A stretch of DNA of 64,000 bases. It comes from Stylophora pistillata. Its lineage: Eukaryota. Position numbers and translations under genes: made by a program. The notes beneath the pieces were generated by a model. It had not been told where the DNA came from, ran no database searches, and saw only the letters and a list, made by a program, of their open reading frames with translations. The stretch lies in contig NW_019217883.1 in the NCBI RefSeq assembly GCF_002571385.2, positions 444,528 to 508,527 on the forward strand, written 5' to 3'. Below, in pieces: positions 1-64,000 of this stretch; positions within the stretch are counted from its first letter, which is position 1, and each line of letters begins with the position of its first letter.

Positions 1-99
1 TAATACCGCAGTTCAAAATATATGAACTTCATATATTCATTGTATCTGATTTATCATCACGGGTTTATTACGAATCAACTTAACGGCCTGCTCCCAGTT

Positions 100-172
100 G
101 GCTTGTTAGCTCAATTGGTAGAGCGCTGCACTAGTATCGCAGAGGTCAGTGGTTCGAATCCCATACAGGCCT
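100..172 (+). mobile_element. tRNA-Thr(AGT)-like sequence, most likely the core of a tRNA-derived interspersed repeat
   Basis: Cloverleaf with acceptor GGCTTGT/ACAGGCC, A-box TAGCTCAATTGG, anticodon arm around CT-AGT-AT, B-box GGTTCGAATCC, then a T-run. A diverged copy with the same upstream flank (ctcccagttggct) lies on - at ~60300-60480 with a GGT anticodon, which argues for a repeat rather than a housekeeping tRNA. Confidence 0.7.
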
Positions 173-1330
173 GATTTTTTTCAGGTCTGATTTTCGCTAT
201 TGCATAAATAGCGCTATCTACTGCGAAGGATCGTACATCATACGTATTTAATACCGCAGTTCAAAATATATGAACTTCATATATTCATTGCATCAGAATG
301 GAAATTGTTGAACGTGGCAACACTCGAGTTTCCTCACTTTCTTGTTTTCATGGTGTGACGTATTTCCTGTAAATGAGAGTCATCCTATCTGTCACAGCTA
401 AGAAGATAAATAGTAGGGATGTTGAGCTCATTTATTTTAATCCAGGGTTAAAACACTTAACTCCTTTGACTACACCTTTTTTTTGGTGATTTAGAAGTTT
501 TCCACTACCTCTGATATGTTTTGCACTTAATAAACCTTTCAGGCTGTGTTATCAGGACATCGATAATTCCAGAATATTACCAGTATCAAAATATTGTAAA
601 CTCTCATGGGGTGTGCAGGCAACAGCAGTGAAAGAAAAATGCACCATTTTTATGCCAAAATAACTAACAATGTATATTTCTGAAAATATATCAATTTGTC
701 AATATATCAATTAAATCATTCGATTGAACAGCTGATGTTAACACTCTAAATACCAGTAGTCTAAATAAATTATAAATTGTAGAAAAAGTAATACTGCATC
801 ACCATTGTGCAGAAGAAATCTGAATCAAAATGTCCTTATCTCAACGAAGCACAACTGTCCAGAGTTTCAGAAGTACAGCTGATAATCCCTTTAGGATCAA
901 CTACTTCAAGTATTCATTAAAAAAGTTAGTATTCAGTTTCTTTACTAATGCCTCATACCTTGTCTTATTTTAACCAAAATAACTTTTTTGGACATTGTCC
1001 TGTTCCAGCAGCCATATTCAAAAATTATTTCTAGAGTTGATGCTTCAATCACTTTCACCAAAAGTCAGCCTTGTTTGTCAAAAGTTAGAAATTGAAAGCA
1101 AAAAACAAAGAACTAGTTCTATGATACACACTAACCATTAATTCCTCATTAAGATCATTTTTGTTCTCCAATCAAACACCTTGATCTTGTACTCTCATTA
1201 AATAATAACTATTATATCATAACTGCTACTCTGAATTAAATCAAGGATAAATATTGTTTGTCATTTTCATTTAAATTTGTTTTGAAAGCATTGTTTTCCA
1301 TACAAACAACACATTAATTAATGTGCTGTT

Positions 1331-4047
1331 TCACTTTATTTTGGTGAATACCAGCCCTACAAGAATGGCTGCAGTTGCAATAATTATGGCCAGAAGCACT
1401 GGATGAATGCTCCATCCATCACTGCTTTGAGCTGTTGTGTTTCCTTGTGCAGGTTTCTTGGCCATAGCTGCAAATGGACACATCCCAGGAGACTGATCTT
1501 TACTGGTATCAATGCTGCTGTAGACCTCTTCAAATGTCAGCTTCTTTTTCTTCTTGGTCACCTGATCCTCATATCCAGCCAGAGCATCTATCTCCTCAAA
1601 CAAATGGATGTTGAGCAGGAAAACATAATTTGCTTCTTTGACAATCTCATCTGATTTGGCTTTGTCAATGCTGAGTTCATCAAGGCAGGATCTGTACTTG
1701 TTCTTAAACTTCTTAGCATCAGGAATGTTATCAAAAACATAGAAGTGCACTCCTTCTCCAGTACTTGGGAGATCCATAGCTTTAGTGGCCATTTTGCGTA
1801 AGATTTGTCCACCAGACAAATCCCCTAGGTACCTGGTGTAATGATGAGCTATCAATAGAGCTGGGTCCTTATCAGCTACTTCATGGATTCTGTCCACGTA
1901 GGCTTTTGTAGCCGCAGACATTTCAACTTGCTCCTTCCATTCCTCTCCAAAATAAAACTCCATATCTTCTTCCAAGGACTGCAGACGACCAAGTTCTTTA
2001 GGAAAATGCACTGCTTTCAACATGTCATGATCTTTATGTCTCTCACTCTCTCCTTCAAGTGCTCTGAAATATAAATGAGGACTGGACAATTAACACTGAT
2101 ACAATCTGCATTGTTACTCAGTCTTAGGGTTACTTGTCAACTATGGTAAGTAGAATTCTAAAGATAGCATCCCTCGCAAACAGCTAAATAATTTGCTATG
2201 ACTCCAAAGCATGTAGCAGAGGTTTGTGCTCAGAAAGTACCCGTATCTCTCTATAATGCATATCAGTAGCTCTCAATATTGCCGTCTTGAACTGCACTTT
2301 CACATGATGGATTGAAACATATTTTTGCTGTTTGTTATATTTTATACTAGTCTACTACTAATTACATTTTGAGATGGGAATAACTATGGCTGCCATACAC
2401 AGCAGTCAGTACTACGCAACTAAAGAGAAATTTAATCTTCATTGCAGAATCGCATTAGGGAGGGTCACAGCAAACCCACATTGATGTTCCTATCCTTGAA
2501 TGGAAATAAGGGGGAAGGGGGGAGGGTCACAGCAAACCCACATTGATGTTCCTATCCTAGAAAGGAAAAAAAGAGGGAAGGAAGGGTGGGTTGGAAAGTG
2601 GAGTGTAATGAGCAAATGTAGTAGCAGTAAATACAACAAGGTAATAAAACCCAGATAATTATAGAGCTTACCTGTAGACAAAGTAAAGATCAGCCAGTAG
2701 TTCTTTATACCACTGTCTCTCAATTCTTCCTTTGGCAAACTCCTTTACAAAGTGAATGTTTTCTGCTTCTCGGTGGATTGGTTTGGTGCCTTTCTTCAAC
2801 TCCTTTGAGAGATGAATAGAGGGTTCTGTTTCCTCAATTTCTTTATTCACATCTTCTATGATGTCATCAATTGCATTCTGAAAAATCTTTGTCCAACGTT
2901 GACCATCCAGCTTGTCCACCAGTAGTTTGCCATCACTGCAGACAGTCTTGAATGGACATCCTCCCGCTGTCACAAATACGGGACACTCCCCCATTTCGTC
3001 TTTCAAGCCGTGGGACACTTCATGTATCTGCTTAAAAATTTCTACAAGCTTAGCACCATGTGATCCCTCCACAGAGAAGGATGGAAGATTGGCAAGCTTT
3101 TTGTAAACATCTCCAATAGTTTCACTGTCCTTATGAGGGCAGCCATCTTTGAATTCAGGACACTGTTTCAGCTCTTTGTCTAACTGTTTGTCTCCAGCTT
3201 TTGCAAATGGACATCCAGATGCAAATGCAGGGCAAGTTTCTTTTAAATCCATGAGGTTAACAAAATGGGTAGCAGGTTCCTCTGACTTTGACTCCAAAGG
3301 CAACACAGAGTCCACTGGACTGAAAAGTGGCTTTCCTCCACTCTCAACAGCTTTAAATGGACAACCATCCTTCTGAAGAATTGGGCACTTGTCAGCTCTC
3401 TCGTGGCTTACACTGTGAATGACTTTCATGGTCTTCATCAGACCTTCTTTATGGTGGCAGTCCTTGTCGCTGCCTGGAATCTGCGAAAGCTTACTGTAGA
3501 TTTCTTCAATCGTTTTAGAATCCTTGAAGGCACATCCTTCTTTAAACTCTGGGCATTTCTTAATTTCTTCCAAAAGAGCATCATTATCCATGTTGGCAAA
3601 TGGACACCCTTCTTTGAAAGCAGGACACTTTTCCTTAAGTTTACTGACATCAGAGGAAGTTAACCCTTCTAATACAGCTGCTGGTGGCTCTATCAAAGGT
3701 TTTCCTTCCTTGCTGGCTTCTTTGAAAGGACAGCCTTCCTCTGTCTTGAATGCTGGACACTCTCCAACCTTCTCTTCCAGCTTTTTAGACCGAGTGTGGA
3801 TGGCTTTCAGCAAGTTAAGTAGATGTTCATGTGTCGATCCCGAGCGATGTTTTATCTCTGGCATCTTGGAAAGTTCTTTCAGGATGTCCTTCACATTGTC
3901 TGAATTCTTAAAGGGGCATCCTTGTTTGAACTCAGGGCATTTCTTGATTTCTTCCATGAAAAGGTCTTGTGTAATCGTAGAATAAGGACAGCCATCTTTG
4001 AAAGCTGGGCAGCTCTCAGTGACTGATTCTGAGCCATATGACACCAT
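1331..4047 (-). CDS. HMOX: Heme oxygenase with N-terminal triple Cys-Pro repeat domain; coding exons 4047-2672 and 2063-1331, ~702 aa
   Basis: Splice TACAG|gtaag...tttcag|AGCA joins LADLYFVYR-ALEGESERHKDH in frame. HO motifs are present: LSKELKKGTKPIHREAEN (proximal His), HHYTRYLGDLSGGQIL (distal Asp/GG kink), a C-terminal GMCPF CP motif and a hydrophobic tail anchor VLLAIIIATAAILVGLVF. Confidence 0.95.
2458..2559. repeat. Intronic ~40-bp direct duplication
   Basis: gggagggtcacagcaaacccacattgatgttcctatcct occurs twice, about 62 nt apart. Confidence 0.9.
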
Positions 4048-4524
4048 GATGATATCCTATAAGGATGGCAAAATTTAACAGCTGGGACAGACAATCCTCT
4101 AAGGGACCTCCTAAGCAAATCTATATATAATTTAATATTTTCACTCCACAGATCACCAAATGAATTATACCCGGTATCTACCAAACACTTCTCCTAACAT
4201 TTCTGTGAATTTGATATGACAATGTGGTGATCCTATGAGGACAAATTTATTTATTAGTCACTCAAAATTGAATTTTGTTTCTGGAAATTAATTGATGGCC
4301 AGTTCATCCAGTCGAGAAGACTTACACTACAATTCATAGAATTTTCTCAAATCTTGCACACGTTGCAGGCAAACCTTTACCTTTAAATTAAGTCAAAGCA
4401 TACGTTTCCGAGTCAGACGAGGAAATAAAAAACAATTCTTTTGGTGAATACATTCGGGCACGAATCATTAAGGCAAGGCTACAAAAACACAGCTGTAACA
4501 GTTTGAAATGTGCTTGGCCTTCCG

Positions 4525-4549
4525 CTGCTATATAGTATTCATGTGATCA
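4525..4549 (-). promoter_or_regulatory. Putative HMOX core promoter: TATA-like TATATAG next to a TCATGTGA E-box
   Basis: On -, TATATAG lies ~150 nt upstream of a strong donor (AAAG|gtaaag, ~4380) that pairs with an acceptor just before the ATG (cttatag|gatatcatcATG), implying a 5'UTR exon. The E-box is at 4539-4546. Confidence 0.45.
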
Positions 4550-5366
4550 ACCGAAAAAGCGATTTTCGCTAAATTTCATCACCTCATTTTCTGATGATCA
4601 GGTTCGAGATCGAAGTAGCTATTTTGCAATGAGCGTTTGAGGGAATCCATGCCAGAAATTTCGTAGGAAACCAGCTTTCCTCTGGCTATAGATTTCGAAG
4701 AGCCAAAGAAACAAATCTCCACTTGTCTTAAAAGAGCGATTTCTCTGTCCATCCCTGGCGTAGATTTCACGGACAATAACTATAGAATTTTAATTAAGCA
4801 CTATTGGAACAACACTGGCTCGTAAGCATAGGAGACAACCCAGTCGAGCGAAACGACATTTCAAGCTTTGTATCCCGAATTACAATGTTTATTAAAAAAA
4901 TTTATAACCCTTCTATTTGGGTAAAAGATTTAATGTTTCCAAAGAACATAAAAGAAAGAGAAGATTTACCTTCAAATGACTTGAGTAGCGTGTTTCCGTC
5001 TTCTAAGTCTCGCCTTCGTCGGGCCAATGTAGTTAGCATTACGCCACGCCAATACTTTAAGACAAATCCGTAACAATCAACGACCAATGAATTTCCTTTA
5101 TTTTGCTCATGTGATCAGTCATGTGACTCTCTTGTCGGTTTCAGTTTTTGCTGCATCATCTGGCTAATAATAGCCCAGTATTGCGAAAGTAATTGCACAA
5201 CAGTATCCCGTTGCTTGGGCCAGCGTTGTCGCGGTATTTTCCCATAATAGTCAGCCCCGTAACGCCACGGACTGCGACCAGATACTAACGAGACCGAAAG
5301 CCGAGGCAGATAATACAGACATGATCTTACACGACAACCGAATTCAATAATTGTTTTATTATACAT

Positions 5367-5367
<1 letters not shown>

Positions 5368-5420
<53 letters not shown>
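5368..5420 (+). repeat. (TAA)n microsatellite
   Basis: Direct observation. Confidence 0.95.
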
Positions 5421-5422
<2 letters not shown>

Positions 5423-6169
5423 TTAAGCAATGGACATTCCAGTGGGTGGCTCTTCTTTGCCCACTGTTTTCAGATCGAATTTCTACATTTTTTAAATGTA
5501 GATATTCTACAGACTTTGAACTCGACTTGATAAGTGTAGCCTACGAGTAGCCATACCCTCGGGGGTACGACTACACGCAGGCTAGATAAATGCAATATCC
5601 GCCGCAGATATTGGGTTATCATTTCAACTTCACGCACTTTTCATATTGCCCGTATGCCCATGACCAATCAGATTTTTCATAGTACACAAGTTATTCATGT
5701 ATTTACTAATTTTTGTTTTTGTTATTTACAGTTGATGTTCAGTTAACTTCAACAAATACTCACCAGCTGTTTAAGAAAATCATGATTTTTTTTTTTTAGA
5801 TGGTCAGCCGCTGGTCCGAGATGTCGCGACATATTCCCGCAGGGAGTTCTGGCAAATTCGTTACCATTATCAGTTTTGTAAGCATGTTATTGTCTTCTTG
5901 TCTTTAATAAGTAAAGTAAAAACAAGTGCATTTGGGCGTTTTTATTTTCTAGAGGGCGGGGGGGAGGGGAAAGAGAGGAGAGGGGAAGACCCTCAGAGGG
6001 CTCGACAGGCAAACGGAAACTATTAAAATTGTTACTGGCTTGAACTGCGGATCCAAAAGTATCATTGTCATCATGGAGCTGTCTTTGCTATCTTCATGGA
6101 GCTACCATAGCCGTTGTCAAAACACGAGAAATTTTTGGTGAACATTTGGAAATGCAACAAGAATTCCGT

Positions 6170-6660
6170 TCCCCTAAATTCAGACCACCTATTGAACACC
6201 AACCCAATGTGGTTTATAAAATACCCTGTGCCGATTGTAACTGGTGTTATGTCGGTGAAACCAGCCGTTGCTTTGAAACCCGCAAGAAAGAACACATTAG
6301 GAATGTAAAGACATGTGCTAATGGGCCAAACACTTCGAAACATGCATGTTCATTTGATGATCGCATTGATTTCAATCATTCTCGAGTTATCGACAAAGGC
6401 TCTTTTCGTATTAGAAAAACTCTGGAGGCTTGGCACACCTCTGCTATCAAGAATGCGGACAATAACTCCAAGCCGATCCAATAGCCACCCTTTCCATATT
6501 TTTACTTTGTTCTTCTTATCACCTTTATCTCGCTTTTTATAGGCTATATTTTACTAATTTACATTTCAAGTTTTATCCGTGGAAGGCTGTAGATCGACAG
6601 CCGAAAGCTTATGTTTTCCAAAACTTTTGGCCAGAGAACGTTTTCACTGTATTTTAATAT
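6170..6660 (+). mobile_element. Penelope-like retroelement 3' fragment (GIY-YIG endonuclease)
   Basis: NVVYKIPCADCNWCYVGETSRCFETRKKEH...LEAWH is the PLE GIY-YIG signature. It is followed by a degenerate hammerhead-like hairpin GGAAG-GCTGT-agatcg-ACAGC-CGAAA (~6580-6607). Confidence 0.85.
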
Positions 6661-9600
6661 GTCTCATCTTGGCTGCGCCTCTATTTTCAATCATTTGGAA
6701 ATGCGTTATCTACGTTGGGTTTTGGGTTGTCTGAGCAACGAGCAGCTTCCTCAAGTATGCTTTTGTTTTCATTGTACAAAAAAAGGAAACGATGGTCCAC
6801 TTCAATTCAAAATCCTTCTATTTATTACACCTTAAAACGACCAATGGCAAGTTATCTTACTTGATTTACCTCTCTTTGAAACCGTTTTAAGCGCTAAATG
6901 TTGCCAAAAGCCTTTGATTTGCTGAGTGTCTAGAGGGTTTGCAGCGAGTGCTCATTTCGTCTCAGGTAAGAAATTAGTGTTATTTCATTAAATTTACTAA
7001 GAAAATAAACGCCTGGACTCGAGCTACAGGCTAAACGATGCACTTTCGAAAATAGCGTAGCGATATCCCTTACAATTCAAGTTCAACAAGAAATTAGATG
7101 GGCAGTTTAAATTCTTGGTGGCAAAAGGCTCAACTGCCACTTGAAACAACGGAGAAAATTATATCGCATCTCCAAGGTAAGAAAAGCGAGAAAACACAAA
7201 TTGACAAACAAGACAAAATCGGCTATCATGTTTTATCGAGATATGAAGTCAGTACTTTGAAAATAAGGTAAACATGCAGTGGTGGTAAGGCGTTTGATGT
7301 CGATGACCTTTCTTCTCGATGAAAAGAAAGCTCAGTGAAGAATAAGCGGCGCACACAGAATAGCCGAGATGATGTAAGGAATCTTCTAGTCTAGCATCCC
7401 GCCTCACGTCTAATGATTGCAATTTCCGAAGGGGAAAGAGGCAATGATGATTCGAAGTCTCACAAGCCTTTTCAACTGAGCAAACAAATATTAAAAGCTG
7501 CAAATGGTGTTGAATTTCCTTCTTGTGCAGACTACCACTGAGTAGTTCAATTTGAATTAATTCGTACATGGTGCATTTTACATTTGTTTTACAGTAATTC
7601 AACTTCTTTCTTACATGCATTTATTTCTATCCCACAACCAATTTTCGAAACCCACATCGTAACATAACAGAGATCAATACTGGCAATGAATTAAATGCAC
7701 CCAAACGAGAAAAAAGTATCATGGTAATCTAATAAGAGAGACCCTTTCAGAGCAAGTCGTTCGCGTTGCTAATTAGACTACGAGCAGTGTCTCCTTTTCG
7801 GTGAATATTAATAATAATAATAATAATAAATTTATAGAGCGCATTAACTATTGGTCAATATTCAAAAGCGCTGTACAATAATATATATATATATATCAAA
7901 TAGACCAAAAGTCTATTATGTTGTTCGAGTAAAAAAAGTTAGTGAAAAAATCAATGTTGGCGCACAGGGCATTAGCATTAATTCCAAAGTTCCGCACTGC
8001 GTGTTAACATCAACTTTTGTAATTTTTTTGACAGATTTTTTTTACTCGCGCGAAAGACTTCGCTTAAATAAAGCGACTGCTCTTAGATTACTGAATTTGG
8101 ACTTTGAAATGTTGTAAATTGGAAAATAGTGACTTTGCATTCCTGTTGCCTGGGCGCTCCCGGCCTTTGAGAGCTACATCAGTGCATCTCTTGGAAAAGA
8201 CAAAATCTACACGACGGGCTCTTGATGAAGTTGTTACTAGGGTTTAATCCTCATACCTTGAGACACTATCCTGTAGTAAGAGAGTGTTTACAGGTTGGGA
8301 CATACAAGAAAAGTAACGTTGTCTACTAACTGCAGATATAATGGCGGACAGTCTCTGTGCAATTTGCTCTGGTAAATGTGTTTGGTAGCTAAGTACGAAG
8401 ACTTCAATCTGTATTAAGATGGACAATAGTAAATTAATACTCCTATTCTGTAAGTGCCTCCTATAGAGGCAAAACAAAGCAAAAAAACTAACAAACAAAC
8501 AAACAAAAATGCACATGACGTTTACCTTTCCTGAGAGTTAGCTAGGTCTGATCCTGTGAACTTGTGACACTCCTTCAGAAAGAGACCGCTTTCCGTTTGA
8601 GCGAAGTAACCAAAAACTAACGTAATAGCGGGAGAAAATCAGATTCTACGAAAATTCCACAAGACGACGATGATAAAGCAAAATCAAACAAACTACGAAA
8701 GCGCGCGAAAACGCGGGAGACCAAGTTGCGATTGGTCGCAATTGGATTTAGTTTAGTTGTTCTCATTGGTTGAGAGGACGACGTTTTTTTTGGGGGGCCA
8801 ATCACAGGGCAACGGGAGATAAACCTAATGGACTACCGGATTATTATGGGCACTCAATCAAAAACTGCTTGTAGCGTCTAACCTGACTAATACTCTGAAT
8901 TGTTTCCTCTCAGATATTTGCAAAAAGAACTAAAACAAGAGAGCAGTCGCAGCTTTCATAGCCAGACGCCATGTGTCTTTATGCAATAATCATGCAAAGA
9001 ATGAAAAGGAAAAGTACAATGCAGAATGGAGAAAAGAAGCAAACCAGCCTCTCTCATCAAGATGATGTTTCCCCTGGCGTTGCTTATTCACTGACAAAGA
9101 AAAGTCTTTCTAAGAAAGAAATAGATAAAAATATATGACAACATGCTGGATAAAGTATAGCGACGCTGAGTCAAAGCCTCATTGTAACTCTCCCTTCCTA
9201 ATAATTTGAGGATAAAATAATATCTAAATGCAAATACCGAAAAAGGCAAGGAGGAAATCCTTCAGTTAATTTTTTTTTTACCTAACTTAAGAATACGAAA
9301 TGTGTTCAAGAGCATTAATTCGTGGAAAAAAAATTCCGTTGCTGTAAGCTATTAATGAGAAATCTTGTAAGAAATTTCACTGTCACATTGTATTACATTG
9401 ACGAGACAGTCAAATAAAATCACTGTTTAAAAAAACAAAAAACCTTCACGGGTTATTTTAAACACGTCAAGGCCCACTTCAAGGGAAAAATTAATAAAAG
9501 TTAATGACAAGTCGTTAGAATCGAAATCTCGATCCTAAAAAGGCTGTTACATAAAAACTCTGTCTAACACACCTCAAACAAGTAAAGGAAAAAAGAGAGA

Positions 9601-9877
9601 ATTATTTGAGTAGCGCAGCTATCACTGATGGGAAGTTCCGTTTACAACAAATAATAGGTCTTTTGCAATTTTCCTTCAATGGCGAACGATTTTGCTTGCT
9701 AAAATCTTCAACCAACTCAATATCCTTCAAACATTTGCCTGCGTTAAGGTTTTTCTTTCCCAGTGGCGGGGAGCATTTAGGAGTTAATAAAGCTGTTTAA
9801 GGTGAAAAGCAGTTCAGACCGCCATTTTCACTGACTTAAGTTAATTTCCAATGGCTTTCAAACTTTTGTTTCATCAT

Positions 9878-12800
9878 TCACGTTTCACTGTCCATTGCAG
9901 TTTCATCTGTGGAATCCTCAGGGGATGGGGGTGGGAGTGGAGGTGACTGTGTCTCATCCATGGGTACAATAAGGTTCTCTTTTGCCATCAAATCGTACTT
10001 TAGAACATACGTTGTAAACCTTTTGCACAGGAGAGTCTCGTTCTGCGGATATGAAACAAGGAAACTTGGGAAACTTACATTGCCTTTTCAGTAACCAGTT
10101 CCAGGTGATCAATTAGTAAAACGGAGCAAAGTACAGAAGTAAATGATAGCGATAGTAGTGGCGGGATTAAAACGAGGGAAGTTTGGGGTTTGGGACCCGA
10201 AATTAGAACGCTTAGTTTTACTTGTGAATACCAACAGACATGGATTACCTCAAACTCATCGTAAATGCTCCTATGGTGAAAGTAAGCATGTGAAAATATC
10301 CGGTAAACACGCCGGCAAACTGATCCCAGTTTAGCCACAGAAGATTCCTTGATGCTTACTCTAGAAAGAAAAAAGGTCACGTTAACTATTGTGAAACTGG
10401 TCCTAAGCCTATCACCTACACTGCCTGATTGTCTCTTGGGTTGTCATGGCATAAATAAAGAGTGTTGCTACCCTCCTACCACGCGCGAGCATCAAGACCT
10501 CGCGCGAGCATCAAGACCTCGCGCGAGCATCAAGACCTCGCGCGAGCATCAAATAAATAGTTACGCGCGCAAGCTTCGCGTCACGTTTTTAACTTTAAAT
10601 AGCGTATGATAACGATATTCGTATTTCGTATCACTAATGAAGGCTTAAGCATTAGCCGAAGCGTCTGTTTCAAAAATAACAACAGTCAGAGGCAAACAAT
10701 TTCTTTAAAACTCAGTAAATAGAGCTCTTGGAACACTTTTGATAAGACAATAAAAATGGAACAACAAGTGGGAAACAGGCCATACGAAGCAAATAAAGAG
10801 TAGCTTCCTGAGTAACCTGCTGTACATAAGAGAGACAGAGCTCCAAAAATGGGGGTTTGTCTTCAATAAAAACAGATTAAAGAACTCTTTCTCTTGTTCT
10901 GCTAGGGTAAAAGCATAATAAATACAAGGGAAGAAGAAAATGTCAATACCTGCTTGGAAAGTACTTGTTGCTGTTCAGCAAAGATGCTGCACCATCCAGA
11001 GTATGTCGTGTGTAATCAATAGCTGGACACTGTTGAGGATCATGCAGTTATTAATCAATGAATGCATCAATCAATCAGGGAGTGAGTCAGTTAGTCAGTC
11101 AATCATTCTCTCAGTCTATCAATCAATAATCAATCAGTCAGTCAATTCGTTAATTAATGAACAATTGCATCATCTAGACCATTTGTAACCTAACCAATGG
11201 GACTGACGTCAATGTCCACGATCTTACTCTCCCAGTTCACTCAGAAAATTATAAGAAACAATCACAAAAAAGTAGCAACAACCTGACATCAGTAGTTTCT
11301 GAGAATGTCATACCTCTCTGGGGGTTTTGTGTGCAGCACATAGGAATATCCACTGCTCTGTGGCAGTCATCTGTGTACAAGTTGTGGGAGTACAGTCAGA
11401 CTGAAATAAACAAAAGTCAGTGAAAAGGGTCAGCAAACTTTTTTTTCATTGGTGACATTTGTTTCTTGGTCCACTTGAGGAGCAAGTTATGGCTATGTAA
11501 ACCTGACCATCAACAAACAAATTTTCTACTCTTACAACTATATTTTTTAAAATTTTCTATAAAAAAGAATATGGGGAATTTCAAGTTTTTAACTGTGACA
11601 CTTTCTCTTTGATTCTCATTTAACTCAGATATTGTACTGATCATTTAGGGAGAGTTTAGGTCTCCATGGCTGAAGTTACCTGAAGTCTGACAGCTAATCC
11701 ATTAAGTTCCATACAAAACTGCCTCAGATGTTCATATTTCCATACTCCTTCATCTTGGCCCTCAGGTGACTCTAAAATTGCCTCTATATTTGTGTAATCT
11801 GCTCGGATCTGTTGCTGAATATACTAAGCACAATAATAAAAGGATGGTTAAATGTTTTTCTCTCAAGAACTCAACCCTTTGACCATAAGAGTGACTACTA
11901 GTCAGTAGTATCTAATTTTTCTTTACAACATCACCCCTGAATCACCAATTAAGGTCACAAGAATAAAGAAAATGATCACCAACTAAAGTAGCTCTTGATT
12001 ATTAAACAAATTCTCCTTATCAGTGGATTAGGCAGTATATATAGAGAACAGTATGGAGAACTTGCATTCTGATGTTAGGGTGTGAAGGGTTCAAAATGCC
12101 TGTTTGCCTTAATATAACCACGTACGGGAAGAAGGAAGAAACTGCTGTTTGTCATAGTTAATTAGGAGTCTGTTCTTGGTGTACAAGAATTTCTTTTTCA
12201 GTACTGGTTTGCAGTAGTTATTTAAGGACAGACAGACAGACAGACAGACATCTATATTTATACAGGATAGCCCCTTCAGTGTAGTAAACACTGGTATCAA
12301 CGGGGGTCCTGTTACCCACCCAACCCACCCCAGGGGAGGACATCCATCACACAGTAATCTCGTGCGTGGGAAATTAACGTCTCCTGCCCCTAACCCTGCA
12401 GGAGACGGGACCTCCATTTATTCGTCCCTATCCGAGAAGACTAGAATATCTAACCAATTCTTGATGTTAAAGAAAGGAAGCATATTCTTCTCAGTTAATT
12501 TTAAGACCCTGAGTGTTGGTCCGGCCGGTATTGAACTCTCGACCTCCCGCACAGCAGTCCGGCACTCTCCCAATTGAGCTAACCAGGCAGCGGTTCTTTG
12601 CATGGATATTTTGAATTTTTCTCCACTCCCTCAAAGTTTTCATTAACTTTTGAAGTAGAAAGGTGCTGCCTTGTGAGTAAGCAGGTACCCTTAGGCTAAT
12701 AAAATTGACAGCCGAAGGCCCGAACTTCTAGGGGGGTCCAGGGGCATGCTCCCCTGTTAAATATTTAAAACTTAAGAATCCCAGGAGCACATTTTCCTGC

Positions 12801-14119
12801 TATCTGGAAAAGACATTTTCTTGCAATGATGCATACTTAATCTAGTTTTAGTAAAAAAGAATGGTAGGAGAATTTGATTATTTTAGTACACAGCTATGGC
12901 TACATCAAAACAATACAGTTGTTATTTAGAGCCTCCTTCCTTCTTAAAGTTACAATTTGGCTCAAACTTACAAACTTATCAAAGAGAAACTGAAGATATT
13001 TTTTAAGTTTATGAACACTTAAAGTCAGAGCCGTAATCAGAATCTTCAGCAGCCAAATCTGTTAGCTCCAAGGCTTTGGAGGTTTCCTCTTCTTCCTCAA
13101 TAGAAAATTACTTTCAGTCTGAGTTACAAGGAGTTTCGAAATATTGAAGGTTCCAGACAGCAGGATTCCAATGATAGATTCTCAGTGCCTATACAGGCTG
13201 AAGCAGATTTTCATGTTTAAAATTTTTGATATGTTAATGCTTTTGTACGCTTCCTTGGCTCTATCTTGAATGAAAGTAGATGGTCACTGGTACCCGGGGC
13301 CCGGCTTCTAATAAAAACCCTGCTCCCCCTATGATGAATACAATAAGGTTTTGGAGGCATGAAAAATTTACTGTTGACTCTGTAGTTTTCATTGCTCTCC
13401 ACAAAGGAAAGAAACACAGTCCACATAAATACAAGAGGCCAGCCCATGGGTAGCATGTTGGAGATTACAAGTTAAGCACCCCAATCACTAGACCACACTG
13501 CCTCCACATTTTACCATAAGATCGCCCTTTTAATGATAAAACATGTTCTAAAATGCCCTATGTTTCAAAAGATATGGCTCAAAGAATAGGGATATCCAGC
13601 TTCTCATCTTTCCATGTTTTGGTACCTGTTGTACTGCTAACGTACTATCCATCTCCTCAAATGGCTCGTCAGGCCAGCCATACATGTCCTGGCACAAAAA
13701 CACAGAAATTAGGTCAGATCTTAACGGTTCATGTAGCTCACCGCAGCTCTCTGCAGCTCCTTGGTAAAAACGATGAATAAAATGAAAAGGTAAGCGACAC
13801 AGGCATGCTATGCAAATTAGGAACGAAAAAAGTTTGCATAAGTTTGGCTATAATTCTAACCTACATAAATGATAATTCATCGAGGTACTAAAAATGAGAA
13901 GCTTTTCAAAACAGAACTCTTGTGTGGCAACGTCCATGTCTCGGGTATTCAATATTGTGTAAACTCACAATTCAGCACCTTTCTGTAAAATGCAAAGCAA
14001 GGCATATACAGTCATCTGAATTATCAAAAACAGTAAGAATTAAGTTAAGAACTTACAGCAGCCTTGGTTCCCGGCCTATTTCTTCTTATGATTGTTGTTA
14101 TCACATCTGCTGTCGCCAT
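9878..14119 (-). CDS. MOB4: MOB4 / phocein (STRIPAK subunit); 7 exons: 14119-14057, 13688-13626, 11823-11680, 11400-11314, 11029-10950, 10360-10249, 10042-9878; 237 aa
   Basis: All introns are GT-AG and the frame is kept. Peptides [74 protein letters not shown] and [30 protein letters not shown] match MOB4. Confidence 0.97.
10482..10552 (+). repeat. 19-bp tandem repeat (cgcgcgagcatcaagacct) x ~3.7
   Basis: Direct observation. It is followed at ~10632-10665 by a degenerate Penelope-type terminus (ctaatgaaggct...agccgaagcgtc). Confidence 0.9.
11873..12091 (-). mobile_element. ~200-bp MITE with AACCCT...AGGGTT ends; further copies at ~24311-24518, 37235-37422, 43553-43735, 45583-45791, 57222-57408, 59075-59265, 61143-61350
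   Basis: Most copies share the core (caccctaacatcagtatgcatattctccatactgttctc...aggagaaattagatgc) and short terminal inverted repeats that often abut TTAA. Confidence 0.75.
12227..12595 (-). mobile_element. tRNA-derived SINE, copy 1, with (CTGT)n tail
   Basis: Head GGTTAGCTCAATTGGGAGAG...GAGTTCAATACC (A/B boxes). The body is shared with copies at 37789-42108 and 53921-54290. Confidence 0.85.
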
Positions 14120-14828
14120 TTTGTTTTCAGAGTGTAGTACGAGGCCGCAAGTCAGCGGATACTCAAATAAAAGGAAATATTTGATGCACTTGCACTTGAG
14201 TACAATTACATGAACGAATCAGCAACTATCTGTTTGTATTATGACTTTTAATAAATTATTTCACTTCCTCTTGCCAACTGATAGATGTGTGTGCAGGAGA
14301 GCAGTATTAGTTGGTAAGCTATACATACTGACTTTATAGGTATCTTATTTATGTTACAAAAGAGAGTGCCATATCATTGATAGACACATCACAGATTATC
14401 AGTGATTCTAATAAATTTCCGAAGACCAAAGGTTTGAGTGGCAGTCGCAAAAATGTGGCGTAAACAGGGGGTGGTTAAGTCAAATTTGTCACCATTCAAT
14501 TTATGGCAACCATAGTCGATATCTTAATCATTTGTTACTTATCTTCACTGTGGCCAACTATTTTAATCGTCATCATCATTGTTTACCATCATTTCATCAT
14601 TGTCATCATCATCATTGTAATTATATTGAAGATCAACTCAGCCATTGCACTTACTGACAATAGATGGGTATGGAGGGCTTTATTGACATCATAAGTTATT
14701 GTCATCATCATTATCTCATTAATGATGATCAGTATCTACCATCATTTGTCATATAACTAGAACTTTTGCTCCAGAATCTGGTGCACTTATCCCCAGGCCT
14801 CCTTTTCTCTCCAGGTGAGAGATCAATA

Positions 14829-17800
14829 ATGACTGGCCCACTGTCAGGTGTAAGAGTTTTAGATATGACAAGGTATGTCATTCACTTATTATAAGGCACT
14901 GAAATATGGTTCTTTTAATTATCGCATCACATTCCAGTTAAATACAATTGAGAGAGCCATCTTGATAAATAAGTTCAACAAGAAAATTTAAAGTGATTGT
15001 TTATTTTTGGTTAGGATTCTTGCAGGTCCTTTTACAACAATGCTCCTTGGGGATTTAGGAGCAGAAATAATAAAAATTGAAAAACCAGGTAATGTCATTT
15101 ATCAAATTTTCAACTCCAAATGCCAGTATGGCATTCTGGTGTTCTGATTGGTTCACTCAACTCCAGTTATTAGCTAGTATCCCCAGTCTTTAGTCATTTT
15201 TGTTATTCTTATGTCAATCTTGATTTAAAGCTGAATAGGAAAGCTCAAAGCAATACTGTGTGTCAGGGCTCGAGACTAACGGTAGCCCACTAGCTACAGA
15301 CTAATAGAAATTCAGGTTTGGCTAGTGGTTTTCAATTTCCACTAGCCAGTTTGGTTAGTAAAGAAACTGAAATTGTCGTAACATCTAAGATGTCACTAGC
15401 CACTTGGCTAGTAAGTTGAAAAGTTTGTTGAGCCCTGTGGGTGTATAACAATATTATATTTTTCTAGATACCCACAAGAATGCATGTGTTTGAATGTGTA
15501 CATGGTTGCCAAGCCCAGATCTCAGTTTTTCGTTTTATTGAAACATTGATATGTTCTTGTTTTAGTCTCTGGAGATGACACAAGATCATGGGCTCCCCCA
15601 TTTTGTGAGAATGAAAGCACGTATTTCCTCTCTATAAATAGAAACAAGAAGGTATTCGTCAGGTATCTCACTTCTTAGTAACAACAACCTGTTAAAATAA
15701 ATAAGATAATAAACTAGGAATGGGGTTGCTCATAAACTTAAAACAATTTTTATTTTATGTAGATTGTTTCTTAGGGATGCATTGAATTGCCCACATCACT
15801 CTTTCCAAGGATATGATAATGCTGGTCTATTGGACAAACATTTTCCATGAGAAAAACATAATTGATTCTTGCACTTGCCTTCACAAATTGCAATAATTTC
15901 TTTTGTTGAAATTTTCCAGAGCATTGCTGTAAACATCAAGAATCCCAAAGGTACAGAAATTGTTAGAAAGGTACTTAGAAAGAGGCTCAACCACTTACAG
16001 TCATTTAGTCAATTGACAAATAGTTCATGCAGATTCAGGCTCAGTAAGATTTAATCTAAAGATCCTTCTAATTTTGTTGATTGACACTTTGAACGTTTTT
16101 ATAGTGATCGTTTTTCCTTGCTCAGCCTTTTCTGAGTAATCACTTTCTTGGGATGGAAGAAACGGTGGAGTAAGTGAGAAAATAAAGGAGGGAGACTGGC
16201 CAACTTTTGTCACTTCTAACTGGACCCTTGCTGCTTTCACTTTCCTTGCTTGTTCACTTGTCTCTGTTGATCATCAGTTGGGCTGAGGAGCTTATAGGGT
16301 CTCCCAGTAGCTCCAGCAATCACCCTGTGCATCATTTTAAACCTTTTTGTCTTTCACCCAAGTGTATATAAATCTTATGCATGAGAGGCAGATTTTCAGC
16401 ATTACTTGACTACACAGCAAGTTATCCTTTCACCAATCAGATTGAACAAATTTAATGTGAAACCCCATTTACTTGACAGCTTGCTTCGAAGTGCGACGTT
16501 CTGGTAGAAAACTACTTACCTGGAAAACTGGACAAAGTGGGTTTAGGATACGATCAGCTGAGGGCATCAATACCATCCTTGATATATTGTTCAATAACAG
16601 GATTTGGTCCTGGGGGACCATATGATCAGAGGCCAGGATATGATGTCATGGTCTCGGGTATTGGGGGACTGATGCACATAACAGGCCCTGAGGTACCTTT
16701 GAATGCCCTAACATTGGTCATGTGAGACTCGAGGCAAAGACATGTTGAGAAACAAGTTGCTGTTTCAGGGTTAAATTGTAGCAATAAGTTATCTCATGCC
16801 AAGCAGGAAGACTCTGTGAAAATCACTATCATTCATTGTTAGAAAAAGAACAATAAAATGTCCTTCTTCCACAGGAGTTGACTATGGCTTGGACAGGTCA
16901 CTGTGTCTTGTGTCTGTGATAACTCTCACTGGCTTGTTTTTTAAACCAGTCCAAATGGAGTGGCTGTTTGCAGAGACTTGTTGCTGAGTGTGAATTCCTT
17001 GTGCTGTAGACTTAATGCATAATAACTGTTTTCTTTCATTATTGCAAAAAGTGCTAAATAAATTTTGGCTTGATTGTGACAAAAAATTTATATACTGTTA
17101 CTATTGTTTTTAGGACAGTGATCCTTGTAAGGTTGGCATTGCAGTAACAGACATAACTACAGGGTTGTATGCACATGGAGCCATTATGGCTGCACTTCTA
17201 CAGAGACAAACAACAGGATTGGGACAGAAAATAGATTGCTCCTTGCTGGCATCACAGGTACTCATTGACAAGTGCTAGAAGTGTGTTTTATAAATCTTTG
17301 TGACTGACAGTTTCTTTATCATATTTCTGCCCATGCTGTAGATAGCCATGCTTAGCCACGTTGGAACAAGTTATCTCAATGCTGGGTTTGAGACTGGACG
17401 CTATGGAACAGCTCACCACAGTATTGTTCCATACCAGGTGAGATAAAAAATCTGCATCACATGCAGAGAGCTTTTTTTTTTTTTTTTCATGCAATTATAG
17501 AAGGTAATAAAAGCCTCTGCTCTTACTCAGCAAATGTTGAATGAGAGAAGTTGGTGGGTGAGATATGCTCTACATTAGCTTTGTTTTGTAAGACGAGACA
17601 TATTTTGATTAGCATCAATAGTAAGAATAGAGGCACTTGGAGGGTGGGGACTGAGGAGTGTTGGTCTAAGCCCTCCGTCCTCTCTCATCATGTCCTGACT
17701 TCATGAGCCCTTCCCCTAATTGATTAATATTGACCTTCCCGTTATTTTCCTGTGAGGCTTTCAAAACCTGTGATGGACACTTCTTGGTAGGAGCTGGAAA

Positions 17801-19591
17801 TGATGGATTGTTTAGAAAACTTTGCAAAGTAAGATGATTGTTTTGTTTGTTTATTTAGATGTTTTGCTGTCACTTTTTACGACTTTTTTATCACTTAAAA
17901 ACAAAATGCTCAGTACAAGAAAGTAAGTGATCTGACTCTAGAGTGCCCAGCATCCTGAGAAAAAACACTTTTCTGAAATGCAGATGCTTCCTGAGAAAAA
18001 ATTCTGTACTAATAACAAAGTTGTATTGGTATTCAAAAAGAAAAATCTGATTGGATTTTTGTTGGTTTAGTTATTAGGTTTAGATAACTTGGCTGATGAC
18101 CCATCATATGCTACAAATGCAGCCCGAGTCAAAAATCGTCACAAATTGCTTCCTATACTAAAAGAATGGTATGTTTGTTTTACTTTTTAGTGCTAGACTT
18201 TGTGGGGTGGGGGTGGGGGAAGGGCTGGTAGAGGGAATTCTTGTGTCTTGTGTTTGAAACATAAGATCTTAATGACCTGCGTTAACTATGTATGTCTAGA
18301 TTGTGGTCAATATTACTGTTGTGGATTAATGTTGGTATCTGAGCAATTGCCTGCCTCCCTTAACCAAACAACAGTCAACTGAGAACAAGTTAGGGTTAAT
18401 GCTGAGTAGGTGTGCAGTTGCTCAGATGCTGAAATTGTTCCATTGTTGTCATACAACTGATGATGTTAGAGTGCTCTTCAATTTAGTGTCATTTAATAAC
18501 ACCAGGAGAAAATGGAAACTCTGTGTCTACGTATTAACTGCCGCATGAAAACGCAAGTGAACAAGTTGTGATTGGTTTGGGTTTTGCATCGGACTGACTG
18601 ATAAGTCGTTTTGTGAAATGGAGTAATACCGCATTAACTTCATCACTCAATTGGAAATTCGGCAATTATTAAACGTTATTTGCTTTTATAAAGTTTTCAG
18701 CAAAGAGGAACAAAGGGATGGGCCAAGGCGTTTGAAGGGTCCGGCATTCCTTGCGGACCTATTAATAATATAAAGGCGGTGTTTGAAGATCCGCAGGTAC
18801 AGTAACGAAACGGTATGCGTGATTTTAGGTGAGTTGTAAAAAGTGTGTAATACATATGAAAGAAGTGACAATGTCAAATGTTTATTCTTTTTTTTTTTCA
18901 GGTGAAATACAAAAGTATGGTTCAAGAGATGGAACATCCCACAGCTGGAAAGATTCGAGTGCCAGGTTGCCGAGCGTTTTCCATATTTTCTCGTCAGAGA
19001 TTATTTGGGCGACCACACAATGCTAAAAAGCAATAAAGGCTGATAGTTTCTAAAGAAACTGTTTGGGGCTGCGTCGGTGGGGGTAACGAAATAATTTGAA
19101 TATATCAACAAAGTTGAAATGGTAAATTGGCCACCGTCACGATTATAAAAGCTGACGTTTCGAGCGTTAGCCCTTCGTCGGAGCGAATGACGAAGGGCTA
19201 ACGTTCGAAACTTCAGCTTTTATAATCGTAACGGTGGCCAATTTACCATTTCAACTTTGTTGATATATTCTTAAAAACAACTAGCTGACCACTCAAGTAA
19301 CAAGTTAATTTTGAGTGTTCGTTGGTAAAACGGCATAATAGATTTATCCGATATTCTGGACGAGTAATTATTGAGATTTTCCCATGAATTTTCACGTGTG
19401 TTTCTCTTTTAATCTTTCTTTTAGGACCCGCCGTGGAGTACAACGGAAAAACCTGTCAGGGGGTCCCTAGAGCACCTCCTCTGTTAGGACAACATACTAA
19501 TGAAATTTTGACAAGTCTTCTTGAATATAGTGACGAGGAAATTTCTAATCTTGAATATGACAAAATCATAGAATGTCACCTTGAGAAATAA
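14829..19591 (+). CDS. SUGCT: Succinyl-CoA:glutarate CoA-transferase (CaiB/BaiF family III), 12 recognisable exons; true N-terminus (mitochondrial presequence) uncertain, possibly an exon at ~14285-14313
   Basis: Exons encode [48 protein letters not shown]...[18 protein letters not shown]...CSITGFG...RPGYD (catalytic Asp), [31 protein letters not shown] and PPLLGQHT. Stop TAA at 19589-19591. Confidence 0.92.
15264..15437. mobile_element. MITE with CAGGGCTC...GAGCCCTG termini (hAT-like)
   Basis: 8-bp TIR and internal repeated ctagcca/tggctag motifs. The TSD is imperfect. Confidence 0.6.
19033..19270. mobile_element. Fold-back Penelope-type terminal-repeat element with minimal hammerhead cores (copy 1)
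   Basis: Inverted arms ~19098-19179 and 19188-19270 contain (C)TGACGAAGGGCTAACGyTCGAAACkTCAG. The left flank is shared with the copy at 53389. Confidence 0.75.
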
Positions 19592-20144
19592 TTCGAATAA
19601 AAAACTAATGAGCCTAATTAAAATTCTGATAGACAGTGTTGTACTACAATATACATCCTGATCATAGTAAAGCCTAGCTATTGTTACAAGTCCGTATATT
19701 CAGCGAAAAATTGATATGGTATTTATTTAATTAAAATAAAATGTTTTTTTTTTTTTTACCTTGGTGTTTGAAAGAGAAGTTAATATAGCCTCACATTTGC
19801 CAGCAATTAAATTACGCATTACAAAAATCTCTACTGGAGCGAAAATTACTGCCAAAAAAATTGAGACCCTCCTGTTGAATCCTTAAAACGTTGTCCCGTT
19901 TGTCAAAGTTCAACGTTCAATTTTCGACATAAAAACAAACTGGTGATGGCGCGGGAAAAGGGAGGTGACCAAGTCGCAATTGATTTTAGTCTTGTATCTG
20001 AGTGGTTGAGAAAGTAACACGAGTTTCTGGACCAACCATGTAGCGAAGTAAAAAAAAACAAAAGCAACCCCAGATTACTTCGGTCGACCCTTATAAAAGT
20101 TTCACTGCTCGAAATTTAACGGTTTAACAGGTACGGTCGATATG

Positions 20145-36218
<16,074 letters not shown>

Positions 36219-36848
36219 TTAGCCAGCTTGTCACCATCAGCTTGTTATACATAAATCTCATTTACAGACAACGTTGATTCCACTGCAGATTGCACCATCG
36301 CAAGCAGCCTTTACGCGGATTCGTGCAATCAGCTGAAATCATTACTTTCCGGCCGCCATCTTGATTTTCTGTTTATGAGCCCGCAATCTAGACAGTCAAA
36401 AAAGACGAGTGAGGGGGTAGGAGGGAGTCAAATCACAAAGTTTTTCTTGCTTAATAGAGTTACTTGATATCATGTTATAAAAGGAATTGTTATATCAATA
36501 GTGAAATATTTATTCCGACTAATACAGCTGGGATGTGTCATGGCGGATTAAAGAAAAAAAATTGAAAGATAACGAAAAACTCCCCTCCTCCCTACACAGT
36601 GCAGAGTTTATTTTCCAAGATGGCCGGGTACACGTGAATTTTGTGGATAGCATGTTTGTCTTTGTTTTCTTGGAGCCAAACTTGTGGAATTTTACTCCTG
36701 ATAGCGCGAAATGAAACGATTTCCGCGCAAACATAGCTCTTGATAAAGAAATCACATGCGTTAGATTGTTATTTTTGTGTCAATGCTGATTTGCCCATGT
36801 ATCGTGGAACGATCTCACAAGTCTTCTGAAAACAACCAGGCAACAGAC

Positions 36849-39800
36849 ATGAGCCCTGAGAATCAGCTGGGATTTGATTCGCAAGAGGACGCAAGAAACT
36901 CTAAGAGTAAATCTAAGATAGGCAAAGTATTCCTCGGAATTACAGGGACCGCAACTGTTGGAATTGTGCTGGTGACTACACCATTTGTAACGCCAGCGTT
37001 ACGAAAAATTTGTCTTCCTTACGTACCGGCCACAGAGAGACAAATTGCTAACATCTTACGAATGGGAGCTTCCAAACATAAAGGATCAACCTTGGTGGAC
37101 TTGGGAAGTGGGGACGGAAGAGTGGTTTGTATCATTTTTAATGTCACCCGAGAGTGTTTGATGGGGGGGTGGACTAAAATTGCTTCGAAGTCAACCCTTT
37201 CCCTTCGTTAAAAAAATCAGCCAGATGACCTTTGACCTTTTACACCCTAACATCAGTATCTATTTCCTCCTTACTCTTCTTCTGACAAGGATAATTTATT
37301 TAACAATCTAAGCTTCCTGGGTTGGCAATCATTCCCTTAAATGTTATGATCTTAAGAAATGATTTAGCAGAATTTATGTCAGGACAAATTGGATACTGAT
37401 CACTCCTACAGTTTAAAGGGGTTCATAAGAAATCCCATTTTTGAGAATTTTGAAGTCAGACGAACAGCTATAAAAGAAAAATAAGCCACATTCAGGTCTG
37501 AATGTGGCGAGGGGGGGTTCAAACCTGGACCCCCTTCTGTGCTGGCTTCAGCAATTGACAAGGTGGAACAGAAGGATGTGATATGCAAGGGAAATACTAT
37601 TTCTTTGTAAATTTTGGATCATTTAATTTAATTTATAGGTAATTGCTGCAGCTAGACGAGGTTACCAAGCTCATGGTTACGAACTAAATCACTGGCTGGT
37701 TTGGTACTCAAGATTACAGGCCAGGTTACAAGGACTTCATCACAAAGCTACATTTTCAAGAGCTGACTTGTGGAAGGTGACAAACTGAAATACAATACAA
37801 TACAATACAATGTTCTTTATTTCAAGAGGGTAAATACATGATTAACCCAGCGAAGAGTTTTCTAACACATGGCCCTCTGTAAATAAACTCACCCATCCCA
37901 CCCCAGGGGAGGACATCCATCACACAGTAATCTCGTTTGTGGGAAATTAACGTCTCCTACCCCAACCCTGCAGGAGACGGGACCTCCATTTATTCGTCCC
38001 TATCCGAGAAGACTAGAATATCTAACCATTTCTTGATGTTATAGAAAAGCAGCAAATTCTTCTCATTCATTTTAACCCTTTCCAGCCCAAGAGTGCCATA
38101 TGGCACTCTCCTGTACCACCCCTTCAAAAGCCCAAGAGTGCCATATGGCACGCTTGACCTCATCGTTTTCCAACCAATCTAAAACGTTCTTCCTTTATTG
38201 TTCCAGGTGTCTATTGTATTTCAACCAATAGTGATACAATTTTACTTTCATTTGAGTCTACTTTCAGGGGTAGGGTTCTTACAAATTTTTTATGGTATCG
38301 TAGGCTGAAAATAAATGTTATTATTTCGTAATGGCGGCGCTATTCCAATCGGAGAGCGAGGAAGAAGAGTTTTTGGGATTCGGTCAACAACTTGAATCCA
38401 GCAGAAATGTCTCTGACAGTGAGTCAGATATATCTGTGTCTTGGGTTGTGTAAATACTGAAGACCTTTCGGATTTTGAGCTTACTGACTCAGATACTGAA
38501 GAAGACGGCGTTGTGCCGTGGAACACAAATCGTGATCCAGTCGAAGTGAATCCCTTCGTCCAAAATACTGGTCCAGTCATCTGCCCTCGATTTTTTTAAA
38601 CTGATGTTTAAACAAGAAAATTTTGACAGAATTGCTGAAGAAACCAACCGCTATGCTCGGCAAGCGATGGCAATCAAAGCTGACCCAGAGTGGCGTGAGA
38701 CAAACGCCGTTGAAATCCGTACATTCTTCGCAGTAAACATAATGTTTGGAATCAAACAGCTACCAGAAATCCATTCATACTGGTCAAAGAATCCTCTCCT
38801 TGGCGTTCCGGAGATACAAAAGGTATTTTCAAGAAATCGTTTCAAGAAGATTTCTCAATATCTCCATTTGAACGACAAGAACAGAGATTTACCACGTGGT
38901 AATGCTAACCACGACAAACTTTTCAAAGTGCGGCCGCTACTCGGCATATGGTATTTCGTAGACTGGACTGGACTGGACTGGGCTAGTAAAAGGAGGACTA
39001 GTAAAGCGCGGACTAGTAAAACGCGGACTAGTAAAACGCGGACTAGTAAAACGCGGACTAGTAAAACGACAACGACAAAAAAAACAATTTCATACGAAGG
39101 TGATCATAAGACTTAATGGCAAGCCAATTTAGTAAGTGACAATCCCTGTTCGACTTTTAAGCTGCAAATGGGTTGCACATGCGCCAGATACAAACAAATT
39201 TATAAGTTTAGGCTAAGAAAGAATTTTATTGAGCACCAGTTCAAAATCCTAAAATACACTTTCGTCGTAAATTTCACGGCAGAAACGCAGGAATTCGATG
39301 AATAAAAGTCGCATTAAATCTCCTTGTGTCTAGGTAGAAAGAGTCTCATTGACTTCAGCTTTTCGGTGGAAGAAACACCGATTTACACACGCCATTACAG
39401 AAAACAAACAAGCAGACTGACAACTCCCGGCCAAAACACATATTTGCATTCACTTACAATTTGACTTTCCGTGAAATTTTAAAACGGAACAGAGGTAAAT
39501 CTTCGAAGATTAATCGTCGTTGGAAATAAAAAATACTTTCCGTAAGATCTCTAACTGTTTTTCTTTTTACGAGAAAATCGTCGCTACTATTAAATTGAGC
39601 ANNNNNNNNNNNNNNNNNNNNNNNNNNNNNNNNNNNNNNNNNNNNNNNNNNNNNNNNNNNNNNNNNNNNNNNNNNNNNNNNNNNNNNNNNNNNNNNNNNN
39701 NNNNNNNNNNNNNNNNNNNNNNNNNNNNNNNNNNNNNNNNNNNNNNNNNNNNNNNNNNNNNNNNNNNNNNNNNNNNNNNNNNNNNNNNNNNNNNNNNNNN

Positions 39801-42800
39801 NNNNNNNNNNNNNNNNNNNNNNNNNNNNNNNNNNNNNNNNNNNNNNNNNNNNNNNNNNNNNNNNNNNNNNNNNNNNNNNNNNNNNNNNNNNNNNNNNNNN
39901 NNNNNNNNNNNNNNNNNNNNNNNNNNNNNNNNNNNNNNNNNNNNNNNNNNNNNNNNNNNNNNNNNNNNNNNNNNNNNNNNNNNNNNNNNNNNNNNNNNNN
40001 NNNNNNNNNNNNNNNNNNNNNNNNNNNNNNNNNNNNNNNNNNNNNNNNNNNNNNNNNNNNNNNNNNNNNNNNNNNNNNNNNNNNNNNNNNNNNNNNNNNN
40101 NNNNNNNNNNNNNNNNNNNNNNNNNNNNNNNNNNNNNNNNNNNNNNNNNNNNNNNNNNNNNNNNNNNNNNNNNNNNNNNNNNNNNNNNNNNNNNNNNNNN
40201 NNNNNNNNNNNNNNNNNNNNNNNNNNNNNNNNNNNNNNNNNNNNNNNNNNNNNNNNNNNNNNNNNNNNNNNNNNNNNNNNNNNNNNNNNNNNNNNNNNNN
40301 NNNNNNNNNNNNNNNNNNNNNNNNNNNNNNNNNNNNNTTCTTCGCAGTAAACATAATGTTTGGAATCAAACAGCTACCAGAAATCCATTCATACTGGTCA
40401 AAGAATCCTCTCCTTGGCGTTCCGGAGATACAAAAGGTATTTTCAAGAAATCGTTTCAAGAAGATTTCTCAATATCTCCATTTGAACGACAAGAACAGAG
40501 ATTTACCACGTGGTAATGCTAACCACGACAAACTTTTCAAAGTGCGGCCGCTACTCGATTCTGTTGTTTCTTCGATAAGAAGCGAATACAGGCCAAAAAA
40601 AAGTTTCCATCGACGAGGCGATAATTCCCTTTAAAGGAAGGCTCGGAATGAAACAGTACATGCCGCTAAAGCCAGTAAAGAGAGGCATTAAAGTTTGGGA
40701 ATGTGCCGACGCTTCGAATGGCTATGTTTGGAACCTGAGTGTTTACACGGGGAAGGAGCGAGATGCTAACCCGAACAAGGACTTGGATACCGTGTTGTCT
40801 ACAATTAAACACGGCCCTTGGTTGGCAAAAACCAGCATGTTTTTATTGACAACTTCTTTTCTTCGATTGCCTTAGCGGAAAATTTGCTTCGCGACGAAAT
40901 TTATGTTTGTGGAACTGTCCGTTCAAATCGTCATGGCATTCCACGGGAGATCGCTCCAACCACGCAACGAGTGAAACGTCTTCGACAAGGAGAGTCGCTA
41001 TTCCTGCGAAGAGAGAATTTGGTCGTAACTGTGTGGTAAGACAAGAAACCCGTGTATTTCCTCAGCACACAATCTAATCCTGTCGGCGATGAGCGAGTAA
41101 ACCGGACGCAGAAAGATGGAAGTATTGTTGAAGTGCCGAGCGTTCCCGTTGTTAAGTCTTACAACAACAACATGGGCGGTGTTGATCTTAGTGATCAACT
41201 TCGCGGATACTATATGACGGGAAGAAAATCAAAGAAATGGTGGCGCTGCCTTGTTTGGTTTCTCGTTGATGTTTCTATCGTCAATGCACACATTCTGGAG
41301 AGATTATCTCTGAATCACAGAAACAGAACTCAGCTCGCTTTTCGGCTGGAATTGGTCCCAGATTTGATCGGTGACTTTTCGTCACGAAGATTGTCAGTGA
41401 GTTCTGGGCGAATTGAAGGAGGGCACTGGCCGATTTCCTACACCAAAGGCCGCTGCAAGCGTTGCCTAAAGCAGAAGAAAACTACTTGGTGTCGAATGGC
41501 TTGCGAACTTTGCGGCAAACGCATTTGCTTAGACTGCTTTCGAAATCATACCGCAGAGGATCTCGCTTGAACAGTGCCGCGAGATTTGAAATTGCACTTT
41601 GCTAATTTTTGTCATTAAAGAAATTTTTGCCTTTGAAAATCTTAAACATAACATGCTACATGCATTTAGTCCTTAGTTTTACTCGCTTGTATAGTAGAAT
41701 GAGCATGATAAGTGGAATTAAGTAGTTTCTTGCTTATGTAGTTGCTTATCATAAGACAACATGGAGTCAATATGCAAGTTTTTGTTTTGCTCCAATTTGC
41801 AGCTGTGTAGTTCAACAGCATTTTCCTGAAAGGTTGAGATTTTTATACCATTAGAAAGCCTATCATTTTCAGAGTAATGTTTTTCTGTAATGTTTTTGCT
41901 CTAAATTCTTAGTTTACAAGATATGAAATAAAATGTGGAATGATGTTATTTTGGCTTAGTGAAGTCAATTTCCCTCGGACAGGAGGGGGTTTCCCAGCAT
42001 GTGGCACCCTTGGTTAAGACCCGGAGTGTTGGTCCGGCCAGGGCTTGAACCCTCGACCTCCCGCGCAACAGTCCAGCGCTCTATCCATTGAGCTAACCGG
42101 GAGGCGGTTAGCTCAATGGATAGATCCAAGTGCAATCACATATTATCATTGATGTTTATAAGTCTGGTTGGAAGTTTACATGCCAACAATGTTTTCTACT
42201 CACCATGGCAAACAAAGTTCACAGCTTGCAGCACTGGATACAGCATTTCTCTTGATCATCTGGACCCTGAATGTGTTTTGTTGTGTTCCATTTATTTACA
42301 GGTTAATCTGTCAACCCCTGACACCATTGTAATATTTGGAGTCTCAGAGATGGTAATGTTACACTTCAAATTTTCCCTGGTTTAACAATTTTGAAAACAG
42401 TTTATTTTAATTTTATATTATAATAGCCTTAAAAGGTTTGTCTCGGATTTATATGAGGGCCATAACCTGAGTCAGAGGGAAAACTAAACGGTGTTTAAAA
42501 ATCTTTTGATTGAAAGGGAAATTTGAACCACAATAGTAATATATTAAAACATCCTTAATTACTTATGAGGGCTCACGATGGCTCTTTATTAAGTCATGTA
42601 TTAATATTTATCATTTGTACTTGTGTAATTATGCTTTCTTTCTACTTGGAAATATGTAGATGCCAAAGCTCCAAGATAAGTTCCAAGAAGAAATGAAGGA
42701 TGATGCTCAAATACTAGCATGTCGTTTTCCATTACCCAACTGGAAACCAACAGATAAGATTGAGGAAGGAATTGACAGTGTATGGTTGTATCAAAGACCA

Positions 42801-42809
42801 AAACCATGA
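36849..42809 (+). CDS. ATPSCKMT: ATP synthase c-subunit lysine N-methyltransferase (FAM173B-like); exons 36849-37124, 37639-37776, 42302-42352, 42660-42809
   Basis: TM segment, then [21 protein letters not shown] motif [35 protein letters not shown]...VIFGV and ACRFPLPNW...GIDSVWLY. All introns are GT-AG. The paralog ANTKMT/FAM173A is less likely given ALRKICLP. Confidence 0.88.
38076..42013 (+). mobile_element. Decayed piggyBac (PGBD4-like) transposon with TTAA TSDs
   Basis: TTAA at 38072-38075 and 42014-42017, left end CCCTTTCC. Transposase fragments carry DDD motifs [13 protein letters not shown] and GGVDLSDQ, plus a C-terminal Cys-rich domain RCKRC...[16 protein letters not shown]. Frameshifts and an in-frame TAA (~41037) are present. 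Confidence 0.92.
38943..39601. mobile_element. Unclassified insertion inside the piggyBac ORF, with (gactg)n and 15-bp (gactagtaaaacgcg)n subterminal repeats; runs into the gap
   Basis: Transposase homology stops abruptly after KVRPLL at 38942. Tandem repeats lie at 38960-39067. Confidence 0.6.
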
Positions 42810-43480
42810 AAGGGACATTTAGAATAGGATTGATAATTGAAATTGTGAATAAATGGGAAATTAGAGGGGAGATACTTGTCTACTACTTTTTGTAACCAAT
42901 ATAAATTGCAAGACCTGTAGAATTTACCCAGCAGTATGCAAGTTAAAAGTTGAACCTGTGCCACACTTTTTTATGCAGTGTCATTCAAGGATACAGAGTT
43001 GCTGTTTATATTTTAAAATACAACCTCTTAACAATAAAATCTATGCACACAATACTATGCCTGGTTTATTATTCAAGACATAAAAAGACGAAAACACATA
43101 CATGTAATAAATAATATCTTCATTAATATCAGAAAGACAAACATTAAAATGTTAATTCCTTTGCACTTCTTTGACTTGCTTTCATTCAATTACCATTTTC
43201 ATTTTGTGTTTTCACTTTTAATATCACCTCATGTACATAATTTTTATCAGTAATATTACTAAATAAATGTTCAATAAAAAAAAAACAATTACAAGATCAC
43301 TTGTAATACTTCTACAGAGTTAAAAAACTTCAGAAATTACTCAGTGAACTTTTTCTCAGTCAGAACACCACAAAATAGTCAGAACTTAAGTCACTAGTAG
43401 GTCTTTTTAGTACAGCTGGATGTTATGTAGAATATGTTCACTGAATTCCCTTTGGATGCCACAAATCACACACCATTTTT

Positions 43481-46400
43481 TCAGGTGTCAGGTTCATATC
43501 TGGAAAAAGACCAAGCAAAACATAAGTATTGAGATAACCTAAAAGAGTAATTTAACCCTCTACACAGTAACATCAGTATACATATTCTCCATACTGTTCT
43601 CTATCAATTTTCTAAGGTGATGATCAGGACTCAAATGCAATCGGATTCAATAATTAGAAACTTCTTTAGTTGGTGATCATTTCCATTATTCTTTTGACCT
43701 CAATCTGTTATTCAAGGGTGATGTTGTAAGGATTCTTGTTTTGTCCTGTTTCATTAACAATCGATAGATAGTTTATTAATAACCGATTTGCTACCAAAAG
43801 TTGAATTATACGATTATTTACAAGTTTCAAACATTGATAATTACATTAAATAGACTAAATGTATTAAAACAGCAATAAGAACACTAAATATATGTTCTAA
43901 AAAAAAAAACCGTTGTATAAAACCGTTCAAGCCTTAAGGGCATTAAAGGTAATAAAACTTCCGCATATTTCTTAGGTTAAAGGTACATGTGTTACGAGTA
44001 GGAAGAAGTTCATGGAGCTTGTTCTGTTCATTCTGTAAAACATTCTTAAATAGTTTATCAACTAGTTTCTGGCTGCTATCTGAAAGTTTAGTCAGGCCTG
44101 ATTCAGCCAAGGCCTCATTATATGAGTAAAGAGGAAAAATAATGCGCGTAGCCTGCTTTTGTATTTCTTCAAGTTCGTTGGAGGGGTACACAGGAAGGCC
44201 GTCATGGAAGACAGGACATGCATAGTCTATAATCGGACGAACACAAGTGCAGAAAAACTGGACTAACTCACGGGTACCAAGACCAGAGCATTTAAGCTGA
44301 GATAAGCAATACAAGCGCTTTTTAGCTTTTTTAAAAATGGAGTTATGTGACAATTCCATTTCAAATCATTAGAGATGTTAAGGCCTAGTATTTTGGCACT
44401 AGTAGTTAGGTCAATGGGCTTGCCATTAACAACAACTGGATCGAAAGAAGTAGGTTTGTTAGTGTTAAAGTTCACGAGCAGTTCTTTGCATTTGGTCTCG
44501 TTTAGTTGAAACTTATCCTCGGTCGCACGGCTTGCTAGGGTGTCAACAGCAGCTTGAATGTGACTGTCTTGGTTCTTGCTTATCATCTCCGAAAAAATTT
44601 ACTATGGGAGCGCAAAGTTAGTGGGACTAGTATCGAGAAAGCAGCCACTGGCCAAGCTTATAGTAATTACTTGTAACAACATGTTATAGAAAGAAGAGTC
44701 ACATAAACTCACTTGCGTAAACGACTCCGTAAATCTTTAATCTGGTCGTTCTTTGAAGTCAACATCTGCTTCATGTTCTTGTATTGAGTTGTTTCATTAA
44801 ATTTCTTGGTAAGATCCTGAAAACAAGAAAAGCTTTTTGAGTGACATGCTTCTAGCTGTGACATAAACCAGATTCTCTGTTTGGTGTACACAAGGTTAAT
44901 TACCTTTTGTGCTTCTTCTAATTCATGTTGAAGCTTTAGCATCTCATGCTATATAAGAGAAGAAATAAGAAATTAATACAGAAACATTAAGCCACAGTTT
45001 TTTTTTAAATCTAATAAACATACAAATTTGTTAACCCTTGAAACACAAGCAATCATTTTTTTTTATTAGCTTCAGTCAAATTCTAACAGCTAAAATTCAA
45101 TAAATACCAAGACATGAAAATTGGTAAGGAGTAATGGTAAGACAGGGTATATTTAATGCTTCTACCCAGAAGATAATCAGTGGATTACAAGGATTACAAA
45201 GATTGACTCTTCAGTAACATTTCTTAATCATTACGTATAGATAAGGTACACATTTGAATATCTTACCTTACAGTTTGTTAATTCATCATGCAATGATGCA
45301 GAATGAGTAGAGCCCTTTTCTTTTGTCTGTAAGAAAGGAAAAATTAATAAAAAAACTAGTATTAAGTAGAACAAAATTGTTTAGGAACTTCTATAAACAA
45401 TAATCTGAACTTTTTCAAAATGTATCATCATTTTCATCATTACCATTTTCAGATCTAATTTAGTTGCAGCCATCTGTTCCTCTAGGTCAGCAAGTTCTTT
45501 GCCATAACCCTGTGGAAGAAGAATCAGGAACATTGTAATACTGAAAAGTAGAGAAGCCTTAAGTTGCTAATGAAAAGTAAAGGTTAACCCTTCAATGCCC
45601 AGAAGTGATTAACATGTAACTTCTCACCATAATATTCATGTATTAATTATCAAGCAAGGTTATGAGAATACTCAAAACTTATCTGGTAGAATTTTTATCT
45701 TGATCTAGCACCAAATTCTCGTAACTAATTAACAAGGAAACATCTACCAGCTAGAAGGGAGAAATCATCAAATCTTGAGAGTTAAAGGGTTATGGATCAA
45801 ATGGGTATGGTTCATTGACTTGATAAAATATTAATGAGAAGTGATACTGGACAAACCTTAACATTGCCTTTTGCTTTCAAAGCTGCCTGGGTGCTTTCTA
45901 GATCAGCTTGAAGTTTACTTTTTTCTCCAATGGCACTTGTTGCCTGTTAAAAAAAATTGAGACCAAAAAAACCTGTATCAGTTTTTTTATCAGGTTCTGC
46001 TTTGCTTTTGATTACAATTTGTCAAATTATGATTGGGAAAAACAAGACAATAACTACATCAGTCTTGTTTAAATGTCTTCAAAGCAATAACAAATTAAAT
46101 ACAATTGTAAAGATTAAGATTGTTTCAGATTAATTTAGTCAAACCTTTCCCTCCAAAATTTTGATGCGATCTCTGAGCTTTGAATTTTCTTCATTCAACC
46201 GGTTAATTTCCTAGGAAACAAAACATATTGTCAGTGGAGTGAAATGTCCATCATAGTTACTATTGCCCATGAGATAAACCTATATTATGAAAGAGTCTCA
46301 GAAACAAATTATACATGAATTGTACAAAAGATAATATTTTATGAGTGATCAGCACAGACAGGCAACAAGGCTCAAGTAAAAAGGGGCAGCAATATTAACA

Positions 46401-49400
46401 TCAGATAACAATTGTAATCAACCCTAGACATTCAATAAAAACATATTGAATTGTGATGAAGTTAAAAAAAAAATCATATTCCCTTGGAGGCACAACTTAT
46501 AAGATGGTAAGTAGTGAATCAAAGCAATGGCAAATGTGCTTCAAGTCCTCTGCTGCAAAAAGCTTTCTTAAATGCAACCACCTGATTAAGAGCTACAAAA
46601 TAAAATCATGCTATATTAAAACTAAAAGTCTATCCATTTAAAAGTGATGTGTATGAGACGCGATCTTCGCTTTCATATATTCACAAATGTTAAAGTGATG
46701 TGTTTAGAACTAACAATCTGAAGTGAAACACTCCATGTTGTAGTCACCTTTTGCTGATCCCTAATCAGTTCTGTTAAGAGTTCTTTTTCTGACAGTTGTA
46801 AAAGAATCATCTCTACAGCACAGACTTTTATAATCAATCTTAGCAATTATCCACTGTGGATCACTGTATAAACTCCTTTGGCAAATTATCCTCCATGCAT
46901 ATATATGCTACAAATACACAAACTGTTTCCATGGAGTTGTGTGATGCTTGGAACATTAAGAATATCTGATACACAACAGCCATTTGTAATCAATAATTAA
47001 GAGGTTCAAGTGTATTGTGGTTTATGTTTGAGAATAAAAGTCCTAACTAATTTCCTTTTATTAAAGAAAAATGGAAGTATTGGTTGTGCTTATTTAGGAA
47101 GGATTAAACCATATAAATCTGTACTCCACAAAATGAGCCATGAACAGGAAACTCTACATCAAATGGTTAATTTAGGTAAAGGGCATTATTCAATAGTCAA
47201 AGAGCACAGTGAAATCACCAATAATGATGCAGTTTATAAGTATTTCAAAGACAACACAATAAATAAATGATGAATGATTGACAATAAAAAGCTTGTTTAA
47301 TTAATTATTTATAATCAGTTTCAAATTAGACAAAGCCTGATCTCACTAGTAGAAATTAACCCATGATAGAACATTGTGTAATAACTTCTCAAAAATTGAT
47401 GTGGGGACATTCTATGGAGTTATAATATTCATGACTCCATACCAAAACTGAAGTGAAAATCTAGACACTTAGTTAAATGAATCTTCACAAATATGAGTAT
47501 GTTGGAGATGTCAGAAATTGGTTAAATTTTGTAAAGCTGCTACTAATGGAGAACAGTTGTTGAATATTGGCTATAATTAATTGTAAAAAAATGCAAACAA
47601 AATAATCAAAACAGATAATAAAAGTAAGCACTAAATATTTCTTAGTGGTGTAATTTTGATCACATTCACATTCGCAATTATTTACGATGTTACCCCTCTT
47701 CCTCCTCCATTCCTCCTTAATTTCTCTTCTGGGACATCTTTGAATCCCAAGAGAGAAAGATACTGAAAACAATGCTGAGACAAAGAGGGGGGAGGGGTGG
47801 GTAAGGTCTAGAGGAGGGTTTCAGAAAGTAGCAAGGAAGTCCTCCATCCTACGTTCCCCTCAGAGTATCAGCTAATCAATGACAAAGTCTTTCTAAGATT
47901 TATCCTTAAAGGCGACTGTTCAATAAATTAATCAACTTACAATCTGAAGTAATGCTGCCCCTCCTCCTTCATTTAAAGGTTCTAGCTTTGAGGCTTGGGA
48001 CAGTTTAGACAACTTAGTCTGAAGGGAAGAAAAAAAACACAAAAAATGCAAATACTTGAAAGGAATTTAAATGTACTAGTTTCTCAGACTATCATCTGAC
48101 AACAAAAGTATTTCTGATGTTATAAGGAAATTATGGATTATAGTGCAACTGAGACAAGTATATACATTTCATACGGTAGAGCAACAAATACTTGCTATGA
48201 GTGCAAGGATTGACTGTCTTGGGTTCAAGTTATAATAATGGGATTTGTTTAAAGAGCAAGGTCATTGCTGTTATAAACATGACTAAACTACAATTGTCTA
48301 GGAAATAAAATTCATTTCCAGAGGATAAGTAGTCATATTTTTGTTCAACAGACATTTGAAGCTGTTAAGCTATTTTATACCTCCTTTTTTTATCATCTGT
48401 ATTTGTAAATATTCCGTAATTCAGCCTATGGCTGCAAGGTGTTTATAATAAAGTATCTATCTAAGTATCTATCTATCTATCTAAACTTGTACATGAACAT
48501 TCCACAATACTATACCTGTGAGCTTGGTGCACCAGGAGAGAATTCCCTTTCTTCAAACTTTGCAATTTCATTTATTAGCTCTCTGCAACAAAATGCAATC
48601 ATGTGAAAAGCAAATAGCAGACTAAATCTGAAGGTACAGTATAAAATTTGTGAGCAAAAGAGCCACTAAATGAAAAACTCACCTATTTTCCAGTTCTGAT
48701 ATGTCAGCCTGCAGCTTCAAATGCCATTTCTCAGCTTGACTAAACACTTGCCTCAGAAGAAGAACATTAGTGTGTGCAGCATTAATCAGTTCAGATTCAA
48801 CCTCTCCTCTCACCACTGCACAAAGGCCATCTAACATGTCTGTCACTTCATCAAGGGTGTACGTGTCTTCTACAAGTCTGTGTAAACAATAACTCTATGG
48901 TATCAATCCCTTTTTTGGTCCAGGTTAATCACTGGCCAAAGGATAAATTTCAAGGTAGAAGTTAACTAGAAAAAAAAAAAAGCTGAACAGATAAACAATA
49001 TCAATGTATCAAGTTACTAGTGTTCACTGTAGCAATAATTCTTCCTTCTACCCACCCATCCCTCCCCCACTTTCTGAAATCCCATACTGGTGACAAAAGA
49101 CAGCCATAATTTGGATTTGAAGGAAATGGGGTTCTAAATAATACAAATATATATCATAAAAATTATATTCATGGCTATGATTATAGCTTTAAAGGTAAGA
49201 GAAAACCAGCTAATCAAAGAAACAAATCATTCAAATGAAACCAAAAAATAATCCAAATTCAAAATGGCAGGAGATAAGCTAATAAGCTATTTTCAGGTGT
49301 GGTCTTGGACTCCATCCCAGAACTCCATATCATGAGATCTGTGAATGAACCTCTCCACTTTGCTACTTCCTCAAACCCAGACCACTTCACTGATAGAATG

Positions 49401-50062
49401 ACAGCTTGTGGGTGCCGTAACATGTAATCAAATGACACAGTACTGTTTAAATCACACCTGCTGTCTTTTAGTTCCTCAAAAGATGCATCTATTCCCCTGA
49501 GTCTCTGTCCTCGCCCATAACGTGCAAACCTGAGGTAGTTTACGACAATTTGTTGATGATGCTCATTTAATCCAATGTCCTGTGAACAGTGATCAATAAA
49601 ATTGAAGTAAAAAAGTTGCCTTATTAATATTCGTAAGTCATCAAAATGTTGACGACTTCGTTATCTTTGAAGTATTTAGATACCAAAAAAATTAGTCTCA
49701 AGTTAATAATTTCACATGTCATTTTTGTGTCATTATTCAAATAATTTAAATGACATCAAATAAGATTAGTAGGCTCAGTATGCTTAAGCTCATGTGCGAA
49801 ATATTTCACGAAGCCTTGAAGAGACAGACATGTAACTGGAAGTAATCACAAACATGAATAGTAATAATAATAACAGCTATCGGAAAAGCTAGGAGGAGGT
49901 AAATTCGGTTTAAACGCAGTAAGCAAAGCTACCATGACAGAGCTGCAGGATAAATATAAGTATTTGTGATTTGAACATGGGAAGATCAATTTGAGGAAAC
50001 TGATAACAAGTTTAGCGGCCTTAAGCGTGCGGACAACAAAAATCTGAAGACAAACTTACCAT
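43481..50062 (-). CDS. LZTFL1: Leucine zipper transcription factor-like 1 (BBS17)
   Basis: ATG|gtaag micro first coding exon (50060-50062). Exons encode DIGLNEHHQQIVVNYLRFARYGRGQRL, LVEDTYTLDEV...ESELINAAHTNVLLLRQVFSQAEKWHLKLQADISELENR, KLEPLNEGGGAALL, KKFNETTQYKNMKQMLTSKNDQIKDLRSRLRK and YEPDT*. Confidence 0.95.
43800..44590 (-). mobile_element. 5'-truncated non-LTR retrotransposon (CR1/L2-group RT C-terminal region), frameshifted
   Basis: LNETKCKEL...KILGLNISNDLKWNCHI and KKAKKRLYCL...VRPIIDYACPVFH...LEEIQKQATRII are typical RT-downstream motifs. Confidence 0.85.
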
Positions 50063-50194
50063 GATCAACTTAAGATTTTAAAGAAATTGTTTCCTTCTTC
50101 GTCTTATTTTAAATCCAATGTGAGGATATTTTGATTAGAAGAAACAAAACGAGACGAAGATTAATTTCTCTGACAACAAGGACGCGAATGTCCG

Positions 50195-50232
50195 GCAGCC
50201 ATGGCAAACTAATTACCAAGTAACCAGGCTAC
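50195..50232. promoter_or_regulatory. Cluster of X-box (RFX)-like motifs upstream of LZTFL1
   Basis: GCAGCCATGGCAAA, ATTACCAAGTAAC and GTAACCAGGCTAC each differ from the consensus GTNRCC(N0-3)RGYAAC by 1-2 mismatches. Confidence 0.5.
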
Positions 50233-50489
50233 TAACAAAAATACCTGGTTACCAAGCTGTGGATGAAACAATTATTCACCGAAGGGGAGGTGGTTAGTGG
50301 TGGATATTTGCTGAGCCCCGAAGCGACGAGGTCAATACCCACCGCTAACAACCGACACTGAGGCGAATAGTTGTTTTAGCATATACTAAAACAATGAGAT
50401 AATATAATTAATTTGAGTGATTTCTTCACTTAAACACTTAAATAAAGTTGTGTTGTTGTTGTTGTTGTTGTTGTTGTCATGGATTCAAA

Positions 50490-50605
50490 TAGCCTCCTTT
50501 ACACACGTTCTTTGTGTGTCAAATTAAAAATATCTCCCCTGAGGGAAATTCGTTGGGGGAAATATTTTTAATTCGACACACAAAGATCATCTGCAAAGAA
50601 GGCTA
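50490..50605. repeat. Imperfect ~115-bp palindrome (fold-back MITE) inside a larger interspersed repeat (~50265-50965)
   Basis: tagcct...tctttgtgtgtcaaattaaaaatat pairs with atatttttaattcgacacacaaaga...aggcta. Confidence 0.7.
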
Positions 50606-51594
50606 GGATGCAAACCAGGACACCATTTTTTCCCGAGTTGCTAGGAGGTAAAAAGCAAAGGATATTCGGAGTTTGACAAGCCAATCAGAGCACGCCTTCA
50701 ATGCTATCCACCGTTTTAGTATATACTAATGGTGGATATTCACGGAACTGAGAAGTGGCGAGGTAAAAATCCACCACATGTTGACATGTTTTGTTTAGTA
50801 TAGACTATATCATGGAGATGATTTAACATAGATGTTTATTTATTCTTGCAATGATTACAATATTTTCGGGCACAAATCCTGCATGCACAAGCCTTACTCA
50901 AAGGCGAATAGCAAAAAATATTTGGAGTTTGATTTGCCAATCAGAGCACATCTTCAACGCTTTCCACAGCTTGTGCGATATTGGGTGGAAGTGTTCAAAA
51001 TAGGGCAATAGCATCTGAAATCAGACAGTACTACTGTCTTTTCTTGACTCAAACTACTGGCACTGGAATGTGATACATGTATTGGCTAACAAAGAGAAGA
51101 TGCAGTAAATCTATTAACAAGACTTAATATGCAATCAAACCATTTATTATCTCAAAACATTGTCTACTACTTATTGCTAGTTTCGTTCTCTTTAACAATA
51201 ACATTCTCTACACAAATCACAACAGCCTGTTAATGTTACAACTACATCTGTTTGATTGATAAAGGCCAGAGGCCCTGCACTATAATGGACTATCTGTCTT
51301 TTCTTTGACACTGAAACCATTTGGAACTACAAAAAGATTATTATCCACTACTTTAAAAAATTACAAAGTTTCCATGCAATCATTGTCTGTTGCACATTTA
51401 CTCTCTGCTCCAGATAAAGACATGAAAGAGAGTGCTTTATAAACAATAGGTGCAATGAGATACTGTCTGTGGACAAACATTGCAGCATACTTTTGCACTA
51501 AATGGTGGCTTTTGTTTATTTATCCACAGGATGACAGGTTGATACTTCTCTTTTAGGCATGTGCACAGGCTGGTTACCATTACTGTGCACAGGG

Positions 51595-54500
51595 TCACCA
51601 CTCATGCACAGCCTTTTCAGCAAAAAACTCTCCATGTGGTTTGCCAGCATTTTGTGGCAGAAGGGCCAGGTAGACAGGTGTTTCTGCTCCTGAAAAAGTC
51701 GAGAAGTCCAATTTACTTATCAAAAACAAAATGAATTGCTTATTGTACATTGAACAATCTGAGAAACATTAACAGTATGTTGCCCAGTTTGCAGCTAAAA
51801 AGACTTGGGCTGATTACTTTCTTTGAGAATTTTCACACAGAAAAAAATGCAAGCTTTGGTCAAGAAACTGCGGAGTACGAGGGAATCTCATGAGTTAACA
51901 AACAGTTTAGCTGCTTCTTTATCCACTACACACCAAAGCTACTTCATCTATTGTAAAGAAGAGGCTCACTTGGAACAAAATATCCAACAAGACTAAACAA
52001 TTACCGCAAATTGTTAACTTTGAGAAGAAGATGTAGTTACTGAAATTCAAAATAGCCAAAAGCATGGAAATAAACTGGACAACTTTGCTAAAGGCTTACC
52101 CTCATCTGGAGATTTTGGTGCCTTTGGTCCAGCCATATCAGTGCGCACCCATCCAGGACAACACTACTCCAACCCAAAAATAAATTAATAAGTAGAGTAA
52201 TCAATCTTAATCAAAGGTCATATTGAATCAAAAGCAGAGAAAATAATCAGAGGAATCTGCTCACAGCATTTAACAAAATGTCCTCCCTTGGATCTTCTGT
52301 CAATGCCCTTGCCTGTATCTTGCTAAGAGCTGTCAAACCTATCTTTGATGTACCATAAGCTGTGGATAAAAAGCACTTTTCTCATCATATAGAAGATTCT
52401 CAAGCATACCAATAGTTACATAATGATAAGTGAAGTAGGTGGAGTACATAAGGAGGGTAGCTTTCTAAAATCTTGCCCTCATCTGCAGTTTTGTAATTAT
52501 GAAAAAATTGCACCGCCATAAGCCAATAAGACTGCAAAAATTATTGTGATTTCAAAATAGATTTAATAAATCAAGACCAATCAGAGAGTACATATCTCAC
52601 CAGAGTTCGACCATCCTTTCTTCTTATGGACACCATCCTTTACATCTCTAGAGAGCAGTGACAGAGTTAAATGTATTTTAATCTCACAATTCAAAGTTGA
52701 CAAATGTAACAATTTTCCATAAACCGTATTTCCTTGAATAAGTGCCCACACTCTAACAAGCACCCTAACCCAGAATAATTGCCTACCTGCTGTGTTATTA
52801 TATCACACAAATGTCCTCCTCCTCCCTCACTTTATCCAAAGTAGGGATACCAGGAAAACCTTTTTCTATTATAACTGTATATCTATCCTAAGAATCTTCA
52901 ACAGAATCAGAACAGGTTGATAGTTTCTTAATTTGCAACCCCCTTCCAACAAGCTCCCATCCTTTCTGCCAAAATTTTAAATAAGTGCCCAGGTGCTTAT
53001 TCAAGGAAATACAGTGCATAAAGGCAAATGCAAGATCATATGATTAAAAATAATCCTCAAATTAAAATACTGAGCTTCTAAAGTAGATTTGGTAGGAAAA
53101 TTACATATCAAACAAACTTACTGCGCAAACTGATCCAACAAGGAAATAAGGCCTTCTTCAGTCAAAGTTGGAGAGGTAAACTTCTCTTGAATTTCTTTTG
53201 AAACCTGTGCCAAACGTCCAGCCCTGGAGGACACATTCACCACCCTAGAAAATAATAACTCATTTTTTATCAAAAATGTAAAGTTATCTATCACAGAATT
53301 GATTTGGGATATCAGACTAAACTCTAATTGTCCAAACAAAAACATTTTCATTGAGACAAACACTAAAAACTTGGCAAACTCCAATTTAAATAAAGGCTGA
53401 TAGTTTCTAAAGAAACTGTTTGGGGCTGCGTTGGTGGGGGTAACGAAATAATTTGAATATATCAACAAAGTTGAAATGGTAAATTGGCCACTGTTACGAT
53501 TATAAAAGCTGACGTTTCGAGCATTAGCCCTTCGTTGGAGCGACTATAGGAATTGCGGGGTGTGTGTGCTTTTAAAGGCAGAAAAAAGGCTCATCTTTCA
53601 AACCGGCAGTCTAAATCCCACAGGTATCAACAAACGCTTTTCATTCCACTAATTTATTCGTGTTTTTCTTGTTGCCATGTTCCCACCAATCACGTATCTC
53701 CTTTTTCTGCCTTTAAATGCACACACAACCCACAATTCCTCTATTTGCTTTGACAAAGGGCTAACGCTCAAAACGCCAGCTTTTATAATCGTAACCATGG
53801 CCAATTTACCATTTCAACTTTCTTGATATATTCCAATTTAAAANAGCTCTTAACATCCATTCTCCTCATTTTATAATTCAAGACATTTCTCCCAGTTAAT
53901 AATTATTTCCCTTTGTTTTCACCTCCTGTCTAAATGATAGCTCAATTGGTTAGAGCGCTGGATTGTGTTGTGCAGGAGGTCGAGGGTTCAAGCCCCAGCC
54001 GGACCAATACTCATGGTCTTAAAATAACTGAGGAGAATTTGCTACCTTTCTATAATATCAAGAAATGGATAGATATTCTAGTCTTCTCAGATAAGGATGA
54101 ATAAAACCGTAGGTCCTGTCTCCTGCAGGGTTGGGGTAGGAGATGTTAATTTCCCACACACAAGATTACTGTGTGGTGGATTTCCTCCCCTGGGGTGGGA
54201 TGGATAGGTGTAACAGGGCCCCATTTAAACCAGCTATTAGCTGAACTGGGTTACCCTGTATAAATTTTTGTAAAAAAAAATTCAAATAAAAATGTAAGGA
54301 GAACTTACTTTTTGTTCATTCCTGAGAGTGAAAAAGTTAACGTATGCTGAAAGAGATGTTACCTTGCATGTGGTCTCAAAAGAGGGAAAAGAGCCCGACA
54401 GACATCAAGAGTGCCGCGAAAGTTTGTGCGCAAAGTCACCTCAACCTGTTCAGTAAATGGAGCAGTTGATGCCATCTGGGGAAAATGAAAGTAGCAATTA

Positions 54501-56730
54501 TCATTATTAACACATAGGCTATATGGCCCATGACCTTCTTTTATGAAAAACATTAAAATTCCCTATAGGTGGTTTGCATGTTACGTCATTGCCGCCTTGT
54601 TGGTGGACGTAAACAATACATATCTCATTGGCTCCTTTTGTTCGTCCACCAGCATTTGTTCCTTTCACTATTGTTAGCTGTGTCTCCACAGGGTAGTTAC
54701 AAACCACCTATTTCACAGCTGTCAAGGATCAAACCAGCAGAGCTGGAAAAAGTCATATAGCTCAATATATGGCTCTGCAAGAAGACAGAGAAAAGTAAAA
54801 AGGAAGAAAGAGGGAAAGTGGCAGTCATAAAGTAAAATATTTATTGACTGGGAAAGGTTAGGTGGGATGACATGGTCAAAACTTTTCCTGTCTGGCCCAG
54901 GTGATATGTAGAAAATAACATTATCATCATATGCAAAATTAAAATGATTAACTTAGAACACTAACTAATGGCTCCTTGATCATCCTTTGAATTGAGAACT
55001 ATAAGGAGAAAAAAAGCATAAACAGACCTTGTAAGCTATTGCTGCGTTATTCACAAGAACATCAATACCACCATACTGGTCTTGGACAAACTTTCTAAAC
55101 TTCTCAATGCTTTCTAATGATATGATGTCTAACTGGTGAAATGATACTGTGAGTCCTTCACTGCTTAATTTCTGGACAGCTTCCTTGCCTCTTTGCTCAT
55201 CTCTTGCTGTAGTAGAAAAAACAATAAACCATTTTTTCTTTCAAACATCACAGTAGCAGAGCTACAGCCATTTCATTTATCAAAACTTAGTTTCTTAATT
55301 GTATTTTTCTCTTAAATAGGTGTAGAAATAACACTTGAGTATTATATAAAGGGTTAGGAAAAAAAAGAAAAGGTACTGTAAAAACTCACAGATAAGCAGC
55401 ACCCGTAGATAAGCCGCACCCTCAATTTAGCAGCTCAAATTTTGGGAAAAAAAAGTTTTTTTTGAAAGAAATCAAAAGAAAATCCAAAGTTGAGTCTTGA
55501 GAAGTCTTTTTCATCCACTGTTCATTGAATGTAAACTCACTATTAACATTGCAACAGAAAATACTTCAAAGTCTTACCCACAATTTTGGCACTTTAATAT
55601 GATGAACATCATTTCTACCACCTTTGACATGATCGATCTTTCTCTGGTATTTATTGACAGGAATTTCTTCATTCAACACAGTTTTTCCATAGATTTTTGC
55701 ATTACAACAAGAACATGATCAGAACATTCAAAGCTTACTAACCAGGCATTAGATTGGACACGAAAATGTCTACATTCAGGACACCCTTTTCAAATGTTCC
55801 CGTAGATAAGCCACACCGTCAATTTCTAGCAACGATGTTTGAAAAAAAGGTGTAGCTTATCTGCGGGTTTTTACAGTAGGCTGCAGAGCAAATTTGATGC
55901 AATTTTTGGGAAAGTATTCAGTATTTTCTTGCTGAGAATTATAGCTGCCATCTTTGATTTTTAAAACTAGTTGATGGTTGGGGAGAGGAAGAAATTTGTA
56001 CCAAGTGGGTGGGTGACGGTCAATAGGAAGGGGAGGAAAGAGGAACTGCAGGCTCAAGAAAAACATGCAAACCAGAAGTCTTGATTGCCAACTAGACATC
56101 ATCCACACAAAAAGAATCACCAAAGCATCATGCCCCAAAAGTGTACCTGTCAAAATTACTGTTCCAGGAAATTCTTTGCAGAGTCTTTGAACAATTGCAT
56201 AACCAATCCCTTTATTGGCACCAGTAACCTACAACATATGAAATAATTAAATTGTGCCTTAATTTCCGGTCAGTAACCCTTTGATCTGTTCTCATAAATA
56301 ATTATTACTGTAGAAAGTTGGTGAATGTAGATCGAAAATGTGAGAAAAGTAGAAATCTGATTTCTCTTGGGTAATTCCAACCCCTACCTTTTCAAACATA
56401 TGGGTTCGTTTCAAACACCTCAGCTCAGAGAAACCAACCTTGCCCCACCCACCAAAGAGTAACTTGAAACAAGCTGTAGCTGTTATCACTCAAAGCTATG
56501 ATTAAATGTTAAATTTTTCTTTGGAGAAAAAATGGAAGATAAATAAACATTTCGTATCGGCTGGATCTTAGCACGATTGACATAACCTCAAACAGTTTCC
56601 TGATCTGTCCTCAACGGGCGCATAACTCCCAAAGTTTCGCACTTTGCTGCATAAATGGCCCTTGTTTTAGGAGAAATACCAAAATTCTAAAGTTAAATGG
56701 GCTTACCACTGCAACTTTTGAGGAAGACAT
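51595..56730 (-). CDS. Carbonyl reductase [NADPH] 1-like SDR, paralog A (9 exons; canonical catalytic motifs)
   Basis: MSSSKVAV|VTGANKGIG, ARDEQRG, DVLVNNAAIAYK, RTNFRGT, VVNVSS, AYGTSK (YxxxK), CCPGWVRTDMAG, GAETPVYLALLP...HEW*. Confidence 0.93.
52722..53015. mobile_element. Tc1/mariner-type MITE
   Basis: TIRs ccgtatttccttgaataagtgc / gcttattcaaggaaatacag. Confidence 0.7.
53391..53831. mobile_element. Fold-back Penelope-type element with hammerhead-like cores (copy 2) and an 11-bp TSD
   Basis: Arms ~53455-53590 and 53699-53833. TCCAATTTAAA lies at 53380-53390 and 53832-53842. Confidence 0.75.
53921..54290 (+). mobile_element. tRNA-derived SINE, copy 3
   Basis: Head GATAGCTCAATTGGTTAGAGCG...GGGTTCAAGCC. 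The body is homologous to copies 1 and 2. Confidence 0.85.
55376..55876. mobile_element. Tc1/mariner-type MITE with TA TSDs
   Basis: TA|ctgtaaaaactcacagataag ... cttatctgcgggtttttacag|TA. Confidence 0.8.
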
Positions 56731-57060
56731 GTCGACCGCTTTCTTTCACCAAGGTTATGTGCCAAACTGTCTGAAGACTGGATACTATTGGGCGTCATCG
56801 GCTCGTGGAAATGCAAAAGAGGGAGGGGTGAGAGGGTAAATAGTTCGGTTTGCCACTCTTCTCAGTGAGACAAAAATGCCTCATTCTGCTTGAGATTTCT
56901 GAAAATTATTTGGAAACTTTGTCATTAGAAGAGTTAAAGACGCGATAGGAAACTTTCCTTCGTTTTAATCATACCCTCTGTTAACTGTGCTCTAAGTTTT
57001 TCTATCCCCCGGGTAGTGTGCTATTCTATTTGTGCCAACCTCTGAAAAACGTCTTCAAGC

Positions 57061-60000
57061 ATGCGAGTCGCAGTCGTAAGTAGTCATTCTATTCAACCCT
57101 TTACCTCAGGACATCTTTGCCGAAATTCAGTTAAAATCGTCAAGTTAAAAACTTTCTAGCGAATGATAAGGTGGAATAACAAATGGTTCACTCCGATCTC
57201 ATTTTTTGTCGAGAAGTCTTTTAAACAATTTGCACCCTAATATCAGTGTACAACTTCTCTATATATTTCAGTTCTACATACATTTCTTGAGGTGCTGACA
57301 TTTGTTTGACGATCAAAGGCTTCTTTAGTTGACCTTAATGTTTGATTCAGGGGTGATATTGTAAAGAGAAATTAGATGCCAGTCACTATTAGCGGTCAAA
57401 ATATTAAACTTATTACTATTGTGGTAGTGTTTCCTTCTATAATTTTGTAGGTTACAGGTGCCAACAAAGGAATAGGATTCGCTATTGTCAAACAATTATG
57501 TAAAGAATTTTCTGGGACTGTAATTTTAATAGGTAATCAGTTCTTCTCGTTATAATCCATTAACAAAACAAAAAATGAATTTATTGTACTTTTCACTCCC
57601 AAGATCTCGATCATTTACAGTGATGTTGGTTTGAAGAATTTGATATCAGATCAACTAATAATCCCTAATTGATACTGTAAAGAGAGATTCTGTCTTGGTT
57701 ACTCACAAGAGTGAAAGATTAATTGAGGAATGGAAAGTAAATAATGGGCACTTTAAATTGATTGGTTCCTAAGCATCCTCTTGCCTTTGACACAACTGCA
57801 TCATGCTCTGGAAATCCAGATATAGAGAAACATTGTCTATAGAGAGTGAAAATTGCATGTGCATAGATTTTTTGTGATTTGATGCTTATAAGGAGTGATC
57901 AGCCCACAGGACATCCAGTTCACATCCTAAGGGCTTATTATTCTCCCATACAGTCATTTTTGCAGATGACATGCAATGCTCCAGATGTTGGGCAATTGCT
58001 GGTGGGGTAATGGCATTGTGTGACATGCTGAGGCTGTTGGAAAGGAGATTAGAGGAACAGGCAGTTTGCTGTCTGGTGTCTCTTTTCAACTAATTGGGTG
58101 CGGTAACACCTGTTGTGGATCAGAGTATGAGTCCATTCTGCTGCATACAGTACTTCACTACAGTAAGATTGACAGACAAAAATCGGGTACCTCAATTTTT
58201 GCTCAATCTCTTATTGTTACCTGTTTTTGTTTTTTCTGAAGGTTTTGTATCATTTTGATTGTTTACAAACTTTGCTTTTTAGCGAGAGATGAACAAAAAG
58301 GACAGGAAGCTGTTAGACAACTGAGCAGTGAAGGTCTATCGCCCACATTTCATCAATTGGACATTGTTTCACCAGAAAGCATTGAAAAGATAAAAAAATA
58401 TCTTATGGAGCAATATGGTGGATTGGATCTTCTTGTTAATAATGCTGGGATAGCTTTTAAGGTTGGTTGAAATAATTTTTAACCCTTTAACTCCCATATG
58501 AGTGATAAAGAGATAATTTTTCGTCCTCATATTAATACAATATCAAGCAGACAAGTGATGAGAAATAAAGGAAAATAGTGTACCAAATTATCCCAACTAA
58601 CATCAGAAGAATTGTATGGTAGACAGTAAGGAAAATTATAACATTACCAAGGTAAAGCGCACACTCTGATTGGTCAATTTAGCGTCCCCTATTTGCCCAT
58701 GGGTGTATGCTGCTGACGCGAGCAAATGCAAAGACTATTTTTCCGCGCGCGCGCTTGTATTTTCTGGTCACATAAGATTTATTAAATAAAAGGGAACTCT
58801 TTATCTACAATGTATCAATGTTATGTTATAAAACAAATGGTAAACAAGAAGCTAGAGTCGCTCGGCTATCGCCTCGAGCGACTCTTACGCTTCTTTTGTG
58901 CTTAGCAACCTCCCGCGTGCATCCATAACTCAATAGTGTACACTGTGGTGTTTACCATTTGTTAATTATTAAATGAGATCTCTGGAGTGAAAAGGTTAGG
59001 TTGTAACAAGGACTACTTGAGAATTATACCCAAGGAGATATCGTAAGCTAGGTTTTTAGCTATAATGCAAGACTTTACCCATTCAGAATGCATCTTCTCC
59101 ATACTGTTCTCTTTACATTTCTTACAGTATCGACATGGAGAATTTGTTTTTTTAATCTAGAACCTCTTTCATTAGTGATCATTACCTTTATTCTCATTAC
59201 CTAAATGCTTGATTTAGTAGCTGCACTATAAGGAGAACTGACATACTAGTCAATCTCAGGGGTTACAGGCCTATAGGATAACCTTCTGCCTCTCTGATGA
59301 CTGTTGAAAATCTAAATGTCCTTCAACTGCAAAGTGAAATATTATTATATGAGATATTTGTTGTTTTTGTTTTTGCATGTTACCAGAGGGCATCCACAGT
59401 TCCTTTTCCAGAACAGGCTATAGTGACTATCCAAACAAATTTTCATGGTACGCTTAATGTGTGCAGAGCACTGTTACCAATTTTAAAACCACATGCAAGG
59501 TTAGTGAGGACAAAAAGCTCCTATGCAAAAAGGAAAGCAATGTTGCTTTGCTCAGTTGAGTGTATTTGATACATCTTTATCAAATGATTTTCTGCCATTA
59601 GCTGCTTTTAACCTCCCTTAATCAACAGAATTAGACAATTTACATCTTTCTACGTTACATGTCAGACCTGAAATTTACTTGCTATCTTAATATATCTACT
59701 CAGACACATGATGCTTTCAAAATTACTGTTCCTAGCAGTATGTAGGGTGTACATCCCATAGGAACATAATAATGCCCACAGCTTTCCATAGTGGGGGAGG
59801 GAATGTTACAGTTTTTTCTGCAAGAAATTGGGGAAGGGCATACAAGAACTGCACTTGGTAAAAGAAAGAAATTGCACCAGGCACCCCCCTCCCCACTAAT
59901 AAATGACAGTTAATTTGTCCCATTATAAATATTTCAAATAGTCTTTCATTGTCTATTGATTATTACCAGTATGTGTCACAAAATTTGAAGTTACTTCTAG

Positions 60001-62403
60001 ACATTTCACCACTAAGAAAGAATCTTTACTTTGATTTCCCAGATTGGTGAATATTTCATCCCATTTAGGGGGTTTGGCTCAGCTATCAGAGGACCTTCAG
60101 AAGAAGTTTTCTTCTCCAAAATTAACAGAAGAAAGTCTTAGTAATTTGATGGATCAGTTTGTCAAGCAAGTTCTTGAACAATGGATTTGTTAATTTGCTT
60201 CATCAAATGAGAACTTTAAGCATAGTTAATAGAGCTTTAAGTGAATGTGCTGTGTGGTAACCATTGTGTTCTCAATTTGTATATATTTAAAATTGATCGT
60301 CACGGTAGTGAACACTACTTAAGCGGTAGTAAAAATAAGGCCTGATTGCATGGGATTTGAACCTATGACGTCTGCAATACCAGTGCAGTGTTCTACCAAC
60401 TGAGCTAATAAGCCAACTGGGAGCTGGTAAATAGCAGTTCATATGATTATGATTTTCTTATATATCCACAGTCACTGTATATAGTTACGTGTGTTGATGT
60501 GATGAAATGTTTCAGAACTTTGGTAATTGAAATCTGGCTTGTAGTTCTTTGTCAGTTATGGCATTTATTCTTGTTACCATCAAATGAAGTTATCAGGAAT
60601 TAAAATTCATCAGTATTAAAGGATTACAATTCTGCAAGAGTAACAAATGGCATAAATGATCATAACAAGCAAAATCAAATCTATAAATTACCACAGGACA
60701 TTGTTTTGAATATTTCATTTTTTCACAATATATTCCAGAGATGTTAAGGATGGTACTCACTCACAGAAGGGATGGTCAAGCACTGGTGAGGCAAACCCTT
60801 AATTGGAATTTTGAGTTTCTTTATGATTAATTGATGACAACCGAGACTTTCTAAATCAAATCTTCTTTTTGCTTGCCAGCCTATGGAATTTCCCATTTAG
60901 GAATAATTGCGTTAACCAAGATTCTAGCAAGGAATATCACACAAGATTCTAGAGAGGACATTCTTATCAATGCTGTAAGAAGTTTGAAATAAAATTGTCA
61001 TAATGCAATTTACAGTTGACAATTAATTTACAATCATCTTAATGTATAATGTTGATTTCCTTTGTTCATTTCCATGTCTTTTCATAATCGACCTGGTGTG
61101 ACTTTCCATTCCCCCATCCTGAATATGACAACTACATAGTATTAACCCTCAACATCTTAACACCAGTATCTATATTCTCCATACTGTTTTTTATTCATTT
61201 CCTTCAATAATGACAAGGAGAATTTGTTAAACAATCAAAGCTTGTTACGTTGGGGATCATTTTCTTTATTCTCATGATCTTCATGAATGATTAAGTGGTA
61301 TTACTGTAAGGAAAATTTAGATGCCGGTCACTTAGGTTTTAAAGGGCTAATCTCAGAGAGTTTAGGGATGATTGTTTGTTGCAAGAAAAATTTGAAATCA
61401 GTTATAAAATTAAATAATTTGGTAATATCAATGATGTTGATATTGTAAATTGGCCACTGTAAAGAGTTAAAAAGCTGACGTTTCAAGTGTTAGCCCTTCA
61501 TCAGAGCAAAGCATTCACTCTGATGAAGGGCTAACACTTGAAACGTCAGCTTTTTAACTCTTACAGTGGCCACTTTACAATTTCAACTTAGTTGATATTA
61601 CCAAATTACCTCGTTACCCCCACCAATGCAGCACCACAGTTTCTTTAGAAACTTGCCCCCTGTATTATAAAATTAAATGTTTGCGATGTGAATTAATGAA
61701 GGAGAAATGGGTGCCTACAGTACGTAAAACTAAACCAATTGAAACTTTGCACATTTACATACAAAGGACACATAAAAGAGACAGTTTTTGCACAGGATAT
61801 AAACTTAGTGTTGATTTATTACCGAGTTAAGCTTATCTTATTGCAGCAGTAGTGTTGAAGTGATTTTCAGTTTCTTTGCAGAGTTGACTGTTTTTGTGAG
61901 CTTTTGTTAACATTGCTTGTTTTTCTTGAAGTAGTTGATATTGGTCAGGTCTGAGCTCATCAATTTCTTTTAAAAGTTTTACTTTATTTTGCAGTGTGAT
62001 CCTGGCTGGGTCCGTACAGACATGGCTGGACCAAAAGCAACAAAATCCCCTGAGGAAGGTACAACTAAATTTTTATTTGTCCCACATCTACCTCCTCTAA
62101 TTATCTTACAATAGTGGTTTGAATACTTTTTTGTCGTCCCTTATCACATTTTTAAGTTCAAACAAACCTTTGCATGTTAATTTCATTACAGACTGAAAGT
62201 TTGAAATGCAAATTGAAGTGATAATGCTTTTTGTATTCAATTTGTTATTAGGTGCACTGACTCCAGTTTATGCTGCTTTACTTCCAATAAATGTTGGAAA
62301 ACCACAGGGTGAATTCCTCAAAAAAAAAATGATCCAAGAATGGGAAGAGATGTCAACAAGATCACATGCTTCAGAAGCTGAGGAGAGACTAAAGAAGGAA
62401 TAA
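57061..62403 (+). CDS. Carbonyl reductase 1-like SDR, paralog B (9 exons; YGISH replaces YxxxK; one GC-AG intron; C-terminal extension)
   Basis: MRVAV|VTGANKGIG, ARDEQKG, DLLVNNAGIAFK, QTNFHGT, LVNISS, AYGISH, CDPGWVRTDMAG, GALTPVYAALLP...QEWEEMSTRSHASEAEERLKKE*. Intron positions match paralog A. Confidence 0.92.
60300..60480 (-). mobile_element. Diverged copy of the tRNA-Thr-like repeat seen at 1-293
   Basis: The reverse complement reads ccagctcccagttggcttattagctcagttggtagaacactgcactggtattgcagacgtcataggttcaaatccc. Confidence 0.75.
61416..61664. mobile_element. Fold-back Penelope-type element with two identical minimal hammerhead cores (copy 3) and a 14-bp TSD
   Basis: CTCTGATGAAGGGCTAACACTTGAAACGTCAGC occurs on + (61518-61550) and on - (61474-61506). 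TTATAAAATTAAAT lies at 61402-61415 and 61665-61678. Confidence 0.8.
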
Positions 62404-64000
62404 ATATATCTTATTAACCAAGCGCAAGGGCCATACTGGGAGAATATTGGCCTGAGGTCCGTACAAAAAGGACCGAGGGCCGATATTCTTCCAGTACAGT
62501 CCCGAGCAAGCTTGGTTAATAAGAGATTTATTATACGACTAAAATTCAAAAGGGACACAAGTGTGGTATCATTCGGGACTATTCGTGACAGTGCCTGGTC
62601 CAATACTGAGAGAATATTGACCGGCAATAGAGCATTTTGATTGGTTGATTTTAGTTATTGGCCCTCTGACTGCCCGAGTCGTGTAATAAAAATAGTTCTC
62701 AACTTCTGCCTTCTAATGATAGGACTTGTAAGTTTGGCTTGCTTATTACTTCTGGACAGATGAAGCATATCATCTCAGTAAAATTAGCTAGATTGGGATG
62801 CTATGGCAATTCAATCAGCTCATCAAGGTGAAGGAAGAGGAGTCTGTTTGTTTGCATGCACAGGTTCAGAAGAGAAGGTGTAGAAGGGACAATGGTGTTG
62901 AGATTTGGAGTCGGGCAGACTTCTTTTTCTGCAATGTTTTCTAAAAGAATATATGTGTAACTATAATTATAACATGTGCAAATGAATTCTGGACTATCAC
63001 TTAAGTGACAAAAAATAAACTATTTTTAATGGTGAACTTGATTATTCTTTACATTTAAACATAACATTTATTTGTTGTTTAATTATTATAATAGAATATG
63101 TTTTACACTCAGCAGTTTGTAGCGAGTCAAAGTCATAACCAGCTTTTCCATGAATCACACCTGATATATTTGATCATTTTTAGTAAATTTAAATTAACAA
63201 AATGCACCACAGAATGTTAAAAATATTAATAGGTATATGCATCGAACACAAAAAATGATGAAAAAAATCCAGGATGTTTGACATCACTTCATATTAATTT
63301 TCATTAGTACATCTAAAACATCTATAAAATATCTATAAAATATTTCATACCTTCTAAATGGGTCACTATAAATATTATAATTATCCACAAAAGTTTTAAA
63401 AGTCAATATCCTGGGCTGTAGGCTCATCTTTTTCTAACGTCTACATTGGGTAGGCTTACAACTTAAAATGGTTTCCCGAGTAACATAGTAGTAGCCAGAA
63501 AAATCTTGTTAAAAAATTACCAAAAAAACTTCATATGTAAAAGTGTGAGTGAAATGGTGACCATCAACAGGGCCGCAACAGTTTTCCTGCCAAAATAACA
63601 CTCTTGGTAACTTCTCTCAAAAAACAAGAAGTGAAAAAGGATGTTTTCTACAATTTAAGAATTGTTTCATGCTTAGCGTGCGTCCATCGAGTTATGGATG
63701 CACGCGGGGAGTTTGGAGAGCACGAGAGAAGCGCAAGAGTTGCTCCAGGCGCAGCCGAGAGCAACTCTAGCTTCTTGAGTGCTCTCCAAACTTCCCAAGT
63801 GCATCCATAACTCGATAGACGCACAGCTAAAAGCATGAAACAATTCTTTTATAACATACGAAAACAATTTGGGCGCTGAATGATGTTTATGTAATGTTTT
63901 TTAAATGAAAGTTGCCCGAAAATGTTGGCGTCTCCGATTGTTTTGTTGATTTTGTAATTAAATGGTTTTCGGTAGTAATTACAAATGTGACCAAAAAAAA

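What the first reader, a model, noticed from the sequence alone, without database searches (positions are those of the whole stretch)
2914..4011. Heme oxygenase fused to three tandem Cys-Pro/His-rich domains (17 CP dipeptides): candidate multi-heme buffering or sensing module
Seen: about 410 aa precede the HO fold, whereas canonical animal HO-1/HO-2 have only a short leader. They form three ~105-aa units (aa ~13-120, 141-243, 272-378). Each unit runs CPxFxxGCP[FY], a helix, CPEFKxGC[PA][FH]K, a helix, H-x10/11-H, then CPxx(x3-4)GCPFK and GKxL. That gives 6+5+6 CP dipeptides arranged as paired CP...GCP units, plus one HO-2-like GMCPF near the membrane anchor. All repeats sit in one uninterrupted 1376-nt exon that continues in frame into the proximal-His helix. 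Established: CP dipeptides are heme regulatory motifs that bind Fe(III)-heme in HO-2, BACH1, ALAS1, Hap1 and holocytochrome c synthase, often with His as second ligand, and can act as thiol/disulfide switches. HO-2 has only about 3. Inference: this may be an undescribed repeat domain that stores or shuttles many hemes to the catalytic site, or senses redox or metal state, on an ER-anchored HO. That could matter for heme/iron and oxidative stress handling in a cnidarian host.
Basis: partly seen in the sequence, partly recalled or inferred. Interest (0 to 1): 0.9.

Follow-up and report, generated by a model that had tools for sequence, protein, structure and literature searches.

The report
Coral heme oxygenase with Cys-Pro domains
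The only heme oxygenase gene of this coral carries three copies of a conserved, uncatalogued 115-residue Cys-Pro-rich domain, which is also joined to heme oxygenase in many protists and fungi and most likely captures heme (or a metal) for the enzyme, though no binding has been shown.

Summary
A minus-strand gene (ATG at 4047; coding exons 4047-2672 and 2063-1331) encodes a 702-aa tail-anchored heme oxygenase (HO). Its first 400 residues hold three ~115-aa units with 17 Cys-Pro dipeptides (shuffles: mean 1.3, maximum 7).

RNA-seq contigs span the 2063|2672 splice and tile the repeat exon. An in-frame stop lies 8 codons upstream of the ATG.

The unit has three CPxFxxGCP[FY] pairs and a conserved His on a long helix. 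It matches no Pfam or NCBIfam family, PDB sequence, solved fold or Atlas cluster, and I found no paper describing it.

It is not cnidarian-specific. About 150 cluster representatives carry it, roughly half fused N-terminally to HO: usually one unit in protists, two pairs in Mucorales, two units in Xenia, three in hexacorals, six in Dendronephthya. Stand-alone arrays reach ten unit matches. The triplication predates the stony coral / sea anemone split. This genome (Stylophora pistillata) has no other HO gene.

Best reading (about 45%): a heme-regulatory-motif-like module that captures ferric heme and gates it by redox state. The main rival (about 30%) is a Zn/Fe-binding domain. No tool here could settle the ligand.

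The parts
4583..4614 (-). 3' end of a non-coding 5' exon. It extends further upstream, by at least about 112 nt. It carries out-of-frame upstream ATGs at 4587, 4650 and 4752.
   Evidence: Loose ends of RNA contigs at 4058 match 4585-4614 exactly. GT donor at 4582-4581. uORFs listed.
4057..4582 (-). Intron 1 (526 nt, GT..AG) inside the 5' leader.
2672..4056 (-). Large exon: 9 nt of leader, ATG at 4047, three CP units, a linker and the first helix of the HO fold with the proximal His.
   Evidence: ORF. RNA contigs tile 2672-4058. In-frame stop 8 codons upstream of the ATG on the spliced leader.
3682..4026 (-). CP unit 1 (aa 8-122): three CPxFxxGCP pairs (C13/C20, C37/C44, C97/C106); His 67, 73, 75, 84.
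   Evidence: Unit HMM E 3.6e-41; motif list.
3304..3642 (-). CP unit 2 (aa 136-248): C141/C148, C165/C172 (C172 followed by Ala), C221/C229; His 198, 199, 211, 215.
   Evidence: Unit HMM E 7.7e-36.
2905..3249 (-). CP unit 3 (aa 267-381): C272/C279, C296/C303, C355/C364, extra C370; His 330, 342, 346.
   Evidence: Unit HMM E 6.7e-40. AF2 model of aa 258-400: pLDDT 73, almost all helical.
2672..2814 (-). Start of the HO catalytic fold (aa 412-459), including GTKPIH425REAE with the proximal His.
   Evidence: PF01126 match at aa 412-458, E 2.5e-11; motif positions.
2064..2671 (-). Intron 2 (608 nt, GT..AG).
   Evidence: Joint 2063|2672 seen in contigs of all four runs laid, two of them polyA RNA libraries.
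1331..2063 (-). Last coding exon: the rest of the HO fold (YLGDLSGGQ at aa 537), C-terminal CP654 and the tail anchor; stop codon at 1331-1333. The 3' UTR continues to at least 1000.
   Evidence: PF01126 E 1.1e-58; contigs cover 1000-2063.
1475..1480 (-). HO-2-like Cys-Pro (GMC654PF) about 26 residues before the membrane anchor. A CPF at this place reaches the majority consensus of the family alignment.
   Evidence: consensus of alignment A1.
1346..1399 (-). Hydrophobic C-terminal tail anchor (aa 681-698, VLLAIIIATAAILVGLVF).
   Evidence: Read directly from the translation.

Best explanation
The gene encodes the coral's only heme oxygenase. It is a tail-anchored, cytosol-facing enzyme with an intact catalytic core. 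Ahead of the core sit three copies of an ancient, uncatalogued ~115-residue domain.

Each unit has three CPxFxxGCP[FY] pairs set around a short helix and a long helix that carries a conserved His.

I read the unit as a heme-regulatory-motif-type ligand module. In the reducing cytosol its Cys thiolates would bind ferric heme, with the helix His as a possible second axial ligand and the invariant Phe and flanking Lys packing against the porphyrin. This would concentrate labile heme next to the catalytic pocket and release it to the core. The C-x6-C pairs could also oxidise to disulfides and switch binding off, as proposed for HO-2.

Extra units (1 to 2, 3 or 6) would raise capacity or avidity. 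Stand-alone arrays would act as soluble buffers.

Shown: the gene model, its transcription, the unit's anatomy and conservation, its fusion partners and its copy-number series.

Inferred: the ligand, the hand-off to the core and the redox switch.
For: 1. Real, expressed and in frame. The splice joint and exon coverage are seen in RNA contigs. An in-frame stop lies upstream of the ATG. The HO motifs are intact.

2. Strong constraint on exactly the residues that define a heme regulatory motif. In 222 units the six Cys are 98-100% conserved, the Pro after each Cys 75-99%, the Phe at +3 is 100% in pairs 1 and 2, and one His is 90%. The spacing is fixed at C-x6-C. dN/dS against the paralog is 0.25.

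3. The association with the heme-degrading enzyme is repeated and ancient. 121 of 251 collected relatives carry HO, and in those listed the units lie ahead of the HO core. Named examples come from Balamuthia, Durusdinium, Chrysophaeum, Mucorales and anthozoans.

4. Copy number varies as expected for a capacity module: 1 in protists, 2 in Xenia, 3 in hexacorals, 6 in Dendronephthya. Stand-alone proteins consist almost only of units, with up to 10 unit matches.

5. It also occurs on unrelated proteins (MFS transporter tail, RhoGAP, SnoaL-like), as regulatory ligand modules do.

6. Published precedent. HRMs bind heme through the Cys of a Cys-Pro and often a distal His. [quoted passage not shown]

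7. This genome has no second HO gene, so this form does the housekeeping job.
Against: - No binding was measured, and no tool here gives Cys/His geometry, because model coordinates are not returned.
- Classical HRMs are short motifs in disordered segments. Here the motifs sit in a unit that AF2 folds as helices at moderate confidence (pLDDT 73), which fits a metal-stabilised domain equally well.
- C-x6-C pairs with a Gly before the second Cys resemble the first half of CCCH zinc fingers. Pfam's zf-CCCH_DUS3L model fires on Physarum relatives.
- Cys-to-His swaps at ligand positions (HPAFAAGCPY in P0065; CPIFAHDAH in the C687 paralogs) are typical of metal sites.
- The conserved His is lost in one paralog group.
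- Mutating the HO-2 HRMs did not change heme buffering in cells (PMC8808069).
- The docking test of unit 3 against the HO core gave no verdict.
Confidence: 0.45

Rival explanations
1. The unit is a metal-binding domain that holds Zn, or Fe(II). The C-x6-C pairs act as half-sites: pairs 1 and 2 form a Cys4 site, and pair 3 plus the helix His form a second site. The metal could be purely structural, building an interaction platform for a partner such as the reductase. It could also be functional, for example an acceptor for the Fe(II) that HO releases. In that case the stand-alone arrays would be metallothionein-like stores.
For: - Six invariant Cys plus one His in a foldable helical unit.
- Mucorales HOs keep pairs 1 and 2 but lack pair 3, so pairs 1 and 2 can stand as a four-Cys module of their own.
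- Cys-to-His substitutions occur at ligand positions.
- The motif resembles the CxxFxxGxC half of CCCH fingers. Pfam's zf-CCCH_DUS3L reaches 36.9 bits (cut-off 30) on a Physarum relative.
- AF2 confidence collapses for the whole region without a cofactor (pLDDT 46).
Against: - The near-fixed Pro after all six Cys and the invariant aromatic residue are the signature of heme regulatory motifs. They are not needed for Zn sites.
- The window protein itself hits no zinc-finger or Fe-S family at E up to 1 above cut-off.
- A paralog group keeps pair 3 but loses the His, which would leave the second site incomplete.
- Variable copy number and HO as the dominant partner point to the substrate rather than to scaffolding.
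- No fold match to any metal-binding domain (best Z 4.6).
Confidence: 0.3
2. The unit is a thiol/disulfide redox sensor only. Oxidative stress closes the C-x6-C pairs into disulfides and changes HO activity, stability or partner binding, with no ligand bound.
For: - The pairs have fixed spacing, and each Cys sits at the start of a short helix in the model.
- HO-2's CP cysteines form a redox switch (PMC2742820).
- HO is a stress enzyme.
Against: - Cys-to-His replacements inside pairs make no sense for a disulfide.
- A conserved His and an invariant Phe are not explained.
- Arrays of up to 10 unit matches and six units on one HO look like capacity rather than switching.
Confidence: 0.1
3. The unit carries an Fe-S cluster and serves as a built-in electron donor, taking the place of the ferredoxin or P450 reductase that feeds HO.
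For: - HO needs seven electrons per turnover (established knowledge).
- The unit is Cys-rich and sits directly N-terminal to the core.
- Weak Fer4_11 similarity (E 0.053 for the window protein; 1.2e-4 for P0031), below cut-off.
Against: - The spacing is unlike any ferredoxin motif, and the hits fall below Pfam's cut-offs.
- Tandem multiplication, stand-alone arrays and fusions to MFS and RhoGAP proteins do not fit an electron carrier.
Confidence: 0.05

Closest known systems
Mammalian heme oxygenase-2 with its heme regulatory motifs (Cys265-Pro, Cys282-Pro)
   Same: Both are tail-anchored HOs of the PF01126 fold with Cys-Pro-Phe motifs outside the catalytic core. One CPF lies just before the membrane anchor in both (C654 here). 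In HO-2 these motifs bind ferric heme, influence loading of the core and form a thiol/disulfide switch (PMC2742820, PMC8808069).
   Different: HO-2 has three CP motifs, located in a flexible C-terminal segment and in the core. Here 17 more lie in three folded-looking ~115-aa N-terminal domains with a fixed paired architecture (CPxFxxGCPF, three pairs per unit) that HO-2 lacks. No named vertebrate or other bilaterian protein appeared among the hits.
Tandem heme-regulatory-motif arrays in heme-sensing regulators (yeast Hap1, BACH1, ALAS presequence); recalled from general knowledge, not tested here
   Same: Several CP motifs, each followed by a hydrophobic residue, on one polypeptide. They are used to sense or bind heme.
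   Different: Those motifs are isolated short linear motifs in disordered regions of transcription factors or presequences. The coral units are paired C-x6-C motifs in a conserved domain with helices and a conserved His, and they are attached to the enzyme that degrades the ligand.
CCCH-type zinc fingers (Pfam zf-CCCH_DUS3L, PF25585)
   Same: The first half of the finger, C-x-x-F-x-x-G-x-C, resembles CPxFxxGCP. The Pfam model fires on Physarum relatives of the unit.
   Different: The matches cover only profile positions 1-17 of 32. The C-x5-C-x3-H second half is absent. The window protein gives no match at E up to 1.

Membership tests
Heme oxygenase, HO-1/HO-2 type (Pfam PF01126) | Profile match above Pfam's gathering score across the helical HO fold | tested here: met
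   Exon products score 44.2 and 198.8 bits against a cut-off of 23, covering profile positions 2-48 and 47-204.
Heme oxygenase, HO-1/HO-2 type (Pfam PF01126) | Proximal His in the first helix and the Gly-rich distal helix (YLGDLSGGQ) | tested here: met
   GTKPIH425REAE and YLGDLSGGQ at aa 537.
Heme oxygenase, HO-1/HO-2 type (Pfam PF01126) | Heme cleavage to biliverdin, CO and iron | not testable with these tools
   Needs an enzyme assay.
HO-2-like HRM-bearing HO | Cys-Pro motif(s) between the core and the C-terminal membrane anchor | tested here: met
   One motif, GMC654PF, about 26 residues before the hydrophobic tail. HO-2 has two there (PMC8808069).
Heme regulatory motif (HRM) | Cys-Pro dipeptide followed by a hydrophobic residue | tested here: met
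   17 CP in aa 1-400. The second Cys of a pair is followed by Pro-Phe/Tyr in most pairs, and the first by Pro-x-Phe (Leu in pair 3 of unit 2). These positions are conserved in 222 units.
Heme regulatory motif (HRM) | Location in a flexible, solvent-exposed segment | tested here: inconclusive
   The single-unit AF2 model is helical with pLDDT 73. The whole extension scores only 46.
Heme regulatory motif (HRM) | Thiolate ligation of Fe(III)-heme | not testable with these tools
   Needs hemin titration and spectroscopy.
CCCH zinc finger (PF25585 and related) | C-x7/8-C-x5-C-x3-H ligand set and a profile match above cut-off | tested here: not met
   No match for the window protein at E up to 1. 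The second half of the finger is absent. Relatives match only profile positions 1-17 of 32.
4Fe-4S ferredoxin-type domain (PF13247 Fer4_11) | Profile match above cut-off with CxxCxxCxxxCP spacing | tested here: not met
   14.2 bits against a cut-off of 26.2. The spacing here is C-x6-C.

The most novel reading that the evidence does not exclude
The CP-pair unit is an undescribed eukaryotic cofactor-binding domain family. On this reading it acts as a modular heme (or iron) sponge and is the ancestral N-terminal partner of ER-anchored heme oxygenase. It would give the enzyme a built-in substrate-capture antenna whose size is tuned by copy number: one unit in protists, three in hexacorals, six in an octocoral. 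The stand-alone arrays would be a so far unrecognised class of cytosolic heme-buffer proteins. The C-terminal CP motifs of HO-2 would then be the remnant of a much older regulatory scheme.
Probability: 0.35. Interest if true: 0.85.

Novelty: new variant of a known kind. Interest (0 to 1): 0.66.

Why it matters
How cells keep labile heme buffered and deliver it to heme oxygenase is an open question. The only studied accessory motifs are the two or three Cys-Pro motifs of mammalian HO-2, and their cellular role is still debated.

Here the same chemistry appears as a conserved domain. It is multiplied up to six-fold and attached to HO in at least five major eukaryotic lineages. It is also the only HO form in a reef-building coral, an animal whose oxidative-stress and iron handling matter for bleaching.

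The domain is small, repetitive and easy to express. Stoichiometry, ligand identity (heme or Zn/Fe) and the effect on turnover can therefore be measured directly. If it binds heme, it would add a missing protein family to heme-trafficking models and explain where the HO-2 motifs came from. If it binds metal instead, it is a new metal-binding fold coupled to the iron-releasing step.

Tried and rejected
**Searches that found nothing**
- Fold search of the unit model. Foldseek against PDB gave no match at E up to 0.001. VIA-align against 48,161 chains gave a best Z of 4.6, with generic helical hairpins throughout. The top row is a Mycobacterium heme-binding protein, but at noise level.
- PDB sequence search: nothing below E 0.3.
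- ESM Atlas: no usable hit for unit 3 or for P0043.
- NCBIfam: only sub-threshold noise.
- Six literature searches found no description of the domain. One candidate paper concerns the unrelated HugZ family.
- Earlier scan findings: none.

**Modelling that gave no answer**
- Complex prediction of the HO core against unit 3 of the Desmophyllum ortholog, with heme, returned no verdict. It is not evidence either way.
- AF2 of the whole exon product with 35 sequences gave pLDDT 46. It is useful only for its secondary-structure pattern.

**Hits I discounted**
- STAND NTPase, TIR and Schlafen proteins among the weak hits (P0175, P0227, P0229, P0239, P0242) looked like a link to immune sensors. Where I read the sequences (P0175, P0242) they carry a different repeat (QPQFADKCPWEKL), and the paired motif is almost absent from all of them, so I discount these hits. 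An OmpA/TSP_3 hit (P0247) lacks the motif as well.
- Weak Pfam hits to Fer4_11, zf-TRAF_2 and zf-CCCH_DUS3L are compositional or cover only half a motif.

- The joined (spliced) protein was not sent to any search or folding tool. Database searches used each exon by reference. Natural full-length orthologs (P0013, P0020) stood in where a whole protein was needed. The joined translation was made only inside local scripts, for residue numbering and local HMM scans.
Full report
**1. What is in the sequence**

The minus strand carries an uninterrupted ORF from 4047 to 2671 (459 codons). It ends at a GT donor, and the frame resumes after an AG acceptor at 2063, running to a stop codon at 1331-1333. 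The joined translation is 702 aa.

Pfam finds one family only, Heme_oxygenase. It covers profile positions 2-48 at aa 412-458 of the first coding exon, and positions 47-204 in the second. The proximal-His helix (GTKPIH425REAE) and the distal helix (YLGDLSGGQ, aa 537) are intact. The protein ends in a hydrophobic tail anchor preceded by GMC654PF.

The joined protein was built only inside local scripts, for numbering. All database and folding jobs used single exons by reference or natural full-length orthologs.

**2. The repeats**

Residues 1-400 contain 20 Cys, and 17 of them are followed by Pro. In 20,000 shuffles the mean was 1.34 CP and the maximum 7.

A unit HMM built from relatives finds three units, at aa 8-122, 136-248 and 267-381, with E-values between 1e-41 and 1e-35. 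Each unit runs as follows:
- CPxFxxGCP[FY];
- a spacer, usually 17 residues from Cys to Cys;
- CPEFKxGC[PA][FH]K;
- a short helix;
- a loop, often containing His;
- a helix of about 23 residues carrying a conserved His;
- CPx[FL]x3-5GCPFK, then GKxL.

**3. Transcription and start codon**

Contigs from four public runs, two of them on record as polyA RNA-seq, join 2063 to 2672. They skip 608 nt with GT..AG ends on the gene's strand, and run on through unit 3 to 3368. Further contigs tile 3340-3733, 3704-3751 and 3722-4058.

The breaks at 3330-3368 are graph branches shared with a paralog. The loose end seen there matches L002 exactly, so the paralog is present in these RNA libraries too.

At 4058 the contigs leave the genome and continue in sequence that matches 4585-4614 exactly. 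This reveals a non-coding 5' exon (donor at 4582-4581) and a 526-nt intron. On the spliced leader an in-frame stop lies 8 codons upstream of ATG 4047. The repeats are therefore translated from the first in-frame ATG.

The leader also carries out-of-frame ATGs. Their ORFs of 56-111 codons overlap the main start.

**4. Relatives**

Searching aa 1-400 alone returned 130 proteins in the word-indexed collection and 154 cluster representatives in the full HMMER scan.
- Scleractinian and actiniarian orthologs (54-88% identity) keep all three units.
- Octocorals differ. The Xenia HO has two units, and the Dendronephthya HO (P0252, 1117 aa) has six units and 36 CP.
- Outside animals, one unit plus HO is the common form. 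Named sources include Balamuthia, Durusdinium and Chrysophaeum.
- Mucorales HOs have only the first two pairs.

Of the 251 proteins collected, 121 carry HO. Most of the others consist almost entirely of units, with up to ten unit matches (Planoprotostelium; also Physarum, Plasmodiophora and Spongospora). A few are fused to an MFS transporter, RhoGAP or SnoaL-like domains.

**5. Conservation**

Across 222 full-length units:
- the six Cys are 98-100% conserved;
- the Pro after each Cys is 75-99% conserved;
- the Phe at +3 of pairs 1 and 2 is 100% conserved;
- the His equivalent to H342 is 90% conserved;
- a second His lies 11-13 residues upstream in about three quarters of units.

The C-x6-C spacing holds in 86-93% of units for pairs 1 and 2.

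A maximum-likelihood tree of units puts hexacoral units 1, 2 and 3 in three separate clades (support 99/98, 100/98 and 92/90). Each clade holds both stony-coral and sea-anemone sequences. The triplication therefore predates that split, and each copy has been kept since. Octocoral units multiplied independently.

**6. The genome**

The window's assembly (397.6 Mb) holds no HO match other than this gene.

About 24 kb away on the same contig lies a paralog with two units and no HO. Its product is 273/273 identical to Stylophora pistillata LOC111327423 downstream of an acceptor site, which identifies the species. dN/dS between the paralog and the HO exon is 0.25.

A more distant unit family sits on another contig. 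In its third pair the second Cys is replaced by His (CPIFAHDAH).

**7. Is the unit a known domain?**

None of the searches placed it in a known family.
- Pfam and NCBIfam give only sub-threshold or half-motif hits.
- PDB sequences give nothing.
- The ESM Atlas gives nothing.
- An AF2 model of unit 3 from 68 sequences is almost all helical with pLDDT 73. It finds no solved fold: Foldseek E is above 4, and the best VIA-align Z is 4.6, at noise level.
- The whole extension, with a shallower alignment, folds poorly (pLDDT 46). It does repeat the same helix pattern in each unit.
- Six full-text literature searches found no description.

**8. Mechanism**

The repeated fusion to HO across supergroups ties the unit to heme degradation. 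The fixed Cys-Pro plus aromatic residue is the defining signature of heme regulatory motifs. These bind ferric heme through the Cys and often a distal His. In HO-2 they influence loading of the catalytic site and act as a thiol/disulfide switch (PMC8808069, PMC2742820). Copy numbers from one to six on HO, and stand-alone arrays, fit a capacity or avidity module. I therefore favour heme capture and hand-off with redox gating, at about 0.45.

The main rival is a Zn/Fe-binding domain, at about 0.30. Several points support it:
- the unit looks folded;
- Cys-to-His swaps occur at ligand positions;
- pairs 1 and 2 stand alone as a four-Cys module in Mucorales HOs;
- the motif resembles the first half of CCCH fingers.

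An iron-acceptor role for the Fe(II) released by HO belongs to this rival. Redox-only sensing (0.10) and an Fe-S electron donor (0.05) fit the data less well.

The tools do not return model coordinates, so Cys/His clustering could not be checked. The one docking job gave no verdict.

**9. Verdict**

The domain is real, transcribed, under purifying selection and uncatalogued, but it is an ancient eukaryotic module rather than a cnidarian invention, and its ligand is unproven. I rate it a new variant of a known kind (an HO bearing heme-regulatory-type motifs) built from what appears to be an undescribed domain family.

Noticed in passing
window 4583-4800 (minus strand), spliced to 4056: The 5' leader holds three out-of-frame upstream ATGs, at 4752, 4650 and 4587. 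Their ORFs (111, 77 and 56 codons) run past the main ATG at 4047 and end at about 3891. This could throttle or regulate HO translation. The transcription start was not mapped, and at least 112 nt of the 5' exon are present in RNA contigs.
   Followed up: partly
G000:C100:420776-421579 (+), locus L002 1375-2325; about 24 kb outside the window: A paralog with two CP units, no HO domain and no membrane anchor. Its product is 273/273 identical to S. pistillata LOC111327423. It is convergent with the HO gene. dN/dS against the HO exon is 0.25, and its sequence appears in the RNA-seq contigs.
   Followed up: partly
G000:C687:15508-16503 (-) and 25762-26769 (+); loci L003-L006: A diverged family of CP-unit genes (about 30% identity), seen as matches on both strands about 10 kb apart on one contig. 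In the third pair the second Cys is replaced by His (CPIFAHDAH). It resembles Actinia LOC116294377.
   Followed up: no
protein P0252 (Dendronephthya gigantea LOC114515576): An octocoral HO of 1117 aa with six tandem CP units and 36 CP dipeptides ahead of the HO core and tail anchor. This is the largest array found on an HO.
   Followed up: partly
protein P0226 (796 aa, unnamed source): Two CP pairs at the N-terminus are followed by three Pfam Heme_oxygenase stretches (652 bits in total). This looks like a triple-HO protein.
   Followed up: no
proteins P0175, P0227, P0229, P0239, P0242: Long TIR, Schlafen or AAA_16 (STAND-type) proteins. P0175 and P0242, whose sequences I read, carry arrays of a different ~26-residue repeat (QPQFADKCPWEKLDGxDW). 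All five hit the query only through shared composition. They are unrelated to the CP-pair unit but are an odd repeat family in their own right.
   Followed up: partly
window 29166-29178, 39602-40337, 53844: Runs of N (750 in all).
   Followed up: no
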